DNA of 64,000 nucleotides, taken from Parcubacteria group bacterium GW2011_GWA1_56_13. Lineage in GTDB: Bacteria > Patescibacteriota > Minisyncoccia > Phycocordibacterales > Phycocordibacteraceae. Location of the stretch: contig LCRY01000002.1 of the NCBI GenBank assembly GCA_001004905.1, forward strand, positions 378,129 to 442,128, written 5' to 3'. This document shows, piece by piece, positions 1 through 64,000 of the stretch; the first letter of the stretch is position 1, and every line of letters begins with the position of its first letter. Both the position numbers and the translations under genes were made by a program. The notes beneath the pieces are model-generated. The model was given only the letters and a program-made list of their open reading frames with translations. It made no database searches and was not told where the DNA came from.

Positions 1-294
1 CCGTACAACCAACATAATGCCCGTCATTACATCGTAAGCTGTAAATGTAATACATAATTTTCTTCCCGCCTTCGCTCGTCTTGGCGGATTTCATCACGCC
101 GAAGCCGAGCTACTGCGAGGCGAAGGCGGAGAGGGTGGGACCGTGAGTACACTTTCGGTCACACATAAAATCCTGCTGGATTTTTGCGCGGCCCCGCCTC
201 GTCCTTCAACAACCTCAGGACTCCGGCTTTCGAATCCCACCCTCTCGCGCAAAATATAATCGCTGGAAGCTTTCGCTTCCGACTCGTTATTTTG

Positions 295-381
295 CGGAGA
301 GGGTGGGATTCGAACCCACGAGGAACTTTCGCCCCTGCTGGTTTTCGAAACCAGTGCATTCGACCACTCTGCCACCTCTCC
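295..381 (-). tRNA. tRNA-Ser(CGA), long variable arm, CCA not encoded
   Basis: Reverse complement reads ggagagg acceptor, D-arm, anticodon loop ttCGAaa, long extra arm, T-arm gggttcgaatccc, acceptor cctctcc. Confidence 0.8.
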
Positions 382-491
382 GTGTGTGCCGCGATTCTAG
401 CATTTCAGCAGAAAAATGGTAAGGTTTTAATCACGGCTAAACCATTCCACAAAGCGGAATGGTCGCCCAAATAAATCAAGATTTGTTTTAT

Positions 492-563
492 GGCCCTATC
501 GTCTAACGGTTAGGACGAGAGCTTTTCAAGCTCTAAACCCGGGTTCGACTCCCGGTAGGGTCA
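492..563 (+). tRNA. tRNA-Glu(TTC)
   Basis: ggcccta acceptor, D-arm tcgtctaacggttaggacg, anticodon stem/loop gagag-cttTTCaag-ctct, T-arm ccgggttcgactcccgg, tagggtc. Confidence 0.8.
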
Positions 564-644
564 CACAAGGTATACTTCAATTCGTGAAAATAATCTTTCT
601 CAATGCGTGGGGCGGAAAAATGAAAAAGGAGTTGCGCGGCTTTT

Positions 645-1205
645 TTGAACTGCAGGTACAGGTCTGCGATAGAAAGGTTCGATATGGCGACGTACGTTCG
701 CAAGACAGTTCCCGTGCGGCACTCCGAACTCGCATTCCACGATGGGGAGAGAATGTCGGGGATGGGTATATGCACGGAGATCGAATACCGGGGAAACCTC
801 CTCTATGTCCTCAATTACGGCGGCATATCGCGCCCTGGAAAACTCGACACGCCGGAGCGCATCCGGCAGTCGAAAAAGATTCTTGCGTACTACGGTACAA
901 AACAAGGACCGAAGATACTCGGCGGCGACTTCAACGTACTGCCTGAGACGAGGAGCATTCAGATGTTCATTGAGCACGGATACCGCGAACTCGTCCACGA
1001 ATTCGCCATACCGACGACGAGGAACCATTTGGCATGGGACAGATTCCCCACGAAACTGCTGTTTTCGGACTATGTGTTCGTCTCGAACGATATCGAGGTG
1101 AAAGATTTCAAGGTGCCGGATATGGAAATTTCCGACCATCTGCCGCTCATCCTAGAGTGCGACCCTCCGCCGGCTCGGATTATGGGCAGCTCTGTTGGCT
1201 CGTGA
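645..1205 (+). CDS. endonuclease/exonuclease/phosphatase (EEP) family protein
   Basis: 186-aa ORF with GGDFNVLPE and SDHLPLILE motifs typical of the EEP fold. Start uncertain; MATYV at 684 is an alternative. Confidence 0.55.
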   Translation: MNCRYRSAIERFDMATYVRKTVPVRHSELAFHDGERMSGMGICTEIEYRGNLLYVLNYGGISRPGKLDTPERIRQSKKILAYYGTKQGPKILGGDFNVLPETRSIQMFIEHGYRELVHEFAIPTTRNHLAWDRFPTKLLFSDYVFVSNDIEVKDFKVPDMEISDHLPLILECDPPPARIMGSSVGS

Positions 1206-1220
1206 TATAGTCCAGGTCAC

Positions 1221-1293
1221 GCGCGGTTAGCTCAGTTGGTAGAGCACTTCCTTGACGTGGATGGGGTCATAGGTTCGAGTCCTATACCGCGCA
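1221..1293 (+). tRNA. tRNA-Val(GAC)
   Basis: gcgcggt/accgcgc acceptor, D-arm agctcagttggtagagc, anticodon loop ttGACgt with one U-U mismatch in the stem, T-arm ataggttcgagtcctat. Confidence 0.7.
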
Positions 1294-1351
1294 CTAGCGA
1301 CACCTGACCAGGTCCCGTACATCACTTGATTTCGTGCTATAACATTATCTA

Positions 1352-2161
1352 ATGCGTCCCAAACGGCACGGCACATACGAAAAAAGAGAGCGGCCTGCGC
1401 ACCGCTCATCCTCTCCCGGAAAGATACATGTGTACGGCAAGCACGCGCTCATGGAAGCGCTCCAGCATAGCCCGCAGGTCATTCGCAAGGTGTTCCTCTC
1501 GCCAGGCCTGCGCGACACGGAGTTGAACGTCCTCCTCACGAAGCACAACATTCCCACCGCTCCGCTTGCGCCGGGCCGCGGCTCGGAACTCGTGGGACGC
1601 GACACGGCGCATCAGGGCATTATCGCCACAATGAACCCCTCTTCCCTGCTCGTTTCACTGGATGACTTTCTGGCGACTCTTCCTGCGTCAAGATCCACTA
1701 AAACCTCGGTTGCGGTTTTAGCGGAAGTACAAGACCCGCACAATGTCGGTGCCATCATACGCTCGGCCGCGGCGTTCGGGCTCACCGGCGTTCTCATTCC
1801 CGAGCATAATCAGGCGGGTGTCACCGGCGCGGTCGTAAAGGCGTCGGCGGGCATGGTATTCCGCATCCCGCTCGTTTCCATAGGCAACGTGAATCACGCT
1901 CTGCAGGTGCTCAAACAAAAAGGGTTCTGGACCTACGGCCTCGCGATGGATGGAAAGACAACGCTCGGCGCCGAGCCGTTCGACGCGCCCGCGGCATTCG
2001 TCGTCGGCAATGAAGGAGCCGGTATACGGGAAAAAACGCTCACCGCCTGCGACATAACGCTCAAGGTTCCCATGCACGCACGCACCGAATCACTGAACGC
2101 CGCCGTTTCCGCCGCCATCGTCTTTTACGAGTGGTCGAGAAAGCACCCCGAAGCCCTATGA
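1352..2161 (+). CDS. SpoU/TrmH-family RNA 2'-O-methyltransferase (RlmB-like)
   Basis: Start of family similarity (YGKHALMEAL), NVGAIIRSAAAFG, NEGAGI and ESLNAAVSAAIV motifs of the SPOUT class. The true start may be GTG 1430; the first ~25 codons look non-conserved. Confidence 0.7.
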   Translation: MRPKRHGTYEKRERPAHRSSSPGKIHVYGKHALMEALQHSPQVIRKVFLSPGLRDTELNVLLTKHNIPTAPLAPGRGSELVGRDTAHQGIIATMNPSSLLVSLDDFLATLPASRSTKTSVAVLAEVQDPHNVGAIIRSAAAFGLTGVLIPEHNQAGVTGAVVKASAGMVFRIPLVSIGNVNHALQVLKQKGFWTYGLAMDGKTTLGAEPFDAPAAFVVGNEGAGIREKTLTACDITLKVPMHARTESLNAAVSAAIVFYEWSRKHPEAL

Positions 2162-2204
2162 CCAGTTCAATTTCATTCAGGGTCATGGTGAGTTTTATCG
2201 AACC

Positions 2205-3068
2205 ATGACCCACGACCGGCACCTCGTTTCCCCTCCCTGGGACGATTATGAGCTTCTGGACTCGGGAGACAATATGAAGCTCGAGCGCTTCGGCCGCATC
2301 ACCATCGCGCGCCCTGAAACGCAGGCGCTTTGGGCGAAATGGCGGCCGCAGATATGGAAAGAAGCGGACGCCGAATTCGTCTTTCGCGACAAGAAAGGCG
2401 CGTGGGACATAAAAAAGCCGGTACCCGAGCGGTGGGAGCTCTCATGGAACGGCATCTGCTTCGGCGCACGGCTCACCAGATTCAAGCACACGGGCGTATT
2501 TCCCGAACAGTCCCCGAACTGGCAGTGGCTTACAGATACGATCGCAACGCTTGAAAAACCGAATGTGCTGAATCTATTCGGCTATACCGGCGTCGCTTCG
2601 CTCGCCGCCGCGCACGCGGGCGCGTTCGTGACGCATGTGGACGCCTCCAAACAATCGCTCGACTGGGCAAACCTAAATGCAAAACTGTCGCATGTGGACG
2701 AAGGCAGCATCCGGTGGATTCTGGACGATGCGCTCGCCTTCGCGAAGCGCGAAGCGCGGCGCGGCACCACCTACGACGGCATCATCCTCGACCCGCCCGC
2801 ATTCGGGCGGGGCGCTAAGGGCGAGGTCTGGAAGATCGAGGAAGATTTCCCCGTCCTGCTCCGGTCCCTCAAAGATCTGCTTTCGGAGAAACCCGGCTCA
2901 TTTTTTCTCGTCAACGGCTATGCCGCCGGCTACGCGTCCCGCTCCTTCGCGCAGGCGGTCGAAGGCATGTTTGGGAACGTCAATGGTGAAGCGGGCGAGC
3001 TCCATATAAAGGAGTCCTCGTCGGAACGGGTCATCCCTTCCGGTATCTATGTGCGCTTCACACGATAA
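2205..3068 (+). CDS. class I SAM-dependent rRNA methyltransferase (RlmI/RlmK-like)
   Basis: YELLDSGD...LERFG N-terminus, LNLFGYTGVASLAAA and ILDPPAFGRG motifs as in RlmI-type 23S m5C methyltransferases. Confidence 0.65.
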   Translation: MTHDRHLVSPPWDDYELLDSGDNMKLERFGRITIARPETQALWAKWRPQIWKEADAEFVFRDKKGAWDIKKPVPERWELSWNGICFGARLTRFKHTGVFPEQSPNWQWLTDTIATLEKPNVLNLFGYTGVASLAAAHAGAFVTHVDASKQSLDWANLNAKLSHVDEGSIRWILDDALAFAKREARRGTTYDGIILDPPAFGRGAKGEVWKIEEDFPVLLRSLKDLLSEKPGSFFLVNGYAAGYASRSFAQAVEGMFGNVNGEAGELHIKESSSERVIPSGIYVRFTR

Positions 3069-3085
3069 GCGGGTACACTACCCTC

Positions 3086-3946
3086 ATGAGCGGAAAAGGC
3101 ATCGTTATCCTCTACCACGGCGGCTGCCCTGACGGCTTCGGCGGCGCCTACGCCGCCTGGAAGAAATTCGGCGACTCGGCCGAATACATACCGGTAAAGC
3201 ACCAGCGGCCGGCTCCCGAAAATCTTGAAGGTCGTTCGCTCTATTTCGTTGATTTTTGCTATCCAAAGGACATTATGGATTCTTTCGTGGCGAAAGCGAA
3301 ATCGGTCGCCGTACTTGACCACCATATGAGCGCAAAAGATGTGGTTCAAAGCATGCCTGCCTTCGTGTTCGACAACAGGCGTTCCGGCGCGACCATTGCA
3401 TGGAACTATTTCCATCCCGATACTCCGGTGCCAAAACTGCTCACCTACGTCGAGGACGGCGATCTCTACACGTTCAAACTGCCCGATTCGCGGGCCATTT
3501 TGTCGTACACGTACGCCCGCCCGTTCCGTTTCGATGAATGGGACATGCTTGCAGGACGGCTCGAAACCGATGAAGGATATGCCGAATTCGTACGGGTCGG
3601 AAAGATCTACGCGGAGCATTTCGCCATCCTCGTTGAACAGATCGCGAGCAGAGCATCACTGGTCTCATTCGAAGGCTATGAATGCTATCTCGTCGGCAGT
3701 GCGGGCCTGTTCGCATCGGACGTCGGGAATCTCCTTGCCCGCATAAAGCCCCCGATGGGGATCATTCTCATGATGAGCGCGGATACGCTTTCCGTATCGC
3801 TGCGGAGCGATGCGTCCGTGGACGTGTCTGCTATCGCGAAAAAATATGGCGGCGGCGGGCATCCGCAGGCCTCCGGTTTTGATATCAAATGGGGCGACCC
3901 ACTCCCTTGGACCGTTCTCAAAGAACATGAGAATCCTCGCCACTGA
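3086..3946 (+). CDS. DHH/DHHA1 phosphoesterase (NrnA-like oligoribonuclease/pAp phosphatase)
   Basis: ILYHGGCPDGFGGAYA, VLDHH (DHH motif), C-terminal GGGGH (DHHA1). Confidence 0.7.
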   Translation: MSGKGIVILYHGGCPDGFGGAYAAWKKFGDSAEYIPVKHQRPAPENLEGRSLYFVDFCYPKDIMDSFVAKAKSVAVLDHHMSAKDVVQSMPAFVFDNRRSGATIAWNYFHPDTPVPKLLTYVEDGDLYTFKLPDSRAILSYTYARPFRFDEWDMLAGRLETDEGYAEFVRVGKIYAEHFAILVEQIASRASLVSFEGYECYLVGSAGLFASDVGNLLARIKPPMGIILMMSADTLSVSLRSDASVDVSAIAKKYGGGGHPQASGFDIKWGDPLPWTVLKEHENPRH

Positions 3947-4016
3947 AATGCCCTGCGACCCCGGTAGCACAACCTCGTTCCGCTCGGTTGGCTTACGGGG
4001 CAGGCGAAACTAAAGT

Positions 4017-5225
4017 ATGCGTATTCTTGCTATAGAAACGAGCTGTGATGAAACCGCCATCGCCATTGTCGAGGCAACGGGGGATGAAAAAGCGGCGAAG
4101 TTCCGCGTACTCGGGAATGCGCTTCTCTCGCAGGTCGAGACACACGCGAAGTATGGGGGCGTTTTTCCGTCCCTCGCGAAACGCGAGCACGCGAAAAATC
4201 TCGTTCCGATACTCGAAGCGGCGCTCGAAGAAGCGGAACTTTTGCACGAAGATACGCAGGTGATTCCGGATACCATCCGGAATCAGGTCGAGAAAATCCT
4301 TGAGCGAGAACCCGAGCTCGGCGAGCCGTTCCTCGACTTCGTCTCGGAATCCGAACGACCCGACATAGACGCCATCGCGGTAACGGCTGGTCCGGGGCTT
4401 GAACCGGCGCTATGGGTCGGCATCAATTTCGCGCGTGCTCTCTCGCTCCTCTGGGGAAAGCCCCTCGTCGCTGTTAACCACATGGAGGGCCACGTGATTT
4501 CCGCCTTGGCTAACGGAAATCACGTCGCCCCGCCCTTGGCGGGTAGCGACGCGCGAGCGTATCTTGAGATCAAAAACGTTGAGATACCGGTGCTGGCGCT
4601 TCTGATTTCCGGCGGGCACACCGAGCTCGTTGTCATGAGGAAGTGGCTCTCGTATGAACGCGTTGGCCAGACGCGCGACGACGCGGTGGGCGAAGCGTTC
4701 GATAAAGTCGCCCGCATGCTCGCGCTCCCCTATCCGGGCGGGCCTGAAATATCGCGTCTCGCCGAAGCGTCCCGCTCCGCGGGCGACACCCCTTCGTTCA
4801 CCCTGCCGCGGCCGATGATGCACTCGGATGTCTGCGATTTCTCGTTCGCGGGACTGAAGACGGCGGTGCTGTACCTGCTGAAGACGAAAACGGACCTGAC
4901 GGCCAAGGAAAAACAACACATCGCGCACGAATTCGAGAACGCCGTCGCCGAAGTGCTGTGGAGGAAGACCGAGTTGGCGCTTGGGCGGACGGGCGCGCGT
5001 ACGCTGGTCCTGGGCGGCGGCGTCTCGGCGAACGCGCACATCCGCCGCGAGTTCGCGCGCAACATGCGGCGGGAATATCCCGACCGCGCGCTGCGTATCC
5101 CTGCGGCCTCGCTCACGACCGACAACGCCATCATGATAGCCCTCGCCGGCTTCTACCGGGCGCGTCAGAACGATTTCGCGTCCGCCGATGCGCTTCAAGC
5201 CGACGGAAACGCCCGTCTCGGATAA
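4017..5225 (+). CDS. tsaD: tRNA N6-adenosine threonylcarbamoyltransferase TsaD (Kae1/Gcp family)
   Basis: MRILAIETSCDETAIAIV, VNHMEGH, LISGGHTELV, LGGGVSAN motifs, with long inserts. Confidence 0.85.
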   Translation: MRILAIETSCDETAIAIVEATGDEKAAKFRVLGNALLSQVETHAKYGGVFPSLAKREHAKNLVPILEAALEEAELLHEDTQVIPDTIRNQVEKILEREPELGEPFLDFVSESERPDIDAIAVTAGPGLEPALWVGINFARALSLLWGKPLVAVNHMEGHVISALANGNHVAPPLAGSDARAYLEIKNVEIPVLALLISGGHTELVVMRKWLSYERVGQTRDDAVGEAFDKVARMLALPYPGGPEISRLAEASRSAGDTPSFTLPRPMMHSDVCDFSFAGLKTAVLYLLKTKTDLTAKEKQHIAHEFENAVAEVLWRKTELALGRTGARTLVLGGGVSANAHIRREFARNMRREYPDRALRIPAASLTTDNAIMIALAGFYRARQNDFASADALQADGNARLG

Positions 5226-5260
5226 TTTGCGGGCTTTCGCCGCAGGGGTATACTGGCTTC

Positions 5261-5947
5261 ATGAACCAGGTGCGGCCCGACCAGTCCCTCCAACAGTTCC
5301 AGTCCGGTGTCGCAGCTATGTACGGTCTGGCGGACGACCGGCACTACTCCATCTTCGACCTTCTGACCCAGCTGCAGCGCTTCACCATGCGCGTCCTCAA
5401 GGGCATCCGCAAGGGCGACGATGAGAAACTGCGCACCAACCTTCTCATATCCTGCACGTGGCTCATGGCTATCGCGAATCGTCTGCATATCAACGTCGAG
5501 GACCAGGTATGGGAACGCTTCCCCGCCCTTTGCTCATACTGCGGCCTTGCGCCCTGCAAGTGCAAAAAGATACACCCGGAAAAACGCGCGGAAATAAAAC
5601 ACGACCACTCACAGCGTCCCGCCAACATCAAGGGATTTCAAGAAATGTTCCGCTCCGTCTATCCGCCCGAAAGTCGCACCCTGCTTGATGCCGGCGTGCA
5701 CCTCGCCGAGGAGACGGGCGAGGTGAGCGAGGCCATCCACAACTTCCTCGGCCAGCATCTGCAAAAGCAATTCGATGAAATAGAAAAGGAGATAGCCGAT
5801 TACGTTTCCTGCCTTTTCGGCGTGGCGAATTCCGCTTCCATCGACATCGCTCCCGCGCTCCACGATATGTTCAAGGACGGCTGCCACGTGTGCCACCGCA
5901 CCCCGTGCACCTGCACATTTTCGGAGGTGACCGCGTTCCGATCGTAA
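5261..5947 (+). CDS. MazG-like nucleotide pyrophosphohydrolase domain protein with two Cys clusters
   Basis: The ORF track extends upstream into tsaD. ATG 5261 (MNQVRP) follows the tsaD stop. LAEETGEVSEAIHN (EExxE) MazG motif. CSYCGLAPCKCKK and CHVCHRTPCTC look like zinc-ribbon insertions. Confidence 0.5.
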   Translation: MNQVRPDQSLQQFQSGVAAMYGLADDRHYSIFDLLTQLQRFTMRVLKGIRKGDDEKLRTNLLISCTWLMAIANRLHINVEDQVWERFPALCSYCGLAPCKCKKIHPEKRAEIKHDHSQRPANIKGFQEMFRSVYPPESRTLLDAGVHLAEETGEVSEAIHNFLGQHLQKQFDEIEKEIADYVSCLFGVANSASIDIAPALHDMFKDGCHVCHRTPCTCTFSEVTAFRS

Positions 5948-5998
5948 GGACGGAGCCGGTGAGAATATTCGTCCGATATTTGCTATATTTCATAGACA

Positions 5999-8209
5999 AT
6001 GCCCGAAAAATTCCTGAAACCATACGACCCCGCGGCGACGGAGTCGCGCGTCTATGCGGAGTGGGAAAAAAGCGGGCTCTTTAATCCCGACGAGTGCGTC
6101 AAACAGGGCGTCACAACGGCCGATGCCCCTCCCTACTCCATCGTGCTTCCGCCGCCGAACGTCACCGGGCGATTGCATATGGGTCACGCGCTCATGCTTG
6201 CCGTCGAGGACGCGTTCGTGCGGTACAGGCGCATGCGCGGCTTCCGCACACTCTGGGTACCCGGCACCGACCACGCAGCCATCGCGACGCAATCGGTCGT
6301 TGAGAAACAGCTTAAGAAGGACACCGGAAAGAACCGCCACGACCTCGGACGCGAGGGCTTGTTGAAGCACATCGAAGCGTTCGCGGCCGAGAGTCATGAC
6401 ACCATCGTCGGACAGCTCAAGACGATGGGTGCTTCGCTCGATTGGTCGCGCGAAGCGTTCACGCTTGATGAGGTGCGCAGCCGCGCGGTGCGCAACGTGT
6501 TCAAGCAGATGTATGATGCCGGCCTCATTTACCGGGGGCTTCGCATCGTCAACTGGGACCCAAAAGGCCAGACCACTATTTCCGACGACGAGATCGTGTA
6601 CGAAGAACGCCCCGCGAAGCTCTATACGTTCCGCTACAGCAAGGACTTCCCCATTCCGATCGCAACGACACGCCCTGAAACGAAGGTGGGCGACGTGGCG
6701 GTCGCCGTCCACCCGGATGACGCGCGATACGCCGGATTCGTTGGAAAAGAATACGACGCTCTTTTCTGCGACGTGCCCATCCATATAAAGGTGGTGGCGG
6801 ATGCCGCGGTTGACCCGGCGTTTGGTACGGGCGCCGTCGGCGTAACGCCGGCGCACAGCCAGACCGACTGGGACATCGCTGACCGGCACCTCCTTTCGCA
6901 CGAAACTATCGTCATAAACGAGTACGCGAAGATGATGGTACCCGGCCGCCTCGAAGGAAAGAAGACCTCCGAGGCGCGCGAGATGGTCGTTGCGTGGCTT
7001 ACGGACGAAGAACTGCTTGAGAAAGAAGAGCCCATCACGCAAAGCATAGCGACGGCGGAACGCACCGGCGGCATTATCGAGCCCCTGCCGAAACTACAAT
7101 GGTTCATCGCCGTGGACACGAAAATCCCGGGCCGCGGAAAAACGCTCAAGGAGCTCATGCTGGAACCCGTACGTTCCGGAGCGATCAAGATCGTTCCCGA
7201 ATATTTCGACAAAACCTATTTCCACTGGATAGAGAACCTGCGCGATTGGTGCATCAGCCGGCAGATCTGGTATGGGCACCGGATACCCGTCTGGTACCGT
7301 TCGCCTGACGCTCACGGCAAGCAAGGCGAGGAAATAATGGTCGGTATCGAGCCGAAGGAGGCCGGGTGGTCCCAGGACGAGGATACGCTTGATACGTGGT
7401 TCTCTTCGGGTTTGTGGACATTCTCGACCTTGGGATGGCCGGAGGACACTGCGGACATTAAGACATATCACCCCACCGACCTGCTCGAAACCGGTTACGA
7501 CATCCTCTTTTTCTGGGTCGCGCGCATGATACTCATGACCGAATTCGTACTGAACACCGTTCCGTTCAAAACCGTGTACCTGCACGGCCTCGTTCGCGAT
7601 GCACAGGGGCGCAAAATGTCGAAATCGCTCGGCAACAGCCTCGACCCCTTGGACATATCGGCGAAGTTCGGTGCAGATGCGGCACGGATGGCGCTCGTCG
7701 TCGGCAATACTCCGGGAACCGATCTGCGCATGAGCGAAGACAAGATAAAGGGCTACAAACACTTCGCGAACAAGCTTTGGAACATCGCGCGGTTCATTTT
7801 AGAAAATACTCCCAATGCTGACACGAATACGCCATTGACCGCCGAGGATAAAGAGGTTTTTTCCAAACTCGATGCGCTCGCCCGTGAAGTGACGGAGGAT
7901 ATGGAGAACTATCGCATCTATCTCGCCGCCGAAAAGCTCTATCACTATGCGTGGCACGAGCTCGCGGACAAGATATTGGAAGAGTCGAAACCCATATTCG
8001 CAGGAAGCGACGAAGCCGCGCGCGCTTCGCGCGCGCGGCTCCTCCTCGCGCTCCTCGATCGCACCCTGCGGCTCCTGCACCCATTCATGCCGTTCATCAC
8101 CGAGGAAATTTATCAGTCCATGCCGACGAAAGATTCCGAATTCCTGATGGTCGCCAAGTGGCCTATTCAATCTGAAAAATTGAAACTCTCTAAGTCAATT
8201 TCCAGATAA
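5999..8209 (+). CDS. valS: valine--tRNA ligase
   Basis: PPPNVTGRLHMGHA (HIGH) and KMSKSLGN (KMSKS) class I signatures of ValRS. 736 aa. The last ~14 codons lie in AT-rich DNA. Confidence 0.8.
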   Translation: MPEKFLKPYDPAATESRVYAEWEKSGLFNPDECVKQGVTTADAPPYSIVLPPPNVTGRLHMGHALMLAVEDAFVRYRRMRGFRTLWVPGTDHAAIATQSVVEKQLKKDTGKNRHDLGREGLLKHIEAFAAESHDTIVGQLKTMGASLDWSREAFTLDEVRSRAVRNVFKQMYDAGLIYRGLRIVNWDPKGQTTISDDEIVYEERPAKLYTFRYSKDFPIPIATTRPETKVGDVAVAVHPDDARYAGFVGKEYDALFCDVPIHIKVVADAAVDPAFGTGAVGVTPAHSQTDWDIADRHLLSHETIVINEYAKMMVPGRLEGKKTSEAREMVVAWLTDEELLEKEEPITQSIATAERTGGIIEPLPKLQWFIAVDTKIPGRGKTLKELMLEPVRSGAIKIVPEYFDKTYFHWIENLRDWCISRQIWYGHRIPVWYRSPDAHGKQGEEIMVGIEPKEAGWSQDEDTLDTWFSSGLWTFSTLGWPEDTADIKTYHPTDLLETGYDILFFWVARMILMTEFVLNTVPFKTVYLHGLVRDAQGRKMSKSLGNSLDPLDISAKFGADAARMALVVGNTPGTDLRMSEDKIKGYKHFANKLWNIARFILENTPNADTNTPLTAEDKEVFSKLDALAREVTEDMENYRIYLAAEKLYHYAWHELADKILEESKPIFAGSDEAARASRARLLLALLDRTLRLLHPFMPFITEEIYQSMPTKDSEFLMVAKWPIQSEKLKLSKSISR

Positions 8210-8904
8210 TCGTAATACTTCTTGTTTTCAAGATCATAACTACCGTTTTCAAATTTATTTTTCGGATTCGAGAGTTTGAGAGGGTTTTTCTGGAACAGGC
8301 AGACTTCACTCTTTAGTGGCTTGCCAGGATAAAAATGGAGAACCCATTTTTCTGTACCAGGAACAAACCGATTATTGAAGTTGAGTTTGCCTTTTGCGGC
8401 GAGATAAATGGTGGTGATTTCCTCGAGAATAAACATTATTTCTTTTTCTCCCAACCCATGTGGAGCATTTTTACAATCAAATTCAACACATGAACGAAAT
8501 TGAGCATCAGTTTTATACAAATCGAGCACTTTTGTGAATGTTGAAGGAAAGATCTCGGAATTATCTATAATGACTTGCCCAAAAGTATAGAATGAAAAAG
8601 CTTTTTTGATCCAAATATTGTCTTTCAAAACAATATTCATAAATCCATTTTTGTGCGCGACCATCAGTTCTTTATACCGATCACGGAGCATATTGGCCGG
8701 CTCATCGGAATGGAAATATAGATAATCGGAATACCAGGTCACCATTCCGATACCTTCAGTCCTATTAATCTTGGTGTCTATCCATTTTAGATCTTCAAAA
8801 CATTTTTCTGGGCTTTGGCGATTGCCTATACGGCTCATAGAAATGCCCCAAAATAGTATCCCCTCCTCGTTAGGTAATCGGCTTATGTCATGAAATCCAT
8901 GCAT
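8167..8904 (-). CDS. hypothetical protein encoded by an AT-rich (~38% GC) foreign segment
   Basis: 245-aa ORF convergent with valS and overlapping its 3' end. GC drops sharply between 8.16 and 8.90 kb. No recognisable motif. Confidence 0.5.
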   Translation of the reverse strand: MHGFHDISRLPNEEGILFWGISMSRIGNRQSPEKCFEDLKWIDTKINRTEGIGMVTWYSDYLYFHSDEPANMLRDRYKELMVAHKNGFMNIVLKDNIWIKKAFSFYTFGQVIIDNSEIFPSTFTKVLDLYKTDAQFRSCVEFDCKNAPHGLGEKEIMFILEEITTIYLAAKGKLNFNNRFVPGTEKWVLHFYPGKPLKSEVCLFQKNPLKLSNPKNKFENGSYDLENKKYYDYLEIDLESFNFSD

Positions 8905-9647
8905 TGCCCCTAGTATATACCTGTTACAATAAAGCCGTGGCTCCCATCACGCTCGGCTATGCGTTCATCGGCGGGCTCTTGCCGCCCCTCATTTGGCTCT
9001 ATTTTCTCCTCAAAGAAGACGCCAGTCACCCGGAGCCGCGTGTGCTCATCGCACTTACGTTCATCGGCGGGATGGCGGCCGTGCCGCTCGCACTGCCGCT
9101 TGAACAGTACGCAAAAGCCCATCTCCTCGGTGACGTTTCGATCTTCACCGCCTGGGCGCTCATCGAAGAGACGCTTAAATACGGCGCCGCGGCGACCCTT
9201 ATCCTCTGGCGGAGCGCCGTGGACGAAGCGCCCGATTACGTCATCTATATGATCACGGCCGCGCTCGGCTTCGCATCGGCTGAAAACATGCTTTTTCTTA
9301 TCAATCCTCTTTTAGATGGCGGCTTCGCCACCGGATTCTTGACCAATAATATACGGTTCCTCGGCTCGACGCTGCTCCACGTGGTCGCTTCTGCGGCGAT
9401 CGGCTTCGCGCTCGCGTTTTCGACCGCAGACCGTCCGGCTGGGCGCGCCTTTGCCGCGGCGTTGGGACTTATCCTCGCTATCGTATTGCATACCGCCTTT
9501 AACATGCTTATTATTAACGAAGGTGCCTCAACCGCACTCGCCGCGTTTTTCTTCGTTTGGATAGCCGCCGTCATTTTCTTTGCGGTGTTTGAAGTGCTAA
9601 AATATTTTCAGTATCGTAGCCCTAACAACAATCCTCCCTTACCATGA
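8904..9647 (+). CDS. PrsW-family intramembrane glutamic protease
   Basis: Polytopic membrane protein with IEETLKYG (EExxK), FASAEN and LHTAFN motifs of the PrsW/YpdC family. TTG 8904 or GTG 8937 start. Confidence 0.65.
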   Translation: MPLVYTCYNKAVAPITLGYAFIGGLLPPLIWLYFLLKEDASHPEPRVLIALTFIGGMAAVPLALPLEQYAKAHLLGDVSIFTAWALIEETLKYGAAATLILWRSAVDEAPDYVIYMITAALGFASAENMLFLINPLLDGGFATGFLTNNIRFLGSTLLHVVASAAIGFALAFSTADRPAGRAFAAALGLILAIVLHTAFNMLIINEGASTALAAFFFVWIAAVIFFAVFEVLKYFQYRSPNNNPPLP

Positions 9648-10141
9648 GTAAAAAGCCCTCATTCTTTGAACGCCTTTCCGGCGGCTCCGGCGCCGAAGTG
9701 TTCGACGCTTTCGATGAGGAATTGTCGGCAACACCGCCTGCGCGCGAAAAGCCGCGCGTGCGGGCGAGCGATACGCGTCCGGCACCGCTTGAGGCCGATG
9801 CGCCGGGAAGCGAGGGCCAGCTTCCCGTTGACGTTCATCAGACCGCGAGCGATATCATCATCCGCGCCTTCGTTGCGGGAGTCCGCCCCGATGAGCTCAA
9901 CATTTCCATAAGCCGGGACATGGTGGAGATCGAAGGTTCCCGTATGGAACGCGAACAGGTCGCCGGTCCGGATTATTTCACCCGCGAACTCTTTTGGGGT
10001 TCGTTTTCACGTACGATCATGCTCCCCCAGGAAGTGGACGTCGAGGCCTCTTCCGCGAGCGCTAAGGACGGACTGTTGACCATCATCCTTCCCCGTCTTG
10101 ATAAGACAAAACAAACGAAATTGCGCGTAAAAGCGGGATAA
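9644..10141 (+). CDS. Hsp20/alpha-crystallin small heat-shock protein
   Basis: ATGA overlap with the prsW stop. Alpha-crystallin domain ending in GLLTIILP. Confidence 0.75.
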   Translation: MSKKPSFFERLSGGSGAEVFDAFDEELSATPPAREKPRVRASDTRPAPLEADAPGSEGQLPVDVHQTASDIIIRAFVAGVRPDELNISISRDMVEIEGSRMEREQVAGPDYFTRELFWGSFSRTIMLPQEVDVEASSASAKDGLLTIILPRLDKTKQTKLRVKAG

Positions 10142-10155
10142 GCGGGCACGTGCGA

Positions 10156-11241
10156 TTATTTGAGGACTGTCGTTTCCAGAGAAGGAGGAGATATCGCCGG
10201 AGCGACGACGAAAGGGATGCGTGCGATGAGGCGGCCGTCTGCCGTCTCCACGTTGACGCGCCACTTCCCCACACTTCCTACCGGCACCGCCGAGTAACCA
10301 CGATATCCGCTTTCGCGACCGCCGACGATGGAATACTGTATCACTGATCTTGTTATCCACACTTTCCGCGCCGGGTCATACCACTGCCAGCGGTGCAAGA
10401 CATCCGTCGTGAGCGCGGTCGGCGCGAATACGGAGCTGTAGGCGAAGAGTGATTCTCCGGGAGCCGCGTGCAAGGTCGGCGGAAGGCCGAGGTACCGCAC
10501 CTGCCACGGCTCCGCCTCACGCTGTGCGAGATACGCGCCGGGAACGCGCCACACGCTGTGGTAGATGCCGGCTGCCGTCGCCGAAAGCGGCAGGGGCGGC
10601 AGGATATTGGTGAAATAGAATGCATTCATCAGTGCGAATACCGCGAACGCGCCGACCCGGATGCGCCAAACGTCGGAGAGGAAGCGTTCGCGTGCAAGCA
10701 TGCGCAGAAAGACCGTGAAAACCGCAAATACCACGGCCGCCAGTACGCCGCTTGCGAGAAATGTCTGCGTTCCGATGCTGCCGGTGTAGATGGGGACCGC
10801 GAGGATCGCGTAGGAATAGAGCGCAAAAAAGAATAGTATGCTCGTGAAGACCAATCGGGCGTGGTAGCGATGGAAGTACTCACTACCGAGAAAAATGAGG
10901 ACAAGAAAGAGAAGGAACGGCCAGGACGCGCCGACAACTGCCGAACGCCCGTAAAAGATGACGAATCCGCTCCAGAACCCGCCGAGCGCGAACTGCGTCG
11001 CAAGGGGAAGGATGAGGCGCCAGCGCGGGCGATGTTCCTGGCCGCCTAAACGCATCTCTATCCAATGGTGAAGCGGGATCGCGACGAAGCAGACGGCCGC
11101 ATAGAAAGCGAATACGATCTGCGTTTGCCAGAGATCGATGCGCTCAAAGTACAGGCTGTCAAAAATGAAGCCGACGGCCATCGCGACAGCCGAAAGATGC
11201 CGTTCACGTTTCTGCATCCAGAGAAAGACCTTCTGCAACAT
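10156..11241 (-). CDS. polytopic membrane protein, function unknown
   Basis: The ORF track start (11304) runs through tRNA-Phe. ATG 11241 (MLQKVF) lies 2 nt from the tRNA 3' end. About 7 TM segments plus a soluble C-terminal domain. Confidence 0.55.
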   Translation of the reverse strand: MLQKVFLWMQKRERHLSAVAMAVGFIFDSLYFERIDLWQTQIVFAFYAAVCFVAIPLHHWIEMRLGGQEHRPRWRLILPLATQFALGGFWSGFVIFYGRSAVVGASWPFLLFLVLIFLGSEYFHRYHARLVFTSILFFFALYSYAILAVPIYTGSIGTQTFLASGVLAAVVFAVFTVFLRMLARERFLSDVWRIRVGAFAVFALMNAFYFTNILPPLPLSATAAGIYHSVWRVPGAYLAQREAEPWQVRYLGLPPTLHAAPGESLFAYSSVFAPTALTTDVLHRWQWYDPARKVWITRSVIQYSIVGGRESGYRGYSAVPVGSVGKWRVNVETADGRLIARIPFVVAPAISPPSLETTVLK

Positions 11242-11243
11242 AC

Positions 11244-11319
11244 TGGTGCTTGGAGTCGGGCTCGAACCGACGACCCCTTCCTCTTCAGGGAAGTGCTCTA
11301 CCAACTGAGCTATCCAAGC
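11244..11319 (-). tRNA. tRNA-Phe(GAA), CCA encoded
   Basis: RC: gcttgga tagctcagttggtagagc, anticodon stem/loop cttcc-ctGAAga-ggaag, T-arm gtcggttcgagcccgac, tccaagc acca. Confidence 0.85.
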
Positions 11320-11328
11320 GTTACCGGG

Positions 11329-11616
11329 CTATCTCTGCCCCGCTTTGAAGGAGTTTATCAGCTTTTGAATGTCAGCGGAAGTCGGCAGACCGAAAAGCCC
11401 GGAAGGGGTCGTCTGGGTCGCGGACGAGAAGGTCTCGGCGAGCGGCCGCAGATATTGCTGGTATCCGAAGAACGCAAGCGCGAGCAGAATGAACCAGACG
11501 GCGAATTTCCAGAAGGCCCCGATGAGCTGATGCCGGCGGATGGCGCGCAAGAGATGATGATTGTCTTTCGCGAGTGCACGCACTTCGTCAAGCAGGTGTT
11601 TGGATTCCGGGTCCAT
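11329..11616 (-). CDS. small single-TM membrane protein
   Basis: 95-aa ORF with one hydrophobic helix (FWKFAVWFILLALAFFGY). Confidence 0.4.
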   Translation of the reverse strand: MDPESKHLLDEVRALAKDNHHLLRAIRRHQLIGAFWKFAVWFILLALAFFGYQQYLRPLAETFSSATQTTPSGLFGLPTSADIQKLINSFKAGQR

Positions 11617-11676
11617 ATGCCATACATTCTAGCATCAAAAACAAGGCGACCCATTCGGGCCGCCAGTGCAGCGTTG

Positions 11677-12366
11677 CTATTGCTGAAGGAGCTTCTTGGC
11701 GCACTGCCGTACTTTCCTCTTCCACGAGATAGGGTCTGTGGTATCAATGTCGGCGAAGACGGCGCAGGGAGGATTCTTGATTACCCACCGGCCGCCACCC
11801 GTGTTAACCCAGCGATAGTGGTGGGGCGTGCGGCGCCACATCTCGCGCAATTTCACCACCGCTCCCTTGGATTGTGCATTCCCTTTCCATCTTGAGGAAG
11901 CGCCGCCGAAAAATCCGCCTGCATGATACGCCGCAGAGATGACGCGGCCCGCCATGACATCGTGATCGCAATAGGTGCAGACGAAGATAGTGCGAACTCC
12001 TGCTCTTCGGGCTTTTTGGCGGACAGTTGCCCGTTTCTTTGCGTCAATGAAGTCGAAATCGAGGATTGCGTTCCCGCCCCGCTGTATGACTTCGAGCGCC
12101 ACGCTTTCGGCAATACCGCGAGTTCCTTCATAGCGCGCTTTCTGCTTGCGAAGTTCGATGCGAATAGCATCCCCCTCGATGACCGTCGCGCCAATATGTT
12201 TGGCGAGTTCTTGCGCCACCGAACTCTTACCAGAACCAACAAGACCGATGAGGGCGACGATAATCGGTTGCTTGGTTCTGCGTTTCTTGATGCGAAGCGC
12301 CGCCATGAATGTATCTTGGGCGGCACGTTCTTTTTTGGTCAGCACTTCCCGTTTGCGCATAGCCAT
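11677..12366 (-). CDS. P-loop NTPase (AAA/zeta-toxin-like kinase fold)
   Basis: Walker A IGLVGSGKSS. GGAGGT SD 6 nt before ATG 12366 (MAMRK). The ORF track start 12390 is GTG. Confidence 0.55.
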   Translation of the reverse strand: MAMRKREVLTKKERAAQDTFMAALRIKKRRTKQPIIVALIGLVGSGKSSVAQELAKHIGATVIEGDAIRIELRKQKARYEGTRGIAESVALEVIQRGGNAILDFDFIDAKKRATVRQKARRAGVRTIFVCTYCDHDVMAGRVISAAYHAGGFFGGASSRWKGNAQSKGAVVKLREMWRRTPHHYRWVNTGGGRWVIKNPPCAVFADIDTTDPISWKRKVRQCAKKLLQQ

Positions 12367-12458
12367 AAGTATACCTCCGCGTTCTGCCACGGCGAAATGT
12401 TCTCTGCTTTCTCCGCGAGAGATGCTAGTACGAAATACCTACCCGGTCAATGAAGCAG

Positions 12459-12530
12459 TGCCCTCGCTAGGAATTGAACCTAAATCGCCGCGTTAGGAGT
12501 GCGGTGCTCTATCCGTTGAGCTACGAGGGC
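12459..12530 (-). tRNA. tRNA-Arg(CCT)
   Basis: RC: gccctcg tagctcaacggatagagc, anticodon loop ctCCTaa with an A-C mismatch closing the stem, T-arm ttaggttcaattcctag, cgagggc. Confidence 0.7.
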
Positions 12531-12535
12531 TAGGG

Positions 12536-12784
12536 TTATGCGGTAACGCCGAGTGAGGTCGTGAGCCTTTCCTTGTCGAAACCGATGATCATTTCATTGC
12601 CGACGAAGATGACCGGTACGCCCATCTGGCCGGATTTTTGTATCATTTCCTGGCGCTTCTCGAGATCCTGCGCGACATTGTGCTCGGTGTAGGCGATGCC
12701 CTTTTCCTTCAGGAAATCCTTGGTCATCTGGCAGAAATGGCAGGTCGGGGTACTGTAAATAGTGACGGTTTTATCCATGTTCAT
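12536..12784 (-). CDS. glutaredoxin-like protein (YruB/NrdH-like)
   Basis: MNMDKTVTIYSTPTCHFCQ ... GVPVIFVG thioredoxin-fold motif. The ORF track start 12841 is upstream. Confidence 0.65.
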   Translation of the reverse strand: MNMDKTVTIYSTPTCHFCQMTKDFLKEKGIAYTEHNVAQDLEKRQEMIQKSGQMGVPVIFVGNEMIIGFDKERLTTSLGVTA

Positions 12785-12870
12785 TGTGTTATGCGGGAAA
12801 GTATAGCATCCCGGATTATCCCCACCAAGAGCGGCCCACACAAACGAAGGCCCGAGGTACTGTTTCGGGC

Positions 12871-13125
12871 CTAGGGAGTCGGTTTTCCGCGCCGGAGATC
12901 AGGCAATAATGTGTCTGTCATTTTTTTAATGCGCACTGCTATTCCGGGACGCTTCCTCGACAGCCACGTCTGTGACGCAGGCGGTTCTTGCGCAGGGTAT
13001 GCTTCATAATACGCTCCCGCGGCCTCCCGCAGACACTGTTCGATCTTACTAACGTCGGCATCCGACGGCAACGGCCCCGGTTCTTTCGGTGGTGGAGCTT
13101 TGTAGGCCTTGTGATAGGTCATCAT
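12871..13125 (-). CDS. hypothetical small Pro-rich protein
   Basis: GGAGGTG SD directly upstream of ATGATG 13125. 84 aa, no recognisable domain. Confidence 0.45.
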   Translation of the reverse strand: MMTYHKAYKAPPPKEPGPLPSDADVSKIEQCLREAAGAYYEAYPAQEPPASQTWLSRKRPGIAVRIKKMTDTLLPDLRRGKPTP

Positions 13126-13216
13126 TCACCTCCTGAAGTTACCTGCCGATATTAAGGGTATCACGCTCAACGCAAGGCGTCTTCGGCTTTCAGTTTCTAA
13201 CGGGATTCGCACTTTG

Positions 13217-13287
13217 TGCAGGATGCGGGAATCGAACCCGCGTCCAGTGCTTGGGAAGCACTTATTCTGCCACTAAACTAATCCTGC
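13217..13287 (-). tRNA. tRNA-Gly(CCC)
   Basis: RC: gcaggat tagtttagtggcagaat, anticodon stem/loop agtgc-ttCCCaa-gcact, T-arm gcgggttcgattcccgc, atcctgc. Confidence 0.85.
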
Positions 13288-13291
13288 ACAA

Positions 13292-13327
13292 AAGGCGAAT
13301 CCCGGTTCTGCCACTGAACTAATCCCG
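13292..13327 (-). repeat. truncated copy of a tRNA-Gly 5' half (acceptor plus D-arm), 3 mismatches to the full gene
   Basis: RC gcgggattagttcagtggcagaac versus gcaggattagtttagtggcagaat in the adjacent tRNA. Also part of an 11-bp inverted repeat (cgggattcgc / gcgaatcccg) that brackets the tRNA. Confidence 0.5.
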
Positions 13328-13669
13328 CTATTCAAACCAACTCGTTATCCACTCCCACCATGAAGGCGTCGTCGTCGGATTCTTCGCTTCAGGTGGCACC
13401 ACCACGATAACCTCTTCGCCTGGACGCGCAACCCCGAAAGCCGTGCGGATGGCCGCATCCTGGCCCCGCTTCGTGCCAAGCGCGGCGAGATTCGCTTCGA
13501 GCGTCTCCTTTCTCGTCTCAAGCGCGCGGTATTGCCGCTCGGCATTATGCGCTTCCGTGATCGCCACTCTTGCCTTCCCCATTAACCCCCAAATGAGCGA
13601 CAGGAGCCCGAAAGCGACGAGCAGCAGAACGCCGATGACGACCCCTTGCCGCATTTGTCTCGTGCGCAT
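13328..13669 (-). CDS. FtsB/DivIC-like septum-formation initiator (single TM plus coiled coil)
   Basis: N-terminal TM VVIGVLLLVAFGLLSLIWGL followed by a heptad-like helical segment. Confidence 0.4.
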   Translation of the reverse strand: MRTRQMRQGVVIGVLLLVAFGLLSLIWGLMGKARVAITEAHNAERQYRALETRKETLEANLAALGTKRGQDAAIRTAFGVARPGEEVIVVVPPEAKNPTTTPSWWEWITSWFE

Positions 13670-13699
13670 GTGTCTAGTATAACGCGGGGCCGAACCCGC

Positions 13700-15535
13700 C
13701 TATTCGGCCGAGGACTGCACCATTTTCATGAATACCTCTTCCGGAATATTCACCTTGCCCGTGCCGCGCTCGAGGAGTTTCTTTTTGCCGCGCTTTTGCT
13801 TCTGGAGCAGTTTCATCTTGCGCGAGACGTCGCCGCCGTACAGATATCCCGTCACATCCTTGCGCATTGCCGAGAGCGTCCGTGATGCGATAATGCGCCC
13901 GCGCGCCCGCGCCTGGATCTTGGTGTTGAAGAGCTGTTTCGGCAGTATCGAATGCAGTTTCTCCACCATTTTTTCCGCTTCCTCCTGCACCCGCCTTGCC
14001 GCGACAACGCGCGCGAAGGCCGGTATCGGTTCTTCGGCCACCAGCACGTCGAGCCGCACAACGTCCGCCGAGCGTTCGGGAAGGATCTCATAGGAGAGAG
14101 ATGCGTAGCCGGAGGAGATATTCTTCAGGGTATCGAAGAACCCGCGCATAAGCTCTCGAAGCGGCATCTCAACGACCATTTCTATACGCCCATCCGCGTG
14201 CGTTTCCGTGCCGAGCGTATTCGCCTCGTGCTCGTACAAGAGCTGCACGAGTGCGCTCAAGGAATCCGGCGGTGTAATGATGATGACTTTGGCCCACGGT
14301 TCTTCGACGACCGCGATGTCGCCATGTTCGGGAAATTTCGCCGGTGTGTAGACGGTCTCGCGGGCGCCGTTGGTCTTCGTAACGATGTAGGAGATCGTCG
14401 GGATGGTGACTATGAGCGAGAGATCGAATTCCCGCTTTAAACGCTCCGTGACTATTTCGAGATGGAGGAGTCCGAGAAAGCCGCACCGGAACCCTCTTCC
14501 GAGCACGCCCAAGGACTCTTCCTCGAACGACAGCGAGGAATCGGAAAGGCGCAGCCGCTCCAGTGATTTGCGCAGGACCGGGAGATCATTCTGGTCTTCC
14601 GGATACACCGAGGCCCAGACCACTGGCCGCGGTTTTTCGTAGCCCGGGAGCGCTCCGAGCGAGCCCCGTACTGCCCCAATGGTGTCGCCCACCGCGACGA
14701 TGCCCGGTTCCTTGATGCCCGTCACGATGTACCCAATCTCGCCGGCGGAGAGCGAGTCGGAGGGCGTTTCTTCCGGCGTGAAAATACCCGTCTCCAGCGC
14801 GATGAACTCCTTTCCCGCGGCGTGGAAGAAAAGCGGTTGGCCTTTGCGGAATACGCCGTCGAAAACGCGCAGGTACACGGCGACGCCGCGATGTGTCGAG
14901 TAGGAAAAATCGAAGATGAGCCCGCGGGGCTCCGCACCCGCGGACGGTTCGCCGTTCCCGGGCGGAGGGATGAGTCGCACGATCGCCTCGAGGAGCTCGT
15001 CAACGCCTTCGCCGGTTTTTCCCGATACCGCAAGCACGCCCTCTTTCGGCACGCCTACGAGCTGCGAAAGCTCCGCCCTTACTTCTTCCACGCGCGCAGC
15101 CGGAGAATCTATTTTTGAAACGATGGGAATGACGACGCATCCCTGTGCCTCGGCCGCCGCGAGCGTCGTGAGGGTCTGTGCCTGCACGCCTTGCGTGGAA
15201 TCAACGAGTAGGAGAACGCCCTCGACCGCGTGGAGCGCCCGCGAAACTTCGTATGAAAAATCAATGTGTCCGGGCGTATCAATAAGGTTCAAGATGTACT
15301 GCTGTTCCTCGCTTCGCTCGGAACCTCCAGAATGATACATCATTCTTACGGGTTGCATCTTGATGGTGATGCCGCGCTCGCGCTCCAAGTCCATGCGATC
15401 AAGCACCTGGTCGCGCATAAGACGGTCCGGGATGGTCCCGGTGCGCTCAAGCAGACGGTCGGCCAGCGTGCTCTTTCCGTGATCCACGTGCGCAATGATG
15501 GAGAAATTGCGGATGCGCGACGGACTCATGCTCAT
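13700..15535 (-). CDS. lepA: translation elongation factor 4 (LepA)
   Basis: [32 protein letters not shown] and full EF4 domain order. Confidence 0.9.
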   Translation of the reverse strand: MSMSPSRIRNFSIIAHVDHGKSTLADRLLERTGTIPDRLMRDQVLDRMDLERERGITIKMQPVRMMYHSGGSERSEEQQYILNLIDTPGHIDFSYEVSRALHAVEGVLLLVDSTQGVQAQTLTTLAAAEAQGCVVIPIVSKIDSPAARVEEVRAELSQLVGVPKEGVLAVSGKTGEGVDELLEAIVRLIPPPGNGEPSAGAEPRGLIFDFSYSTHRGVAVYLRVFDGVFRKGQPLFFHAAGKEFIALETGIFTPEETPSDSLSAGEIGYIVTGIKEPGIVAVGDTIGAVRGSLGALPGYEKPRPVVWASVYPEDQNDLPVLRKSLERLRLSDSSLSFEEESLGVLGRGFRCGFLGLLHLEIVTERLKREFDLSLIVTIPTISYIVTKTNGARETVYTPAKFPEHGDIAVVEEPWAKVIIITPPDSLSALVQLLYEHEANTLGTETHADGRIEMVVEMPLRELMRGFFDTLKNISSGYASLSYEILPERSADVVRLDVLVAEEPIPAFARVVAARRVQEEAEKMVEKLHSILPKQLFNTKIQARARGRIIASRTLSAMRKDVTGYLYGGDVSRKMKLLQKQKRGKKKLLERGTGKVNIPEEVFMKMVQSSAE

Positions 15536-17226
15536 GGCTGTACGGGTTCTTCGGCGGAAGGTTCGAGTACCGCAGAGGGAGCTTCCGGCGCGCGCACGAG
15601 TTTGGCAAGCGCATTTGTGACGATGAGAAATTCCTCGTTCTCGACGAGGAACAACGCGACTCCCGCGGCGACAAGGCCGACGACGCCTGCGATAAATCCT
15701 TGGGTGAAAACGGATATGAGCGTGGTCAAAGGGGCGATGCCGCCCTCAAGGAGCAGTGTGCCGTACGCGGCCGCGCCGCCGGCGAGCGCAGCAATGCCGC
15801 CATCCACACAAGGACGCACGAGAGCACGTGCAAGACCAGGAGCGATGTCACGGAGCGCGGCCAGGGAGAGAACGGCGAGGAATATCTGACCACAGGTAGC
15901 CGAGAGCGCGATAAGTAAAACTCCCGTCCCATGAACATCGCCCACGCGCAAGAATTCGGCGAGCGAGGAAGGAAGCCCGTTACGCTCCACCGTGAGGAAC
16001 GCGAGAGCGAGAAACACGGTGAGGATGCCGCCGGCGAGCTGATAGAAGAACGGCTGCCACGATCGCCGCGCCGCGTAGAGCGCGCGCGAAAAGAGGAGTA
16101 TGAGCCCCTGCGCCACGAGCCCGACAGCAAGGACGGCGAGAAGAGCCGCGGTAAGGCGCGTCGCATTCCAATCGAACGCCCCGGTGCCGAGGATGACCCG
16201 CACGACATGCGCGCGCAGGACGATAATGAGCCCAAGAGCGACGAACGACCAGAGGATGATGTGCCGCGCGCTTGAAGAAAGGATCCGGCTGAATTCATTC
16301 TGTTTCTGCAGCGCCGATGCCTCGGAAAGTGCGGGGAACGCCGCTACCGCGTAGGAGGAACCGATGAGTGCAAGCGGCACCGCTTCCAAATTGCTGGCGA
16401 AAGTGAAGACCGACACCGCTCCGGTGCCGATCCGGGACGCAAGCGCCGTAAGAACGAGCGCCGTGATCGAGCCCATGCCAAGCGCGAGCGAGCGCGGGAT
16501 GGAATCCCGCACGATGGGTGACATGAACGAAAATGACGGGAACCGCAGGCGTGGCATGACGCCCGTTTCGAGTATTACCGGGATATTCACCGCAAGATAC
16601 GCGACCGCGCCGATGATGACGCCGTAGCCGATGCCGAGCAGGCCGAGGCGCGGGTAAAAGAAAACGGCGCCGAAAATGATGCCAAGATTGTAGAGCACCG
16701 GCGAGAGCGCGAAGAGGGCGAAACGGCGATGCACCTGCGTAACGCTCGCGAGTATGCCGGAGAGCCCGAGCAGTATCGGCTGAAGGAGCAGAATGCGGGC
16801 GAGCAGAATGAATTCCGCCTGATGCGCGGAAGCGATGAGATTCGGGTAGAGGAATGCGAGGAACTGCGGCATGAAGACGGCAAGTATGGCGCAGATGAGC
16901 CCGCCGAAACCGAAAAGAAATGAGGCCGATTCGGACAAAATCCGGCGCGTGGCCTCCCTGTCCATTCCCGTGATGCGGGGAATGAGGACGTACGCGCTCA
17001 CGAGCGAGGCAACGAGCGCGAAAACGAGGTCGGGCACGCGAAATGCGGCATAGTACAGGTCGAGTACGGGGCCGGCGCCGAATGCGTGCGCGAACGTGCG
17101 GTCCCGCAGAAGCGCAAGCATCTGCGAAGCGAGGGTCAGTCCCGCGAGCAAGTACGCGGCCTGATGCAGGCCGCGTATGGGGCGGACCAACTGTCCGCCG
17201 ATGCGCTCGAAAATACGCCGAACCAT
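15532..17226 (-). CDS. murJ: lipid II flippase MurJ/MviN
   Basis: 14-TM MOP-family protein, N-terminus ...LASQMLALLRDRTFAHAFGAGPVLDLYYAAFRVP. ATGA overlap with lepA. Confidence 0.8.
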   Translation of the reverse strand: MVRRIFERIGGQLVRPIRGLHQAAYLLAGLTLASQMLALLRDRTFAHAFGAGPVLDLYYAAFRVPDLVFALVASLVSAYVLIPRITGMDREATRRILSESASFLFGFGGLICAILAVFMPQFLAFLYPNLIASAHQAEFILLARILLLQPILLGLSGILASVTQVHRRFALFALSPVLYNLGIIFGAVFFYPRLGLLGIGYGVIIGAVAYLAVNIPVILETGVMPRLRFPSFSFMSPIVRDSIPRSLALGMGSITALVLTALASRIGTGAVSVFTFASNLEAVPLALIGSSYAVAAFPALSEASALQKQNEFSRILSSSARHIILWSFVALGLIIVLRAHVVRVILGTGAFDWNATRLTAALLAVLAVGLVAQGLILLFSRALYAARRSWQPFFYQLAGGILTVFLALAFLTVERNGLPSSLAEFLRVGDVHGTGVLLIALSATCGQIFLAVLSLAALRDIAPGLARALVRPCVDGGIAALAGGAAAYGTLLLEGGIAPLTTLISVFTQGFIAGVVGLVAAGVALFLVENEEFLIVTNALAKLVRAPEAPSAVLEPSAEEPVQP

Positions 17227-17264
17227 CGCCCTATATTACTCTATCTACTCTGTTCCTTCTATAT

Positions 17265-19640
17265 TTATTGTTTGACGGGCGTCGACGAGATCGAGAGAAG
17301 ATTTGCCGGAAACGGATTTCTGCCCGCCGCAAGCGCCGCAAGCTGCGACGCGACCGCTGTTGCATTGTCGTCCGAGAACGCGGCTATCGCCTGCATCTGG
17401 GCGAGCGCATCCTCGAAGTTACCCTGCTTCGCGTAGACCGCGGAGAGGAAGTAGCGTGCATTCGCGAACTGCGGGCTCGCGTCAACCGCAGCGGCAAGCG
17501 CGGCGGCGGCGTTCGGAAGGTCATTGCTGGCCGCATACAATATGCCGACCTGGAAGAGGATATTCGGATTATCCGGCGTGAAGTAGGCGGCGGCAAGCGC
17601 GGCAGCAAGCGCTTCCTTCAGATTGCCGTCCTGCACTTCGAGCTGCGAAAGAAGGAAAATGGCGGGCGTGTAGTCCTGTTTGAGCGCGATCGCCGTTTTG
17701 AGATTTTCTTTCGCTCCCTTGATGTCCTGGTTCGCGATATCGAGTTGGGCGAGGACGTAGGGCATTTGCGGATTGGTCGGATTCAGCGCCTGCGCCTTTT
17801 CGTATGCGGTCTTGGCGCTGTCGTAGGCGCCGGCAACTTTGAGCGGCACTGCCTGGGCGTAGAGATTCCCGAGCGTGACCCAGCTTCGATAATCCGAAGC
17901 ATTGATGCGTGTTGCGGTCAGAGCGGCATTGATGCCCGAAGAGAGCGTCGTTTGGAACGCCTGCTGTGCAGCCGACGCCGTCATGGTCGACGAAGCGAGT
18001 ATCTGGTTCAGCCGGGCGTTCGCGACACCCGCTTGGATCTGGTAAGCGACGGCGCTCGGCGCGAACGAGATCGAACTCTGGGAAGCCATATCGGCGGCGT
18101 CAAGATCCCCGGCAGAAAATGCGCTGCCCGCGCTCGTGATCTTCGACGTCGCAATGTAGTGCCCGATGATCGTATATGCGGCGCCCACCGAAGACAGAAG
18201 AAGAATGGTCAACGCGAATACGATAACGAATCCGAGACGCGGACTTCGCGAGAAGATGACTCCCCACTGCGAACTTCCGCTCGCGAAGCGCGTCGTCGAG
18301 ATGAAGAGACCCGCGAAGACGAATGTGAGTGCGAGCAGGACGGAATTCGGCAGACCGAAGATCGCGACCGCGAAGAGATAGAGGGACGCAATGAACGAAA
18401 GTATGGCGACGTAGCGGATGAATGGGTCTTGCGGCGCGCGCTGGATGAGTGTGCGCAAGCCGAACACGATGAAGAGCGCCAAAAGTCCCACCCATGCGAG
18501 GATCCCGAGAATGCCGGTCGTTACCGCGGAAGTCGGTATGAAGCCGATGCCGGATGAGAAATCCGTGTTCCAGAATACGGTCGAATTGAGAGACGCATCG
18601 CGGTATTTGAGCCACTCCGTGCCGAAAGTGCCGGGACCGGTGCCGAAGATCGGAGCGGTCGTATAGACCTTCTGTGTGATCGCAAGCGTTGACTGCCACG
18701 AAGGACGGACCGAAAGGACGTTCACGTTGAGCGCATTCGCGACCGCTCCCCCGAGCGTTCCGCCGATGAGGAAAAAGATCGAGATGGCGAGCACCGAAAG
18801 TGGCAGGATGAGAGAGTGGCTACCGACATCCTCCGCCTCAAGCGGCGTAGATTCAACGCTTACACCAACCTCATCGAGGTCGGTGGACGATCCTCCCGAG
18901 CGGCGCATTACCGCTTCGACGAAGAGTCCAAGAGAGACGAGGGCGATAAGTATCCAGACGAGCTGGGAGTTCGCAACTGCCAGAAGCAGGAGCGCCCCGA
19001 GCCCGGCGAACAGAAGTGCACGAAGGGCGCGCCTGGAGAGGTCAACGAAACGCAACGTGATGAGCGTTCCGATGATGCCGAGTCCGGCGAGAAATGCGAG
19101 ATCATCGTACGAACCGACGAGCGAGAACGACGGCGAGATCGTGTTCGGCGAGAATTGTCCGACGATAAGGATGAGTATCTGCAGGACAACGGCGATGCAG
19201 AACACGTAGGCGGCGACACGCAGATAGGTGCGGTACTGTTCGACGCGCCGCAACGCGAGCGCGGAAAGCGTACCGAGGACCGCGATGATGAGCAGGGAGC
19301 CGAGCGTGTCCGGTTCAAGTGACGAACCCCACAACGCGTTCCCGAACGCGACACCGGAAAATGCCGCCGAGAGCGCATAGGCGAGCACCGGCAGCCATAG
19401 TGCGAGGATGAGCACCGACGGCGGGAAAATGACATTGCCGCGCGAAAGGCGCGCGAGGATATAGAGCGCGAGCGTGATGAGCGCGCCCGCGGCGAGCACG
19501 AACGTTTTTGTCGCCCCGAACGGAACCGCTGTCGACGGAATGAACATGAATAAAGCGACGACGAGCGTGGCAAGAAGCGCCACTACACTTATGGTATCGA
19601 GCGAATGGCGTGCTGCGCGCACTGGCTGTTGCGGGGGCAT
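17265..19640 (-). CDS. O-antigen-ligase-like polytopic membrane protein with C-terminal TPR repeats
   Basis: ~12 TM helices, then TPR-like repeats (AYEKAQALNP..., ALKQDYTPAIFLLSQLEVQDGNLKEA...). Confidence 0.5.
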   Translation of the reverse strand: MPPQQPVRAARHSLDTISVVALLATLVVALFMFIPSTAVPFGATKTFVLAAGALITLALYILARLSRGNVIFPPSVLILALWLPVLAYALSAAFSGVAFGNALWGSSLEPDTLGSLLIIAVLGTLSALALRRVEQYRTYLRVAAYVFCIAVVLQILILIVGQFSPNTISPSFSLVGSYDDLAFLAGLGIIGTLITLRFVDLSRRALRALLFAGLGALLLLAVANSQLVWILIALVSLGLFVEAVMRRSGGSSTDLDEVGVSVESTPLEAEDVGSHSLILPLSVLAISIFFLIGGTLGGAVANALNVNVLSVRPSWQSTLAITQKVYTTAPIFGTGPGTFGTEWLKYRDASLNSTVFWNTDFSSGIGFIPTSAVTTGILGILAWVGLLALFIVFGLRTLIQRAPQDPFIRYVAILSFIASLYLFAVAIFGLPNSVLLALTFVFAGLFISTTRFASGSSQWGVIFSRSPRLGFVIVFALTILLLSSVGAAYTIIGHYIATSKITSAGSAFSAGDLDAADMASQSSISFAPSAVAYQIQAGVANARLNQILASSTMTASAAQQAFQTTLSSGINAALTATRINASDYRSWVTLGNLYAQAVPLKVAGAYDSAKTAYEKAQALNPTNPQMPYVLAQLDIANQDIKGAKENLKTAIALKQDYTPAIFLLSQLEVQDGNLKEALAAALAAAYFTPDNPNILFQVGILYAASNDLPNAAAALAAAVDASPQFANARYFLSAVYAKQGNFEDALAQMQAIAAFSDDNATAVASQLAALAAGRNPFPANLLSISSTPVKQ

Positions 19641-19726
19641 GATGAGTGATTGCTATTTAATTCGTAATGATCCCAGTATACCCGCTATCGTCCTTTGTCG
19701 AGGAACCCATCCACACCGACAAAATG

Positions 19727-19735
19727 TGGTATAAT
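19727..19735 (+). promoter_or_regulatory. extended -10 promoter element (TGgTATAAT) for rnpB
   Basis: tgGTATAATg sits 7-8 nt upstream of the inferred P1 5' strand. Confidence 0.5.
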
Positions 19736-19741
19736 GCATCT

Positions 19742-20614
19742 GGACCGAACCAGGCGACCGCCCCGTGAGATAATTGCTCATTATGGTGCACTACGTATAT
19801 GTGCTTAGGGGACCCAAGCAGTTTTACATCGGTTCTACCAATGACCTAAAGAGACGCTTCGAAGAACATTGTTCTGGAATGTCTTTGGCGACGAAAGGAA
19901 GAGGTCCGTGGAAACTCGTGTATTATGAAGCGTCTCTTTCCCGCAAGGGGGTATTTTCGAGAGAACGATATTTAAAAACTGCTTGGGGGAAGAGATATCT
20001 CAAGAAACGTATCAACGATAGTGAGTAGTTATCTCACGGGGAGGAAAGTCCGAACATGCGCCAATTTTGCCTGCCGCAGGCAGTTGCAAAATTGAGCGTC
20101 CCGAACGAGGTGAGGGGCCTATCCCTCGCAAAAGCCTCGGGGCGCTCGATTCTGTAACCACCTTCGGCGGGCAGAATTGACAAACAGGTAGCGGGTAACG
20201 CCCGCCGTCCGGAAACCTTCGATAAAAGACTCGGGTTCGTCCCGAGTCATGTCGAGGGACAAGGACAGAGGTGCCTACAGAGACGCTTGCGAGCGAAAGC
20301 GAGCAGGCGCCCCATGAGATGTCGCCGCAAGGCGGCTATCTCACGGGGCGAGCTCCCAAGTAATTGGGAGGTGCAACGAGCAAATCCTTACCCGCATGCA
20401 AGGCCGTGACCCAGTGGGATAAAACCTCCGAGATTAGTGTTGCATCTCGAGAACCTAACGGATTTCGAGATACTGATTAAAATCGACATGGGTTATCCCA
20501 CGGGTAGTGCCGCTCGAGCTCGCAAGCGATTGCGGGCCCAGATAAATGGTCGTCGCCGATCCTGCAACCACCTCCGGTGGGCAGGACCGGTACAGAATTC
20601 GGCTTATCGGTTCG
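19742..20614 (+). ncRNA. rnpB: RNase P RNA (bacterial type A) with a ~280-nt insertion in P3 carrying a GIY-YIG ORF
   Basis: P4 motifs gGAGGAAAGTCCGaac (20042) and ACAGAAttCGGCTTATCGG (20590) covary (ccgaa/ttcgg). GGTAACGCC P11/12 motif at ~20190. P1 gaccgaacc (19743) pairs with ggttcggtc (20606). P3 stem ccccgtgagataa / ttatctcacgggg brackets the ORF. Confidence 0.8.
19783..20028 (+). CDS. GIY-YIG nuclease family protein (stand-alone, ~81 aa)
   Basis: YVYVLRG...FYIGSTNDLKRRFEEH GIY-YIG motif. Lies entirely between the two arms of the rnpB P3 stem. The ORF track start is TTG 19774. Confidence 0.7.
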   Translation: MVHYVYVLRGPKQFYIGSTNDLKRRFEEHCSGMSLATKGRGPWKLVYYEASLSRKGVFSRERYLKTAWGKRYLKKRINDSE

Positions 20615-20623
20615 GTCTATACA

Positions 20624-20655
20624 AATGCGAAAACCCGCGCTCCTGCGCGGGTTTT
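20624..20655. terminator. hairpin aaaacccgcgc-tcct-gcgcgggtttt (bidirectional terminator candidate)
   Basis: 11-bp stem flanked by A and T runs, right after the rnpB 3' end. Confidence 0.55.
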
Positions 20656-20681
20656 CGCTTATTCTCGACTAAGCGGAGCGG

Positions 20682-20723
20682 CGGGAGTGATTTCGGAGCT
20701 CCGAAATCACTCCCGCCGCCAAG
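20682..20723. repeat. 42-nt perfect palindrome gcggcgggagtgatttcggag|ctccgaaatcactcccgccgc
   Basis: Seen directly. Lies immediately downstream of the RNR stop (20727, minus strand). Confidence 0.7.
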
Positions 20724-20726
20724 CGG

Positions 20727-23114
20727 CTACACTATTTCACACGTCCCTCCTGCGCAGGCGAGTTCCTTCTTCATTTCCGTTTCGTCCTGACGCTCATATG
20801 CATAGAGTTTCGAATAATCGACTTTCGGGAAGCGCTTCATTCGGTCCTCGTAGTCCTCTTTCGTAATGGCCTCGTACGGAGCGAGGCGGTAGACGTGTTC
20901 GGACCGCGGAAGGAACGAAAGGCCGCCGATGATGTCCCAGTTCCTCTGGATCCAGTCAACAACACCGATCCATTCATCTTCGCTTACCGAGACGGTCGCT
21001 GACGGATTATGCTGGGTGTAATTGATTTTGACCTTTTTCCAATACTCGAGCTGATCAAGCGCCGTGAGGTCGTCCTTGAAACGCGCTTCTTTGGAATGGT
21101 CGGGAGCTTTGACCGGGAATTCGAGTACGTAGGTATTCGCCTCTTCCATGGACTGTCCGACTTCCGGGTACAGCGGCACTCCTTGGTCGCGCATCATTTT
21201 GAAGAGAGAATCGGTCGCGCTAATACGCACGCGGCGAATGTAATACGGCGCGTGGCGCGGATGGATGCCCGACGCGCAGTTGAAGGTCTGCGAGACAGTG
21301 CCCGAGGGCTTGACCGCCGTTACCGCCATCGATCGCTCGATGCCGAAGCGCTTCGCGTACGTCGCGTTCGTCTTGTCCGCCATGTCGCGGACCTTGCGCA
21401 TCACCTCCGCCTGGCGCGCGACCGGCGAGTCCCACTGCCCCGTTATCGAGACGCCGAGAAGCCGTTCCGCGGCGCAATGTTCCGTCCATTCCTTTGATAT
21501 GTAGCTGAATTTTGTCAGCGTCGATTGGTATGTACCGAGAATCGCGGCGAGGCGGGCTTTTCGGATGAGCGATGCTTCCGTGTCACCGGCGCGCGCGATG
21601 ACCTCGGAGAGATTGCAGAACTGTTTCGACTGGAGAATGATCTCGGCGCAGGGATTCGTGCCGATTGGGCCGTGCACGACGCCGTCGTCGCCGATGAAGC
21701 CGACTTTCCTAAAATAATCCACACGGCGCTTCGGAAGCGTTACCGCGAGCGAGCCGCGGTTGAAGATGCCGCGCTCTCCCGCGCCACTCTTCATAAGCGC
21801 GACCCATTCATCCATAAGCTGGGCATTCGTCGGCTGGGTTTCGTAGACCGCGGAGTTATTCGCGACCGAGCGGTGAGGATCGGTCATGTAAAATTGGCCC
21901 TTCTTGGCGTCGCGCATCTCGACATCGTCGAGGTCGGAGAGTGAGATCATCGCGGTACGGCGCACGCCGCCGGCGACCACGCATTCGCCGATCTTACAGA
22001 TAATGTCGTGCGCATCAATGGCGCGCAGACGCCGTCCTTGGCGCTTCAGTATCCTCTCGCGGGCAAACGCGAGGAGAGATTTAAGCGGTTCCGGACCGGA
22101 CGCCTTGCCGCCCATCGTCTTCAGCCGCGCGCCTGCGGGACGGATGCCTGAAAAATCGAAGGTGATGTCTTTTCCGGAATACCAGGTCTTGAGACCGAGC
22201 GTGAGCGCGTCGCACCATCCCTCTTTCGAGTCCGGAATGACATACGTCGGCAACATTTTCCCCGACTGCTTCATGATCTGCGGGAGCTGTTCTATATTTT
22301 GGCTCTCTACAGCGAACCCGACGCCGCATCCCTGCATGGAGAGATACATTATCTCCGCGAAGTCCTCGAGCTTCACGGGCGCCGTGAACGTGCAATTGTA
22401 GGCGCACGTGTTACAGCGACGAGCCGCTTCCCCGGCGAACTGCATGAGGCGCATTGATGGCATCACTTCCTGTTTCAAAATACCCATGCGCACTTCGGCA
22501 TACTCTTTTTCGGTGAGCTTGTCGCCAAGATTCTCGCGCATGAAGCTGACGTAGCGGTCAACCGTCTCTATCCACGTTTCGCGACGCCCTTCTTCCGGTA
22601 TCCATTTCGCGTATGTGCGCAAATATACGAATTCACCGAGCGCGTTGCCTTCAAAATATTTTTTACTCTCTTCCGAAAGCTTTTTTACATGCGCCGGCAC
22701 TTCCACATGCGCCGCGCGCAACTGTGCGCGCTTGTCGCGGTAGAGAATATACGCCTTCGCCGTCTTCACGTAATCATTCAGGATGAGATATTTCTCCACC
22801 GAGTCCTGCGTGCCTTCAACTGTGGGGAGAAAACTCCTGTACCGCTTCGAAAATCGCGCGAGTTCGCCCACGACCTGGTGCGCGATGAGATTCGCATCGT
22901 CCTGACTGCCCTCTCCTGCCGCAGCCATTGCCTTCCACACGGCGGCGGCGATCTTATCGAAATCGAATGGGACCAATCGCCCGTCCCGCTTCTCGATTTG
23001 CGGGATTATTTCTCGATACCGGCGTGTTTCTTTGGAAACCGGAGGCACCGCGACCTCTGCAACCGGAACAACCGGCACTTTTACACGGACGGAATCTTTG
23101 GCGACTTTGGACAT
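20727..23114 (-). CDS. ribonucleotide reductase, class II-like (adenosylcobalamin-dependent) with N-terminal ATP-cone
   Basis: ATP-cone IEKRDGRLVPFDFDKI, large RNR barrel, C-terminal Cys pair CAGGTCEIV. No glycyl-radical motif. Confidence 0.6.
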   Translation of the reverse strand: MSKVAKDSVRVKVPVVPVAEVAVPPVSKETRRYREIIPQIEKRDGRLVPFDFDKIAAAVWKAMAAAGEGSQDDANLIAHQVVGELARFSKRYRSFLPTVEGTQDSVEKYLILNDYVKTAKAYILYRDKRAQLRAAHVEVPAHVKKLSEESKKYFEGNALGEFVYLRTYAKWIPEEGRRETWIETVDRYVSFMRENLGDKLTEKEYAEVRMGILKQEVMPSMRLMQFAGEAARRCNTCAYNCTFTAPVKLEDFAEIMYLSMQGCGVGFAVESQNIEQLPQIMKQSGKMLPTYVIPDSKEGWCDALTLGLKTWYSGKDITFDFSGIRPAGARLKTMGGKASGPEPLKSLLAFARERILKRQGRRLRAIDAHDIICKIGECVVAGGVRRTAMISLSDLDDVEMRDAKKGQFYMTDPHRSVANNSAVYETQPTNAQLMDEWVALMKSGAGERGIFNRGSLAVTLPKRRVDYFRKVGFIGDDGVVHGPIGTNPCAEIILQSKQFCNLSEVIARAGDTEASLIRKARLAAILGTYQSTLTKFSYISKEWTEHCAAERLLGVSITGQWDSPVARQAEVMRKVRDMADKTNATYAKRFGIERSMAVTAVKPSGTVSQTFNCASGIHPRHAPYYIRRVRISATDSLFKMMRDQGVPLYPEVGQSMEEANTYVLEFPVKAPDHSKEARFKDDLTALDQLEYWKKVKINYTQHNPSATVSVSEDEWIGVVDWIQRNWDIIGGLSFLPRSEHVYRLAPYEAITKEDYEDRMKRFPKVDYSKLYAYERQDETEMKKELACAGGTCEIV

Positions 23115-23201
23115 ACCGGGACGATGGAATTAGAAATAATAACGCGGCTCGTAATGCAATTAAGTGTACCCTCCCCGTGCAAAAAAGCCCTGTGGACAGC
23201 G

Positions 23202-23660
23202 TTATTTTGAAACGCCCGGTGGGATTTTCAATAGGAGCAAAGTACCCGTCGCGATGGAGTAGGCCTCTGCGAAGCCGGAAGCGGTTTCAAGGACATAGCG
23301 CGCGGGGACCGCAGGATAAAAGACATTTGGGTAGGAAGACGTCGCGACGTGGGAGGCGATAGAGACGACTTGTCCTTGAGCATTGAGCCAGAAGATGTCT
23401 ATGGGCACGAGCATATCCTTCATCCAAAAGCCGTATAAACCGTCGCTTGGAAAAACGAAGAGCATGCCGTAATCACCTGGTATGTTATTTCGCCCGGCAA
23501 GGCCTCTCTCCTGCTCCGCTTCCGTTGTCGCATACTCAACCCTCAAGGACACGCCACCAAATTCTCCGGTTGCGGGCTGTCGTACGAGGCCTGTCCTATA
23601 GAAAGAGAAGGTTGCCACGCCGGCGATTACTACGAAAATACCGAAACCGAGACGTTTCAT
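23202..23660 (-). CDS. DUF192-family secreted/periplasmic protein
   Basis: ATG 23660 (MKRLGFGIFVV... signal/TM) abuts the tRNA-Ser 3' end. The ORF track start 23720 runs through the tRNA. Confidence 0.5.
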   Translation of the reverse strand: MKRLGFGIFVVIAGVATFSFYRTGLVRQPATGEFGGVSLRVEYATTEAEQERGLAGRNNIPGDYGMLFVFPSDGLYGFWMKDMLVPIDIFWLNAQGQVVSIASHVATSSYPNVFYPAVPARYVLETASGFAEAYSIATGTLLLLKIPPGVSK

Positions 23661-23661
23661 T

Positions 23662-23752
23662 TGGGCGGAGAGGGCGAGATTCGAACTCGCGGTGGGGTTT
23701 CCCCCACGCATGCTTTCCAAGCATGTCCTTTAGACCACTCAGGCACCTCTCC
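23662..23752 (-). tRNA. tRNA-Ser(GGA), long variable arm, CCA encoded
   Basis: RC: ggagagg tgcctgagtggtctaaagg, anticodon stem/loop catgc-ttGGAaa-gcatg, extra arm, T-arm gcgagttcgaatctcgc, cctctcc gcca. Confidence 0.85.
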
Positions 23753-23799
23753 GGATGCGCTCTGTTATATCAGAAAAGAAGGGCCTGCGCCCGCTGTTT

Positions 23800-25233
23800 T
23801 TATTGCTCGAGTTCGGCATCGAGCTCGCGGTTGAGCACGTGCTCGGATTCGCTCAGCAGTTTTTGCAAGCGGTTCGCGAGCCGCTCTTCCTCGACCGTGA
23901 GATTCCGTTTGGATTTCAGATCTTCGAGCGCCCTGATCTCGGACGTGATGGAACTACGCAATTCGTTAAATTGCCGATGGACGAGGATGTGCATGCGGTC
24001 TTCCTTGTTCACGACGCGGCGACGGAATGTATGGAACCGATGCCAGAGATACCACGCGACGGCAGAGAGCATGGCGAGTGCGGCGAGCGCGAGCAGGATA
24101 AGCGCGAGGTAGTTCGCGATGAGCCACGCAAGTGCGCCCCATGACGGTGTTTCCGCGCCGCGCTGTCCAGTGGAAGTGAATTGCTGACTTGCGGCGACCG
24201 AATTTCCGGCTTTGTCGTACACCGTGACCGAAAGCGTGTGCGTTCCCGCATCTCCTGCGGGTAGCGCGTACACGTCACCCCCTTCGGATGCGCTTACGGT
24301 CGTATCGGCGCCGTCGACGGACAGGACGTAGTGGTCGATGCCGGAAAGCGCGTCGGTCGCCGCAAATTCGACGGCGATGGTCGACGTCGCGGTCGCCGCC
24401 CCGTTCGGGAACGTGATGACGAGCGGGTCAGGCGGCTCCGTGTCGATCTGTATGCGGAATGTGGCGACCTGCCCCCAGCCGTCCGCCCCCTTCTCGCGCA
24501 CATGGAAATACCAAATGCCGTCGCCGAGCTGAAGCTCCTTGTGTGAAATGGGCTCGTCATAGAGGACGCCCGGCGTGCCGTCGGCATTCGTATCGTAGCC
24601 AAGACGTACCGCGGAGACGCCCTGCGCATTCGTCCAGTCGAGCACGACGTTCGAGCGGCTGTACCACTTCGTTTGATCGGGGTGTGTTGAGGAGGTAATG
24701 CGCGCGAGAAGCGGTGACTTTTCGACCGTCGGAGCGGGTACAGGTGCCGCGGAGGTGCTGATGGTAACGGTGGAGGGGTTCGCTCCGGTCAGTATGTTCG
24801 TACCGTTACCATCGTTCGCCAGGACCGCCGATGAGGTGAAATAAACGGTCGCCGTCCCTTCTTTTTTGGCCAAAAAGCGGATGGAGAAAACGGTGCCGGT
24901 GCCGGCAAAGCCGGGATTCGGGACAACGCCACTCCATTGCACGGAACCGGCGAGGTTGGAAAACGTCGGTTCCTGCACCCAGAGCGACAGCACCGAATTC
25001 GCCTTCGAGACGGAGGCGATGGAAAGAAGGTTTGTGGGGAAAGAGACGGTGCCCGAGATCGCGTTCAGTGCCTGATCGACGCTCGCGACGGTGACGGAAA
25101 CAGTGACCTGCTGTCCGGCGGCGACCGAGACGCTCGCGGGAACGATATTGAGCGACGCGGCGTGCGCCGCCGGCCCGGAGATGAGCAGCGCAACAATAGA
25201 GATGCCTATACGCAAACGTATCGATGCCAGCAT
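23800..25233 (-). CDS. cohesin-domain surface protein with C-terminal TM anchor and coiled coil
   Basis: Signal peptide, then LNIVPASVSVAAGQQVTVSVTV cohesin-like beta-sandwich start, SGIDHY motif, TM LAWLIANYLALILLALAALAML, charged helical tail. Confidence 0.5.
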   Translation of the reverse strand: MLASIRLRIGISIVALLISGPAAHAASLNIVPASVSVAAGQQVTVSVTVASVDQALNAISGTVSFPTNLLSIASVSKANSVLSLWVQEPTFSNLAGSVQWSGVVPNPGFAGTGTVFSIRFLAKKEGTATVYFTSSAVLANDGNGTNILTGANPSTVTISTSAAPVPAPTVEKSPLLARITSSTHPDQTKWYSRSNVVLDWTNAQGVSAVRLGYDTNADGTPGVLYDEPISHKELQLGDGIWYFHVREKGADGWGQVATFRIQIDTEPPDPLVITFPNGAATATSTIAVEFAATDALSGIDHYVLSVDGADTTVSASEGGDVYALPAGDAGTHTLSVTVYDKAGNSVAASQQFTSTGQRGAETPSWGALAWLIANYLALILLALAALAMLSAVAWYLWHRFHTFRRRVVNKEDRMHILVHRQFNELRSSITSEIRALEDLKSKRNLTVEEERLANRLQKLLSESEHVLNRELDAELEQ

Positions 25234-25248
25234 ATATTATATATGGGC

Positions 25249-26109
25249 TTAGAAAGTCCTTCGACGGGCCCGACCGATATACCAGAACCCCGCCAACACC
25301 ACTAGGATACCCCAAACAGGCCATTCCCGGGGACGAAGCAAGTTCGTGCGGTGGACAACGCTTATGCGCGCGTTCCCCGCCCGGTCGACGGCTTTTACGG
25401 ACACACCGCTTGTAAGATACTGGTCGCGGATGAGGAAGGGGCTTTCCGCGCGCTCCCATGAGGACGGCCAGGGCAAGCGGGTTTCCGCGACTTCATAATG
25501 GTCAATGCCGGAACCCTTGTCGACGGCGGAGAAGACGACGTACGACAGCCCGCCAAAGGTCTCCTGGTCGCTTCCGAGCGACGCGATAAACGGTTCCGGC
25601 GGAAAAGTGTCCACCGGTTCGGTGTACGTACTCGTTGCATTCGCGGCAACAGTAAGCAGGAGCGGCGGCGCGGTCGCCTGCTCGTTCGTCCCCTCTCCGT
25701 CGTTTTGGAGCACGCGTATGTCCGCCAGTACAAGGCGCGTGTCTCCGATGGCGGCGGTATTGAATATCACGCTGAAGAGTTTTTTCGAGTCGCCAGAGAA
25801 TCCGCCGGGAGTGGCGCCTGCGAACGCGACGGTCCCGTTGTCGAGAGTCGGGTGTGTTATCCACATGCTTATAATCGAGTTCCCGTCGTCGACGGCGACA
25901 GGGGCAAGTAGGTCCGACGGGAATCGAAGCGTACCGGAGAACGCGTTTACTGGCGTGTCGCTTCGTATCGACACGGTTATTTCAACGAGCTTGCCGACGC
26001 CCGGATGCGTCGGATCGGCGGAAAGCGACAGTGTCGCGGCCACCGCGGCAAGCGGTAGGGCAAGGAGGGCGAACGGAACGATGGTATACATCAATTTCTT
26101 CATATTCAC
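25249..26109 (-). CDS. cohesin-domain surface protein (paralog of 23800..25233) with C-terminal TM anchor
   Basis: Signal peptide MNMKKLMYTIVPFALLALPLAAVA, VGKLVEITVSIRS cohesin-like start, SGIDHY motif, C-terminal TM. Confidence 0.5.
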   Translation of the reverse strand: MNMKKLMYTIVPFALLALPLAAVAATLSLSADPTHPGVGKLVEITVSIRSDTPVNAFSGTLRFPSDLLAPVAVDDGNSIISMWITHPTLDNGTVAFAGATPGGFSGDSKKLFSVIFNTAAIGDTRLVLADIRVLQNDGEGTNEQATAPPLLLTVAANATSTYTEPVDTFPPEPFIASLGSDQETFGGLSYVVFSAVDKGSGIDHYEVAETRLPWPSSWERAESPFLIRDQYLTSGVSVKAVDRAGNARISVVHRTNLLRPREWPVWGILVVLAGFWYIGRARRRTF

Positions 26110-27419
26110 TATCCGGTCCAGTGGGACACGAGGATTGAAACATCGCGCAGGTCGACGGCTCCGTCGCCGTTCAGATCCGCCTTAAACCCGGCACCCGAGA
26201 GCGGCCGCCGATACCAATAGAGCATCATTGAGAAATCGATAAGGTTCACGCGACCGTTGTTATTCAGGTCGCCGATTAGTTTTTGCTGTTTCAATTTGGA
26301 AATATTTTCGTCCCCGACGAGAAAGCTAACCGATGCTCCGGAACTGCTTATTTCGTTCACGAACACCGACTTTGCCTGGGCAAGGTGGCTGCCGAGGTCG
26401 AGGACGGAACTGTCGAGATTGAAGAGATAGGCGCCGACGCCGTCCGTGGGCGTTTTAAAGAAGAGGCCGGCGTCGGAATGGACGGCGATGGTGACGGCCG
26501 AACCCGGATACGACTGGCCGAAAATGGCGATGTTGTCTCCCTGCTTCACCTCGCTTTTGTCAACATCAATGGTCGGCGCGATGAATATGCCGCCGACGGT
26601 CGTCGTATTGCCGGACGTCACCGCGGTCGGGAATGAGACCATGCTCGACCGGTTCCCCGCAGTGTCTTCGCTATAGAGCGAAAATATGTAGTCACCGGTC
26701 GAAAGTCCCGAGATCATGACCTGGAAATTCGCCTTGCTGTCTGCGGTAGTGATGGCAGCTACCTGCGCATCCTTAAGCACCGTCACACTGCTTCCCGGAT
26801 ACGCCCGACCGGAAAGCACTACCGACCCTCCGCCCACCGTCGTGATGCTTCCGCCTCCGCCTCCTCCCCCGCCGCTTGAAGCGGGCGTCGCCGACACCTG
26901 CGTCGAGGTCGCGATGACGTTCCCGACCCCGTCAAGAACGCGTACGATGAAATAGTACACGGTGCCGTTCGTAAGGCCCGTTATGGTACTTGAGAGAGAG
27001 CTTGTGGGAGACGTGTACGCATACGGACCGCCGGATACCGCCGCTTCCCCCACCGTGTAGTTCGTCGGGTTCCAGCCGAGGAACCCTTGCGATGCCGTCC
27101 AGGAAAGAGCGACTTGCGCGTTGCCGACGGTTGCGCTCACGACGGGCGTGGTCGCATACGGGAACGCGAAAAAGCCAGCGGTTTCGGTAAACGACGCGGA
27201 TGAGCTGGTGCCTACCGCCGTTCCGGATATCTCGCCGTACAACTTGAAGCTCGCCGATGCGCCGTAACCGCCGGCGCTCATGACGGGATTGAGTGATCGG
27301 TAGTTGGCGGAGGTGAATTCGTCCGCGGACGCGCTTCCTGCGGCGATGAAAAGAGCGATACCGAGAACCCCGAGCCACGGAAAGAGATTGCGCCGGGTTG
27401 GGAAAGAGCCGAAACTCAT
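26109..27419 (-). CDS. secreted FN3-domain protein with C-terminal type I dockerin
   Basis: Signal peptide, poly-Gly linker, two dockerin Ca-binding repeats DLNNNGRVNLIDFSMML and DLNGDGAVDLRDVSILV at the C-terminus. Confidence 0.55.
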   Translation of the reverse strand: MSFGSFPTRRNLFPWLGVLGIALFIAAGSASADEFTSANYRSLNPVMSAGGYGASASFKLYGEISGTAVGTSSSASFTETAGFFAFPYATTPVVSATVGNAQVALSWTASQGFLGWNPTNYTVGEAAVSGGPYAYTSPTSSLSSTITGLTNGTVYYFIVRVLDGVGNVIATSTQVSATPASSGGGGGGGGSITTVGGGSVVLSGRAYPGSSVTVLKDAQVAAITTADSKANFQVMISGLSTGDYIFSLYSEDTAGNRSSMVSFPTAVTSGNTTTVGGIFIAPTIDVDKSEVKQGDNIAIFGQSYPGSAVTIAVHSDAGLFFKTPTDGVGAYLFNLDSSVLDLGSHLAQAKSVFVNEISSSGASVSFLVGDENISKLKQQKLIGDLNNNGRVNLIDFSMMLYWYRRPLSGAGFKADLNGDGAVDLRDVSILVSHWTG

Positions 27420-27423
27420 GAAG

Positions 27424-28608
27424 CTATGGTGTCGTGTTGGACGCCGTATCTATTGTCATGGACGAGATGTCGGTGGTTTCAGATGTTGTCACGGCCGGGT
27501 CCACGACCGTGACGGTGCGCGAGGCACTCGTGGTGTTTCCCGCCGCATCAGTGGCGGAGTAAGTCAGGGTATAGAGCCCTGCGACAGCAGTATCGACCGT
27601 GCCCGATACAGTTATATGTGCCGTGAGGTCGTCGTCCACGTTGTCGGCGGCGGTCGCGCCGGGGTCGGTCCAGGTATCGCCTTTGTTGAGTTGCATCGCG
27701 GCATCGCCGTTTAGGGTCACGATTGGCGGCGTGCCGTCGGGTGATGAACTCGTCGAACCATCGCCCGAGGACACGGTGGTCGTTGCGGTTTCGGGTGGCG
27801 TGGAGGATGCTGTCGTGCTCGTAGAAGGCGTCGAGGTCGCGATCGTTTCCCCTCCGGTTCCCGATGAGGTGGTCGTAGTCGCCATTTCCTCCTGCGAGGG
27901 TCCCGGTGAAGACGCCGCTGTTGACGCTTGTGTCGGTTGCCTTTGCGTTGTCGTGTCCGTTGTTTGCGTGGTCTGCGCGACCTGCGCAGGTCGTTCCGGA
28001 TCGATGATAGGAGCGACCGGTGCCCCGACGTTCGACGTGTCCCCCGCGGCCGCCGCGACGGCGGCGGTTTCCGGCACAACCGGCGTGTATCCTTCGATAG
28101 TTCCATTCCTCGCATTCAGCATCCTTCCCACGAGACCCGAGTATTCCACGGCGACGACCTTTCCCGACTCCCCTTTTCCTTGTTCCAGTTTCTGCACCCG
28201 CTTCAGGTATGTTAATTCGTCTTTCACGTTATCACTCAATTCTTTGGTCACATGGAGGCCGAGATCCTTCCCTTCGAGACTCGCCTTGCTCACGGTCAGG
28301 ATTTTTTCGACGAACAGCGTCCGCCAAACACTGTCTTCGACCGCGAGCGTGCGGTAGGAATACGCTACGTAGTAATTCTTCTCATCGTCGGTGACGGCGT
28401 TGATGCGCAGGCCGAAATCGAAATTATCCAGATTGGCGGTGATGATGACGTGATTGTCGACTGATACCACCACCTCCTTGCTTGAGTACACAGCATCGCG
28501 CACTTGCGGACTCGCGGCATACGCGGCGCCGGAGCCGAGAAAGAGGACTCCGAGCGCTACCGTGAAGGCATTGTTGTATTTGATGAACCGAAGAACACGC
28601 TCCAGCAT
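27424..28608 (-). CDS. secreted protein with Thr/Ser-rich linker and C-terminal Ig-like (DUF5011-type) domain
   Basis: Signal peptide, low-complexity TTQTTDTTTQ linker, C-terminal LTAHITVSGTVDTAVAGLYTLTYSATDAAGNTTSASRTVTV. Confidence 0.45.
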   Translation of the reverse strand: MLERVLRFIKYNNAFTVALGVLFLGSGAAYAASPQVRDAVYSSKEVVVSVDNHVIITANLDNFDFGLRINAVTDDEKNYYVAYSYRTLAVEDSVWRTLFVEKILTVSKASLEGKDLGLHVTKELSDNVKDELTYLKRVQKLEQGKGESGKVVAVEYSGLVGRMLNARNGTIEGYTPVVPETAAVAAAAGDTSNVGAPVAPIIDPERPAQVAQTTQTTDTTTQRQPTQASTAASSPGPSQEEMATTTTSSGTGGETIATSTPSTSTTASSTPPETATTTVSSGDGSTSSSPDGTPPIVTLNGDAAMQLNKGDTWTDPGATAADNVDDDLTAHITVSGTVDTAVAGLYTLTYSATDAAGNTTSASRTVTVVDPAVTTSETTDISSMTIDTASNTTP

Positions 28609-28653
28609 GAGTCCAGTATAGCGCGAAGCGCGCCCGCAAACGGCTTCTGTGCA

Positions 28654-31377
28654 CTAGCCGTTCAAATTGATTCCGTTGACCCTCTTCACCGAGTCGCTAG
28701 CGAGGCCGTTCAGTGTTTTCACCGAGGTTTCGTCGAGGCCGTTAAACGTGCTGATGTCGGAAGTCGGTATCGAAGGGCTTACCGACGCGGATTCTGAACT
28801 CGAAGGCGAAAATGAGGCGGAAGGGGACAAGCTTGGGGAGAGCGACGCGGAGGGCGAGCTTGACGCACTCGGGGATGGCGATGGAGAAATGGATGAGCTT
28901 GGCGAGAGAGAGGCCGATGGCGACTGGCTCGGGGATTCGGAAGCGGAGGGAGAGACAGACGGGCTCGGGGAGGCCGATGGCGACTGGCTCGGGGATTCAG
29001 AGGCAGAGGGAGAGAGCGAAGCGGAGGGAGACAGTGATGGCGAAACCGATGATGAGGGAGAGAGCGAGGCGGAAGGCGAAAGAGAGGGCGAAGCGGAACT
29101 CGAGGGAGAGATGGATGCGCTCGGAGATATCGAGGGACTTTCAGATGCGGAAGGCGAAAGCGAGGCGGATGGGCTAAGCGACGGCGAAACTGACGAGCTC
29201 GGTGAAAGCGACGCGCTCGGGGAAAGCGACGGACTTTCTGACGCCGAAGGCGAAAGTGAGGGAGAGACAGACGGGCTCGGGGAGGCCGAGGGCGACTGGC
29301 TCGGGGATTCAGAACTTGAAGGCGAGAGCGAAGCTGAGGGGGAAAGGCTCGGAGATTCGGAACTTGAGGGCGATAACGAAGCGGAGGGAGAGAGCGAAGG
29401 AGAAGCCGAGGCGGAGGGAGAGATTGAGGCGGAGGGAGAGATTGAGGAGGATTCAGAGGCAGAGGGAGAGAGAGACGCCGACGGCGAGAGTGAAGGACTT
29501 TCAGACGTGGATGGCGAGAGCGAGGCGGAGGGAGAGATTGAGGGCGATTCGGATGCCGAAGGCGACTGGCTCGGGGATTCAGAAGCGGAGGGAGAGAGCG
29601 ATGCCGATGGTGAGAGCGACGGGGAGATGGATGAGCTTGGCGAGAGTGAAGCCGAGGGAGAGAACGATGGCGACTCAGACGCTGAGGGCGAGAGTGAAGC
29701 TGAGGGCGAGAGCGACGGAGAAACGGAAGAACTCGGCGAGAGCGAGGCGCTGGGAGAGAGGGACGGCGATTCAGAAGTTGAGGGTGAGAGCGAGGCGGAA
29801 GGTGAGAATGACGGGGACTCGGATGCGGATGGAGAGAGTGAGGCGGATGGGCTGAGCGATGGCGATTCAGAAGTTGAGGGTGAGAGCGAGGCTGACGGAG
29901 ATTGACTCGGCGATTCGGAGGCGGATGGGCTCAGGGATGCAGACGGAGAGAGCGAGGGGGAAACAGAGGAACTTGGCGAGAGCGAGGATGACGGAGAAAG
30001 CGAGGGCGATTCGGATGCCGAGGGTGAAAGAGATGCAGAGGGAGAGAGCGAGGGTGATTCGGAGGCGGATGGGCTCAACGATGCCGAGGGTGACAGAGAG
30101 GGAGAAGCCGATGAGCTTGGCGAGAGCGAGGCGCTCGGAGATAACGATGGTGATTCAGAAGCCGAGGGCGACAACGACGCAGACGGGCTTAAGGACGGTG
30201 AAACCGACGAACTTGGCGAGAGCGAGGCTGACGGAGATTGACTCGGCGATTCGGAGGCGGATGGGCTCAGGGATGCAGACGGAGAGAGCGAAGGTGATTC
30301 GGAAGCGGATGGGCTCAACGATGCCGAGGGTGACAGAGAGGGAGAAGCCGATGAGCTTGGTGAGAGCGAGGATGAAGGAGAGAGGGATGGAGATATCGAA
30401 GAGGAAGGCGACAATGAAGCTGATGGGGAGAAAGACGGACTTTCAGAAGTCGATGGGGATAATGATGCTGAGGGAGAGAGCGAAGCGGATGGGGAAAGGG
30501 AGGGAGAAACGGAAGAGCTTTGCGCCGCTTGCGATGGCGAAACGGAAGCCGAAGGCGAAAGCGATGGGGATTCCGATGTCGAGGGGCTAAGCGAAGCTGA
30601 TGGGGAGAAGGACGGACTTTCAGAAGTCGATGGGGATAATGATGCTGAGGGAGAGAGTGAGGGTGATTCGGATGTAGACGGGCTAAGCGATGCTGAGGGA
30701 GAGAGTGAGGGTGATTCGGATGTAGACGGGCTAAGCGATGCAGACGGAGAGAGCGAGGGTGATTCGGATGACGAGGGAGAGAGAGACGGTGACTCCGATG
30801 GAGACTCTGAGGGCGATTGAGAGGAAGACGGCGAGAGGCTCGGTGATTCGGAAGGTGATTCGGAAGGTGATTCGGAAGGGCTTACCGAGGAAGACGGCGT
30901 CGGCGGCGTGAAGTCAACCGTGCACGTAACGAAATCGATGGAAAAAGTGACCGCGTCGGTATCGTTCCCCCGGATGCTCCGCAACCGGGCCCTGACGTTA
31001 TTGGCGGTTCTCAGGTCAGCGAGCGTTACGCCCGAGGTGACTTGATGTTCCAGGAGCGTGTCTACTGTCTTCTCCGTCGCGTCGCTCTGTTCCGAACCAA
31101 CTGCCGAGGTGCCGATGAACACCTGTATCGCCTGCGTGGCGATCGACATGTTGGTACTGACCTTGTATTGGAGGGAAACCGTAACCGAATTGATCGTTGA
31201 GCTGTCGGGGATGAGCGCGGTGTCAAACGCGGGGAATCCGAAATATGCCGAGATTTCGGCGTTTTTGCCGGGTGCGGCGGTCGCGTACTGAGTATTGTCG
31301 CCATCGTAGGCCAGCTGGGGGTTCGTGTATCCCGTCGTGATGGCTGTATGGGCATTGGCGTTCTGTGTGACAGCCAT
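28654..31377 (-). CDS. 907-aa Ser/Pro tandem-repeat protein (globular N-terminal ~165 aa, ~700 aa of SPSxSxSPS repeats, NGL-repeat C-terminus)
   Basis: Single uninterrupted minus-strand ORF through 2.7 kb. Plus-strand frames are broken by stops. Co-directional with the flanking genes. Confidence 0.6.
28800..30900. repeat. degenerate ~18/48-bp tandem coding repeats (Ser/Pro-rich region)
   Basis: Repeated ggcgagagcgaggcggagggagag... units encoding ([16 protein letters not shown])n on the minus strand. Confidence 0.8.
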
Positions 31378-31380
31378 AAC

Positions 31381-31836
31381 CTATCGCATGATTTTATTCC
31401 ACTCCTCTTCCGTCCAATTATTCAAAAAGTCCCTCTCCCCCTTCACCGAACCGCGGTAATTGATGCTGTGATGTTGCTTCTTCCCCACGCGCTTGCACTC
31501 GCTCCACGCTTTTTTCACATCGAGAACATACTCCCACGCACTGATGGCATGAACCAGGTCAAAGCTGCCGTCTGCGAACGGCAGCGTTTCCACCGAGGCC
31601 TTCAGTACGTATCCTTTGGCGCAGGTATGTTCGAGCGCATAATCGGATACTTCTATGCCCCACGCGTCAAAGCCGCGCTCGCGTAATAGTTTGACCAGAT
31701 AGCCGCATCCGGTGCCGATGTCCAAAATTTTGCATACGCCATATTTTTTCTCCAGCCAGTCGGCGACCGCTTCATAGAACGCATGCCTATGGATAGTTCC
31801 CCAGAGGTCTTCGTAGTATTTCCGATCAAAAATCAT
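31381..31836 (-). CDS. class I SAM-dependent methyltransferase
   Basis: GAGGGG SD before ATG 31836 (MIFDRKYYEDLWG). ILDIGTGCGYLV motif I. The stop lies 3 nt before the start of the repeat protein. Confidence 0.55.
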   Translation of the reverse strand: MIFDRKYYEDLWGTIHRHAFYEAVADWLEKKYGVCKILDIGTGCGYLVKLLRERGFDAWGIEVSDYALEHTCAKGYVLKASVETLPFADGSFDLVHAISAWEYVLDVKKAWSECKRVGKKQHHSINYRGSVKGERDFLNNWTEEEWNKIMR

Positions 31837-31970
31837 AGGCCCCTCATACGTAGATAGTACTCCATACTCCCCCTCTTCTGCTTTCCCAAATTTGGCGCCA
31901 CGACTTGCGGCGACAGGTAGCACGGTATCTCTTTTTAAGAGCCGGTCTCGGTGTGGAGCGCCACTGTCCT

Positions 31971-33722
31971 TTACGTCGCCCCCTGAAGGTCGAGTAGTTT
32001 GCGCACGTTGTCCCATCCGGGAATAGTGTCGACAGTCGCTTCCTTCCAGAAGGCCGGCTTGCGGCGGAACTGGTCCTGGCTCCAGCGCGCGCGGGTCAGG
32101 TTTTTGCCGTGCTTGATGTCAATCGAGGGCGCGGCGGACTGATACGTCTCGAAGCCGTACCAGTGTTCCCATTTGATGCGGCCGTGGGTCATCGGCTCGA
32201 AGCCAATGCGGTAAGAGAAGCCCTCCTTCTCGACAAGCGCCACCCGCTCCCGGAAATGATTTAGGAGTGCTCGCCGACAGGCGACGAGGCCCGACAAGGG
32301 GCTCACGTTGTACTGGATGGCGAATCCGTCCGAGGCGCGCAGGAACCAGTAGTTGCTGTCGTAGTAAAAGACGTCCTCGCGCGGCGGCACGAAGTCGAAG
32401 TGCGAAGGGTGGTAGAGCACGTCGTGTTCGGCGAGGAAGACGACGTCGGTGCCGAGCGTCTCGAGGCCGACGAGTATCTGCTTGAACAGCGTGATGTAGC
32501 TTCGCTTGAGCGGGAGCACGACATTCCTGCCGAACGCGGTCGGCTTGAGCGAGACGGAAACGAGCGGCAACCGTTTGCGCCGCGCGATTTTTTCGAGCTG
32601 GCGCTGGCAAACGCGCTGAATCTTTTCGTCGAGCTCGTTGTCAGTGTAGTAAAGAATGCCCATGCTTGGCACGCGCTTCGGGTCCCGGGGTTCCGAGGGA
32701 GCCGGCACGGCTTCGGTCGGCGCCTGCGGCTCCGGGAGCGGCTCGACATCTTCGGCCCGCGCCGCGCGCTCGTTCTGGAGCGGCCACGCCTTGAGCTTTG
32801 CGAACGCCTCCTCGCTCCATCCCGGTACTGGCCAGAATTTCTCGAGAAGCCACGAGAGTGGGCGCACCTGCTTCTCCCACTTATTGTCGAAAAAGAGCTC
32901 GCGCGCCGTCTTCTTCGCGGCCTGCACCTTGCTCCCCGGGTTCTCGTAAGGGAAGCCGAAGTCGCCGCCCTGTGTCCTGAACATATGCGCATACCACGTC
33001 TGGTGGTTCACAAGTACCCTGCCCCCCGAGAGCCACGTCTTGCAGGCCACCTCGATGCCCTGTGAGCCCCACGAGCCGAACGTCTCGTCGCTTATGCCGA
33101 GTTCCCAGTATTTGTCGCGGGTCAGCATGAAGCAGGAACCTTGAATGGACATCGACTCCGTGAGGCCGGTCGCAAGCGCCTTCTTATATTCAGGGCGGCG
33201 CCTGAAATCCCTGAAGTACTGAAAGTGTGGTTCCTGGTCGAAGCAGTAGGAGTCGCTCTGCGGATTCGTCTTCGGTATCCAGACCACGTCCTTCTCGGCC
33301 GGCTTGCCGCACTCCTTACAGGGCCCGGAGGGGCTCTGGTACCGGACGTGCCCGTCCGGGCACACCCAGTTGAACGCGTGGAGATTGCGCATCACTGGCA
33401 CCATCGTCACGTCGTCGCCGACTTCTTTGAACGCCGCGAGCATCTTGATGTCGAATCCTTGGTCGAACGCGCAGTGCGCATCGCACTTCATCACGTACTT
33501 CGCCTCCGAAAGCCGCGCCGCCTGGTTGGTCGCCGCGCGCTGGCCCTTCGCCTCAGGGTTGCGGATGATCTTGAGCCGCGGGTCTTCCGGCAGGTCCGCC
33601 GCGTAGCCGTCGAGGACCGCGATAACCTCCGTGTCCCCTTCCCGGTGGCTCAAAATGTCCTCGATGGTCCGTGTGAGGAATTCTTCGTTGCGAGCGGGAA
33701 TGAGTATCGAGAGGTCTGCCAT
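31971..33722 (-). CDS. family 2 glycosyltransferase fused to a second C-terminal domain
   Basis: SILIPARNEE...VIAVLDG GT-A N-terminus (DxD region CDAHC). ~300-aa extra C-terminal domain. Confidence 0.6.
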   Translation of the reverse strand: MADLSILIPARNEEFLTRTIEDILSHREGDTEVIAVLDGYAADLPEDPRLKIIRNPEAKGQRAATNQAARLSEAKYVMKCDAHCAFDQGFDIKMLAAFKEVGDDVTMVPVMRNLHAFNWVCPDGHVRYQSPSGPCKECGKPAEKDVVWIPKTNPQSDSYCFDQEPHFQYFRDFRRRPEYKKALATGLTESMSIQGSCFMLTRDKYWELGISDETFGSWGSQGIEVACKTWLSGGRVLVNHQTWYAHMFRTQGGDFGFPYENPGSKVQAAKKTARELFFDNKWEKQVRPLSWLLEKFWPVPGWSEEAFAKLKAWPLQNERAARAEDVEPLPEPQAPTEAVPAPSEPRDPKRVPSMGILYYTDNELDEKIQRVCQRQLEKIARRKRLPLVSVSLKPTAFGRNVVLPLKRSYITLFKQILVGLETLGTDVVFLAEHDVLYHPSHFDFVPPREDVFYYDSNYWFLRASDGFAIQYNVSPLSGLVACRRALLNHFRERVALVEKEGFSYRIGFEPMTHGRIKWEHWYGFETYQSAAPSIDIKHGKNLTRARWSQDQFRRKPAFWKEATVDTIPGWDNVRKLLDLQGAT

Positions 33723-33741
33723 GCTTGGCGCTAGTATCTCA

Positions 33742-34446
33742 CTATTTCTTCATAAACGAAACTTGTTTTTCTTGGCTTAAATTATGGAATAAAGCGCCTG
33801 GATTGAGCTCTTTTCGGTCGTGGAACCGCCCGATGGGGAACAGGTAGATATCCGGACCGAGGACGGGCGCTGTTCCCGCGAACGCGCGGTTCCACTTGCC
33901 GTTGAAATAGCAATCGTCCCCTTTTTTGCTCGCCGGATGGTAGCCGAGCGTGCAGGTCTCGGGCGCGTAGCCCCCCAGCTGATCGAATATCTCTTTTTTC
34001 ATGACGAAGGTGTTGCCGTGCACGCTCGCGTCCATCCTCTCCCCGCTGTAACCGAACTCCGTAAGCGCTTTCCTGTCCTGGGTGAGTGTCCCGTCAGACA
34101 AGAGGAGCGCTATCTGTCGGCGGAATATCATTTTGTTCCCCGTGAAGGCGCGCGTGGCCTCAAGCGCTTCGCGCGAGATGATGTGGTCAAGGTCGGTCAT
34201 GAAAAGATACTCTCCGCGCGCCTGCGAAGCGCCTAGATTCCGGCCGAGCCCCTGCGTCCAGGCCAGGTTATTGTGCGTCTGGAGAATGCGCATGTTTTTC
34301 ATCTCGCCCTGAAGCGGCGGGTCGCTCCCGTCATCGACAAAAATAAATTCGACGTCGTTCGGCGGGTTCATTTTCTTGAAGTATGCGAGCTGCCGCGCGA
34401 ACGCCCCGTGCGAGTTGTATATCGAGATGACGATCGAAACCTTCAT
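33742..34446 (-). CDS. family 2 glycosyltransferase
   Basis: MKVSIVISIYNS...FIFVDDGSD...MTDLDH GT-A motifs. Confidence 0.65.
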   Translation of the reverse strand: MKVSIVISIYNSHGAFARQLAYFKKMNPPNDVEFIFVDDGSDPPLQGEMKNMRILQTHNNLAWTQGLGRNLGASQARGEYLFMTDLDHIISREALEATRAFTGNKMIFRRQIALLLSDGTLTQDRKALTEFGYSGERMDASVHGNTFVMKKEIFDQLGGYAPETCTLGYHPASKKGDDCYFNGKWNRAFAGTAPVLGPDIYLFPIGRFHDRKELNPGALFHNLSQEKQVSFMKK

Positions 34447-34458
34447 ATTGTGCTTGCT

Positions 34459-35112
34459 CTAATAATTTAACCCTACCCTGACGTCGCCGATATGCATAAC
34501 CCTCGGCGCATCGGTGCGCTTGCCCCAGTATGCGCATTTGGCGTTCGCATCTTTGAAGAGCATGCGTCCATACTGGCGTTCCGAGTACGGGACATCGGGC
34601 CAAGGATAATCGTAGACAAGAGATTTGTTATACACGCAGGGATTGCAGGAAAAATTATTCCGGTGTTCCACCCAATAGTGAACGCCGTCGGTTTTGTCTT
34701 CATATCGCTCTGGATGCGAAGCTATTATTCCTCCCTTTTTCCGCTCCCGCGAACCGATTGGCTGCCGGAGAAGCACTATTTCTTTGAGATGGGGGTTATT
34801 CCCCATGACCTTGATCATGTCAGCGACAGCCACGTCTTCCATAAAAAGAAAATCGTCTTCCAGGTGGAAAACCCACTCATTGGCATCCTCTTTGAGCTTC
34901 TGCCAGGCGGAGATCATGGCTTTTGCGAATCCGACCCGATCGGTGGCCGCGATCTCGTACTTGAATCGCTCAAGCCACTTTCGGTACGTATTATCCCCCG
35001 AATCATCATGGATCAATACCCGAGAAAAGGAGGCGTGAAGTTTCCCGAGCGTGGAGAGAGTCCGCTCGAGATATTCCCCGCGTCCATTGGTCATGATGAG
35101 AAGCGTCACCAT
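34459..35112 (-). CDS. hypothetical protein (possible nucleotide-sugar transferase-like), ~50% GC
   Basis: 217-aa ORF in the operon, HLEDDFLF acidic motif. No clear family. Confidence 0.4.
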   Translation of the reverse strand: MVTLLIMTNGRGEYLERTLSTLGKLHASFSRVLIHDDSGDNTYRKWLERFKYEIAATDRVGFAKAMISAWQKLKEDANEWVFHLEDDFLFMEDVAVADMIKVMGNNPHLKEIVLLRQPIGSRERKKGGIIASHPERYEDKTDGVHYWVEHRNNFSCNPCVYNKSLVYDYPWPDVPYSERQYGRMLFKDANAKCAYWGKRTDAPRVMHIGDVRVGLNY

Positions 35113-35612
35113 AAGGTGTCAAGAGGAGTCGTGTTACTGAGGACGGTCGTCCATGGTATATAGCGGTCGAAATCCTTTCGATACTTGAATTCGGGAAATG
35201 CGATTTGGTACATATTTTTCCGAACGACGTTTGAATCGTGGATGACAATGTAGTCGGCGCTATTCTTAAGATGAACTGCGGTTTTGCCTCTCGTGTGCCC
35301 GCCATGGTCAATAAGGATGATGCTGTAATGCCCTGTATTTGGTATTGAGAGATAGTCATCAATAAGATGAACTGCGTGGTTTTCTGACCTATATTCCTCG
35401 GCTAACTTGATGAAGTTCTTGTCGCTCTCGTATGTGACAAGGGAACGTTTTGTCTCGGCGCATAACCAGTGAAGAAGGGGCGTGCTGTAGATCCCGGATC
35501 CCACTTCCATGATCGGTCCCGTAGTCATGGCGGCCAGTTTCAGCAACACAGGCATGTGGGTCGACCATCCTTGTTCGATATTTATGGAGAGTGATTTATC
35601 CGAATGGCGCAT
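35106..35612 (-). CDS. putative class I SAM-dependent methyltransferase (TylF/MycF-like fold), lower GC
   Basis: IMEVGSGIYSTPLL glycine-rich motif. 7-nt overlap with the upstream gene. Confidence 0.4.
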   Translation of the reverse strand: MRHSDKSLSINIEQGWSTHMPVLLKLAAMTTGPIMEVGSGIYSTPLLHWLCAETKRSLVTYESDKNFIKLAEEYRSENHAVHLIDDYLSIPNTGHYSIILIDHGGHTRGKTAVHLKNSADYIVIHDSNVVRKNMYQIAFPEFKYRKDFDRYIPWTTVLSNTTPLDTLW

Positions 35613-35615
35613 AAT

Positions 35616-36302
35616 TTAATAGCCGTGCCTCGTAAACAGTTCGATGAGGTGCGCGGGGAGGAGCGGCTTCACGTCCTTATAGAGCTCTTTCATGCGGGGA
35701 TGGAAATGAAATACCTTGACGGGCTTTTCCGCTTTGGCAAACATCAGCTCGTTATGCCGCATGCGGCCTAAGTTATACGTATTGTTCAGTTTTATATACC
35801 GGTCATTTATATTGTCCACGTTCCTCGATGTTAAACGATACAAGGCTATTTCTTCGTTGACGCGTTTGTCGTTCATGGTCCGCCGAATGAGTTCGAACAG
35901 GTCTTTCGCCCGAGGCGAGAAAAAGAAACTGCCGGTATTCCACATTTCATTGAATCCGTAATCGGTAAAAGCGGCATCCTTATCCCCCAATACGTCCGCC
36001 GGAAATGCACTCACTTGGTAGGCATCGAAATCATGGAACCAACACACACCATCAAGTGCGCCAGTATCCAATAGATGACAAATGACATTTATCTTGCTAG
36101 CCCGTTTTCGATGTGTACAAAATAATTCATCGGGTACCACGATTGCATTAACCCCTTCATAAGAATATGGAAAATTGGTTACCAGGAGGATATCTTCCCT
36201 GTTCCATATCCGTAAAGAATTATCAATTTGCACTTTAACCAGGCCCGCATAATCTTTGGTAAATTCTTTTGACGGATGTATATATGCCATCAAGTTTTTC
36301 AT
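35616..36302 (-). CDS. hypothetical protein, ~44% GC
   Basis: ATG 36302 overlaps the upstream stop (ATGA). No recognisable motif. Confidence 0.4.
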   Translation of the reverse strand: MKNLMAYIHPSKEFTKDYAGLVKVQIDNSLRIWNREDILLVTNFPYSYEGVNAIVVPDELFCTHRKRASKINVICHLLDTGALDGVCWFHDFDAYQVSAFPADVLGDKDAAFTDYGFNEMWNTGSFFFSPRAKDLFELIRRTMNDKRVNEEIALYRLTSRNVDNINDRYIKLNNTYNLGRMRHNELMFAKAEKPVKVFHFHPRMKELYKDVKPLLPAHLIELFTRHGY

Positions 36303-36967
36303 AGCGAAAGCGAGGCTCGCAGCAAGGTCAAGTCGCCCCAAAATGGAAGCGACTCGCGCGGCGGATGCCGGCGCGAGTGGGAAGAGTAGCGGCTCACGTT
36401 GTTCAGCGTTTTAAAGGTGATAACGGGCTCATCGGACGTCCACACGAATTTTGGGTCCGTCCCGAGATGATACGCCCTGTTACTCGGCTTGTCCTCCTCG
36501 GTATACCAGCGCATTTCCTTCCCGAAGACCTGTCCGATGTATAAGCGCCAAAAGTCCTTGCGAATCACTTGCGCGCCGTCCGAGTATCGCTTGAAGAAAG
36601 CCAAATCCGGCTCTGACGCCGTTTTCGGTCGGATATAGGCAAGCCATACGTTGCCGTATCGATAATAATCCGCGCCGTCGGGCCGGAATGCGAAATAGGC
36701 GGGCGGGTACAGCACATCGGCTTCGGCTGTGATGACGTAGTCGGTTTTGACCGCATCGAGCCCGATTTGGATTTGGCGAAATTCGTTCCCGTAGCATGGG
36801 TGATGCCGCCCGACGCAAATGTTCTCTCCAAAGCCGGGGGCCGGCTCCTGTGTCACGGAGACGAGCGGCAGGTTGCCCTTGTGTTTGAGCAGATTCTCGC
36901 GGATTTTCGCCTCGAATGCGGGTTCTTCTGCATTCGCAGAGTAGTAGAGGACGGTAAGATTGTTCAT
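36299..36967 (-). CDS. hypothetical protein
   Basis: 222-aa ORF in the co-directional operon. Confidence 0.4.
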   Translation of the reverse strand: MNNLTVLYYSANAEEPAFEAKIRENLLKHKGNLPLVSVTQEPAPGFGENICVGRHHPCYGNEFRQIQIGLDAVKTDYVITAEADVLYPPAYFAFRPDGADYYRYGNVWLAYIRPKTASEPDLAFFKRYSDGAQVIRKDFWRLYIGQVFGKEMRWYTEEDKPSNRAYHLGTDPKFVWTSDEPVITFKTLNNVSRYSSHSRRHPPRESLPFWGDLTLLRASLSL

Positions 36968-36968
36968 A

Positions 36969-37571
36969 TCAAGTCTTCACGTACATCCAGGAGGGACACT
37001 TGTCCTTCCAGGTAAAGAGCGGTGTGATGCCGTAGGCCGAACACCAGCCGTTCACCGCCTCGATGACACCGAAGTTGAGCTTTGAATTGACGAAATAATC
37101 GTGGCCGATAACAAGCCCTCCCTTGCGCACCTTCCTGCTCCACGCCGCGATGTCGGCGACTACATGCTCGTAGGAGTGGTTCGCGTCGATAAATACCCAG
37201 TCGAGCGACTCGTCGGGAAATTCTTTTACCGCATCCAGAGACCAGGCCTTCTTGAGCGTGACATTCTTGAATCGCGCGAGCTTTTTCTGCGCATGCTGGT
37301 AGGCATCGTTTTCGAGGTCGTTTTTGTCGTAATCGCGGTAATTTTCGTACGAGGTCCACGCGTCAATGCCGATAATCTCCACGTTTGGAGCCCGTGAGGC
37401 GAGCCGCTCGGTAAATCTGCCTCGATATACACCGAGCTCCACCCCCTTTTTGAATCCGAGGTCGTTTAAGAGGCGGCCCATGTCGTGCCAGCGGCTCGCC
37501 GGAATCCTCACAGGCGACGACGCGTTCGGATTGAGCCCGTATCGCCGCATGACGAAGTTGAGGGTGTCCAT
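36969..37571 (-). CDS. class I SAM-dependent methyltransferase (Methyltransf_24-like)
   Basis: VELGVYRGRFTERL glycine-rich SAM motif, FIDANHSYEHV. Confidence 0.5.
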   Translation of the reverse strand: MDTLNFVMRRYGLNPNASSPVRIPASRWHDMGRLLNDLGFKKGVELGVYRGRFTERLASRAPNVEIIGIDAWTSYENYRDYDKNDLENDAYQHAQKKLARFKNVTLKKAWSLDAVKEFPDESLDWVFIDANHSYEHVVADIAAWSRKVRKGGLVIGHDYFVNSKLNFGVIEAVNGWCSAYGITPLFTWKDKCPSWMYVKT

Positions 37572-37572
37572 A

Positions 37573-38430
37573 TCACCCCCAGATGCGCTTCCTCCAGTCC
37601 GTGGGCCAGGATGGGAGCGGCCAGAACTGGTCTATCATGTTCTCGAACGTTTTCCGGTCTTCGTATACCCAATAATTATACGAGAATTTATTGCAGGCCC
37701 GCATGGACTCTCGGCTCATGAAATACATGCGACCGTATTTTGGCCCCTTATGCAGGTGCGCATACCAGGTGTTCTTGTTCGACATTGTTTTGCCGCCCGC
37801 GCGCTTCGTCTTGTAGACGATCTCCTCGCCCTCCTGTCCCCACCCCGAGTAACCTTCTATTTGCATAAGACCGACGTGTTTGAACCACTCTTTCGTCATA
37901 AACCACGCACTTCCCTGGATATGCATCGTCTCGTCGATCGGAATGTGGGAACGCTCGCGAGTGCGAGCGTCCCATTTGAACCCGTGAAGGCCCTTTGGGT
38001 CGAACTTCTCGGGATACATCGTGTATTCGTAGTCGATGGGCGGCCGGTCATCCACCTGCGTCTGTAGGCACCAGTGCTCGGCATCGAGGCGGTGTCGGCG
38101 CGGCACCTGTACCCAATTCGGCTGATGGTCCTTCGCAAGCTGCATGTCAAAGCCCGGTGCGACCATGCAGTGCGCATCAAGTGCCATGATGTATTGTCCA
38201 TTCGCACGTTCGGCCATCGTATTTATTCCGTGCCTCTTATGCGTTTCGCCGCCGCCCAAGGGAATGCGCAGGTACGTAACGCGCGAATCGTGTACAAGCT
38301 CTTCGGTGGGCGGTTCGTACCCATCCAGTATGGGAAACACCTCGATTTCGCCCGTGGCGTTTTTCAGCACATCCTCGATCGTCTGTTTTAAGAAACGTTC
38401 GTTCCTGCTCGGTATGGCAATGGATAACAT
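37573..38430 (-). CDS. family 2 glycosyltransferase (paralog of the N-terminal half of 31971..33722)
   Basis: The ORF track start 38721 gives an Arg-rich N-terminus that is unlikely. ATG 38430 gives MLSIAIPSRNERFLKQTIEDVL, parallel to MADLSILIPARNEEFLTRTIEDIL. Confidence 0.55.
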   Translation of the reverse strand: MLSIAIPSRNERFLKQTIEDVLKNATGEIEVFPILDGYEPPTEELVHDSRVTYLRIPLGGGETHKRHGINTMAERANGQYIMALDAHCMVAPGFDMQLAKDHQPNWVQVPRRHRLDAEHWCLQTQVDDRPPIDYEYTMYPEKFDPKGLHGFKWDARTRERSHIPIDETMHIQGSAWFMTKEWFKHVGLMQIEGYSGWGQEGEEIVYKTKRAGGKTMSNKNTWYAHLHKGPKYGRMYFMSRESMRACNKFSYNYWVYEDRKTFENMIDQFWPLPSWPTDWRKRIWG

Positions 38431-38468
38431 GATTCCCGCTTTGCGTAACGAGGATTTTACCTTGCCGT

Positions 38469-39080
38469 CTAGACGTGCGTCAAATAGAGAATGGAGGGAG
38501 CGAAGTACATTGCGTCGGCCGAGAGCGCCCAGCCGATGGGCTGGATAACCTCGTCCGTTCCCGAGGGCTGGACCTGGGAGAGGGCTCCCGTGGCGGTTGA
38601 TACGTAAATGAGTCCGGAGTCCCCGGGTCCGATCGTCCAGTTCCAGGCATCGGCGCGGAGCACCCCGTGGAGGAGGATGCGCTTCGCGCCGGCCCCGGCG
38701 TCTACCGCAAGCGCGACGCACGGCGAGGTTGCGTTCGAAGTTGCGCTCGCCGTACTCAAGTTGCCATTGGAAGCCATGTAGAGCGGCGCGCCGATGCCTT
38801 GATCGTTCGTATCCACAGTCGCCGTAATGATGAGGCCGGAGGCGGAATTGTCGGCCGACGGCGGGTTCATGAGCTTGATGCCCGCAACGCTGTTGATGGG
38901 AAGCTCGCCCATGTCGAGGCGATACCGCGATATCTTGATGGTCTGCGTGCCCACCTTAAGGTCTCCGCATCCGAGGCAGGTAAACAGCGACGTGGGAACT
39001 GTTTTCTTTTTGTCGGACCCCAAAAGCGGTATCCAGTGATGCGTACCGCATTCCTCCTGTTCTTTTTTTCTTTTCTTCAT
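38469..39080 (-). CDS. hypothetical protein with N-terminal Cys4 zinc-ribbon-like motif and beta-rich C-terminal domain
   Basis: CGTHHW...CLGCG. No SD. Function unknown. Confidence 0.4.
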   Translation of the reverse strand: MKKRKKEQEECGTHHWIPLLGSDKKKTVPTSLFTCLGCGDLKVGTQTIKISRYRLDMGELPINSVAGIKLMNPPSADNSASGLIITATVDTNDQGIGAPLYMASNGNLSTASATSNATSPCVALAVDAGAGAKRILLHGVLRADAWNWTIGPGDSGLIYVSTATGALSQVQPSGTDEVIQPIGWALSADAMYFAPSILYLTHV

Positions 39081-39099
39081 TTGAACTGCGCTGTATGTT

Positions 39100-39315
39100 T
39101 CAGCTTAAATAATCTATCTGAAGCACCTCTTCCCCACCAGCATCATGGACAGAAAGAAATTGCTCGGTCTCGGAAACGTTGAACGTCGAAAGACGACGTC
39201 CCGGCGCCGCATCCTGCGGCGGTTTCGAAAGCAACGGGCCGAACATTTTCCCCATCACGAATGTCCCGCTGCCAATGAGCACTATTTTTAAGAACTGTCT
39301 TCTGCTGGTATCCAC
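39100..39315 (-). CDS. small (71 aa) protein with twin-arginine signal peptide
   Basis: SRRQFLKIVLIGSGTFVMG Tat motif. Mature part only ~40 aa. Confidence 0.4.
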   Translation of the reverse strand: MDTSRRQFLKIVLIGSGTFVMGKMFGPLLSKPPQDAAPGRRLSTFNVSETEQFLSVHDAGGEEVLQIDYLS

Positions 39316-39322
39316 ACGTTTT

Positions 39323-39517
39323 CTATTTTCGGCCGGATTTTTTCAGTTCTTTCTGTGCCTTTTGTATCTCCCGCTCCATTTCGGTCTTCCCCTTCTGGAA
39401 TTCTCCCGTGAATCGACCGAGGCCGCGTGCTATTTCCGATATCTTCTCTCCGCCGAAAAAAAACACAACGACGACCACGAGAATGATCGCTATCTCCGGG
39501 AATCCGAGTCCAAACAT
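39323..39517 (-). CDS. tatA: twin-arginine translocase subunit TatA/E
   Basis: MFGLGFPEIAIILVVVVVFFFGGEKISEIARGLG amphipathic TatA signature. The ORF track extends it with a TTG start. Confidence 0.65.
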   Translation of the reverse strand: MFGLGFPEIAIILVVVVVFFFGGEKISEIARGLGRFTGEFQKGKTEMEREIQKAQKELKKSGRK

Positions 39518-39528
39518 ACTAAGATAAG

Positions 39529-39630
39529 TTATTTGATATTGTCCTGCTTCTTCCTGTTTTTCCAAAAGAAAAACAGGGCCACGATGACGATTACAATGAC
39601 CGCAATTTCTGGGAATCCGAGTCCAAACAT
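39529..39630 (-). pseudogene. truncated tandem duplicate of the tatA 5' end (33-codon ORF MFGLGFPEIAVIVIVIVALFFFW...)
   Basis: ~45 bp near-identical to the tatA start (tccgagtccaaacat...), out of frame with tatA. Confidence 0.4.
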
Positions 39631-39730
39631 AAGAGGGAGCGTTTACTTTTTATTAATCCGACCATATCGAAAGTATAGCAGGTGTTGTAGTGCGCGCGCG
39701 GCCTACGGTGGATATCGTTTTTGATGCGCC

Positions 39731-40504
39731 TCAGCTTCTTGCGGCACGGCGAGCAAGGAAGGTGCCTGTGATGTATAAGAGCACGAGCGGTACGAACAAA
39801 AGGACCATGGTGATGCCTGTCTGATCCGGAGTTATGACTGCAGAAAAGACGAGCAAGGATACGAGCGCGTGACGCCGCTTTCTCCTCCAAAAGTCTGGTG
39901 CCACAACGCCGAGAAAACTCAGGAGCGCCATGAAGATGGGGAGCAGGAAGATGACGCCGGTCGCGAGCATGATGCCGACGATCCACGCCATAAACGCATC
40001 GAGCGAAAAGAGCGGCGTGACACCGAGCGCTGTCGTGAACGGATACATGAGCTCAAAGGTTAAGGGTATGAGATAGACATACGCGAAGACGCAGCCGGCG
40101 ATGAATAAGGCGGAGGAGAGGACGAGCGCCTGGGACACTCCTTTTCGTTCGTGCGCGAACAAGGCCGGCGAAAGGTACTGCATGAAGCGGTACAGAAAAT
40201 ACGGGGAAACCGTGATGAACGCGAGTACGAGCGCTATCTCAACCTGAGTGATGAAGCCGCTCAAGGGAGTCATCACGATGAGCGTGACCTCTGACGGCAC
40301 GAAATCGCTCTGCATCATCTTGAAAAAGTGTACCGCAAAGGAATCTCCGGTGAAAACAGGGATCGGGATATTTTTTCCGAACACTGTCACGGTGCTCGGG
40401 CCGACCAGAAAATAAAAAAGAGAGGAGGCGACGAACGCGAAAACCCAATAGACAATGCTTTGGGCGAACAATTTCAATTCCCCGAGGATGGTCACGGAAT
40501 GCAT
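39731..40504 (-). CDS. tatC: twin-arginine translocase subunit TatC
   Basis: 6-TM protein with conserved TatC blocks (PLSGFITQVEIALVLAF..., FLLPIFMALLSFLGVV). Confidence 0.8.
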   Translation of the reverse strand: MHSVTILGELKLFAQSIVYWVFAFVASSLFYFLVGPSTVTVFGKNIPIPVFTGDSFAVHFFKMMQSDFVPSEVTLIVMTPLSGFITQVEIALVLAFITVSPYFLYRFMQYLSPALFAHERKGVSQALVLSSALFIAGCVFAYVYLIPLTFELMYPFTTALGVTPLFSLDAFMAWIVGIMLATGVIFLLPIFMALLSFLGVVAPDFWRRKRRHALVSLLVFSAVITPDQTGITMVLLFVPLVLLYITGTFLARRAARS

Positions 40505-40506
40505 CG

Positions 40507-41496
40507 CTACTCCCCTTCGTCGAACTCAAAGATGGGATTGTCCGTCGTGTCGTACATGACCGTCGTTGACGCGTCGATTTGCTTGAACGTGAATGAATTG
40601 CCGAAGATGACGCCATTCTCGACGACGACATTGCCTTTTGTCCCCGGCTCCGTGACCCCGCAGCCGCCGCCAGAACAGACCCAGAGATTCTCGTTGTTCT
40701 GCCGTATATTCCCGCCCGTTGAAGATATTTCGAGGTCGCCGGTACCGGGGACGGCATACAGTTCACCGTATACATCACTTGCCTGGCTCACTCTGAATTG
40801 AGCATAGCTGTTTGCATCAAACACATTGAATTTTCTAGTCGCCGTTGAAGTTCCGATACCGGTATTGCCGGAATTGTCGATAACGAACAGATTCGTGCCG
40901 GCCGAGTTTTGGACCTGGAAGAGATTTGCCACCTGGCTCGCAATACCTCGAAGTGAAAGTGGCGTTGCCGCCGTCGATGTTGCCTCGATGGAAACCATGG
41001 AGCCCGAAATCGGCGTCGTCGTCCCGAAAGAGGATTGGCCAGTGCCGCTCACGGCTCCTGACAAGAGTGAAAAAAGAGAGGATGTTATCTGTTGGCGGGG
41101 TGAGAGCGTTTCCCAACTGGCATTATCGGAAGAAACCTCTACCTGCAAATAGAGAGAATTGCCGTTTGAGAAGTCGAGGGAGAGGGCGTCGGGATATCCG
41201 TTATCCGTGTCGCCGATATTGACGGTAAATACTCCCTGGCGCACCGTCGCGGAGACCGCGGTCGGCGCGGCGGCCGGCCACGTACGTGAACCAGTGGCTA
41301 TGTTCGATGTGGTCCAAACGGAAAATTTGAAATAGTACGTCGTTCCGGTTGATGAGCCGAGTAGGTCGCCGCTTGCATTTGTCAGTCGGCCCTGATAGCT
41401 GATGATTTGCGGAAGGGTTTGCGCGGCATGAGACGCAGAAAGTGGGAGTGCAACGAAGACCCCACCACAAAAAAGAACCATCAAGAGTTTTTTCAT
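40507..41496 (-). CDS. secreted Ser/Thr/Gly-rich protein (fiber-like), function unknown
   Basis: ATG 41496 gives a classical signal peptide MKKLLMVLFCGGVFVALPLSASHA. The ORF track start 41967 adds an unlikely 157-aa basic extension. Confidence 0.5.
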   Translation of the reverse strand: MKKLLMVLFCGGVFVALPLSASHAAQTLPQIISYQGRLTNASGDLLGSSTGTTYYFKFSVWTTSNIATGSRTWPAAAPTAVSATVRQGVFTVNIGDTDNGYPDALSLDFSNGNSLYLQVEVSSDNASWETLSPRQQITSSLFSLLSGAVSGTGQSSFGTTTPISGSMVSIEATSTAATPLSLRGIASQVANLFQVQNSAGTNLFVIDNSGNTGIGTSTATRKFNVFDANSYAQFRVSQASDVYGELYAVPGTGDLEISSTGGNIRQNNENLWVCSGGGCGVTEPGTKGNVVVENGVIFGNSFTFKQIDASTTVMYDTTDNPIFEFDEGE

Positions 41497-41542
41497 CGTA
41501 GTGCTGCCGCGCAAGCGGCCTATGTACAGTGTAGCGCACTTT

Positions 41543-42436
41543 CTAGCTGAGAAGCGCCCTGATGCGGTCTTGTATCGGCGGATGTGTGGAAAACAATCGC
41601 TCGATCCAGCCGCCAGCGCCCGCGCCCTTAGCACCGAAAGGGCTGCTGATGAAAAGATGTGCGGTCGCCGTATTGGCGCTTCGCATCTTTGCGGGATAAC
41701 TGCCGATCTTTTCGAGCGCGGAAGCGAGTCCTTCTGGATAGCGCGTGAGGAGCGCGCCCGAGGCATCTGCGAGATATTCGCGGCGGCGCGAGACGGCGAG
41801 CTGGATGAGCTTCGCGGCGAGGGGGGCAAGTATGATGCCGATGACGGCGAGGACAACGAGAAGGGCGTTTCCTTGTTTATTGCCGCCGCTGCGGCCGTGC
41901 CCCCAGAAGGACATGCGCAAGAAAATGTCCGCGATGATGGCGACAAAGCCCGCGAGAACCACCGCAACCGTCATGAGAAGCATGTCCCGGTTCTTGATAT
42001 GCGAGAGTTCGTGACCAATGACGCCCTCCAATTCGCTCCGCGAGAGCGCCGCGAGCAGGCCGGTCGTCGCGCAAACGACCGCATGCCTCTCGTCGCGACC
42101 GGTAGCGAACGCGTTCGGCGCCGGGTCGTCTATCACGTAGAGTTTCGGCATCGGCAATCCGGCGGCAATGGAGAGATTCTCGGTAACGGTATAAAGGTCG
42201 AAGAATTCCTCGCGCGACGCCGATCGTGCGTGGTTGAGCGAAAGCACCAGCGTATCGGAGGCCCAGTACGCGTAAAAGTTCGTCGCGACGGCGATGATGA
42301 CCGCGATGTAGAGAATGGCGGGGTTGCCGTAATACCAGGAGATAGCATACCCCACCGCGATGACGACGATGAGGAAACCGAGCACGAGCGCCCATGTCCG
42401 GCGGACATTACTCGCGCGCTGTTCATATAAATTCAT
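41543..42436 (-). CDS. htpX: zinc metalloprotease HtpX (M48)
   Basis: HELSHIKNRD HExxH motif, 4 TM segments. Confidence 0.85.
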   Translation of the reverse strand: MNLYEQRASNVRRTWALVLGFLIVVIAVGYAISWYYGNPAILYIAVIIAVATNFYAYWASDTLVLSLNHARSASREEFFDLYTVTENLSIAAGLPMPKLYVIDDPAPNAFATGRDERHAVVCATTGLLAALSRSELEGVIGHELSHIKNRDMLLMTVAVVLAGFVAIIADIFLRMSFWGHGRSGGNKQGNALLVVLAVIGIILAPLAAKLIQLAVSRRREYLADASGALLTRYPEGLASALEKIGSYPAKMRSANTATAHLFISSPFGAKGAGAGGWIERLFSTHPPIQDRIRALLS

Positions 42437-42474
42437 ATATCGATACGACGTGCCTTGGCCCGATCTCTCGGAAA

Positions 42475-43047
42475 CTAGAATCGCACTTTCACTGGTTCGG
42501 CGGCCGCGGCATCGGTGGAAGAAAGTTCGAAGAGGTCCATCGGCTTGAATCCGAACGCGTTCGCGATCAGGTTCCCGGGGAACGATTGCTCCGCAGTGTT
42601 GAGCGCCATGACGGTCGTGTTGTAGAAGCGGCGGGACGCCTGGATCTTGTCTTCGGTGTCGCCGAGTTCCCTCTGCAATTGGAGGAAGTTCTGATTCGCT
42701 TTCAGGTCGGGATACGCCTCGGAAACGGCGAAAAGTGATTTGAGCGCTCCGGTGAGCATGTTTTCCGCCTGTGCTTTGCCTGCAGCACCCGAGGCGCCCA
42801 TCGCGGCGGCGCGCGCCCGGGTAACATTCTCAAATGCGCTTGATTCGTGCGCGGCGTATCCCTTTACCGTCTCCACGAGGTTCGGAATAAGGTCGTAGCG
42901 GCGCTTGAGCTGTACTTGGATGTCGGCCCACGCTTCCTTCGCGTGGTTCACGAGCGTTATAAGCCGGTTATATGCTGTAATAATCCAGAGCAAAACGAGT
43001 CCTACGAGTATGAGGATACCAGTGGTTGTAGACATATGGGACAGCAT
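42475..43047 (-). CDS. lemA: LemA-family protein
   Basis: N-terminal TM plus conserved LemA core. Classic lemA-htpX pair. Confidence 0.8.
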   Translation of the reverse strand: MLSHMSTTTGILILVGLVLLWIITAYNRLITLVNHAKEAWADIQVQLKRRYDLIPNLVETVKGYAAHESSAFENVTRARAAAMGASGAAGKAQAENMLTGALKSLFAVSEAYPDLKANQNFLQLQRELGDTEDKIQASRRFYNTTVMALNTAEQSFPGNLIANAFGFKPMDLFELSSTDAAAAEPVKVRF

Positions 43048-43107
43048 ATCACATGTGGTACAGTACAGGCCTCTTTACCAGGTTTTTATCATAACTTAAC
43101 CACGTAT

Positions 43108-43557
43108 ATGGAAGGAAGGACTCTTGCCATTATCGTTATCGTTCTCATCATCATCGCGGGCGGCTGGTACCTCCTGAAAGGGGCGCCGGAGGGCACGCCG
43201 GCGGCGAATACCCAAACGCCGGCGGCAACCAGCACCGTTCCCTCGGGCACGACCATCCTTTATTCTGCCCAAGGGTTCTCGCCAAAAAACGTTACGGTTC
43301 CTGTCGGCGCGACCGTGACGTTCATAAACCAAGGCGATGCTGGGATGTGGGTCGCATCCGCTCCCCATCCGACGCACCAAGGATACAGCGGCACGACGAG
43401 AGGCGAGCACTGCGCGGCCGGATACAGCGGTTCGGCTCCGTTCGACCAATGCTCCGCAAGCGACAGCTTCACGTTCACATTCACCAAAGCCGGTACGTGG
43501 ACCTACCATAACCACGTCTCGGCGGGAGACACGGGCGCCATTGTCGTGACTCCGTAA
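43108..43557 (+). CDS. membrane-anchored cupredoxin-like protein
   Basis: ATG 43108 (MEGRTLAIIVIVLIIIAGG TM). C-terminal HNH...GDTGAIVV plastocyanin-like copper site (H, C, H). Confidence 0.5.
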   Translation: MEGRTLAIIVIVLIIIAGGWYLLKGAPEGTPAANTQTPAATSTVPSGTTILYSAQGFSPKNVTVPVGATVTFINQGDAGMWVASAPHPTHQGYSGTTRGEHCAAGYSGSAPFDQCSASDSFTFTFTKAGTWTYHNHVSAGDTGAIVVTP

Positions 43558-43695
43558 GCAAAGGGAATACCGGCGCATCGTATGCGGCGCGGCCAAAAGG
43601 CCGCGCCGCGCGTCGTTTTGCGATCGTGTGCCTGTCCTGAAAACGCGCAGTATACTAGCAAGGTGAATATAGAAGATACCGTTGACGCGCACTTC

Positions 43696-45861
43696 ATGCG
43701 GCTCCGTCCCGACCAGAAGCGGGCGCTCGCCAAACTCGGGATACGGACTATTCGTGACCTGCTGTACCACTTCCCATCGCGGTATGAACGCTCGGGGCCT
43801 TCGACCACTATTTCCGGGGTCACGGCGGGAGCCGAGGTCACGCTTTACGGCACGGTGCGCAAGCCCGCCGTCCGCAAGACCTGGAAAAGCCGCCGGCCTA
43901 TCGCCGAAGCATGGCTCGAGGACGCGTCAGGGAAACTCAAGATGATGTGGTTCTCCCAGCCCTATATCGCCAAAACGCTCCACGACGGTATGGCGGTGAA
44001 AGTGAGCGGGCGGGTGGCCGGCGCGGGTGCGAAAACGTATCTCGCCAATCCGTCCATCGAACGATCCCCCGTCGCGCCCGAAGCGGCGCACGACACTCTT
44101 TTCTACCAAGGTGGAACCTTGTACGGCTCAGTACAAGGTTCCACCTTGAATGCCGCGCTGTATCCGGTCTATCCGGAAAGCCGAGGAATTTCCTCGCTCT
44201 GGTTCTTGCACGCCTTAAGGAAAGTATTCGAGGAGCGCGCGCACGAGAACATCGCGGACCCTATCCCAAAAGAGCTCCTCGCGCGCTATAGCCTCCCGTC
44301 GCTTCCCGCAGCGCTTGTGTTCATGCATGCGCCGCGTCGGTTCTCCGACGCGACGGCGGCGCGCAAGCGTTTCGCGTTCGAGGAAGTATTCGCCCTCCAG
44401 ATAGTGATGCAGAAACGACGACGCGCGCACATATCGGAGAAGGCGCTGCCGGTTCTGGTCGACGACGGCGCGATGCGCCGTCTTGGGGATTTCGTCGCTT
44501 CATTTCCCTTCCCCGCCACCGCCGCACAGATGCGCGCGATAGACGCCATCGCGAACGATTTTGAAAAACCGCATCCGATGCTCCGCTTGCTTGAGGGCGA
44601 TGTGGGGAGCGGTAAGACCGCGGTCGCTGCAGCGACCGCGTACCTCGTCGCGACTTCGACTCCGGCGGGAAGGATCGCCGGTACGCTCCAGGTCGCGTAT
44701 CTCTGCCCGACCGAGATACTCGCGAAACAGCATTTTTCCACGTTCGTTTCGTACTTCCGCGACCATCCGGTACCCATCGGGCTCATCACCGGCAGCGAAT
44801 GCCGGAAATTCCCCTCGCGCGTGCGGTACGAGGAATCCGCGAAACTGTCCCGGGCGGCATTCAAGAAAATGGCGGCGAACGGCGAGCTACCCATCATCAT
44901 CGGTACGCACGCACTCATCGAGAAATCGCTCTCGCTCAAATATTTCGCGTACGCCATCATTGACGAACAGCATCGTTTCGGCACCATACACCGACAGAAG
45001 CTTGCGACCAAAGGCACCGTCGCGCCACACCTGCTCTCCATGACGGCGACGCCCATCCCGCGCACGCTCGCGCTCACGCTCTACAGCGACCTCGATCTCA
45101 CGCTTCTGGATGAAATGCCCGCCGGAAGAAAAGCGGTAGTGACCGAAGTGCTCGCTCCCGAAAAGCGGGAACGAGCGTACGAGCGGGTACGGTCTGAACT
45201 CGCCATCGGGCACCAGGCATACGTCATCTGCCCGCGCATTGATGAACCGGACCCGGCGAAGGAACTCGCGCTTCAGGCAAAATCGGTCAAAGCCGAAGCG
45301 GCGCGCTTGCAGAAAGACGTCTTCCCCGACGCAATTATCGGCATCCTGCACAGCAAGATGACACCCGGCGACAAGGAGGAAACGATGAAAAAATTCGAAA
45401 AGGGATACATCGATATCCTCGTCGCCACGTCGGTGGTCGAGGTGGGCGTCAATGTCGCGAATGCCACCGTCATCCTCATCGAAGGCGCCGAACGCTTCGG
45501 TCTCGCTCAACTCCATCAACTCCGAGGACGCGTTATCCGCTCAACGCATCAGCCGTACTGCTTCGCCCTCCCCGAGATGTTCGGCGACGTGACGCGGGAA
45601 CGCATGAAGGCGTTCGCAAAAACGAACAATGGCTTCGAGCTCGCCGAATACGACCTTGCGCTCCGGGGCGCAGGCGAGCTTGGCGGCGGCAGACAGTGGG
45701 GGGTTTCCGACGTCGCGATGGAAGCGCTCAAAAACATCAAGCTCGTGGAAGCGGCGCGCGCCGAGGCGGCGCGCCTCGTCGAGATAGACCCCGGGTTGAA
45801 AAATCATTCCGCGCTCGCCCTGCGCGCGGCGCACGCCGACCGTGAGATGCATTTGGAGTAG
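43696..45861 (+). CDS. recG: ATP-dependent DNA helicase RecG
   Basis: Wedge/OB domain, helicase motifs GDVGSGKT, DEQHRFG, ATPIPRTL, HQLRGRV. The start may lie upstream (ORF track 43582). Confidence 0.85.
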   Translation: MRLRPDQKRALAKLGIRTIRDLLYHFPSRYERSGPSTTISGVTAGAEVTLYGTVRKPAVRKTWKSRRPIAEAWLEDASGKLKMMWFSQPYIAKTLHDGMAVKVSGRVAGAGAKTYLANPSIERSPVAPEAAHDTLFYQGGTLYGSVQGSTLNAALYPVYPESRGISSLWFLHALRKVFEERAHENIADPIPKELLARYSLPSLPAALVFMHAPRRFSDATAARKRFAFEEVFALQIVMQKRRRAHISEKALPVLVDDGAMRRLGDFVASFPFPATAAQMRAIDAIANDFEKPHPMLRLLEGDVGSGKTAVAAATAYLVATSTPAGRIAGTLQVAYLCPTEILAKQHFSTFVSYFRDHPVPIGLITGSECRKFPSRVRYEESAKLSRAAFKKMAANGELPIIIGTHALIEKSLSLKYFAYAIIDEQHRFGTIHRQKLATKGTVAPHLLSMTATPIPRTLALTLYSDLDLTLLDEMPAGRKAVVTEVLAPEKRERAYERVRSELAIGHQAYVICPRIDEPDPAKELALQAKSVKAEAARLQKDVFPDAIIGILHSKMTPGDKEETMKKFEKGYIDILVATSVVEVGVNVANATVILIEGAERFGLAQLHQLRGRVIRSTHQPYCFALPEMFGDVTRERMKAFAKTNNGFELAEYDLALRGAGELGGGRQWGVSDVAMEALKNIKLVEAARAEAARLVEIDPGLKNHSALALRAAHADREMHLE

Positions 45862-45979
45862 TGTCGCCCTAGCAACGTAAAAAATGGTGTGTTATTATGC
45901 CGTCAGTCGCTCGCCAAGGTCGAGATGACTGAGGACGGAGCGGCAATTCTTTTTCTTTCACACGATCTGGAGGTGTACG

Positions 45980-46384
45980 ATGAACGCTAAGTTCGCATCC
46001 AGTATCATCCTTTCCATCGTTTGCGCCATCAGCTTGTCCTTTTCGAATCCTGTTCTCGCCGGCGACAAGCTGACTAGCCAGAAAGTCCACAATGCCGTAT
46101 GGCAGTTCCTCGAAGGCAGCGCGGGCGGCTTGCAGGTCATAGGCGTCCTGGAGGTACCGCAACAAAACGTTGCGAAGGCAGATTTGGTCATCCAGAACTG
46201 GCTCCTTGCCACCCCGAAAAATGACCCGGTCACTGCATATGCCCTTGGGCCTGGTGGACAGACATTCAAGTGGTCGGGGCGAGCCGTCGCAGTATTCGTG
46301 CACTACAACGATGGGCGATGGGTACTGAATCGGGTCGCCTTCGAACGAGGAACGTTCGATAACCTGAACATCGTTGCCAGGTGA
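45980..46384 (+). CDS. small secreted protein (134 aa) on a ~650-bp segment bracketed by 28-bp direct repeats
   Basis: GGAGGTG SD, signal peptide MNAKFASSIILSIVCAISLSFSNPVLAG. Confidence 0.55.
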   Translation: MNAKFASSIILSIVCAISLSFSNPVLAGDKLTSQKVHNAVWQFLEGSAGGLQVIGVLEVPQQNVAKADLVIQNWLLATPKNDPVTAYALGPGGQTFKWSGRAVAVFVHYNDGRWVLNRVAFERGTFDNLNIVAR

Positions 46385-46479
46385 TAGCGATAGCGGACCC
46401 TCCACAACCTCACCGAGCGTGGGGTTGTTTATTTACCCCGGCTCCACGGGATTCGAACCGCTGCGCTTCGCGCCTCCCG

Positions 46480-46507
46480 CGCCGACCGTGAGATGCATTT
46501 GGAGTAG
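46480..46507 (+). repeat. 28-bp exact direct repeat of the recG 3' end (45834..45861)
   Basis: cgccgaccgtgagatgcatttggagtag occurs at both positions. A degenerate tRNA-like T-arm fragment (gggattcgaacc) lies just upstream at ~46449. Confidence 0.8.
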
Positions 46508-46612
46508 TCGTGCGCTACAGTATCAGAACGCCCATCCGTATGATTACATACTGTGTGGTCGTTCGGAGAATATGAGAACGAACGAGGAAATTCATCTCAT
46601 GTTTCCTCACTC

Positions 46613-46689
46613 CCACCCGTAGCTCAGCTGGTTAGAGCATCGAGCTTATACCTCGAGGGTCCTTGGTTCGAATCCAAGCGGGTGGACCA
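46613..46689 (+). tRNA. tRNA-Ile(TAT), CCA encoded
   Basis: ccacccg tagctcagctggttagagc a tcgag-ctTATac-ctcga gggtc cttggttcgaatccaag cgggtgg acca. Ile-type body with a UAU anticodon. Confidence 0.75.
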
Positions 46690-46691
46690 GT

Positions 46692-48641
46692 TTACGCGAT
46701 GTCGCCGGAGCCAACGGGAGCGATGGTGATACCTGGCTCCTCTTCTTTTTTCTTCGGCGTGATGCCGTTCGCGATGAGGATTTTCTCGAATTCGTGGCGC
46801 TCGACGGTCTCCTTTTCGATGAGTTCCTTGGCGATGGCGTCGAGCGCGGTACGGTGCTCGGTGATGACCTTTTTTGCGCGAGATTTCGCCTCGTCAATGA
46901 TGCGGGCGACTTCGGCGTCTATCTGTGCCGCGACCTGCTCGGAGTACGGTTCGTTCCCGAGGTTCCGCTCGCCGAAGGCGATGGGGCCCATCCGCTCGCT
47001 CATTCCGTAGCGGGCGACCATGTCGCGTGCAAGCGCGGTAATGACCATCAGGTCGTTCGACGGCCCGGTCGTCACGTCGTCGAAGAGCAACTCTTCGGTA
47101 ACGTAGCCGCCGAGCGTTGCCGCGATATCGTCGAGGAACTGTTTTCTCGACTGCATCTTTTTATCTTCAAACGGAAGCTTCAGCGTATAGCCGGCGGCGC
47201 GGCCGCGGCTGATGATGGAAATTTTGTGTACCGGGTCGGCGTTCGGAAGTATCGAGGAGACGAGTGCGTGTCCGGCTTCGTGGTATGCCGTCAGCTCTTT
47301 TTCTTTCTTCGTGAGCAAGTGTGATTTGCGCTCCGGGCCGAGCATCACCTTTTCTATCGAGCGTATAAGGTCGTACTGCGTCACCTCTTTACGATTCTCG
47401 CGTGCGGCGAGTATCGCCCCTTCGTTCATGAGCGAATAGAGTTCGGCGCCCGAGAAGCCCGGCGTCCGCTCCGCGATGACCGCGAGCGCCACATCCGGGC
47501 CCAAGGGCTTCGTGCGCGCGTGTATCTTCAATATCTCCTCGCGGTCGCGGCGGTCCGGCAGGTCTATGGTGACGCGCCGGTCGAAACGGCCCGGGCGCAG
47601 AAGCGCGGGGTCGAGTACGTCGGGTCTGTTGGTCGCCGCCATGACAACGACTTTCTCGGTCGGCTCGAATCCGTCCATTTCCACGAGTATCTGGTTCAGC
47701 GTCTGTTCGCGCTCATCGTTGCCGCCGCCCACTCCCGCGCCGCGCACGCGCCCGACCGCGTCTATCTCATCAACGAAGATGATGGCGGGTGCCGCTTTTT
47801 TCGCGAGCTGGAACAGGTCGCGCACGCGGGAAGCACCGACGCCGACGAACATTTCGACGAATTCGGAGCCCGAAATGGAGAAGAACGGCACACCCGCTTC
47901 GCCCGCGACCGCGCGTGCAAGCAACGTCTTGCCCGTGCCCGGCGCGCCCATGAGGATAATGCCCTTCGGTATGCGCGCGCCGATGTCGAGGAATTTCTTC
48001 GGACTCTTGAGAAAGTCGACTATCTCAAGAAGCTCTTCCTTCGCCTCGCGCGCCCCCGCGATATCCTTGAAGGTGACGCGTTGTGAAAGATCGGCGGGGT
48101 CGGTCACGCGCGCCTTGGACTGGCCGAAACTGAAGGCCTGCATGCCCGCACCCCGCACTTGCCGCGAAAGGAACCAAAATAAAAACGCGATGAAAAGAAG
48201 CGGGAGTACGATCGGCGCGAGCGTGAGGAACCAGAATTCAAACCCGGATTGTCCCTGTATCGTTATGGAAACCTTGGTGAGTTCCTGCGGCGTAACGCCG
48301 TAAGTCGCGAGCGTCTCCGGAAGTCCCGCGGAAGGGTCCTTGCGCGAGGTTTTTTCCGCTCCGTCGGTATAGACGAGGTCAAGCGAATCGCCCCTCACGG
48401 TGATCGACTGCACCTTCCCCGCCGCGACGTCCGCAGCAACGACCGAAAGAGGAATGTCTGAACTCGGCTCTACAAGACCGGAAAAGAGCGAATAGGCGCT
48501 CATGAGGACGAGGAATATGAGGACCGTCGTCGTTAGGTTGCCGAAGAACGACGGGCCGCCGAAAAACGAGCGCATGTTCCGCCGGAACGGCGGTATTGAG
48601 GGCTTCTTCCCTTTTGGTTTCTTCGCCGGTGTGCGAGGCAT
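46692..48641 (-). CDS. ftsH: ATP-dependent zinc metalloprotease FtsH
   Basis: Two TM segments, Walker [19 protein letters not shown] zinc site. ATG 48641 preferred over the ORF track start 48932, whose Pro-rich extension overlaps smpB. Confidence 0.85.
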
Positions 48642-48726
48642 GGCAGGTACTATACCTCGCGCTATGGTGAAAGTCATGCTTCGTATGGCCGGGTAGCCCG
48701 CTATTTTGCGGGGTATACTCTGTCGT

Positions 48727-49170
48727 ATGACCCTCGTCGCATACAAGAAAGCGTTGCTCAAATACATCCCGCTTGAGAGCTTTTCTGCGGGACTCGAACT
48801 TTTCGGCACCGAAGTGAAAGCATTGCGAAGCAAGCTCGGCTCTTTAGAGGGTGCGCGTGTGGTGGTGCGGGGAGGCGAAGCGTTCATCGTCGGTATGACC
48901 ATTCCGCCGTACCAGACCGCAAATACTAACAAGAGTTATGAGCCGGACCGCGCGCGACGCCTGCTGCTCACCAAAAGAGAGATAGCCGCGCTCGCCGACG
49001 CCGAAGCAAAAAAGGGCTTGACAATTATACCTCTTGAGGTGTATACTGCAGGCACATTCGTGAAGGCGCGCATCGCCATCGTTCGCGGCAAGGGCAAGGA
49101 GGACCGCCGCGAGGACCTGAAGAAGCGCGACGCCGAGCGGGAACGGGAGCGTGTCCTGAAAAATCGCTGA
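48727..49170 (+). CDS. smpB: SsrA-binding protein SmpB
   Basis: ALLKYIPLESFSAGLELFGTEVKALR...GGEAFIVGMTIPPY conserved SmpB core. tmRNA lies immediately downstream. Confidence 0.85.
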   Translation: MTLVAYKKALLKYIPLESFSAGLELFGTEVKALRSKLGSLEGARVVVRGGEAFIVGMTIPPYQTANTNKSYEPDRARRLLLTKREIAALADAEAKKGLTIIPLEVYTAGTFVKARIAIVRGKGKEDRREDLKKRDAERERERVLKNR

Positions 49171-49210
49171 TCGGTCGCAGAAAGCACAGAAATGGTATTC
49201 TGTTCTCTCT

Positions 49211-49613
49211 GGGGGTGACCGGCTTTGACGGTCTGTACCTTGAAATGCGTGCGACGCAGTGCACTCCCGCTCACCACTGTAAACTGGCGGGAAACAAACT
49301 TGCCAAGAACACTCTTGCAAGCGCGAAGCAGTCGCCTTACTTCGGTAAGGTCGGCGATATCGCGTTCGCCTACGCGACGGCTCGCGGCTAACGCCCGTTC
49401 ATCCTCCCGGGTTTTCGCAGCCGGAGGCATGGGCGGAATTATCTGCGGAATCGGTCCTTCGTTCTCCCGAACTGAGGATCTAAACAAGGGATCGGGCAGG
49501 AATGGTTTCGCCGGCGTTCCTCGCATCCTGCCTTAGACACGAACGTTGGCTATGCGTCGTAGAAGCGCTTTCATAGACGGATTCGGACCGGGGTCCAATT
49601 CCCCGCACCTCCA
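49211..49613 (+). ncRNA. ssrA: tmRNA (SsrA), one-piece
   Basis: 5' GGGGGUGACCGGCUUUGACGG, 3' tRNA-like domain GGACCGGGGUCCAAUUCCCCG CACCUCC A. Candidate tag ORF ends ...AFAYATARG-TAA at 49389-49391. TGgTATTCT -10-like element at 49193. Confidence 0.8.
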
Positions 49614-49684
49614 CAAAATAACGAGTCCTGAAAGGACGACTATATTTTGTGAGAGTACTGAGTTCTGTCCGCAGAACGAACGTG

Positions 49685-49731
49685 CTCCACAAAATGAAAA
49701 CACCCCTTCCGGGTGTTTTCATTTTGTGGAG
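49685..49731. terminator. 21-bp perfect-stem hairpin ctccacaaaatgaaaacaccc-ttcc-gggtgttttcattttgtggag
   Basis: Seen directly. Lies between ssrA (+) and a convergent small gene (-). Confidence 0.5.
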
Positions 49732-49784
49732 AGGCAAAAGAAGTGACCGCCTGCAGAATCTTGCAGGCGGTCGGGGGCGGTAAT

Positions 49785-50036
49785 TCATGGCGCCGGTTTT
49801 TCGTCGCGCACGTGCGGTTGCACGAGCGGAACGGACATGACCGCCATGGCCACCCTAGACGGCACGCCGAGCCAGTAAAAGCCGGCCAGGAACGCCCGGG
49901 ACCACGCCTCGACCCCTTGGCGCACGGTGTCACCGACCGCCAGCGCCATTTGGAGCGGCAAAAGCGATGACGCAACCGGGGCGTCGGCAGGGGCCGGGTG
50001 GAAGTGCGTTTCCACAGAGGGCTGTGTAAACAGCAT
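49785..50036 (-). CDS. hypothetical 83-aa protein
   Basis: AAGGAGGT SD 5 nt before ATG 50036. No recognisable domain. Confidence 0.45.
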   Translation of the reverse strand: MLFTQPSVETHFHPAPADAPVASSLLPLQMALAVGDTVRQGVEAWSRAFLAGFYWLGVPSRVAMAVMSVPLVQPHVRDEKPAP

Positions 50037-50258
50037 CTGAACCTCCTTTACTCATCACAAAGAGCATCCCTGGCCTGGATGAACCGGGCCATCGTCGCCA
50101 TTATAACACTTTCAATCCTGTCCCCGCACGCTTGTTAATGGACAGAGGACGAAGTACGTTTCTTGATTTATTCGATGATTTTGCTATGGTACGACCCTGT
50201 AATTAACCGGGTTCCCTGGACGAAATTGCAGTGTTCCTTATTCGAGGAGGTGACTAAG

Positions 50259-50996
50259 ATGAAACCGCCGGACAAAATCATCGTCGCACTGGATGTGCCG
50301 GACTTCGGCAAAGCGCTTGAGCTCGCCGTTCTTTTGCGTCCGCACGTCTGGGGCTTCAAGTTCAACGTCGTGTTCCTGACTTTCGTACTTTCGCAGCTAC
50401 TCACCTGTAAAGATGAGAGAGAGGCCCTTGGCAAACTTCGGACGCTCAACCAGCTGTTCAAGACCATCTCGAAGATTTTCTGGGACGGCAAGTTCAATGA
50501 CATCCCGAGAACCGTGTACGGCGCATCGAGAGCACTGAGGGACCTGCAGGTGAAGATGTTCGACGTGCACGCATCCGCGGGGTCCGACGCGATGAAAGCG
50601 GCCTTGGCGCAAAAAGGAAAGTCGCTCGTGCTCGCGAACACCGTACTTTCTTCGCTCGACGGAGATACGGTGCAGTCGATCTTTGGGGCGTCAGCGGAGG
50701 AAAAAGTTCTGCAGTTTTCCCATGAGGCGATGGATATCGGTTGTGACGGCATCGTCGCCTCGGCCAGGGAGCTCGCTATTCTGCGCACGCATGAACGGTT
50801 CTGTGGTTGGACAAAGGTTGCTGTGGGCATCCGGGATGCAGGCGATCCGATCGACGACCAAACGCGCTCCACGACCGCCGCCGAAGCGATACGAGCGGGC
50901 GCGACCCATCTCGTTATCGGGCGGCCTATCACCGGAGCAGATGACCCGGTTAAGGCGGCGCAAAAGTTCGCGGCCCAAATCGGCGAAGCAGTGTAG
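50259..50996 (+). CDS. pyrF: orotidine 5'-phosphate decarboxylase
   Basis: GAGGAGGTG SD then ATG 50259. KIIVALDV...GFKFN...DIPRTV OMPdecase motifs. Confidence 0.75.
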   Translation: MKPPDKIIVALDVPDFGKALELAVLLRPHVWGFKFNVVFLTFVLSQLLTCKDEREALGKLRTLNQLFKTISKIFWDGKFNDIPRTVYGASRALRDLQVKMFDVHASAGSDAMKAALAQKGKSLVLANTVLSSLDGDTVQSIFGASAEEKVLQFSHEAMDIGCDGIVASARELAILRTHERFCGWTKVAVGIRDAGDPIDDQTRSTTAAEAIRAGATHLVIGRPITGADDPVKAAQKFAAQIGEAV

Positions 50997-51008
50997 TGTA
51001 CCCGTTTC

Positions 51009-51043
51009 GAGGCGCTTCCTTCGGGAGCGCCTCATTTTTATTT
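51009..51043 (+). terminator. rho-independent terminator after pyrF
   Basis: gaggcgcttcc-ttcg-ggagcgcctc followed by atttttattt. Confidence 0.7.
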
Positions 51044-51146
51044 CACGTTCTTAACATCGTTTTCACTCCATCTTGTTACCATACTCCCGTGATTGGCCGT
51101 ATACGCCGTATGCGGATGCGATTACAAGGTTCTTTTCTTTCATGAG

Positions 51147-51812
51147 ATGTCAACCAAAGGGTGCACTAAGGTGTCAACCAAACGTAAGGAGGTCCGGCGT
51201 GACCTCGGTGAGGATCGGCGCGAACTCGCGCATAAGTTGATAGAAGTCGGCGCCGTGTCACCGCATGTCGCTGATCCCTCTCTTCAGTTTCCGTTGAATC
51301 TGCGCACCCCGGACGATCCGTGTCCGGGGCCGCTCACGCCGGAAATCGTCGACCTAGCGGCGCGGTGTATGCATAAGATTCTGAAAGCGTTGGGGCCGGT
51401 CGACGCAATTGTCGGGATCCCGCCGGCAGGCGAACCGTTCGCAAGGGCGATCGCGATGCTCCCTCCTCGCACGCTGCATATCGTGCCCGAGATATGGGAA
51501 GACGGAGGGAGGAAGCATATCGTGTCGCTTGGGCGAACACCGATACTCGTCATCACGAAGGTCCTGCTCGTGGACGCCCTTCTCGAGGAGGGTGGCTTGA
51601 TGTGCGAGACGGTCAGGGTACTGCGGGACGCACGGATAGAAGTGGCTGATGCCATGGTGGTGGTTGACCGCGGGATGGGCGGCAGTAAAGAGCTTGCGAA
51701 GCTTGGCTGCCATTTGCACCCGATATTCACTGCGTCCGAGTTGCTGGAGTTATGCGCCGAAAGCAATAGGATAAGCAACCAACCTCCTGGCGGCTTTCAT
51801 CCACGTCCATAA
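51147..51812 (+). CDS. orotate phosphoribosyltransferase-like type I PRTase (degenerate PRPP motif)
   Basis: VLLVDALLEEGGLM in place of the canonical VLLVDDVITTG. Adjacent to pyrF. The start may be 51093. Confidence 0.55.
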   Translation: MSTKGCTKVSTKRKEVRRDLGEDRRELAHKLIEVGAVSPHVADPSLQFPLNLRTPDDPCPGPLTPEIVDLAARCMHKILKALGPVDAIVGIPPAGEPFARAIAMLPPRTLHIVPEIWEDGGRKHIVSLGRTPILVITKVLLVDALLEEGGLMCETVRVLRDARIEVADAMVVVDRGMGGSKELAKLGCHLHPIFTASELLELCAESNRISNQPPGGFHPRP

Positions 51813-51841
51813 ATTCACAAAAAACTCACAAAAAAAGGGGC

Positions 51842-51873
51842 GCCCGACGCAGTGGTTTGCGTCGGGCTTTTTA
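51842..51873 (+). terminator. rho-independent terminator
   Basis: gcccgacgc-agtggttt-gcgtcgggc followed by ttttta. Confidence 0.75.
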
Positions 51874-51962
51874 TGTTTAGCGAGGTCACCGCATCGATGC
51901 CCTTGCAAATAATAATATCTGTGATACAATGCACACAGACCAGTAACCAAACGGGAGAGCTC

Positions 51963-52340
51963 ATGAGCTCGAAAATCGTTGCAGGCCGGAATCAGGCACG
52001 CGAAGCGGCATGGCGGAAGCTGCTCGAACGACTGAGGAACCGAATCGCCCTGTGGAATATGGACCACGAAGGGTTCGACCTCTACAACGCTTTTCTTTCC
52101 GAAGTGTCCGGGAGCCCGAAAATACCTTGGACGCAAAAAGAGCGGATACTTCACCATTTCCGCGAGGAAGCGAAACTCATCAGAGATTTCGATCCCGTGG
52201 AGGCAGAAGGTCTGGCGTTGTCCAAGGCGATTTTGGAGATGATATCCGGCGAAGCCCGGAATTATCGCTCGGCGCAGAACATGCAGATGTATTTGCTGCT
52301 GAAAGCCATCTGCGGTCCCTCCAAAGCCGCGCCGCACTGA
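51963..52340 (+). CDS. hypothetical protein
   Basis: GGGAGA SD before ATG 51963 (MSSKIVAGRN). 125 aa. Confidence 0.4.
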   Translation: MSSKIVAGRNQAREAAWRKLLERLRNRIALWNMDHEGFDLYNAFLSEVSGSPKIPWTQKERILHHFREEAKLIRDFDPVEAEGLALSKAILEMISGEARNYRSAQNMQMYLLLKAICGPSKAAPH

Positions 52341-52400
52341 CGGCCCGAGAAATCTCGTCGCGACAGAAGCCCTTGGATCTCCCAGGGGCTTCCTTTTACC

Positions 52401-54209
52401 TTATCGGCGCGATCTCGCGCGATCATTCTCGGTAAGGAATTGTTTGCGCAGGCGGACACTCGCAGGTGTGATCTCCAGATACTCGTCGTCTGCCATTACC
52501 TCGAGCCCGCGCTCAATGGTAAGGTCGAAGGTCGGCACAAGCACGATGGCTTCGTCGGTTCCGGAGGCGCGGACGTTCGACTGGTTCTTCCCTCTCGTCG
52601 GGTTTACCAGCATCTCCTCGCCTTTCGCGGTGTTGCCGATGACCATGCCCTCGTACACCTCGGTCGCCGGCTTCACGTAGAGCTGCCCCCGGTCCTGCAG
52701 GTTCCAGAGCGAATAGCCGAGCGCTTTGCCGGTGGCCATCGAGATCATTGAGCCGACCTGGCGCTTCCTGATCTCGCCCGCGAACGGATGGAAACCGACG
52801 AAACGCGACGAGAGAATTCCCTCGCCTTTGGTATCAATAATGAACATATTCTTATAGCCCAAAAGGCCGCGCGTCGGCCCGAGAAGTGTGAGACGGACCA
52901 TGTTCCCGTGCTGGACGAGGTTCTGTAGCACGAAAGCGCGCTGACCCAGCTTCTCGATGACCGCTCCTTGGAATTCTGACGGCGTATCGACGATGACTTC
53001 TTCAAAGGGCTCCGTTTGCATGCCGTTTTCCTCGCGGAAAATGACATGCGGCTGCGAGACCTGGAGCTCATAGCCCTCGCGCCGCATGTTTTCAAGAAGC
53101 ACGGCGATATGGAGTTCGCCGCGGCCGGACACGTGGAAGGAATCCGAGTTGGAGAAATCTATCTTGAGCCCGACATTGACCTCGAGTTCCTTCATGAGCC
53201 GTTCGCGTATCTGGCGGCTCGTGACGCACTTCCCTTCTCGGCCGGCGAACGGCGAATTATTAACGAGGAAATCGAGCGAGATAGTCGGCTCGTCCACGGC
53301 GATCGCGGGCAGGGGTGCCGCATTCTCATCGGTCGTGACGGTCTCGCCGATATAGATGTCGGGGAGGCCCGCGACGAGCACGATATCTCCCGCCGATGCT
53401 TCCGGCGTTTCAACGCGTTCAAGCCCTTTGAACGTAAATATCTTCGTCGTACGGCCGGTGCGCGTCGTGCCATCCGCTTTTTTTATAAAAACCTGCTGAT
53501 TGGGACGGACGGTCCCCGCATAGATGCGACCGACCGCGAGCCGGCCCATGAAATTGTCGTACGCGAGATTGAAGGGCTGCAGCATCAAAGGCGCATCTGC
53601 GGACGCGCTCACGTTTGCGGCGGGAACCTTGTCGAGAATGTCGGCTTCGGCCATGGAGCCGCCTGTCATGAGCTTGTCGGGGGAAAGCGCGGCACGGCCG
53701 TCGCGACCGATCGAGTAGACGACCGGAAAATCGGATTGCTCGTCGGAAGCGCCGAGCTCGAGGAAAAGTTCGAGCACCTGCTCGAGGGTAGCGGCCGGAT
53801 CGGCCGCGGGCTTGTCCACCTTATTGATGATGACGATGGGCTTGAGCCCGAGTTCGAGCGATTTCTTCAGTACGAAACGGGTCTGCGGCATCGGCCCTTC
53901 TTGCGCATCAACGACGAGCAGGACCGAATCAATGGAGCGCAGCACGCGCTCAACCTCGCTGCCGAAATCCGCGTGCCCGGGCGTGTCCACGATGTTTATC
54001 TTCGTGACGGGACGTCCCGAGTCCTTCGAAGGATATTCGACCGCCGCGTTCTTCGCGTAAATGGTAATGCCGCGCTCCCTCTCGAGCGCGTTCGTGTCCA
54101 TCGTGGTTCCTTCCGCCGCCGCGCCCGTCTGCTTCAGAATGGCGTCAGTAAGCGCGGTTTTCCCGTGGTCCACATGTGCGATTATCGCTATATTTCTTAT
54201 CTCGGTCAT
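52401..54209 (-). CDS. typA: translational GTPase TypA/BipA
   Basis: [31 protein letters not shown]-motifs and BipA domain order. Confidence 0.9.
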
Positions 54210-54218
54210 ATTGAAAAG

Positions 54219-54326
54219 TTATTTCCCGAATGCGATGAATCGCGCCCCGTAGCCGTCCGAGCGAAGCGAGGACGTGGTACTGGGGTGGTCCACATGGGCA
54301 ATGATGGCGATATTACGTATTTCCAT
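54219..54326 (-). pseudogene. 35-codon remnant duplicating the typA N-terminus ([14 protein letters not shown]...)
   Basis: gtggtccacatgggcaatgatggcgatattacgtatttccat parallels the typA start (54168-54209) with mostly third-position differences. Diverges after HVDH. Confidence 0.45.
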
Positions 54327-54407
54327 AAATAAAAATGGCCGTGAGGCCGATGCTCTCAATATACAACAAAACGCCGCTGATGAAAAGCGCGTGAACGGAG
54401 ACGGCGT

Positions 54408-55186
54408 TTATTGGCGCAGGCCGAGGCCGATGCGGATGAGATACCACGCAATGCCGAGAAAGAGGAGCGCGAAGAACAGCAATATCCCGAACGACAGCGA
54501 GAGCGAAGCGTCCGCAACGCCAAGGAATCCGTAGCGGAAACCGTTTATCACGTAAAAGATGGGGTCGAATTTGGTGAGGGTCCCCCAAAATCCGGGCAGC
54601 GACTGCGTCGAATAGAAGACCCCGCCGAGGTAGACCAAGGGCGTAAGCACGAAGGTTGGCACGATGTTGATGCCGTCCATTGATTTGGCGAACACGCCGT
54701 TGATGAGTCCCGCCACGGCGAAGATGAGACTCGTCACGAGGAGAAAGAGGATGATGACGGCAAGATTATGGACGGCGAGGTCGGTGAAGAAGAGCGAGAC
54801 CGCGATGACGATGATGCCGATGAGGACGCCGCGCACCATCGCACCGGCCACAAACCCGGCAACGATGACCCACGGGGGCGTTGGCGACACGAGTATCTCG
54901 TCAATATTGCGCGCGAAGAATTTCGACATGAACATGGTGAAGGAAGAATTCGTGTAGGAATTGGTCACGACGGCGAGCATGACGAGCCCCGGTACGACGA
55001 AATTAATATATGGAACGCCCTGCACCTGCCCGATGCGCGAGCCAAGGAACGTCCCGAAAATGAGGAAGTATAGTACGGACGTGACGACCGACGGCAAGAA
55101 GGTTTGCGCCCAGATCCGCATGATGCGCACTACGTCCTTGCGGACGATAGTGTAGAAGGAAATCCATGTCTGGTACGGGGTCATGT
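54408..55186 (-). CDS. ABC-2 type transporter permease
   Basis: 6-TM ABC-2 permease. ATG 55184 follows the ATPase stop (55234). The ORF track start 55283 overlaps the ATPase. Confidence 0.65.
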
Positions 55187-55233
55187 CATGTATGGTGAGC
55201 GATGTATCCTGAACTTCGTCGAAGGAAGTTGAA

Positions 55234-56022
55234 CTATTTCTCCTTCGTGAGCTGAAGAAAGATCTCTTCAAGCTTGCCGCCACGATAGCCGCTTTCGCCC
55301 GCCCCGGGCGAAGTCAAGGAGTCGTGCATGGTGAGCACCTCCGCCATGGTGCCGTTCACGATGATCTCGCCCTTGTTAATGATGGCGACTTTATTGGCAA
55401 GTCGTTCGGCCTCCTCGAGATAATGAGTGGTGAGCAATATCGTTACGCCCGCTTTGGTGAGACCAGTGAGGTATTCCCACATGCTTCGGCGCAGTTCGAC
55501 GTCCACGCCGGCAGTCGGTTCGTCGAGGATGAGGAATTGCGGCTCGTGAATAAGGGCGCGCGCTATCATGAGCCGACGCATCATGCCGCCCGAAAGCATG
55601 CGCGCCTGATCGTTCCTTTTCTCGTAAAGTCCGAGGTCCTTGAATATGCGCTCCGCACGCGGTATCGCGACGCTGCGCGGAATGCCGTAGTACCCGGCCT
55701 GGTTCACGACGATGTCGCTCACCTTGCCGAAATAATCGAGATTCATGTTCTGCGGCACGACGCCGATGTACGTGCGCGCCTTCTCCGGCGCGGTATCAAT
55801 ATCAACGCCGTGCACGGATACTTTTCCCCCCGTCTTGTTCACAAGCCCGGTCACGATGCCGATAAGGGTCGTCTTTCCCGCCCCGTTCGGGCCCAGCAGG
55901 GCGAAAAAATCGCCTTTCTCTACCGTGAGCGAGACGCCCGCAAGCGCGTGCGTGCCGGCCCTTCCGGACTCGCCCGCATATGTTTTCTCGAGGTTATTAA
56001 CGACAAGAGCTGGCTCGGTCAT
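55234..56022 (-). CDS. ABC transporter ATP-binding protein
   Basis: Walker A GPNGAGKTT, signature LSGGMMRRL, Walker B ILDEPT. Confidence 0.85.
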   Translation of the reverse strand: MTEPALVVNNLEKTYAGESGRAGTHALAGVSLTVEKGDFFALLGPNGAGKTTLIGIVTGLVNKTGGKVSVHGVDIDTAPEKARTYIGVVPQNMNLDYFGKVSDIVVNQAGYYGIPRSVAIPRAERIFKDLGLYEKRNDQARMLSGGMMRRLMIARALIHEPQFLILDEPTAGVDVELRRSMWEYLTGLTKAGVTILLTTHYLEEAERLANKVAIINKGEIIVNGTMAEVLTMHDSLTSPGAGESGYRGGKLEEIFLQLTKEK

Positions 56023-56131
56023 ACTGACGGCTGATTATAGCAAACGATCCCGCGCCGATGGATTCGACCGCATAAGAAACTGTTTGGAACGTTATTTGAC
56101 ATTTCCTCGATTTCCTGATTCACTAGCTACC

Positions 56132-56146
56132 GGAGGAACTTCCTCC
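56132..56146. promoter_or_regulatory. 15-bp perfect palindrome GGAGGAAcTTCCTCC immediately upstream of the precursor-peptide RBS
   Basis: Seen directly. Possible operator or anti-SD hairpin. A TTGACA -35-like hexamer sits at ~56094. Confidence 0.35.
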
Positions 56147-56165
56147 TAATCCTGAGAGGATTGCC

Positions 56166-56306
56166 ATGAACGCGACCCCCTCTTCCGTAACGGTCCCCAA
56201 AAAAAAGGCCCCTGCGGAACAAAAACCCGCCACGCGGGTGCTGAAGCCTGGGAAGCGCCGGATCATCGGCACGACCAAGTTCGGCAAGGACGGCTGTGGT
56301 TACTAA
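56166..56306 (+). CDS. 46-aa candidate RiPP precursor peptide (MNATPSSVTVPKKKAPAEQKPATRVLKPGKRRIIGTTKFGKDGCGY)
   Basis: Absent from the ORF track (<60 aa). GAGAGGA SD 6 nt before ATG. Lys-rich leader and C-terminal GCGY core. Directly upstream of a radical-SAM/SPASM gene. Confidence 0.55.
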   Translation: MNATPSSVTVPKKKAPAEQKPATRVLKPGKRRIIGTTKFGKDGCGY

Positions 56307-56323
56307 AGTAAGGACCACCGCCA

Positions 56324-56354
56324 GCGCTCGGGGCTTGCTCCGGGCGCTTTTCTT
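56324..56354 (+). terminator. attenuator-like hairpin between precursor and maturase
   Basis: gcgctcgggg-cttg-ctccgggcgc (two G-U pairs) followed by ttttctt. Confidence 0.5.
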
Positions 56355-56383
56355 GAGCAACCCTCCAGATAAGGAGATATTCC

Positions 56384-57679
56384 ATGTGGTTACTTAGTGC
56401 ATTTACGATCTTTGAAAATCTGCCTATAGGAATATTGGCTAAGAACACATTCACCGAGTCGGTCATCCTCATGAGTCGCGAAGCAAAAGAAGAACTCGAT
56501 GCATGGCTAATGGATCCTTTCGGAACAGACCTTCCGAAATGCTTCAATGATTTTGTCCAGAACGGTTTTCTCGTTATGGACGATGATCTGAAAGAATGGC
56601 ATGACCTGCTCCTGATGAAGAGGAATAATGAGGCGCATGTCTTCACTCTTCATTTCGAGCCGACGATCCAATGCCAACTAGCCTGTTCATATTGCTTCGA
56701 AAACGGCTCCGATCGGAGTCAATCAATGAAACCGCTTGTTCTCGTGCGCTCTCTTGAGTGGTTTCGGCAATATGTTCACTTGCACCCAGAAATTGATTCG
56801 CTCAAATTGAAATTCTTCGGTGGTGAACCGCTACTTTGCAAAGAGATGGTGAGTCAAGCCCTCGAAGCGTATCAATCCTTGTGCCAGGAGATTGGTATCG
56901 ACTTTTGGGTCGAAATCACTACGAATGGCGAGCTGCTCGATGAACAAACGGCCGAATTGCTGTCCCATTACAATTGGCGTCGCGTGCAGATTACGCTCGA
57001 CGGTCCCGCCGATATTCACGACATCCGACGTGCCGGAAAAAAGGGGCGGCCTACATTCGCGAACATTATGCGGAATATCCAGATGTTAGTATCAACGGAT
57101 TACATTCCGGTGGTTGATATCCGGTTGACCTTCGATGAAGGCACGAGAGACCACCTCCCGCGCTTACTTGACGAGCTAGACGCTCTGAATGCGCATCCGC
57201 GCATTAAGCTCTCCCTCGGGTTCACGACGCCTTCGCTGTCCATTACGCCGGAACGGATGTCCGAGGAAGAACTCGCGGATACGGCGCTCGCCATATGGGC
57301 GTATGCAAAGCAGAAAGGGTTCGAAATCCCCGACGAGTTCGTCGCAGGACCTTTATGCGTTGCAACGGCGAAACATTCGGCGATCCTTCAGCCAGACGGG
57401 AATCTACAGAAATGCTTCTGCACGAGCGGACGCAAGGGGTTCAACATCTCAAATGTCGCCGTACAGCCGCTCACGTACACGAAAGATGCGCGGTTCGAGC
57501 AATGGAAGCGCACCGAGCAGTGCATTAAGGAGCGCTGCGCCTACTTACCAGTCTGCGGCGGCGGATGCACCTTTGATGCGATCGTGAAGCATGGCGAACA
57601 CGGAGGCGGCAATCGCTTCTGTCAGAAAATTCTCCTCGACCGAATGAACAGGGGGTTGCTCCGGCTCATGTATTCCTAA
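56384..57679 (+). CDS. radical SAM/SPASM-domain peptide-modifying enzyme with N-terminal RRE-like extension
   Basis: AAGGAG SD. CQLACSYC (Cx3Cx2C) radical-SAM cluster, C-terminal SPASM cysteines (CFCTSG...CIKERCAYLPVCGGGC...FC), ~95-aa N-terminal extension. ~47% GC. Confidence 0.7.
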   Translation: MWLLSAFTIFENLPIGILAKNTFTESVILMSREAKEELDAWLMDPFGTDLPKCFNDFVQNGFLVMDDDLKEWHDLLLMKRNNEAHVFTLHFEPTIQCQLACSYCFENGSDRSQSMKPLVLVRSLEWFRQYVHLHPEIDSLKLKFFGGEPLLCKEMVSQALEAYQSLCQEIGIDFWVEITTNGELLDEQTAELLSHYNWRRVQITLDGPADIHDIRRAGKKGRPTFANIMRNIQMLVSTDYIPVVDIRLTFDEGTRDHLPRLLDELDALNAHPRIKLSLGFTTPSLSITPERMSEEELADTALAIWAYAKQKGFEIPDEFVAGPLCVATAKHSAILQPDGNLQKCFCTSGRKGFNISNVAVQPLTYTKDARFEQWKRTEQCIKERCAYLPVCGGGCTFDAIVKHGEHGGGNRFCQKILLDRMNRGLLRLMYS

Positions 57680-57747
57680 ACTAGGCTTTGGATCTACGGC
57701 TGCATGCATCACATGCAGTCGTTCTTTTCTTATAGTAGAGTTCCGGT

Positions 57748-58506
57748 ATGTACGAACAACATCTCCCTGGGTACACTACCGCATTCAACGGCTTCCCTTG
57801 GTTAACTCGGGATTCGGGACATTATCATTTTCATTATGCTGCGAATAGCCTTGCGGAAAGAGAAATAGATTATATTGAAAAAACCCAGGAGAGCGCGTTC
57901 CGAAACATTCTCGCGTTTCTCCAAATTGAACCGCCGGAAAAGAAAATTCATTACTATTTCTATCCGGACGAAGACATGAAAGAAAAATTGATGGGTAGCC
58001 GATGGTTCGCTCAGTCCATCTATAATGATTTTTCCATTCATGCGCTTTATACCCAGAAAAATCGCGTGATAGGCCCGCATGAGGACGCGCACCTCCTTTC
58101 ATTGCCGCTCGGCCTTTCAATAGGATTTTTGCAGGAAGGGCTTGCCGAAAGAATGGTCGGCGCCGACTGGTTCGGACATCCGTTTATTGAAACGGTCCGG
58201 AGCGCTATAGCCGACGAGCATTTTAATGTGTCCGCCGAGCTGCTGACATCTCATGAGGCGTGGCTCGCTACGGATGATGGGTATGCGAGACAGTATTATG
58301 CGCTCGCGGCGCTATTTGTTACGTATCTTATCGATACGTGCGGGAAGCAGCTGTTTTTGAAACTGTATTCTTCGCTCAGCCGCACCGCCAATCCTGAAGA
58401 AAATGCCGCCAAGTACCAGGAAATCTTCGGAATCGTTCCGTCCGAATTATTCTCTCGCTTTATCAAGAAATACGGTCTCAAAATCACGCGGGCAACTCGA
58501 CGATGA
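57748..58506 (+). CDS. hypothetical protein with HExxH motif (candidate metallopeptidase), ~45% GC
   Basis: GPHEDAHLLSLP contains HEDAH. No other recognisable family. Confidence 0.4.
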   Translation: MYEQHLPGYTTAFNGFPWLTRDSGHYHFHYAANSLAEREIDYIEKTQESAFRNILAFLQIEPPEKKIHYYFYPDEDMKEKLMGSRWFAQSIYNDFSIHALYTQKNRVIGPHEDAHLLSLPLGLSIGFLQEGLAERMVGADWFGHPFIETVRSAIADEHFNVSAELLTSHEAWLATDDGYARQYYALAALFVTYLIDTCGKQLFLKLYSSLSRTANPEENAAKYQEIFGIVPSELFSRFIKKYGLKITRATRR

Positions 58507-60262
58507 ACGTAGAGCCCGTCCCTTGCCCTTCGGATTCGGCCCGGATGGTGCCGCCGTGCGCTTCGACGATCTGCTTCGCGATGTAGAGGCCGTAGCCGGT
58601 TGAGTGCGCATTCACTCGCTGTGAATCCCTGCCGTGGCCGCCTTCGGTGAAGAGCCGCTTCTTGTCCTCCTCGGTGATGCCGACGCCCGTGTCTTTGACG
58701 GAGAAAATGACTTTGTTCCCCGCCCCGAGCGTAGTCGAGGGGGCCTTCTTCAGGAAGATATCCACCGAACCGGACGGCGTGTAATTGACGGCGTTCTCGA
58801 CGAGGTTCCGGAATACATGATCGGCAAGCTGCCCCGCATCTGCCGTGATTGAGTACGGGCGATCCTGGCTGTCTACGGTCAAAGAAAGGGTAAGGCCCTT
58901 CCCTTCGGCTGCGGGGCGGGTTTTTTTCACGACTTCGGCAATGAGCTTCTCAAGATCGACTGCCGCGACTTGGAGCGCCAAGGTTCCCCGTTTCAGATTC
59001 GCTGCCGCAAGAATGTCGGTCACGACGCGTACGGCAGTGCGGGTTTCGAGGAGCGCATTCTCGGCGAGTGCCGTCGCGGCTCCAGGAAGCGTCCCCCCAT
59101 CGCCCTCGGCAAGGGCAGCGAATGTACTTTGGTCTTTGGCGAGGAACCCCTTCACTTCATGGCCGATGAAATGGATGAGTTTTTCTTGCCGTGCATTGCT
59201 GTCCTCGAGCTCTTCGGCGAGCTTTTGGATGCTGTGGCGCTGGGACACTTCTCGAAGCGCGCCCTGCTGGAAGAGGTAGCCAAAAGCCGCGGCGAGAAGG
59301 AGCGTTATGCCGATGAGAAAACGTCCCGTCCCTGAATCTGTAAGGAGGAATAGGGAGGAAATGATGAGCAGGATGAGATAGAGGAGTACCTGCACCCCGA
59401 AGGATTCCATCTTGAAGAGCTCCAAATTGGAGATGGCGTATACGAGAACGATGATAAAGATGGGAAGCGCAAGCAATCCGTACAAGAGGATCTCGTAGTG
59501 CGCGGTGAGCGAAGCGAAGAACGAGCTGAGCGCAAAAATCGACAAGAAAAGAAACAAGGAAGCCGTCATCGCATGGAAGGGCTTTTTCGGGATCGTGGCC
59601 TGCGGCAAGAGCATCCAGCTGTAGGTGATGAGCGTCAGTACGACGGCCTCCGCGCCGAGACGATACACCGCGAGGTATCCCTCCTGAAGCGGATTGCAGA
59701 GCGTACGAAGCGTCTCAAGCGTGAAGCCACCTTGAAAAACGAGACCGATCGGCACAAGAAGGATAGCGAGAAGGAGGAACCGGATCCAGAATGGCGGGCG
59801 GCCGCTAAACGAAAAGAGCGCCACAAAGTAGGCCGCCAGGACAAAAAAGGCGATCTCAAGAAACCCGAGCACCAGACGTACAGCGTGGAGCAGGAGCGGG
59901 TTTTCAGAAACGAGCGTTATGAGATTTCCCGAAAGCCAGAGTGAGAACGCGAGCACGAAGAGCGAGAATATCTTCTTCACTTTCCTCTCATGCGAAGAGG
60001 CGAACACAAAACCCGCAATGACGACGAGTACGGCGATGGGCACCAGGTGCGCGTAGTAAGCGAGCGCGATGAAGCCAGAACTGCCTGCGTAGGGTGTGAT
60101 CGCACACGCGCTCGGCAGTATTTTCCCCGCATAAAGGTAGACGCTAAGGACAGGCGCTGCAAGGACCGTAAGAAACAGAACAAAGAGGACGAAAAAATCC
60201 ACTGCACGATCAAACCCCAAGCGAACCTTTTCTATCCGAGCGTTCAAGGACGCGATATTCAC
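58484..60262 (-). CDS. sensor histidine kinase with ~10-TM sensing domain
   Basis: Polytopic N-terminus, HisKA (IHFIGHEVKGF), HATPase_c (NLVENAVNYT, DTGVGI, GYGLYIAKQIVEAHGG). Confidence 0.7.
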   Translation of the reverse strand: MNIASLNARIEKVRLGFDRAVDFFVLFVLFLTVLAAPVLSVYLYAGKILPSACAITPYAGSSGFIALAYYAHLVPIAVLVVIAGFVFASSHERKVKKIFSLFVLAFSLWLSGNLITLVSENPLLLHAVRLVLGFLEIAFFVLAAYFVALFSFSGRPPFWIRFLLLAILLVPIGLVFQGGFTLETLRTLCNPLQEGYLAVYRLGAEAVVLTLITYSWMLLPQATIPKKPFHAMTASLFLFLSIFALSSFFASLTAHYEILLYGLLALPIFIIVLVYAISNLELFKMESFGVQVLLYLILLIISSLFLLTDSGTGRFLIGITLLLAAAFGYLFQQGALREVSQRHSIQKLAEELEDSNARQEKLIHFIGHEVKGFLAKDQSTFAALAEGDGGTLPGAATALAENALLETRTAVRVVTDILAAANLKRGTLALQVAAVDLEKLIAEVVKKTRPAAEGKGLTLSLTVDSQDRPYSITADAGQLADHVFRNLVENAVNYTPSGSVDIFLKKAPSTTLGAGNKVIFSVKDTGVGITEEDKKRLFTEGGHGRDSQRVNAHSTGYGLYIAKQIVEAHGGTIRAESEGQGTGSTFIVELPA

Positions 60263-60268
60263 GAATAA

Positions 60269-61897
60269 TTATGTCGGGAGCTCCACGATAAAGGTCGAAC
60301 CCTTCCCTTCTCCTTCGCTTTCGGCGCGGATGGTGCCGCCGTGGGCTTCGACTATCTGTTTGGCGATGTAGAGGCCGTAGCCGGTCGAGTGCGCGTTTAT
60401 TCTCTGCGAATCCCTTCCGTGGCCGCCTTCGGTGAAGAGCCGTTTCTTGTCTTCCTCGGTGATGCCGACGCCCGTGTCTTTGACGGAGAAAATGACTTTT
60501 CCGCTCTCCTTCTTCAGGAAGATATCCACCGAACCGGAGGGGGTGTAATTGACGGCGTTGTCGATGAGGTTGCGCAATACGTGCTCGCTGAGGTTGTCTT
60601 TATCGGCGCTGACCATGTAGGGCGCGCCGGCGGGGTCAGTCATGATATTGAGAGAAAGATGCTTCGCTTCGGCCGCGGGCTTCGCCCTCTGCACAGCGAC
60701 CGCGACCAGCGTCGCGAGGTCAACCGGCTCCTTGGTGTAGGTGACCGTCCCCTTCTTCAGGTTCGACGCCTTGAGGATATTCGACACCGAATCGACGCCC
60801 ACGCGCGATTCAGCAAGCGCGTGGTCCACGAACGGCTTCATGCCGTCCGGCGGCGCGCCGAAGTCGCCCTGCGAAATGGCGGCGAAGGCGCTCATGTCCT
60901 TGGTCAAAAATCCTTTCACCTCATGCCCGATGAAGTGGATGAGCGTTTCCTGCCGCTCATTGGTCTGGGCGAGTTCTCCGGCGAGTTTCTCAATATGTTC
61001 GCGCTGCGCGATTTCTCGTTTCACACTTCGAACAAGGAAAACCCCACTTATCAAGAAGCCAACCAGGGTCACTACGGACAAAATAGTACCGGCCGTCGTC
61101 GTGCTATAGAAGAGTCGTGCGGCAATAAGCACCGCGATGCTCGCGACAAGTGCCTGGGTGGCAAACAATTTAACATTGAACGTTTTAAACCTAACGACAG
61201 TGTACGTCAGGAATGCGATAAACACCGGCATACCGAAGAGTCCGGCCTGCGCTGTATCCCAATCCTCCGTCAAGCTCCCAACAATATTCCCAGAAGAAAA
61301 CGCGATGAGGAATATGATGAGGCCGGTCGTGAAGAGTATGATCTCCTTTTTCCGCGCTGGTTGGCGGCTAATGCCCCAGAAACTCGTAAAGAGAATGAGA
61401 AAACTCAACAGTATCTCGATAGCATATGTGGACAGGAAATTCAGTGCGGGTGTCTCAGAAATAACACAGGTAGAAAGGTCAACACCAGTAAACAAATAGG
61501 ATGTCGGGAGCAGTATCGTTATCGGGAGAAGCAAAATAACGAGACCGACCTTGGAAAGAAAATCTAGGTCTTTTTTCGCGATAAACACGTAAGCGAAATA
61601 GAGGGCCGACACGTAGACGAACACTTCCGATAAGACCTGCATGCTCCAAAGGAACAAATCTATGTCCGGTCGATTGAGTGCCCAGAGGGGCAAATCAATG
61701 AGCGTCCATGTGGTGAAAAAAAAGATCGTTACAAGGAATAGCTTAACGGCAAGCGATTCGCGAGCTCGCGGGATGAGGATAAGGGCGAAAACAACCGCCG
61801 CCAATACCGCGGTAAGGTGAGAATAGTACAGAAGTGGCGGAACGTTGCTTGAAAAAATGAAATATTGAGCTGGTTCCCACGGACAGAGTAGTTCCAT
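60269..61897 (-). CDS. sensor histidine kinase, tandem paralog of 58484..60262
   Basis: Same architecture. The C-terminal ~200 codons are ~90% identical at DNA level to the neighbour. Confidence 0.7.
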   Translation of the reverse strand: MELLCPWEPAQYFIFSSNVPPLLYYSHLTAVLAAVVFALILIPRARESLAVKLFLVTIFFFTTWTLIDLPLWALNRPDIDLFLWSMQVLSEVFVYVSALYFAYVFIAKKDLDFLSKVGLVILLLPITILLPTSYLFTGVDLSTCVISETPALNFLSTYAIEILLSFLILFTSFWGISRQPARKKEIILFTTGLIIFLIAFSSGNIVGSLTEDWDTAQAGLFGMPVFIAFLTYTVVRFKTFNVKLFATQALVASIAVLIAARLFYSTTTAGTILSVVTLVGFLISGVFLVRSVKREIAQREHIEKLAGELAQTNERQETLIHFIGHEVKGFLTKDMSAFAAISQGDFGAPPDGMKPFVDHALAESRVGVDSVSNILKASNLKKGTVTYTKEPVDLATLVAVAVQRAKPAAEAKHLSLNIMTDPAGAPYMVSADKDNLSEHVLRNLIDNAVNYTPSGSVDIFLKKESGKVIFSVKDTGVGITEEDKKRLFTEGGHGRDSQRINAHSTGYGLYIAKQIVEAHGGTIRAESEGEGKGSTFIVELPT

Positions 61898-61906
61898 ATC
61901 TTTTTT

Positions 61907-61945
61907 ATAATAACACCAGAATATGCCCGCATGGGGTGTTATTAT
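61907..61945. promoter_or_regulatory. 11-bp inverted repeat ataataacacc-N17-ggtgttattat in a divergent intergenic region
   Basis: Seen directly between the HK start (61897, -) and the DHS-like gene (62017, +). Confidence 0.3.
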
Positions 61946-62016
61946 AGGGCTTGTGTATTATCGTGATTTTAGGATTCTTTTCTGTCACAAAAGTCTAACC
62001 TACGCATCTTCTATAT

Positions 62017-63117
62017 ATGGAAAAAAGTAAACTGGACAAGCTTTCGCCCGGATTAAAAAAGCTCATCGTACAGAGCAATGCCACAGCTACAGGCATCTTA
62101 AGTGATGATATTAAAAAGAGCTCCGTGCCGATTAGCAGATTTGCCGAAAGGGTACTGCTCCATTGCAACGGGGGCTCCACTATGCACGCAGCATTGTGGT
62201 TAAAAAATCATTTACATAATGGCGGGAAATTGGTAGTTACCTTGGCGGGTGCCTTGAGCTCTTTTGAGGTCGGCGTGCTGCTTGCTGAACTTATCCGGAA
62301 AAATAAGGTACATCTGATATCCGCAACCGCAGCTAACCACGAAGAGTCCTATTACCGCTATGTTGCTCATTCACACTATGCCAACATCCCGCGCTATACC
62401 GAACTAACCCCTGAACAAGAATCTGAATTGCGAGATGCCGGTTTCCGCAGGATTACTGATACATTCCTGCCCGAAGAGGAGAGCGTACGCATTATGGAAC
62501 CCCACTTAGTCAAGATGTGGCAAGATGCACACAAAAAAAATGAGCGGTACTTCCCGCATGAATATTTCCGAAGGCTATTTCAGGAAAAGATGGTAAAACC
62601 GGACCCTCATACCAACCCCAGTGACAGTTGGGTCTACGCAGCATTTGAAAAAGACATCCCGATTATTATTCCTGGGTTTGAGGATTCTACGATGGGGAAT
62701 ATATTTGCAAGCTATACATACAACGGCCTGCACAAGAATGAGAAAGATATTGTAATAGACGGTAACGTTATGAAGAGCGGTGTAGAATATTTTCATCTCA
62801 TGTACGACTGGTACATGAAAGAAAGTAAAAAAACTCCTATCGCTTTCCTACAATTGGGTGGAGGTATTGCCGCGGATTTCCCCATTTGTGTGGTACCTTC
62901 TCTGAAACACGATTTTAAACTCCACGGTACTGTCAGAGATTGGGCAGGTTTTATTGAGATCGGTTCTTCTCCGATGTCATACGGCTCCTATTCCGGTGCC
63001 GGAGGTAAAGAAAAAATAACCTGGGATAAACTCTCACCAGAAAGCTATTACCAAATTATCCAAAGCGATGTAACAGTGGCTTTCCCGTGGATCGCAGCGG
63101 TGCTTCTTGATTTCTAA
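62017..63117 (+). CDS. deoxyhypusine-synthase-like protein (polyamine aminobutyl transferase family), ~42% GC
   Basis: 366 aa with DHS-like Rossmann segments (LVVTLAGALSS, HLISATAANHEESYY, LGGGIAADF). Assignment from family resemblance only. Confidence 0.45.
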   Translation: MEKSKLDKLSPGLKKLIVQSNATATGILSDDIKKSSVPISRFAERVLLHCNGGSTMHAALWLKNHLHNGGKLVVTLAGALSSFEVGVLLAELIRKNKVHLISATAANHEESYYRYVAHSHYANIPRYTELTPEQESELRDAGFRRITDTFLPEEESVRIMEPHLVKMWQDAHKKNERYFPHEYFRRLFQEKMVKPDPHTNPSDSWVYAAFEKDIPIIIPGFEDSTMGNIFASYTYNGLHKNEKDIVIDGNVMKSGVEYFHLMYDWYMKESKKTPIAFLQLGGGIAADFPICVVPSLKHDFKLHGTVRDWAGFIEIGSSPMSYGSYSGAGGKEKITWDKLSPESYYQIIQSDVTVAFPWIAAVLLDF

Positions 63118-63133
63118 CTAAATTAATCTTCTT

Positions 63134-63310
63134 CTAGAGCGTCTCTTCGTCGACTGGCGCCTCGTCCGTCGGCATCTCATCAGCCGATGCCTCAAACGTC
63201 TCCTCCTTGTATACTTCAAAATCCTTCCGTACAACAGCACGGTCGTAGGTGAGATAGAGCGATGTTGCAATAGCTACAGCGAGGAGAATGAACAAGATTT
63301 TTGTTTTCAT
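63134..63310 (-). CDS. 58-aa signal-peptide protein with acidic tail
   Basis: MKTKILFILLAVAIATSLYLTY... Not in the ORF track (<60 aa). Start abuts the speH stop. Confidence 0.35.
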   Translation of the reverse strand: MKTKILFILLAVAIATSLYLTYDRAVVRKDFEVYKEETFEASADEMPTDEAPVDEETL

Positions 63311-63708
63311 GGAACAAGATTTTTTGTCGGGTAATGCGTACCCCGTTTGATAAAGTGTTGTTCTATGTCCTGGAGTTTGAATTTTTTCTTGAAATAATTT
63401 GTAACGAACTCCACATCAATGCCATTTTGGCACGTGTATACGTCAGCTGACAGAAATCGGCGTTTCGGAAATGTATGAATGCTTATGTGGCTTTCGGCAA
63501 TCATAACGAAACCGCTCCATCCGCCCGGGTCCTTGATATGATTGTCGGGGGCAGATATGATAAGCGGCTTCATGAGTGGGCGCATGTGGAGTGAATCACA
63601 CATCTCTATAAGCGCCGAGTACACAGCCTCCTCGTCATTCAGACGTTCCGGGTCTCCGCCGTAACCGTCCACGGTAACGTGCTCTCCAAAGTGAGCTGCC
63701 ATAGGCAT
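63307..63708 (-). CDS. speH: S-adenosylmethionine decarboxylase proenzyme (class 1b, SpeH)
   Basis: AESHISIHTFP self-processing motif. Confidence 0.75.
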   Translation of the reverse strand: MPMAAHFGEHVTVDGYGGDPERLNDEEAVYSALIEMCDSLHMRPLMKPLIISAPDNHIKDPGGWSGFVMIAESHISIHTFPKRRFLSADVYTCQNGIDVEFVTNYFKKKFKLQDIEQHFIKRGTHYPTKNLVP

Positions 63709-63721
63709 TTAGTATAGCAAC

Positions 63722-63763
63722 AAAAAAAACCGGCGGTAGTGCACGAGATGTGCACTACCGCCG
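63722..63763 (-). terminator. rho-independent terminator for the minus-strand gene ending at 63772
   Basis: 14-bp stem cggcggtagtgcac-gagat-gtgcactaccgccg followed by T8 on the minus strand. Confidence 0.8.
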
Positions 63764-63771
63764 ATATGAAG

Positions 63772-63996
63772 TTACTCCATCACCAGACCATATCCGAGTT
63801 CGTACAGAACGGTCCAGATCAAAGCCTGGATGGCAGTAAGGACGAGGAGTACGGCGATGGTCCGAGGAACCGTTCCGATTTCCTTGCGGAAGAAGGTGAC
63901 AATTTTCTCGGGCCCCGTCCAGACAATCGCCCGGACAATGATGGGCGCCATCGCCAGATAACCCGCCAATCGCGATTTCTCCTGGATGGTGTCCAT
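63772..63996 (-). CDS. small two-TM membrane protein (window edge)
   Basis: 74-aa ORF. The start coincides with the window end, so it may be truncated. Confidence 0.35.
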   Translation of the reverse strand: MDTIQEKSRLAGYLAMAPIIVRAIVWTGPEKIVTFFRKEIGTVPRTIAVLLVLTAIQALIWTVLYELGYGLVME

Positions 63997-64000
63997 CGCT

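Follow-up and report, generated by a model that had tools for sequence, protein, structure and literature searches.

Cyclodipeptide synthases (CDPSs) operate with a catalytic set of Ser37, Tyr178, Glu182 and Tyr202, and their XYP subfamily is defined by the residues X40-Y202-P203 (PMC5935735, PMC7613923, PMC12945691). XYP enzymes stay active with a Tyr-to-Phe change at the 178-equivalent position, the phenyl ring being what matters (PMC7613923), and fusions of CDPSs with tailoring domains have been described (PMC5816076). Rgry-CDPS from Rickettsiella grylli (PDB 5MLP), an XYP enzyme that makes cyclo(Phe-Phe)/cyclo(Phe-Leu), was the only solved protein found at the sequence level by the profile of the family described here. 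We analysed a 64-kb stretch of DNA (the window) in which a block of ~750 bp between valS and prsW is a single gene, horizontally acquired, in Kaiserbacteria (CPR). The best explanation of the locus, to which we assign a probability of roughly 0.7, is a lone acquired gene whose cargo is a very divergent XYP-type CDPS homologue.

An AT-rich gene between valS and prsW

A first-pass annotation had described an AT-rich, foreign block at the end of valS, with a 245-aa ORF that lies on the opposite strand, overlaps valS by 43 nt and supplies the last 14 valS codons. Composition, junction sequences and comparison with relatives bore this out, and gave the following features:

5999-8209, + strand: valS, whole (736 aa)
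5999..8164, + strand: native part of valS, ValRS residues 1-722, ending ...LMVAKWP (NCBIfam valS equivalog, 901.8 bits)
8165..8209, + strand: new valS tail IQSEKLKLSKSISR plus TAA, antisense of the 3' end of the foreign gene (43-nt convergent overlap)
8165..8919, no strand: foreign AT-rich segment, maximal extent (GC profile, limits of DNA homology, junctions compared with 18 relatives)
8167-8904: foreign segment, minimal extent (ORF alone)
8167..8904, − strand: 245-aa divergent CDPS-like (XYP-type) gene (ORF, homologues, AF2 fold, profile match to Rgry-CDPS)
8916..8927, + strand: cctgttacaata, native −10-like box before prsW, still intact right of the insertion (comparison with relatives)
8937..9647, + strand: prsW, PrsW-family intramembrane protease (Pfam PF13367, E 6e-22)

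Measured in 200-nt windows, GC was 0.56-0.60 up to 8199, 0.335-0.41 over 8100-8899 and 0.595 again from 8900. The edges, at ~8165 and 8905-8919, were abrupt (about 0.57 on the host side vs 0.33-0.41 in the block), and the block held the lowest 300-nt GC of the 64-kb window (0.333, with at least 0.39 everywhere else). The GC3 of the 245-aa ORF was 0.37, compared with 0.64-0.76 in five neighbouring genes and about 0.7 in host genes, so that the composition break extends to codon usage, besides amino-acid content. DNA homology to valS relatives stopped at 8163 and homology to relatives of the prsW side restarted at 8920, while other genes of the CDPS-like family matched over 8230-8900. With slashes at the edges, the left junction reads ...gccaagtggcct/attcaatctg... 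and the right junction ...aaatccatgcat/tgcccctagtatata/cctgttacaata....

The check for an empty site in relatives, proposed with the first-pass annotation, gave a clear answer: the CDPS-like gene was absent from 80/80 ValRS relatives, and most of these show the empty site, with valS directly adjoining prsW. The order tsaD-valS-prsW-hsp20 was likewise retained in most of the 80. In relatives, a promoter-like box of prsW comes ~3-100 nt after valS; it precedes the prsW start, as cctg[ct]tacaata or gcggtagaata, in the 18 relatives inspected, one of which (L011) has an identical 16-mer. The true start of prsW is the GTG at 8937, as alignments with relatives begin at residues 7-9 of the longer ORF and gene callers on identical contigs give a protein of 236 aa starting at 8937. 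The region was 100% identical in 10 same-species contigs from at least 8 samples; the insertion is thus fixed in what has been sampled. A search for a same-species empty site by exact-protein look-ups of the neighbouring Hsp20 returned none, 10/10 contigs carrying the insert.

The comparisons establish the insertion and its boundaries, and the acquisition is an ordinary event of horizontal gene transfer. A single foreign gene would have entered one Kaiserbacteria species at the very short spacer that separates valS from prsW, and the foreign DNA would be practically ORF-only, extending 0-2 nt past the stop codon and no more than 15 nt ahead of the start codon. Searches at the junctions revealed neither bracketing repeat pairs (terminal repeats, target-site duplications) nor a hairpin or terminator. 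The block did not have the make-up of a mobile-element insertion (IS, MITE, integron cassette or homing endonuclease gene), the CDPS-like gene being its only ORF, and family copies in other genomes occupy unrelated sites. No relatives were found by tblastn against phages and plasmids or by a scan of IMG/VR in a search for the transfer vehicle. The nearest DNA relative of the gene was 75.6% identical, and the comparisons made identified no donor or vehicle.

The 736-aa ValRS matched NCBIfam PRK05729 over positions 2-703 of 860, in agreement with the earlier observation that the usual C-terminal region is absent. The idea that the insertion had truncated valS, however, did not survive comparison with relatives (63-83% identical, aligning over residues 1 to about 722). 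In 75/75 of them, that is all those out of 80 whose valS 3' end lay inside the fetched DNA, ValRS ends with the conserved ...LMVAKWP followed by 0-11 residues, in low- and high-GC genomes alike. None has a longer C-terminus, and the tails past this motif (KWP, residues 720-722 of the ValRS studied here) are unrelated in sequence. This comes near to what the first-pass annotation had itself named as evidence against truncation, namely relatives with the same C-terminus in high-GC DNA. A ValRS of ~720-736 aa without the coiled coil is therefore a native trait of the clade and not a truncation. Since the left junction would lie directly past the conserved Trp-Pro codons, valS would have lost its native tail (0-11 codons) together with the stop and gained 14 codons read antisense to the new gene, leaving the remainder of ValRS intact and of a length usual for the clade. 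The exchange affected only a short, naturally variable valS tail. What looked like truncation of an essential aaRS by foreign DNA is thus harmless, a swap of the variable tail of a clade-typical ValRS.

The gene itself is an intact ORF of 738 nt, alone in the block. Public records of identical DNA call it as 89, 192 or 245 aa. Pseudogenisation as the source of these differing lengths was considered and rejected, as they are gene-caller artefacts on contigs that are 100% identical. Where the gene is under-called (89 or 192 aa), the deposited proteins consequently lack the region of the catalytic Ser and the gene remains 'hypothetical'. Between the ORF and its nearest homologue, pN was 0.13 while pS, at 0.82, was saturated; the gene is under purifying selection. 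The window copy departs from the family consensus at 3/63 highly conserved sites, which is within the range of the family. A search of the junctions for a promoter or terminator consensus of the CDPS-like gene found none; just upstream of the ATG, the sequence itself shows a TATACT box and a Shine-Dalgarno-like AGGGG. The gene may be expressed in this host.

Fold and catalytic residues of the 245-aa protein

The 245-aa protein had been described as belonging to no recognisable family. This stood as far as Pfam, NCBIfam, PADLOC and PHROGs are concerned, none of which returned anything usable, but fell once structure and a broader profile were brought in. The AF2 model (pLDDT 93, pTM 0.91) is a single-domain Rossmann-type fold of the CDPS kind, a kind whose nearest likeness is to the catalytic domains of class Ic aaRSs, and the top 44 matches of a Foldseek search against the PDB were all CDPSs. 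At the sequence level, a profile of close relatives only gave no match in the PDB at E ≤ 10; the search worked after remote members had been added, the broad family profile matching Rgry-CDPS by hmmsearch with an E value of 4.2e-7. Alignment of the two profiles by hhalign gave a probability of 96.9% (E 1.9e-10, 180 columns). Four NYH-type CDPSs were aligned by hhalign in the right register with probabilities of 0.8-6.7%, too low to count as evidence alone.

Curated CDPS models missed the family. Neither Pfam PF16715 nor NCBIfam TIGR04539 matched any of 51 close and 6 remote members at E ≤ 10, and a scan of 51 aligned members against all of Pfam at the same threshold produced chance matches only, with no CDPS among them. 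As controls, AlbC scored 232.9 bits and a fragment of Rgry-CDPS 20.6 and 33 bits, both under the cut-offs.

The catalytic positions could be followed through profile alignments, on which all residue equivalences to CDPSs rest. They map to these codons:

8839..8841, − strand: Ser22, predicted acyl-enzyme nucleophile at the AlbC Ser37 position (GISMSR alignment)
8419..8433, − strand: Phe158-Ile-Leu-Glu161-Glu162, the CDPS Tyr178-x-x-x-Glu182 helix motif with Phe for Tyr (MFILEE alignment)
8326..8331, − strand: Tyr192-Pro193, the Tyr202-Pro203 positions that form the XYP signature (FYPGK alignment)

Conservation was counted in 62 diverse family members, down to 18% identical. GISMSR aligned with GISMNQ of Rgry-CDPS and GISAGN of AlbC, and the nucleophile position is Ser in 60/62. 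MFILEE aligned with NYFLEE (Rgry-CDPS) and NYVLAE (AlbC), so that Glu162 takes the AlbC Glu182 position, the second Glu of NYFLEE, and is present in 61/62. The Tyr178-equivalent position is occupied by Phe158 in 60/62 members and by Tyr in 0/62; a tyrosine that CDPSs are described as conserving well is thus missing, with the aromatic ring retained. FYPGK aligned with TYPGK of Rgry-CDPS, and Tyr192 also with Tyr202 of AlbC, the cyclisation tyrosine; Tyr192 occurs in 61/62 and Pro193 in 53/62 members, and Tyr192-Pro193-Gly194 is invariant in the close family, as expected of the XYP subfamily. The AlbC Asn40 position aligned either to Arg/Lys25 or to a gap with Asn28, depending on the alignment. 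Ser22, Phe158, Glu162, Tyr192 and Pro193 are among the very few residues retained in at least 85-97% of the 62 members.

The analysis shows the fold and the alignment of the catalytic residues. By analogy with characterised CDPSs, the protein would use aminoacyl-tRNAs and form a cyclodipeptide as its product. An aminoacyl group would be moved from aminoacyl-tRNA onto Ser22, a second one from a second aminoacyl-tRNA would be added with Glu162 as base and anchor, and a 2,5-diketopiperazine would be released with the assistance of Tyr192.

Genomic context and competing explanations

The family comprises 119 homologues with 40-80% identity to the 245-aa protein and 232 clusters at 50% identity. 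Judged by source names and the genomic contexts seen, it belongs mostly to CPR/Patescibacteria, and it occurs sporadically among genomes. In about 30/85 loci the gene adjoins a GNAT or SET gene or a SET fusion; GNAT, SET and methyltransferase genes are the recurrent neighbours in other genomes, and antitoxin-like genes are not among them. The SET and GNAT partners are probably tailoring enzymes. The window copy stands alone, with no partner gene, and its position at valS is not conserved, other copies adjoining SpoU, TatD, a DinB-type polymerase, pyruvate kinase and others. We also considered a functional tie between the CDPS-like gene and neighbouring aaRS genes, which proved unsupported: an aaRS gene lay within 5 kb in 2/7 loci examined closely, for a rough chance expectation of ~1.4, and only MetRS recurs (loci L108, L119 and near L004), probably because those loci share ancestry. 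The literature searched contained nothing relevant on this family in CPR or on 'CDPS-like' enzymes.

The combination of fold and partners would also suit an enzyme of CDPS or class-Ic aaRS-like fold that uses aminoacyl-tRNA to transfer a single aminoacyl group to some other acceptor, be it a protein or a small-molecule amine, with SET and GNAT acting on the same amine-bearing substrate. We consider this unlikely, though worth keeping in mind. Both partner types modify amino groups and are unusual in CDPS tailoring, Phe replaces Tyr178 throughout the family, and the curated CDPS models do not cover the family. The conservation pattern argues the other way: Tyr192-Pro193, the pair tied to cyclisation and to the XYP signature, is kept (61/62 and 53/62), as is the Glu that serves as base for the second aminoacyl transfer (61/62). 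Furthermore, the closest relatives in sequence and structure are all proven CDPSs, and the window copy has no partner gene.

A quite improbable reading is that the segment is inert foreign DNA, an unexpressed gene heading for decay, with the changed ValRS tail as its sole lasting effect. The missing promoter and terminator consensus, the codon usage far off that of the host, the lack of the tailoring partners of other loci and a Cys at the 94%-conserved Tyr202 site of the window copy would all agree with it. Against this, the 738-nt ORF is intact although stop codons arise easily in AT-rich DNA, all catalytic residues and 60/63 highly conserved residues are retained, the sequence is identical in the 10 contigs from several sites and years, and the Shine-Dalgarno-like motif and TATACT box precede the ATG. 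Least credible, with hardly any weight left, is the proposal of the first-pass annotation that a toxin, immunity or abortive-infection gene was placed in convergent orientation beside an essential gene. One short foreign gene that is convergent with valS and overlaps it, a sporadic distribution and an aminoacyl-tRNA-consuming enzyme, which could in principle be toxic, are compatible with such a role. Against it, the protein shows the fold and the catalytic residues of a CDPS. PADLOC gave 0 families at E ≤ 10 and PHROGs only a chance-level match (E 0.1), the window contains no cognate small partner ORF, and the searches of phage, plasmid and IMG/VR collections gave no relatives. In addition, other copies neighbour GNAT, SET and methyltransferase genes instead of antitoxin-like ones, and the site beside valS is not conserved among them.

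The family is related to the CDPSs but missed by current CDPS models and genome-mining rules, and is set apart by Phe fixed in place of Tyr at a catalytic position and by recurrent linkage to, or fusion with, SET and GNAT enzymes. Speculatively, and with the odds clearly against the full scenario, it might form an unrecognised CPR-centred branch of tRNA-dependent peptide-bond-forming enzymes whose product carries a free amino group methylated or acetylated by dedicated SET-domain and GNAT partners, which would provide the first SET domain with a tailoring role on a small molecule (diketopiperazine or aminoacyl). Or it might aminoacylate a protein or metabolite instead. The window copy would then be the core enzyme, which a streamlined episymbiont had captured on its own. 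The secondary metabolism of CPR/Patescibacteria is poorly known. A characterised member would widen the sequence space for finding tRNA-dependent cyclodipeptide pathways and could uncover new tailoring chemistry.

Comparison with characterised CDPSs and class Ic aaRSs

In contrast to class Ic aaRSs (TyrRS, TrpRS), the family has no HIGH motif, GISMSR standing in its place, and no anticodon-binding domain; the K-P-L-K-S that follows Tyr-Pro-Gly is like KMSKS only in where it lies, and its lysines are not conserved (21/62 and 24/62 members). It likewise differs from the NYH-subfamily enzymes AlbC, Rv2275 and YvmC, in having Pro and not His after the cyclisation Tyr. The hhalign probability with NYH CDPSs stayed under 7%, and PF16715 gives 233 bits to AlbC and no score to the family. 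Among XYP enzymes, Nbra-CDPS from Nocardia brasiliensis (PDB 5MLQ) is 11% identical and was not matched in sequence by the family profile. ParcuCDPS, likewise of the XYP type and from a CPR/Patescibacteria genome, is a canonical CDPS, listed under number 90 of the characterised enzymes (PMC5816076); it has retained its catalytic Tyr167 and was not matched by the family profile at E ≤ 10. In ParcuCDPS an Asp after the second strand polarises the catalytic Ser (PMC7613923), and Asp60, invariant in the close family and present in 31/62 members of the wider one, is a putative equivalent at the same topological place.

Rgry-CDPS is set apart by an identity of only about 18%, by the Phe of the family at the Tyr178-equivalent position, by a loop, ~13 residues longer in the family, that separates the Glu helix from the strand with Tyr-Pro, and by the extra invariant family residues Gln30, Tyr58, Tyr63 and His84. 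Both are nevertheless single-domain proteins of about 250 aa, and they share the motifs GISM..QS with the catalytic Ser, [YF]-[FI]-L-E-E with the Glu base, and YPGK with the Tyr-Pro pair.

Insertion between valS and prsW

GC content per 200-nt window amounts to 0.56–0.60 before position 8200, falls to 0.335–0.41 at 8100–8899 and stands at 0.595 from 8900 on, and the minimum over 300 nt is 0.333 in this block versus 0.39 as the lowest value elsewhere in the 64 kb. The composition break is thus real and the sharpest of the whole window. As the first-pass annotation had described, the block carries an open reading frame (ORF) opposite valS:

8167–8904, minus strand: single long ORF of the block, 245 aa
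5999–8209, strand opposite to the ORF: valS, running into the block, 736 aa

Both edges are visible at sequence level (left, ...gccaagtggcct/attcaatctg...; right, ...aaatccatgcat/tgcccctagtatata/cctgttacaata...). Third-position GC (GC3) is 0.37 in the ORF versus 0.64–0.76 in tsaD, the MazG-like gene, valS, prsW and hsp20; the break therefore lies in codon usage and not in amino-acid content alone.

Other compositional features of the window were recorded alongside. A 907-aa protein (28654–31377, minus strand) of mainly Ser/Pro-rich repeats (SPSxSxSPS...), which probably belongs to the cell surface or envelope, accounts for the AT skew and the extreme GC skew (+0.44 to +0.50) at 29–31 kb. A further, shallower GC dip at 61700–63700 (0.39–0.40) contains ORFs of 366 aa (62017–63117, plus strand) and 133 aa (63307–63708, minus strand), which we take to resemble deoxyhypusine/homospermidine synthase and pyruvoyl-type S-adenosylmethionine decarboxylase; the pair could be an acquired polyamine module. 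The lower-GC stretch at 35100–36350 (0.39–0.43, minus strand), with several ORFs of no obvious identity, possibly represents an accessory gene cluster for cell-surface sugars.

Scanning for ValRS in one genome per GTDB species yielded 80 relatives (63–83% identical) from Kaiserbacteria and other Paceibacteria. According to tblastn at these loci, tsaD and prsW were present in 76 and hsp20 in 71, in the order tsaD–valS–prsW–hsp20, while the 245-aa protein was encoded by none of the 80, which, like its GC3, bears out the proposal that the block is foreign. The suggested search for an empty site found that, among the 18 nearest relatives, the valS stop is followed within ~3–100 nt by a conserved –10-like box (cctg[ct]tacaata or gcggtagaata) and by the prsW start codon (GTG/ATG); the window retains exactly this box at 8916–8927, with the prsW GTG at 8937. 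DNA similarity to the relatives ends at 8163 on the valS side and restarts at 8920 on the prsW side; between them, 8230–8900 is similar to copies of the foreign gene from elsewhere. These limits and the retained box therefore define a foreign segment of 738–755 bp. It comprises the ORF with no more than 2 nt past its stop and 15 nt ahead of its start. The event amounts to ordinary horizontal transfer, with one gene gained in a short intergenic spacer.

Exact-protein look-up of the adjacent Hsp20 retrieved 14 same-species contigs. The insert was present in all 10 that were read (from at least 8 samples), with 100% identity over 8101–8960, and is thus fixed in the sampled material. The junctions of the block lack bracketing repeats, direct or inverted, and relatives of the 245-aa protein were absent from 50,697 phage records, 72,556 plasmid records and IMG/VR. 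Copies in other genomes occupy unrelated sites (after SpoU, TatD, a DinB-type polymerase, pyruvate kinase and others), so the gene does not home to valS. Neither a terminator-like hairpin between the convergent valS and ORF nor a consensus promoter for the ORF was found. The minus strand just 5′ of its ATG reads TATATACTAGGGGCA-ATG, including a TATACT box and an AGGGG Shine–Dalgarno-like motif as candidate, only suggestive expression signals.

Two further features of this neighbourhood were noted. A MazG-like nucleotide pyrophosphohydrolase (229 aa, 5258–5947, plus strand; PF03819, E 1.4e-5) lies between tsaD and valS; among the 80 relatives only locus L011 has it (75% identity), and elsewhere tsaD abuts valS. 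Like the insert, it is an accessory neighbour of valS, although its GC is host-like (GC3 0.76). In some relatives (L011:7136–7215, L013:7142–7222, also L020, L022, L029 and L050) the exact insertion site bears a hairpin with a perfect 23–29 bp stem of entirely different sequence in each genome, whose 5′ arm is formed by the last valS codons and whose cap is a conserved ~27-nt apex, AGACTTGGCCTAGCGGCCCGGAGCGCT. The hairpin (ΔG about –65 kcal/mol, z –8.7) matched no Rfam family, has no copy within the window and looks like an element copying its flank in inverted form or a clade-specific terminator.

The foreign DNA had been proposed to truncate and re-terminate valS. Re-termination is evident, since the last 14 codons (IQSEKLKLSKSISR) and the stop are encoded by 8165–8209, overlapping the ORF by 43 nt. 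Truncation fails: with the reading frame extended, ValRS ends 0–11 residues past ...LMVAKWP (residues 716–722 of the window ValRS) in all 75 relatives with the 3′ end of valS inside the fetched DNA, across hosts of 34% to 65% GC. The window ValRS covers profile positions 2–703 of 860, and this short form without coiled coil is a clade trait. The insertion swapped only a short, naturally variable tail, which leaves valS with an altered but harmless 3′ end. An insertion that left ValRS at native length is almost certain.

Family, gene calls and genomic partners

Gene calling differed between databases: identical DNA (loci L095–L104) was called as 89 aa (JGI, ENA, one NCBI record), 192 aa (GCA_003531405.1) and 245 aa (Logan). 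The 192-aa NCBI protein P0004 ("hypothetical protein", Candidatus Kaiserbacteria) is without the first 53 residues. In this GC-rich genome, gene prediction shortens the AT-rich gene, and the catalytic Ser region is lost from deposited proteins.

The 245-aa protein matched nothing in curated libraries, where the verdict "no recognisable family" stands; Foldseek and a wider profile, by contrast, reach the cyclodipeptide synthases (CDPSs). It has 119 homologues at 40–80% identity, nearly all of 245–255 aa, and the family forms 232 clusters at 50% identity (E ≤ 0.001) with 20 invariant residues among 51 members. It is well defined and apparently found mostly in CPR bacteria. Comparison with six homologues gave pN of 0.13–0.39 against saturated pS of about 0.8–0.9, indicating strong purifying selection. 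Of 63 highly conserved positions, the window copy matches consensus at all but three (S8, C202, Y230), a degree of divergence inside the family's range. Residue 202 (codon 8299–8301, minus strand) is Cys in the window copy (SEVYLFQ to SEVCLFQ) and Tyr in 48/51 close and 51/62 wider relatives. The toxin or abortive-infection role suggested earlier was rated unsupported.

In nearly all of 80 further loci from a metagenome scan, GC of the gene lies 5–15 points under its flanks, with the window (0.37 vs 0.57) and L130 (0.36 vs 0.52–0.56) as extremes; this reflects an F/Y/N/K/I-rich composition and probably repeated transfer. Clustering of adjoining ORFs revealed recurrent partners:

Partners of the CDPS-like gene in other genomes
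GNAT acetyltransferase, type A: PF00583; 13 loci
GNAT-like protein, type B: directly downstream, weak Pfam GNAT match in L004/L091; 8 loci
SET-domain protein: PF00856, directly downstream; 8 loci
SET fused to CDPS-like domain: PF00856; at least 5 proteins (P0020, P0030, P0031, P0147, P0152)
Class I methyltransferase: Pfam; 3 loci
TrmB-type regulator: Pfam; 4 loci

Locus L118 has the row regulator–CDPS-like–SET–GNAT. Tailoring enzymes linked or fused to CDPSs are known (PMC5816076); SET and GNAT are unusual as partners. None of the SET, GNAT, methyltransferase or TrmB-type partners occurs in the window. The metG gene (MetRS) lies directly upstream of the CDPS-like gene in L108 and L119, where a SET-domain gene comes after it, and in its vicinity in L004. 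With ValRS here included, this association with aminoacyl-tRNA synthetases is weak but recurrent and does not exceed the level expected from chance and shared ancestry.

Relation to cyclodipeptide synthases

The alignment yielded a confident AlphaFold2 model (pLDDT 93.1, pTM 0.91), which was compared with the PDB by Foldseek: the first 44 matches were all CDPSs (best E 6e-7), followed by TyrRS and TrpRS. A wider profile (62 members, identity down to 18%) matched the Rickettsiella grylli enzyme Rgry-CDPS (5MLP; XYP-type, activity demonstrated) with E 4.2e-7 in hmmsearch and with 96.9% probability and E 1.9e-10 over 180 columns in hhalign, which confirms the predicted fold at the level of profiles. 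The motifs align as GISMSRIGNRQS with GISMNQ--THQS (AlbC Ser37), MFILEE with NYFLEE (Tyr178/Glu182) and FYPGK with TYPGK (Tyr202/Pro203). Ser37, Tyr178, Glu182 and Tyr202 make up the CDPS catalytic set, and Tyr202–Pro203 is the XYP mark (PMC5935735, PMC7613923, PMC12945691). Only S22, Q30, Y58, L62, Y63, H84, F158, E161, E162, L189 and Y192 are at least 90% kept in the wide alignment, and four of these 11 are the four catalytic positions (S22 60/62, F158 60/62, E162 61/62, Y192 61/62; P193 53/62).

As controls, Pfam PF16715 gave 232.9 bits for AlbC and 20.6 bits for an Rgry-CDPS fragment (cut-off 27), and NCBIfam TIGR04539 gave 33 bits for that fragment (cut-off 45); neither model matched the family members tested. 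The family therefore lies past the edge of current definitions and is reached via Rgry-like XYP enzymes. Recognition by curated models and Tyr178 are the two CDPS hallmarks that it lacks, while fold, profile homology and three of four catalytic residues support superfamily membership. We put the probability of CDPS homology at about 0.9; actual cyclodipeptide synthesis seems reasonably likely.

By homology, Ser22 would be charged with the aminoacyl group of one aminoacyl-tRNA; Glu162 would then position and deprotonate the amine of that group so that it attacks another aminoacyl-tRNA, and Tyr192 would relay a proton in the cyclisation releasing a 2,5-diketopiperazine. Pocket positions are untrustworthy predictors of the product because identity is just 11–18%.

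The cargo is the interesting part of this insertion: a divergent, un-annotated XYP-like CDPS family with SET or GNAT partners and a fixed Tyr-to-Phe change. The latter is the sole departure among the catalytic positions, the Tyr178 position of CDPSs being Phe in the family and never Tyr. In the study of ParcuCDPS, a characterised XYP-type CDPS from a CPR genome, Tyr-to-Phe at this position kept XYP enzymes active, the ring and not the hydroxyl being what matters (PMC7613923).

Follow-up and report, generated by a model that had tools for sequence, protein, structure and literature searches.

The rnpB locus of a member of Ca. Kaiserbacteria (Parcubacteria) raises the question of whether a protein-coding gene can reside inside RNase P RNA, which is among the most studied ribozymes, and, if so, what the structure that carries it is. 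The window (the whole 64-kb stretch of DNA that was analyzed) contains a type A RNase P RNA gene at 19741 to 20619 on the forward strand, about 879 nt long, and between its 5′ strands and P4 lies an ORF of the GIY-YIG nuclease family. The first-pass annotation, made from the sequence alone, had put this ORF in the loop that ends P3, spanned by the P1 pairing, and had likened the insertion to a homing endonuclease gene. Our main reading, to which we assign a probability of about 0.8, is that the nuclease gene lies in the loop of a hairpin element that forms P3 of a functional rnpB gene. In the literature searched, no earlier report of a conserved protein gene inside RNase P RNA was found. The features of the locus are listed in Table 1.

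Table 1. Features of the rnpB locus and of the ORF nested within it (window coordinates).
Feature	Position	Strand	Details or evidence
Extended −10 promoter of rnpB, TGgTATAAT	19727-19735	+	5-7 nt upstream of P1
P1 5′ strand, UGGACCGAACC	19741-19751	+	Pairs with 20609-20619
P2 5′ strand, GGCGACC	19753-19759	+	Pairs with 20548-20554
P3 5′ strand	19761-19784	+	12-nt core arm CCCCGUGAGAUA (19761-19772); extension reaches into the start codon
GIY-YIG nuclease ORF	19783-20028	+	ATG 19783, stop 20026-20028, 81 codons
Helix inside ORF, 5′ arm CCCAAGCAGUUUU	19813-19825	+	Codons PKQFY; 13 bp with 19975-19987
Helix inside ORF, 3′ arm AAAACUGCUUGGG	19975-19987	+	Codons KTAWG
P3 3′ strand	20018-20041	+	Holds UAG stop (20026-20028) and core arm UAUCUCACGGGG (20030-20041)
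CR-I and P4 5′ strand, AGGAAAGUCCGAAC	20042-20055	+	Sequence; covariation
P5	20055-20059 with 20394-20398	+	Inspection
Three-hairpin insertion between P5 and P7	~20061-20183	+	Inspection
Specificity domain	within 20055-20399	+	P7, P8 (20191-20205, loop GGUAACGCC), J11/12 ACAGAGA, P12, P13-position hairpin, P14
ORF-less hairpin of the same family, P13 position, GCCCCAUGAGAU-GUCGCCGCAAGGCGGC-UAUCUCACGGGGC	20309-20349	+	Source of the repeated 12-mer
P14, GUAA loop	20353-20370	+	
P15-P17 arm	20400-20516	+	Rfam alignment
P16 stem, CCCAGUGGGAUA with UAUCCCACGGGU	20410-20421 with 20494-20505	+	Variant of the P3 arm sequence
P18, GCGA tetraloop	20518-20537	+	Rfam alignment
J18/2 AGAUAAAU and P2 3′ strand GGUCGUC (20548-20554)	20540-20554	+	Rfam alignment; covariation
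Extra hairpin between P2 and P4, P19-like position	20556-20590	+	86% identical to hairpin 20147-20174
CR-V and P4 3′ strand, ACAGAATTCGGCTTA / ACAGAAUUCGGCUUA	20592-20606	+	Sequence; Rfam alignment; covariation
P1 3′ strand, GGUUCGGUCUA	20609-20619	+	Inverted-repeat and covariation evidence
Intrinsic terminator	20627-20658	+	14-bp stem, then T-rich tail

P1 and P2 close across the ORF

An Rfam scan of the window at the gathering threshold returned no RNase P match, and a local scan with RF00010, a search that the first-pass annotation had suggested, reached 51.4 bits against a gathering score of 100, which we attribute to the insertions. The ORF-bearing relatives score about 50 bits with the same model. 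Most of the ORF-less genes tested reach the 100-bit threshold; those with the same P3 stem score 280, 276, 220, 180, and 105 bits, with two more at 86 and 98. In these ORF-less relatives, the model labels the stem P3 and the adjoining upstream sequence P1/P2, and the P3 arm is aligned as the 3′ strand of P3. The same problem in detecting rnpB was reported for CPR by Lui et al. (2021). In the window, the best local alignment (51 bits) begins at 20336 and leaves out the upstream strands. It misassigns the second copy of a 12-mer, TATCTCACGGGG, at 20337 to 20348, as P1/P2, and the Rfam model alone therefore cannot settle the topology.

The criterion for a type A RNA, a P4 built from the conserved CR-I (GAGGAAAGUCC) and CR-V (ACAGAAnnCGGCUUA) strands, is met, with both strands present. 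All the sequence features that the first-pass annotation described are present, some of them 2 to 3 nt away from where it had put them. The motif GGAGGAAAGTCCGAAC, given as the P4 5′ strand, lies at 20040 to 20055 and not at 20042, the P4 3′ strand lies at 20592 to 20606 and not at 20590, and the 3′ arm of P1 lies at 20609 to 20617 and not at 20606. The motif GGTAACGCC is found at 20194 to 20202. The specificity domain was assigned by inspection against the layout of Escherichia coli M1 RNA together with the Rfam alignment of one relative (L001), and P5 and P7 to P14 in Table 1 are what we take to be these elements on the basis of the E. coli layout. Rfam aligns this domain in L001 (P7 to P12, the P8 loop, J11/12 ACAGARA, and P13/P14) and skips it in the window.

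The 9-bp P1 pairing proposed at first pass holds. Its arms, GACCGAACC (19743 to 19751) and GGTTCGGTC (20609 to 20617), are perfectly complementary, and the helix extends to 11 bp (19741 to 19751 with 20609 to 20619) once G·U pairs are counted. Among 39 distinct related rnpB genes, all 11 pairs of P1 and all 7 pairs of P2 show changes on both sides, with 94.5% of the P2 cells pairing; P4 is 99.7% paired, with 2 covarying pairs (GAAC/UU, GGAC/UC, GGGC/CC, and GAGC/CU), and the core of P3 is 99.4% paired, with 3. In the covariation test on these relatives, 92% of the cells pair, compared with 35 to 44% when the partner is slid, and none of 500 shuffles reached the observed pairing. Of 44 related rnpB genes, 75% have a P1 with 8 or more contiguous pairs, compared with 11% when the 3′ side is shuffled; between genomes, the P1 sequence is wholly different and its complementarity is kept. 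In addition, the fold of the full RNA (about 878 to 879 nt) has a z score of −17.6, and its minimum-energy structure joins P1 and P2 across the ORF. P1 and P2 close across the ORF beyond chance, and the covariation is decisive.

These data all but exclude an arrangement in which an ordinary stand-alone gene precedes a 5′-truncated or unusual rnpB that begins at about 20029 and the complementarity of P1 and P2 arose by chance. That explanation is favored by the start of the best Rfam local alignment, downstream of the P1 and P2 5′ strands, and by public annotation, in which the ORF is a stand-alone "excinuclease ABC subunit C." Against it stand the covariation of P1 and P2 in 39 genomes, the position of P1 and P2 directly 5′ of the same stem in ORF-less relatives, and the absence, between the ORF and P4, of any sequence able to supply the P1/P2 strands. 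The first-pass annotation had held that its reading would fall if relatives carried the nuclease gene at an unrelated locus and a normal-length rnpB starting at the equivalent of 20029. Normal-length rnpB genes and nuclease copies away from rnpB do exist, but those rnpB genes start at the equivalent of 19741.

The extended −10 element is the sole promoter-like element upstream of the ORF. No sigma-70 promoter was found across 19400 to 20900 by a two-hexamer scan, and a TAnnnT hexamer lies 3 to 16 nt 5′ of the P1 start in 32 of the 44 related rnpB genes. With its only promoter, and the 5′ strands of P1 and P2, located upstream of it, the ORF would depend for its expression entirely on the primary transcript of the ribozyme, which would then be the sole mRNA of the nuclease; co-transcription and translation are inferred in the absence of transcript data. 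ORF-bearing short public contigs were considered as transcripts and rejected; they are genomic fragments that end just past the ORF and give no transcript evidence. The window sequence from 19741 to 20619 is likely a functional RNase P RNA gene, although its cleavage of pre-tRNA is inferred, without assay data.

The GIY-YIG gene and its product

The ORF is a real protein gene under purifying selection, with a median dN/dS of 0.11. The start that matches the homologs is GTG at 19786, giving a protein of 80 amino acids (aa), and most of the 439 homologs are exactly 80 aa long. The product matches Pfam PF01541 at 46.1 bits (cut-off, 22.6; E = 6e-12). Twenty columns of the alignment are invariant; Y4, Y6, Y15, G17, R25, H29, and E49 are invariant in 37 sequences, and their roles are taken to be catalytic on the basis of I-TevI and UvrC. 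The structure model (pLDDT, 92.6), with strands at residues 3 to 9, 14 to 19, and 44 to 51 and helices at 22 to 30, 54 to 64, and 67 to 80, meets the criterion for the β-β-α-β-α GIY-YIG fold, and its closest fold matches are UPF0213 BH0048 and Slx1 (rmsd of 1.8 Å over 71 columns). The NCBIfam "group I intron endonuclease" model scores 22.5 bits against a cut-off of 56. The homing-endonuclease-like character claimed at first pass is refined by these results to that of an 80-aa single-domain protein, nearer to Ssn, UPF0213, and Slx1 than to the classical intron homing endonucleases; its nuclease activity is inferred, none having been shown for this family. The GC content of the ORF is 44%, compared with 56% for the window, and over 27 loci, the corresponding figures are 38% (ORF) and 48% (rnpB body).

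Dozens of related genomes have the nuclease gene nested in P3 of rnpB. The comparison of rnpB loci among relatives, which the first-pass annotation had also called for, finds the ORF present in some and absent from others at the same site, with a P3 loop of 252 to 257 nt with the ORF and 3 to 71 nt without it. ORF-bearing and ORF-less P3 stems interleave by rnpB similarity, among close relatives, and this presence/absence polymorphism at one conserved site is accompanied by decayed copies. In two ORF-less relatives (L126 and L087), the first and last codons of the deleted ORF remain, and in L098, P3 itself is a mini-hairpin of the same family. The divergence of the ORF correlates weakly with that of rnpB (Spearman, 0.22); the rnpB bodies align poorly, so this correlation cannot separate vertical from horizontal history. 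The uniformity of the protein, which is strongly conserved and mostly 80 aa long, exceeds what the classical cycle of gain, decay, and loss of homing endonuclease genes (HEGs) predicts and counts against a selfish reading.

The P3 stem as a probable hairpin element

The 13-bp stem around the ORF (19761 to 19773 with 20029 to 20041), recognized at first pass, holds and grows in the RNA to 24 contiguous pairs (19761 to 19784 with 20018 to 20041). The extension is 80 to 92% paired, with compensatory changes, and the ratio of G·U to A·C in the stem, in a strand-asymmetry comparison, is 70:37, which is compatible with a hairpin that matters as RNA or as DNA. The earlier placement of the ORF in the terminal loop of P3 is supported by the covariation of P1, P2, P3, and P4 in the 39 relatives, and the ORF-carrying stem is likely P3 of the RNase P RNA. 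That placement is refined in one respect: the stem is probably the inverted repeat of a mobile element, rather than a helix original to the RNA into which the element inserted.

The same arms flank the ORF at sites other than rnpB in other CPR lineages and in Verrucomicrobia, Ignavibacteria, KSB1, Cloacimonadota, and Elusimicrobiota. At these sites, the arms run outward (TATAC.../...GTATA and TTCAC.../...GTGAA) into a longer inverted repeat unrelated to RNase P, and in other phyla, the module is also found inside protein-coding genes. ORF-less mini-hairpins occur in tandem with ORF-bearing copies. More distant homologs have variant arms, such as CCCCGTTAGATA and TCCCGTTAAAGAC, and the arms change with the protein lineage. 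Protein relatives are encoded at 446 genomic loci, and the arm-P4 junction is found on only 55 metagenome contigs. None of the non-rnpB copies in CPR lies inside rRNA or other known RNAs; tmRNA or tRNA genes are merely neighboring. Because a module with the same arms is present at unrelated sites and the arms track the protein lineage, P3 is inferred to consist of the repeat arms of a selfish hairpin element.

No member of the hairpin family lies outside rnpB in the 64-kb window, which is odd for a freely transposing repeat and counts against the mobile reading. The recurrence of the 12-mer reported at first pass held, and the accompanying suggestion of an alternative pairing did not. The 14-bp pairing of 19759 to 19772 with 20337 to 20350 is a by-product, as the second arm has a local partner at 20310 to 20320. 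The position of the mini-hairpin varies between relatives.

A reverse origin, in which the CCCCGUGAGAUA stem is the native P3, the rnpB P3 is the primary homing site, and the other copies took pieces of P3 with them as co-converted flanks, is unlikely. In its favor, very canonical ORF-less rnpB genes (276 to 280 bits) have this stem as P3, the ORF-less P3 stems end in GNRA or UUCG-type loops, as native RNA helices typically do, and the hairpin family is restricted to rnpB in the window. Against it, at least six other phyla have the ORF between these arms, in a longer inverted repeat unrelated to RNase P, the arm sequence follows the protein lineage, and the loci with protein relatives (446) outnumber the metagenome contigs with the arm-P4 junction (55).

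The protein could also be regarded as a domesticated partner that binds CCCCGUGAGAUA-type helices (P3, P13, and P16), aids RNase P assembly or function, and is co-expressed with it from P3, but this too is unlikely. Strong purifying selection and constant length, an arm sequence common to several helices of the same RNA, and the lack of copies outside rnpB in 64 kb speak for such a role. However, close relatives without the ORF keep a normal rnpB, the module occurs at unrelated loci, even in protein-coding genes, in other phyla, and no RNA binding is seen with the related Ssn proteins (PMC11893778). In addition, the invariance of the catalytic GIY-YIG residues favors a nuclease over a scaffold.

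Fate of the insert and parallels in known systems

Under the main reading, the element would be selfish, and its nuclease would recognize the hairpin that carries it, probably in extruded or single-stranded DNA form; this is proposed by analogy with Ssn, without activity data. The element may spread, or be restored, via recombinational copying into ORF-less hairpins. RNase P is inferred to tolerate it because P3 is peripheral and points away from the catalytic core, and the position of both the start and the stop codon inside the 24-bp stem is inferred to keep translation low. The insert of ~260 nt may be retained as a rod on the mature ribozyme. Alternatively, a double-strand-specific cut in the long stem would remove the insert and leave a two-piece ribozyme joined by P1 to P3, a route modeled on the removal of 23S rRNA intervening sequences (IVSs) by RNase III. 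No RNase III signature motif was found in a six-frame translation of the 64-kb window, which is uninformative for the rest of the genome. To our knowledge, no naturally fragmented RNase P RNA has been described.

A further alternative is that the insert is an intron, self-spliced or spliced by a host enzyme and religated so that a short P3 loop is restored. The richness of CPR structural RNA genes in endonuclease-bearing group I and II introns (PMC11270868) is consistent with this, and the long stem would juxtapose both junctions. However, group I and II intron models gave no match in 19650 to 20700, even at E values up to 10. The loop is 257 nt long, of which the ORF takes up 246, so that a ribozyme core could not fit. 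The GIY-YIG ORFs of CPR rRNA insertions likewise lie outside recognizable introns (PMC11270868), and a bacterial hairpin-splicing pathway is not known. We consider an intron very unlikely and retain the hairpin element as the preferred reading.

The closest known system is that of the Ssn nucleases (NTS/SRM-ssnA-NTS/SRM; cd10448), GIY-YIG proteins of a single domain that are encoded between cognate hairpin repeats (Chenal et al. 2025, PMC11893778). They reportedly do not act on RNA or double-stranded DNA (PMC11893778). Both systems have a protein of ~80 to 94 aa with a single GIY-YIG domain and no separate DNA-binding domain, and the Ssn size criterion (~90 aa and one domain) is met here by 80 to 81 aa and one domain. 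Both also have an insertion-sequence-like architecture, and in both the gene is bracketed by hairpin repeats that co-vary with the protein lineage and ORF-less copies of the hairpin exist. The nuclease gene in rnpB lies within one hairpin, whose arms pair with each other, whereas an Ssn gene lies between two small hairpins, and the host site here is a ribozyme helix, whereas NTS repeats are mostly intergenic. The published SRM repeat consensus of Ssn is absent from the locus, and the nearest relatives of known structure are UPF0213 and Slx1. That the rnpB system works like Ssn rests on analogy, as membership in cd10448 has not been shown and single-stranded DNA cleavage is inferred.

GIY-YIG ORFs have also been found in insertions outside introns in CPR rRNA genes (Tsurumaki et al. 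2024, PMC11270868). Those insertions belong to the same radiation and, like the present one, are not group I or II introns and are located in a stem-loop, either at its top or at its base. Here, RNase P RNA takes the place of rRNA as the host, and RNase P is not mentioned in that paper. The rRNA ORFs are sparse and outside a homing context, whereas the rnpB element has a fixed site in P3 and a presence/absence pattern in a large clade. The IVSs of 23S rRNA, some of which contain ORFs, are removed by RNase III without religation, and they are mentioned in PMC11270868. They share with the P3 element an extended helix in place of the terminal loop of an essential RNA, a long near-perfect basal stem, a sporadic distribution, and an ORF in some cases. 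The criterion for an IVS-type stem (at least about 20 bp) is met by the 24 pairs, which are conserved with compensatory changes. The IVS ORFs encode the 23S rRNA IVS protein family and not nucleases, and excision has not been shown here.

HEGs are found in peripheral loops of group I introns, I-TevI being an example. As in that case, a catalytic RNA harbors a GIY-YIG ORF in one of its terminal loops, RNA structure sequesters the start codon, and relatives differ in whether they have the ORF. However, the RNA that hosts it here is no intron and is not cut out of any other RNA, and the protein lacks the long DNA-binding domain. Classical HEGs reside in introns or inteins or stand free between genes, whereas this gene lies in a helix of a structural RNA. 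Palindromic elements such as REP/RAYT, the Rickettsia palindromic elements, and the Neisseria Correia elements also land in genes. They resemble the present family in that hairpins are tolerated in RNA genes and in-frame in protein genes and in that one enzyme gene accompanies many ORF-less copies. They differ in having a Y1 transposase or no known enzyme, and they are not known to carry an enzyme gene in the hairpin loop or to occur in RNase P RNA.

A bolder reading, which we regard as falling short of even odds, is that these modules represent an unrecognized class of selfish elements, in which the inverted repeat of the element closes a loop that holds its gene. Such elements would use the helices of structured RNA genes as safe harbors, would land in-frame in protein genes, and would have become P3 in a large Parcubacteria clade, where the RNase P RNA would be a bifunctional ribozyme-mRNA or naturally split.

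The locus is a natural experiment in how much a catalytic RNA tolerates at P3, and it suggests that an RNase P RNA could occur naturally in two pieces or that the ribozyme could also serve as an mRNA. It also accounts for the undetected rnpB genes of many CPR genomes, which score ~50 bits, and for the 80-aa "excinuclease ABC subunit C" annotated there; a covariance model that permits a P3 insert would correct both annotations. In addition, it brings together three subjects that have been treated separately, namely CPR structural RNAs laden with insertions, GIY-YIG ORFs in rRNA insertions that are not introns, and the Ssn/hairpin-repeat systems, and suggests a common mechanism that rests on hairpin recognition. 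The small nucleases and their cognate hairpins (CCCCGTGAGATA, the two variant arms given above, and others) may serve as a set of sequence- or structure-specific enzymes.

The ORF also contains structure of its own. Its 13-bp internal helix (Table 1) is 92 to 97% paired across 37 CPR elements and does not vary, synonymous sites included. Another 13-bp helix in the ORF (19848 to 19860 with 19927 to 19939), perfect in this genome, was rejected as not conserved, and the inner helices are 33 to 58% paired. Separately, a repeat matching at 14 of 15 nt is shared by the ORF (19845 to 19859) and J11/12-P12 (20274 to 20288) and likely reflects the resemblance of the LKRR codons (AAGAGACG) to the ACAGAGACG core.

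Position of the ORF within the RNase P RNA gene

The first-pass annotation had read the GIY-YIG ORF as lying inside P3 of the RNase P RNA, with P1 closing across it, and all of the sequence elements that it listed are present in the window, at slightly shifted coordinates. The -10 element lies 5 to 7 nt 5' of P1, and a TAnnnT hexamer occupies the equivalent place before P1 in 32 of 44 relatives. Folding of the 878-nt RNA is much more stable than that of shuffled copies of it (z = -17.6), and in the minimum-energy structure P1 and P2 close across the ORF. An Rfam scan of the window at the gathering threshold reported no RNase P RNA, and a permissive local scan gave 51.4 bits against the required 100, in an alignment that misuses the second 12-mer. 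In CPR bacteria, RNase P RNA was reported to be divergent, with large extensions of its helices and scores that are often under the Rfam thresholds (Lui et al. 2021, PMC8172020).

Dozens of independent rnpB loci came from two sources: the genomic surroundings of homologues, and metagenomes scanned for the point at which the P3 3' arm joins P4. In every ORF-bearing case, the distance from the stop codon to GAGGAAAGTCC is 12 nt, ACAGAAnnCGGCTTA lies 243 to 629 nt beyond GAGGAAAGTCC, and the sequence directly 5' of the 5' arm complements that directly after the P4 3' strand, with P1 sequences being wholly different between genomes. Pairs were counted in 39 distinct genes on four joined segments (P1/P2/P3 5', P3 3'/P4 5', J18/2-P2 3', and P4 3'/P1 3'). 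Paired cells amounted to 92.0%, compared with 35 to 44% when the 3' partners were slid by 1 to 3 columns, and none of 500 shuffles reached the observed pairing values. Both sides change at all 11 pairs of P1 and all 7 pairs of P2, and pairing is 99.4% in P3 (three covarying positions) and 99.7% in P4 (two). The covariation of P1 and P2, with the slide and shuffle controls, therefore places their 5' strands truly upstream of the ORF, which is located in the loop of P3. This covariation in relatives supports the earlier reading, with refinements, and there is little doubt that this is a genuine rnpB gene with the ORF nested in its P3.

The P3 stem is common to ORF-bearing genes (loops of 252 to 257 nt) and ORF-less genes (3 to 71 nt) in the metagenome scan. 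Among the checks proposed with the first-pass annotation, the covariance-model comparison with and without the insert was made with natural ORF-less relatives and showed a score gap: seven of these scored 280, 276, 220, 180, 105, 98, and 86 bits on RF00010, the Rfam type A model, compared with about 50 bits for ORF-bearing genes. Another, a comparison of relatives for presence or absence of the insertion at rnpB, found both states at P3. In those ORF-less alignments that were inspected, the model calls GCCCCGUGAGAU...AUCUCACGGGG P3 and the nucleotides immediately 5' of its arm P1 and P2. One ORF-less locus, L126, is a close relative of the window with an equal promoter and P1/P2 layout, and its loop keeps ATTGTTC...AGATAAAATAGTGAGTAGT, both ends of the insert; another, L087, keeps the first five and last few ORF codons. 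Both loops are clear remnants of deletion. In a ranking by how similar the rest of rnpB is, ORF-bearing and ORF-less genes interleave.

Features of the rnpB locus and of related elements (window coordinates unless a relative's locus, L-number, is named)
Feature	Position	Strand	Remark
TPR membrane protein gene	17265-19640	-	flanks rnpB
Extended -10 TGgTATAAT	19727-19735	+	sequence
P1 arms GACCGAACC / GGTTCGGTC	19743-19751 / 20609-20617		perfect complement
P1 including wobble pairs	19741-19751 with 20609-20619		11 bp
P3 stem CCCCGTGAGATAA / TTATCTCACGGGG	19761-19773 / 20029-20041		paired
GIY-YIG ORF	ATG 19783, stop 20026-20028	+	Pfam GIY-YIG, E = 6e-12
Conserved motif GGAGGAAAGTCCGAAC	20040-20055
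Motif GGTAACGCC	20194-20202
Second copy of 12-mer TATCTCACGGGG	20337-20348
Conserved motif ACAGAATTCGGCTTA	20592-20606
Terminator	20627-20658		strong; 3' of rnpB
Class II ribonucleotide reductase gene	20727-23114	-	flanks rnpB
ORF-less hairpins of arm family	20309-20349; 20410-20505		P13 position; P16
ORF-less hairpins of arm family, L001	1777-1871, 2033-2127, 2182-2276
Second hairpin family copies	20147-20174 vs 20557-20584		86% identical
Elements in DUF1016/YhcG-like genes	L034 507-2027; L036, L037, L062; L079, L084
Elements near tmRNA	L027 475-876; L030 995-1402

The nuclease and its copies outside rnpB

The homologue search found 439 proteins, the majority of exactly 80 aa and many from Parcubacteria/Paceibacteria genomes, and a protein from the Candidatus Kaiserbacteria assembly GCA_003531405.1 shares 99% identity with the ORF product. 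Across 37 aligned homologues, 20 columns are invariant; they include the tyrosines of GIY and YIG, Arg25, His29, and Glu49. The structure is confidently predicted (pLDDT 92.6) to have the GIY-YIG topology. Among solved relatives, the UPF0213 proteins BH0048 and EF2693 come closest in both sequence and fold, followed by Slx1, a structure-specific nuclease, which fits hairpin recognition. The protein does not reach the threshold of the NCBIfam "group I intron endonuclease" model. The ORF is under purifying selection, with a median dN/dS of 0.11 among 23 rnpB-borne copies (synonymous sites are often saturated), and each of the 33 distinct copies in rnpB has the same orientation as rnpB. Its GC content is 44% versus 56% for the surroundings in the window, and 38% versus 48% as means over 27 loci. 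Gene callers at times run the ORF on into the ribozyme (proteins P0008, P0012, and P0044), and the tail ...LSHGEESPN of such over-extended calls is the translated P3 3' arm plus GGAGGAAAGUCCGAAC. Public contigs often stop within 10 to 180 nt past the ORF (L142 to L144), suggesting that assemblies break at rnpB on account of the repeated hairpins.

These 12-nt arms also bracket the ORF at loci unrelated to RNase P. Other CPR lineages provide examples, such as Lloydbacteria, where uvrD lies on one side and a LysM gene on the other; the arrangement is also present in Verrucomicrobia, Ignavibacteria, KSB1, Cloacimonadota, Elusimicrobiota, and Peregrinibacteria. The inverted repeat reaches further outward at these sites (TATAC-CCC...GGG-GTATA or TTCAC-CCC...GGG-GTGAA), and ORF-less mini-hairpins with an equal stem are often tandem to the ORF-bearing copy. 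The arms of more distant homologues are variants (CCCCGTTAGATA, TCCCGTTAAAGAC, and TCCCGTTAGAGATA), and thus the arm sequence tracks the protein lineage. The insert is likely a mobile module, with P3 being the module's inverted repeat. In the inferred mechanism, for which there are no activity data, the element would be selfish and persist through hairpin recognition; repair would copy the ORF into ORF-less hairpins, with occasional internal deletion, which would yield the observed patchwork of ORF-bearing and ORF-less genes. P3 is peripheral in bacterial RNase P holoenzyme structures, and its outward extension may be tolerated for this reason. The mobile-element explanation as a whole is considered likely (probability of about 0.8).

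By analogy, the closest characterized system is Ssn, single-domain GIY-YIG proteins of about 94 aa that bind a hairpin repeat flanking their own gene and cut ssDNA beside it, with dsDNA and RNA not being cut (Chenal et al. 2025, PMC11893778); membership of the P3 nuclease in cd10448 is not shown, and the published Ssn repeat consensus is absent at the rnpB locus. Some insertions in CPR rRNA genes also carry GIY-YIG ORFs without being group I or group II introns (Tsurumaki et al. 2024, PMC11270868, in which RNase P is unmentioned). The relevant passages of PMC8172020 do not describe an ORF in CPR RNase P RNA, and the literature searched yielded no account of a protein-coding gene within bacterial RNase P RNA. 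Two known kinds, the nuclease/hairpin selfish element and the ORF-bearing insertion in a structural RNA, are joined here; what is new is that the host is RNase P RNA, and that the gene lies within its own inverted repeat, which serves at the same time as a ribozyme helix.

In Verrucomicrobia, DUF1016/YhcG-like PD-(D/E)XK nuclease genes contain the ORF-in-hairpin element and extra mini-hairpins, and in six of the seven cases the host frame stays open from one end of the element to the other; at two loci (L079 and L084), the element interrupts the catalytic D-L...K motif. The host protein may be made with an insert of ~100 aa or be inactivated, or the element may be removed from the RNA. Two CPR genomes have the nuclease element outside the tmRNA gene but no more than about 600 nt from it.

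RNA structure, expression, and fate of the insert

Projection of the window fold onto 37 CPR elements revealed two conserved features. The first is a basal stem of about 24 bp, composed of the 12-bp core and an extension holding the start and stop codons, which is 80 to 92% paired and, in the extension, rich in compensatory changes; its G.U to A.C ratio of 70:37 is compatible with an RNA or DNA role. The second is an internal 13-bp helix (CCCAAGCAGUUUU with AAAACUGCUUGGG, 19813-19825 with 19975-19987) in which the codons for the two best-conserved peptide motifs, PKQFY and KTAWG, pair with each other; it is 92 to 97% paired and invariant even at synonymous positions. This complementarity, which is perfect in the window, is a nucleotide-level constraint within the coding sequence, with no function assigned. 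Conservation of other insert helices was not found among the 37 elements, and a perfect 13-bp helix of the window (19848-60 with 19927-39) is not conserved among them.

No other promoter-like site was found preceding the ORF, and therefore the nuclease mRNA is the RNase P RNA precursor itself, as inferred from sequence alone without transcript data. There are likewise no transcript data on the insert, which may stay on the mature RNA or may be cut out by cleavage in the 24-bp stem. Such cleavage would resemble the removal of 23S rRNA intervening sequences by RNase III, and P1-P3 would then hold a 5' piece of about 40 nt to the rest of the ribozyme. Splicing, in which the ends would be religated once the insert is removed, is unlikely given that intron models yield no match and that the loop is too small for a ribozyme core.

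ORF-less hairpins of the P3 arm family build other helices of the window RNase P RNA, at the P13 position and P16, and at a relative's rnpB locus (L001) they occur at the P5/P7 junction, P16, and a P19-like position; arm sequence outside rnpB is absent throughout the 64-kb window. An insertion of about 120 nt with three hairpins lies between P5 and P7 (20061-20183), and a second hairpin family (CGATTCTGTAACCACCTTCGGCGGGCAG) occurs in it and again between P2 and P4, where a relative (L010) has a similar hairpin. The ORF also shares a 14/15-nt direct repeat (19845-19859 and 20274-20288) and a 10-nt perfect complement (19928-19937 and 20279-20288) with the J11/12-P12 region; the complement could let the ORF pair with the specificity domain, or it may be due to chance. 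The two genes flanking rnpB are also found at L001. The window further contains a tmRNA (49211-49616) with a modest score of 86.9 bits and large unaligned insertions, and eight tRNA genes (at 295, 492, 1221, 11247, 12459, 13217, 23666, and 46613).

Follow-up and report, generated by a model that had tools for sequence, protein, structure and literature searches.

Among the described systems closest to this locus are the type I cellulosomal cohesin-dockerin pairs, such as CipA Coh2-Xyn10B Doc of C. thermocellum (1ohz) and those of C. cellulolyticum (2vn5) and C. acetobutylicum (6kgc), which have a duplicated F-hand dockerin at the extreme C terminus and D or N at dockerin loop positions 1, 3, 5, and 12. 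Single-cohesin anchoring scaffoldins (OlpA/OlpC of C. thermocellum, 3ul4 and 4dh2; ScaE of R. flavefaciens, 2zf9) are fixed to the wall, by SLH in OlpA/OlpC and by a sortase LPXTG signal in ScaE, and capture enzymes or scaffoldins. Two further examples lie outside plant cell wall degradation, namely, the cohesin of Archaeoglobus fulgidus (2xdh) and the Coh-FN3 and Doc toxin complexes of C. perfringens GH84C/GH33 (2w1n, 2vo8, 2ozn); the C. perfringens modules are carried on secreted glycoside hydrolases and join enzymes to each other. Finally, rod adhesins such as Salmonella SiiE (2yn3/2yn5), Aureispira GhpA (e.g., 9flw), and the Ig-like part of Enterococcus PrgB (8beg) string Ig or FN3 domains in tandem like beads; each is one giant polypeptide, which either its own secretion system or a sortase anchors to the cell.

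Here, we describe three adjacent genes, C, B, and A, of an ultra-small, noncellulolytic Parcubacterium, which probably form a noncellulosomal cohesin-dockerin surface-display cassette conserved across Parcubacteria (Paceibacteria) and related Patescibacteria. C shares with the type I cellulosomal pairs both the duplicated C-terminal dockerin and its loop residues, and the two near-symmetric helices of this module resemble those of dual-binding-mode dockerins. In contrast to these pairs, to which sequence identity is 11 to 19%, the cassette has no enzymes and no CBM, relies on single-cohesin proteins with no multicohesin scaffoldin, and anchors its cohesin proteins by a C-terminal transmembrane (TM) helix, not by SLH or sortase. 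It differs from OlpA/OlpC and ScaE by its membrane-helix anchor, by a cytoplasmic tail on A, and by always having two paralogous anchors. The A. fulgidus and C. perfringens modules are likewise noncellulosomal in setting but are not organized as a conserved operon of one dockerin gene and two genes for membrane-anchored cohesins. The cassette has the tandem Ig/FN3 layout and predicted surface location of the rod adhesins, and structural searches retrieve SiiE, GhpA, and PrgB, among others, with A and SiiE with C as well; however, its rod is a separate small protein, which a dockerin would join noncovalently to the anchor. No published description of such a cassette from Parcubacteria or Patescibacteria was found in a literature search. 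A dockerin protein of Southlakia epibionticum, SEML1_0315, is reported to be essential (PMC10633639).

Parcubacteria rank with the most abundant bacteria that have yet to be cultured. Those relatives that have been cultivated live in attachment to other cells, but to our knowledge, the molecules that form the surface and establish this contact are largely unknown. The cassette is a testable candidate for such a role, with hundreds of species, modules of well-understood binding chemistry, and an exchangeable outward part, and it would extend cohesin-dockerin biology from enzyme scaffolding to lineage-wide membrane-anchored display.

Organization of the locus

Genes D, C, B, and A are four tightly packed minus-strand open reading frames (ORFs) in the 64-kb stretch of DNA that was analyzed (the window), and they lie where the first-pass annotation had placed them (Table 1). 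Neighboring genes are separated by 4 nucleotides (D/C), about 0 nucleotides (C/B), and 15 nucleotides (B/A), and spacing of no more than 15 nucleotides supports an operon; two in-frame TAA stops stand between B and A. Within the window, HMM searches located a dockerin in C only and cohesins in A and B only. No pilin, sortase, or usher gene is present within the operon. A promoter and terminator scan was uninformative, since its counts did not exceed those of shuffled sequence. The first-pass annotation had read the products as two cohesin anchors, a dockerin/FN3 protein, and a DUF5011-type Ig protein, all secreted. Its quoted motifs are all present (VTVSVTV in A, VEITVSIRS in B, SGIDHY in both, the dockerin repeats and poly-Gly in C), HMM and fold tests together support the domain assignments, and all four proteins have signal-peptide-like N termini.

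Table 1. Coordinates of the genes and their modules in the window
Feature	Position	Strand	Extent	Description
Gene A	23800..25233	-	477 aa	Long cohesin anchor
TM helix and cytoplasmic helical tail of A	23803..24141	-	aa 365-395 (helix), aa 396-477 (tail)	
Stalk of A	24166..24702	-	aa 178-264, aa 266-356	Middle β-sandwich (motif STHPDQxxWY), then Ig-like domain
Cohesin module of A	24754..25158	-	aa 26-160	
Gene B	25249..26109	-	286 aa	Short cohesin anchor
Cohesin module of B	25675..26040	-	aa ~24-145	
Gene C	26109..27419	-	436 aa	Secreted rod protein
Dockerin module of C	26112..26282	-	aa 380-436	Two F-hand repeats
Ig-like β-sandwich pair of C	26295..26837	-	aa 195-375	Big_6 and a second Ig
FN3 domain of C	26886..27152	-	aa 90-178	
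Conserved N-terminal segment of mature C	27156..27323	-	aa 33-88	
Gene D	27424..28608	-	394 aa	Accessory neighbor

Cohesin anchors A and B

A consists of a signal peptide, a cohesin, a conserved middle β-sandwich, an Ig-like domain bearing the SGIDHY motif, a TM helix, and a cytoplasmic tail. B, its shorter paralogue (BLASTP E = 3e-20; hhalign to the A family, 100%, E = 3e-51), runs from signal peptide through cohesin and SGIDHY-bearing Ig-like domain to a C-terminal membrane anchor and a very short RARRRTF tail. The C-terminal anchoring claimed for both proteins agrees with the TM helix of A (KD 2.53) and with the 17-residue hydrophobic stretch of B, which is followed by RARRR.

The Pfam scan proposed for the cohesins succeeded only in part: A scores 23.5 bits against PF00963 (E = 6.8e-5), 0.6 bit below the cutoff of 24.1, and B itself has no Pfam match. 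The same profile is matched at E ≤ 0.01 by 19 of 50 A homologues (best, 1.5e-7) and 9 of 57 B homologues (best, 3.2e-7). B is also recognized by a local A-family cohesin HMM (E = 2e-28), and the profile of its family, which comprises 727 clusters at 50% identity (E ≤ 1e-30), matches the R. flavefaciens cohesin 5aoz (5aoz_A; E = 0.0012). PDB sequence searches with A, whether by single sequence or by profile, found no cohesin, so that a fold comparison was needed. The modeled A module has the fold that characterizes cohesins, a nine-stranded flattened β-sandwich (jelly roll) of about 140 residues, and the top Foldseek match of A is 2w1n, in which a cohesin is followed by FN3; judged from the model, the domain has a bona fide cohesin fold and is not a generic Ig domain.

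The stalk of A is modeled by AF2 with pLDDT values of 90 to 97. Its Ig-like domain matches Big_13 weakly, and Big_13 is found in 31 of 50 family members; the middle β-sandwich has no Pfam match. Toward the C terminus, AF2 places helices at residues 365 to 440 and 447 to 476. The tail of about 80 residues contains a conserved KSKRxLTxEEE motif, with F422, E448, and E449 invariant, and a tail HMM matches most A homologues.

The dockerin rod protein C

C, which has at least 809 homologues in Patescibacteria, is composed of a signal peptide, an N-terminal β-prone segment, an FN3 domain, a poly-Gly linker, two Ig-like domains, and a C-terminal dockerin. The two dockerin repeats that had been singled out, DLNNNGRVNLIDF and DLNGDGAVDLRDV, are both found, and here the expected Pfam match was obtained: PF00404 (Dockerin_1) covers residues 383 to 430 with 33.7 bits against a cutoff of 22.9. 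Calcium would be coordinated by D384-N386-N388-D395 in repeat 1 and D415-N417-D419-D426 in repeat 2, in agreement with the type I pattern; D384, N386, D395, and D426 are invariant among 49 homologues, and the protein ends in a conserved WTG. Dockerins in the PDB are matched at E = 3e-4 (single sequence) and 9e-5 (profile), and the AF2 model of the module has three helices (393 to 401, 409 to 414, and 424 to 432; pLDDT, 81 to 92).

In the rod itself, Big_6 scores 30.2 bits against a Pfam cutoff of 27.6, and the Ig pair is modeled with pLDDT values of 83 to 97. The FN3 domain, weakly matched by Pfam fn3, also has FN3 matches in the PDB and forms a β-sandwich in AF2, and Foldseek with the C model retrieves FN3 tandems. 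The N-terminal segment comprises three S-x-x-[FY]-x-[LV]-like units, which are β-prone and conserved in the family; it has no Pfam match, and its AF2 confidence is low (pLDDT, about 40 to 44). No catalytic domain or CBM was detected in C by Pfam at E ≤ 1.

Conservation of the cassette and exchange of the carrier

We sampled 86 loci, 74 of which keep their upstream DNA and form the basis of the linkage counts. In all 74, an ORF ending in a dockerin stands directly before B and then A on the same strand, with a median ORF gap of about 0, and the window fits this order (dockerin-ending ORF, coh-Ig-TM, coh-mid-Ig-TM-tail, all on one strand). At least 570 species-representative genomes of Patescibacteria encode a relative of A, and the cassette is also present in “Ca. 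Microsyncoccus” PMX.50 (locus L079). C-B-A is not peculiar to one genome; the three genes make up a cassette that is conserved class-wide in Parcubacteria (Paceibacteria) and in related Patescibacteria.

The body of the dockerin carrier, in contrast to this fixed order, is variable: it is of the cnt-cig-doc type in 20 loci, of the cig-doc type in 42, and unrelated in 12, with the Ig pair preceding the dockerin in 62 of the 74. Carriers in other lineages range from 280 to 1,530 residues, and the dockerin and both cohesins are kept. Ten variant carriers have only MG2 or FN3 β-sandwiches beside a dockerin scoring 22.0 to 47.4 bits in Pfam; nine reach the cutoff, and the tenth (L049) has 22.0 against 22.9. 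Searches of these ten at E ≤ 0.001 revealed no catalytic domain or CBM.

These data bear on whether the cassette works as a cellulosome in miniature, scaffolding enzymes that degrade polysaccharides, as its cellulosomal, type I kind of modules and the name given to C in GenBank (“Cellulose 1,4-beta-cellobiosidase-like protein”) would suggest. That name derives from dockerin similarity to CelS only and is misleading, as C is not a cellobiosidase. The searches of A, B, C, D, and the ten variant carriers turned up neither a glycoside hydrolase nor a CBM nor any other catalytic domain, and C and these carriers include no dockerin-bearing CAZyme; A and B, with a single cohesin each, provide neither a multienzyme scaffoldin nor a CBM-bearing multicohesin one. 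Fused B-A ORFs with two cohesins, at least 17 among the 150 matches listed, are also without a CBM; because they are possible gene-calling read-throughs, they were not used as Rosetta-stone evidence. On the basis of these proteins, we reject the enzyme-scaffold explanation as extremely improbable, and the cell-surface, noncellulolytic interpretation of the first-pass annotation is supported, the dockerin gene being linked to both cohesin genes in 74 of 74 loci.

Another explanation is that the proteins are coexpressed in the envelope and do not bind each other, the A and B sandwiches being generic Ig-like adhesion or spacer modules and the C dockerin recognizing a wall polymer, a host glycan, or a cohesin encoded elsewhere. 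It would accommodate the subthreshold Pfam cohesin score of A and the missing one of B, the odd stoichiometry of two cohesins per dockerin, and the 64-kb scope of the cohesin and dockerin census on this contig of 455,725 bp; moreover, the survey of Peer et al. 2009 reportedly found cohesin and dockerin modules without known partners to be widespread outside cellulosomes. However, the A fold speaks against a generic Ig domain, and the dockerin gene stays linked to both cohesin genes without exception even though the remainder of the carrier changes freely, a pattern that would be difficult to account for if the dockerin were of no importance to A and B. Conservation is also highest in the dockerin and cohesin A, and their divergences track each other: in a mirror-tree comparison, dockerin divergence follows that of cohesin A (r = 0.57) and cohesin B (0.51) more closely than that of the C Ig pair (0.41) or the A middle domain (0.32), a modest signal that is confounded by shared phylogeny and differing rates and is suggestive; the Ig3 control was too saturated for use. 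We consider independent, nonbinding envelope proteins unlikely.

The N-terminal segment of C raises the further alternative that C is the subunit of a polymeric, pilus-like appendage, in which the segment, intrinsically unfolded, would complete an Ig domain of the next C in a donor-strand-like manner or bind a D-family protein, and A and B would hold the basal subunit only, through a cohesin-dockerin joint. Conservation, low pLDDT, and predicted strands, as seen in this segment, are typical of partner-induced folding; D-family genes adjoin only carriers that have it, and one locus (L033) encodes a stand-alone protein with the segment and no dockerin. It is present, however, in only 20 of the 74 dockerin carriers, and its absence from the other 54 excludes an indispensable role in the cassette; an incomplete Ig domain is not evident in the AF2 model of C, and the operon is devoid of pilin, sortase, and usher genes. 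Such an appendage is, in our view, very unlikely.

Neighboring genes

D was originally counted as the fourth member of the module; the linkage data uphold C, B, and A in this role but not D. Behind its signal peptide, D has a conserved N-terminal domain (residues 1 to 190), a Thr/Ser/Pro-rich linker (28 T and 18 S in 108 residues), and an Ig-like domain (residues 298 to 368) that matches PF16403 (Bact_surface_Ig-like, formerly DUF5011) over the full profile with 92.4 bits against 27. Its N-terminal family adjoins the cassette in 1 of the 74 loci. Only L006, L088, and L089 have a D-family gene immediately upstream of C, and the last two of these were found by searching with D itself and stand outside the 74; in another genome, the family is encoded 20 kb from the cassette. 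These counts rule out D as a core member, and it is an occasional neighbor. Gene E, which encodes an upstream Ser/Pro-repeat protein, was also rejected as a member: it has no signal peptide and no Pfam domain, and tblastn (E ≤ 1e-6) found no match in the 86 sampled loci.

Proposed model of surface display

The C-B-A trio is most likely a plug-and-socket system that fixes a surface fiber to the cell. The signal peptides, the TM helix, and positive-inside residues suggest export of A and B by Sec and retention in the cytoplasmic membrane through their C-terminal helices, in type I topology. Each would present one type-I-like cohesin at the distal end of a stalk, made up of one Ig domain in B and two β-sandwiches in A. 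Secreted C would plug its C-terminal, Ca2+-binding dockerin into the cohesin of A and/or B, and the cell would thereby hold a tethered rod, some four domains in length (FN3, Ig, Ig), with the conserved N-terminal segment facing outward as the putative working tip. The model of this candidate tip is of low confidence, and most carriers (54 of 74) are without the segment. In other lineages, the rod is replaced by other β-sandwich carriers; exchange of the rod, with the dockerin and the two cohesins retained, argues that the cassette is a general-purpose anchor to which different surface fibers or adhesins can be fitted, plausibly used for contact with host cells or a substrate. Inside the cell, the conserved coiled tail of A may serve to gather the complex into clusters or to link it with a partner in the cytoplasm.

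A bolder and tentative reading, possible but on balance doubtful, is that the trio serves Parcubacteria and ABY1 Patescibacteria as a core apparatus of the envelope, in which a pair of membrane cohesin sockets replaces sortase- or SLH-type anchoring of the principal host-touching surface fiber. If so, lineages would adjust their specificity for hosts or substrates by swapping the dockerin-tagged rod, the dockerin, being near-symmetric, could join A to B, and the cytoplasmic tail of A could relay or organize the contact site from inside. Each cassette encodes one dockerin and two cohesin proteins.

An operon-like gene group encoding cohesin and dockerin proteins

The window DNA is chromosomal and belongs to a CPR/Patescibacteria bacterium. 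The first-pass annotation had reported four consecutive ORFs for secreted proteins and quoted several motifs in them, and all of these are present. The genes, designated D, C, B, and A from upstream to downstream, are packed in an operon-like manner: 4 nt lie between the TAG of D and the ATG of C, the start of B directly abuts the TAG of C, and 15 nt with a second in-frame TAA separate the TAA of B from the ATG of A. Signal-peptide-like starts are found on all four products.

Coordinates of the gene group and of nearby features in the window
Feature	Position	Strand	Description
tmRNA	49211-49616	+	tag peptide AKQSPYFGKVGDIAFAYATARG
ORFs just upstream of E	31381-33722		methyltransferase-like and glycosyltransferase-like
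E	28654-31377	-	907-aa Ser/Pro-repeat ORF, directly upstream of D
D	27424-28608	-	394-aa ORF
C	26109-27419	-	436-aa ORF
B	25249-26109	-	286-aa ORF
A	23800-25233	-	477-aa ORF
ORF downstream of cassette	23202-23720	-	172 aa
ORF downstream of cassette	20727-23114	-	795 aa

A and B had been proposed as paralogous cohesin proteins with C-terminal membrane anchors, and both assignments hold. A falls 0.6 bit under the Pfam Cohesin cut-off (E=6.8e-5), and 19 of 50 homologues match the same model; the HMM evidence is borderline in the window sequence and satisfactory in its relatives. The cohesin identity of A is settled by the predicted structure: the AF2 model, built from a 50-sequence alignment (pLDDT 87.6), adopts a cohesin fold with Foldseek TM scores of 0.71 to 0.77. 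B itself has no Pfam match; its homology to A (BLASTP E=3e-20; profile-profile E=3e-51) marks it clearly as a paralogue, nine of 57 members of its family match Pfam Cohesin, and the family profile matches Ruminococcus flavefaciens cohesins. The C-terminal TM helix of A is strong and leads, via basic residues, into a ~80-aa helical tail that is predicted to be cytoplasmic and has the conserved motif KSKRxLTxEEE. B lacks this tail and the middle β-sandwich domain of A, and ends in a 17-residue hydrophobic stretch followed by RARRRTF. A matches a hypothetical protein of Parcubacteria group bacterium GW2011_GWB1_57_6 at 100% identity and has more than 260 full-length homologues (40 to 63% identity), exclusively from Patescibacteria metagenomes; the B family comprises 727 clusters at 50% identity (E<=1e-30).

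C was described as a dockerin/FN3 protein, in agreement with our searches. In Pfam, Dockerin_1 (33.7 bits against a cut-off of 22.9) and Big_6 (30.2 against 27.6) are exceeded, with a weak fn3 match; of the cohesin-dockerin domains for which a Pfam check had been suggested, only the dockerin thus clears its threshold. PDB sequence searches retrieve dockerins (6kg9, 2y3n_B, 1daq, 2mte, and 5nrm_B) and FN3 modules. The ligands of F-hand loops 1 (D384/N386/N388/D395) and 2 (D415/N417/D419/D426) occupy canonical positions, and D384, N386, D395, and D426 do not vary across homologues (n=49). In the AF2 model (pLDDT 78.5), the signal peptide is followed by an N-terminal segment that is conserved yet modelled with low confidence, then by an FN3 domain, a Gly linker, a pair of Ig-like sandwiches, and a dockerin of three helices; Foldseek returns only FN3/Ig tandems for its body. 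At least 809 homologues of C were found, the closest among the matches listed being from Candidatus Kaiserbacteria. C is named “Cellulose 1,4-beta-cellobiosidase-like protein” in GenBank, a name explained by dockerin similarity to CelS only; no glycoside hydrolase domain was found in C.

Conservation of a three-gene cassette

Module-wise local HMMs were scanned over 86 loci, of which 12 are cut at a contig edge and 74 keep DNA upstream of B. In all 74, an ORF ending in a dockerin (the carrier) immediately precedes B (cohesin-Ig) and then A (cohesin-middle domain-Ig-tail) on one strand. The carrier has the full architecture of C in 20 loci, lacks the N-terminal segment and FN3 in 42, and has an unrelated body of 282 to 1532 aa in 12. 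Pfam finds only MG2 or FN3 β-sandwiches plus the dockerin, and no enzymes, in ten of these variant carriers, nine of which reach the dockerin cut-off. The proposed four-protein module stands for C, B, and A, but D is only an occasional neighbour. On this comparative evidence, the core unit is a three-gene cassette that much of the Patescibacteria has kept and whose dockerin-tagged rod is exchangeable, which extends the first-pass annotation. The invariant dockerin and variable carrier are the putative signature of a modular plug-and-socket system.

Relatives of A occur in at least 570 genomes (one genome per species scanned). Most lineage-titled records belong to Patescibacteria groups (Kaiser-, Zambryski-, Wolfe-, Jorgensen-, Brenner-, Taylor-, Sung-, Harrison-, Colwell-, Vogel-, Campbell-, Portnoy-, Magasanik-, and Falkowbacteria). 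These groups also include Ca. Microsyncoccus archaeolyticus, an archaeal parasite kept in enrichment culture.

By local HMMs, the 64-kb window contains no dockerin other than that of C and no cohesins other than those of A and B. Conservation within the cassette is highest in the dockerin and in cohesin A. Among distance matrices from 51 loci, that of the dockerin correlates best with those of cohesin A (0.57) and cohesin B (0.51), and less with those of the Ig pair of C itself (0.41) or the middle domain of A (0.32), which fits co-evolution of dockerin and cohesin without proving it. That A, B, and C are co-expressed envelope proteins that do not interact appears unlikely.

B and A are fused in some database proteins and loci (cohesin-Ig-cohesin-middle domain-Ig-tail), and one locus has a fused C-B ORF (examples of fused ORFs include P0249, P0272, P0277, L069, and L008). 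These may be true fusions, which the topology would allow, or read-through artefacts of gene calling; in the window, two TAA stops keep B and A apart. An extra A-like paralogue (cohesin-middle domain-Ig) lies inside the cassette in L034, L038, and L088, which raises the number of cohesin proteins to three for each dockerin gene.

Predicted assembly at the cell surface

Read most simply, established cohesin-dockerin behavior and the anatomy described here suggest that C is probably tethered by its dockerin to the cohesins of A and/or B. As type I membrane proteins, A and B would hold their cohesins clear of the membrane on Ig-like stalks; the Ca2+-dependent dockerin of secreted C would dock onto one or both, leaving a β-sandwich rod anchored non-covalently on the cell surface. 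Assembly into a polymerising fibre is a rather improbable alternative. The non-cellulolytic context noted earlier is borne out, in that no enzyme or CBM was found in D, C, B, A, or ten variant carriers; this favors a structural or adhesive role over a cellulosome and makes an enzyme scaffold highly improbable. Two hallmarks of a cellulosome, enzymes that bear dockerins and a CBM-containing scaffoldin with several cohesins, were searched for in these proteins, and neither was found. The earlier interpretation as a surface assembly or host-attachment scaffold is essentially right, with a putative function; the cassette would gain interest if it proved to be the structure by which these episymbionts contact their hosts.

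In function, the cassette comes closest to the anchoring proteins OlpA, OlpC, and ScaE, each with a single cohesin, and to the Coh-Doc pairs that C. perfringens and A. fulgidus have outside cellulosomes. Unlike these, it is anchored by TM helices, always has two paralogous cohesin proteins, includes a cytoplasmic tail, and carries a cargo made up only of β-sandwiches. Full-text literature searches found no paper describing a cohesin-dockerin cassette in Parcubacteria/Patescibacteria.

Neighboring genes

The C terminus of D is DUF5011-type and Ig-like as annotated (PF16403, formerly DUF5011; 92 bits). Residues 1 to 190 define a distinct Parcubacteria family, well conserved (55 to 65% identity) and without a Pfam model, whose members are ~290 aa long; it occurs in L006, L087, L088, and L089. 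It immediately precedes C in L006, L088, and L089, lies 20 kb from the cassette in another genome, and is absent from the upstream region of the remaining sampled loci; D is therefore, by gene order, an occasional neighbour outside the conserved unit. Whenever the family adjoins the cassette, the conserved N-terminal segment is present in the carrier. In the window genome, D has acquired a Thr-rich linker and the Ig-like domain.

E has an N-terminal domain of ~160 aa, with neither signal peptide nor Pfam match, followed by ~700 aa of SPS[E/L/A]SPS-type repeats, in which 370 of 701 residues are Ser and 135 are Pro; the repeats cause the strong GC skew at 28 to 32 kb. Its only database matches are low-complexity ones to serine-rich/MSCRAMM models. 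Since methyltransferase-like and glycosyltransferase-like ORFs lie just upstream, E may be a glycosylated surface protein.

A tRNA-Ser gene lies downstream of A, and tRNAs, a tmRNA, and a ribonucleotide reductase are found nearby; the window holds eight tRNA genes at scattered positions. At positions equivalent to the 172-aa and 795-aa ORFs, the closest relative (L003) encodes a DUF192 protein and a class II (B12-type) ribonucleotide reductase, so by position the gene order around the cassette looks conserved among close relatives.

In Saccharibacteria, SEML1_0315 of Southlakia epibionticum is an Ig-rich envelope protein said to have a dockerin domain; it is essential by Tn-seq and flanked by M48-type protease and alpha/beta hydrolase gene types (SEML1_0313-0315; PMC10633639). 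Among our loci, L001 and L004 have an M48 (HtpX-like) protease gene 2 to 5 kb upstream of the cassette, and in L001 and L002 the gene after A encodes an alpha/beta hydrolase; these shared flanks may reflect distant synteny or coincidence.
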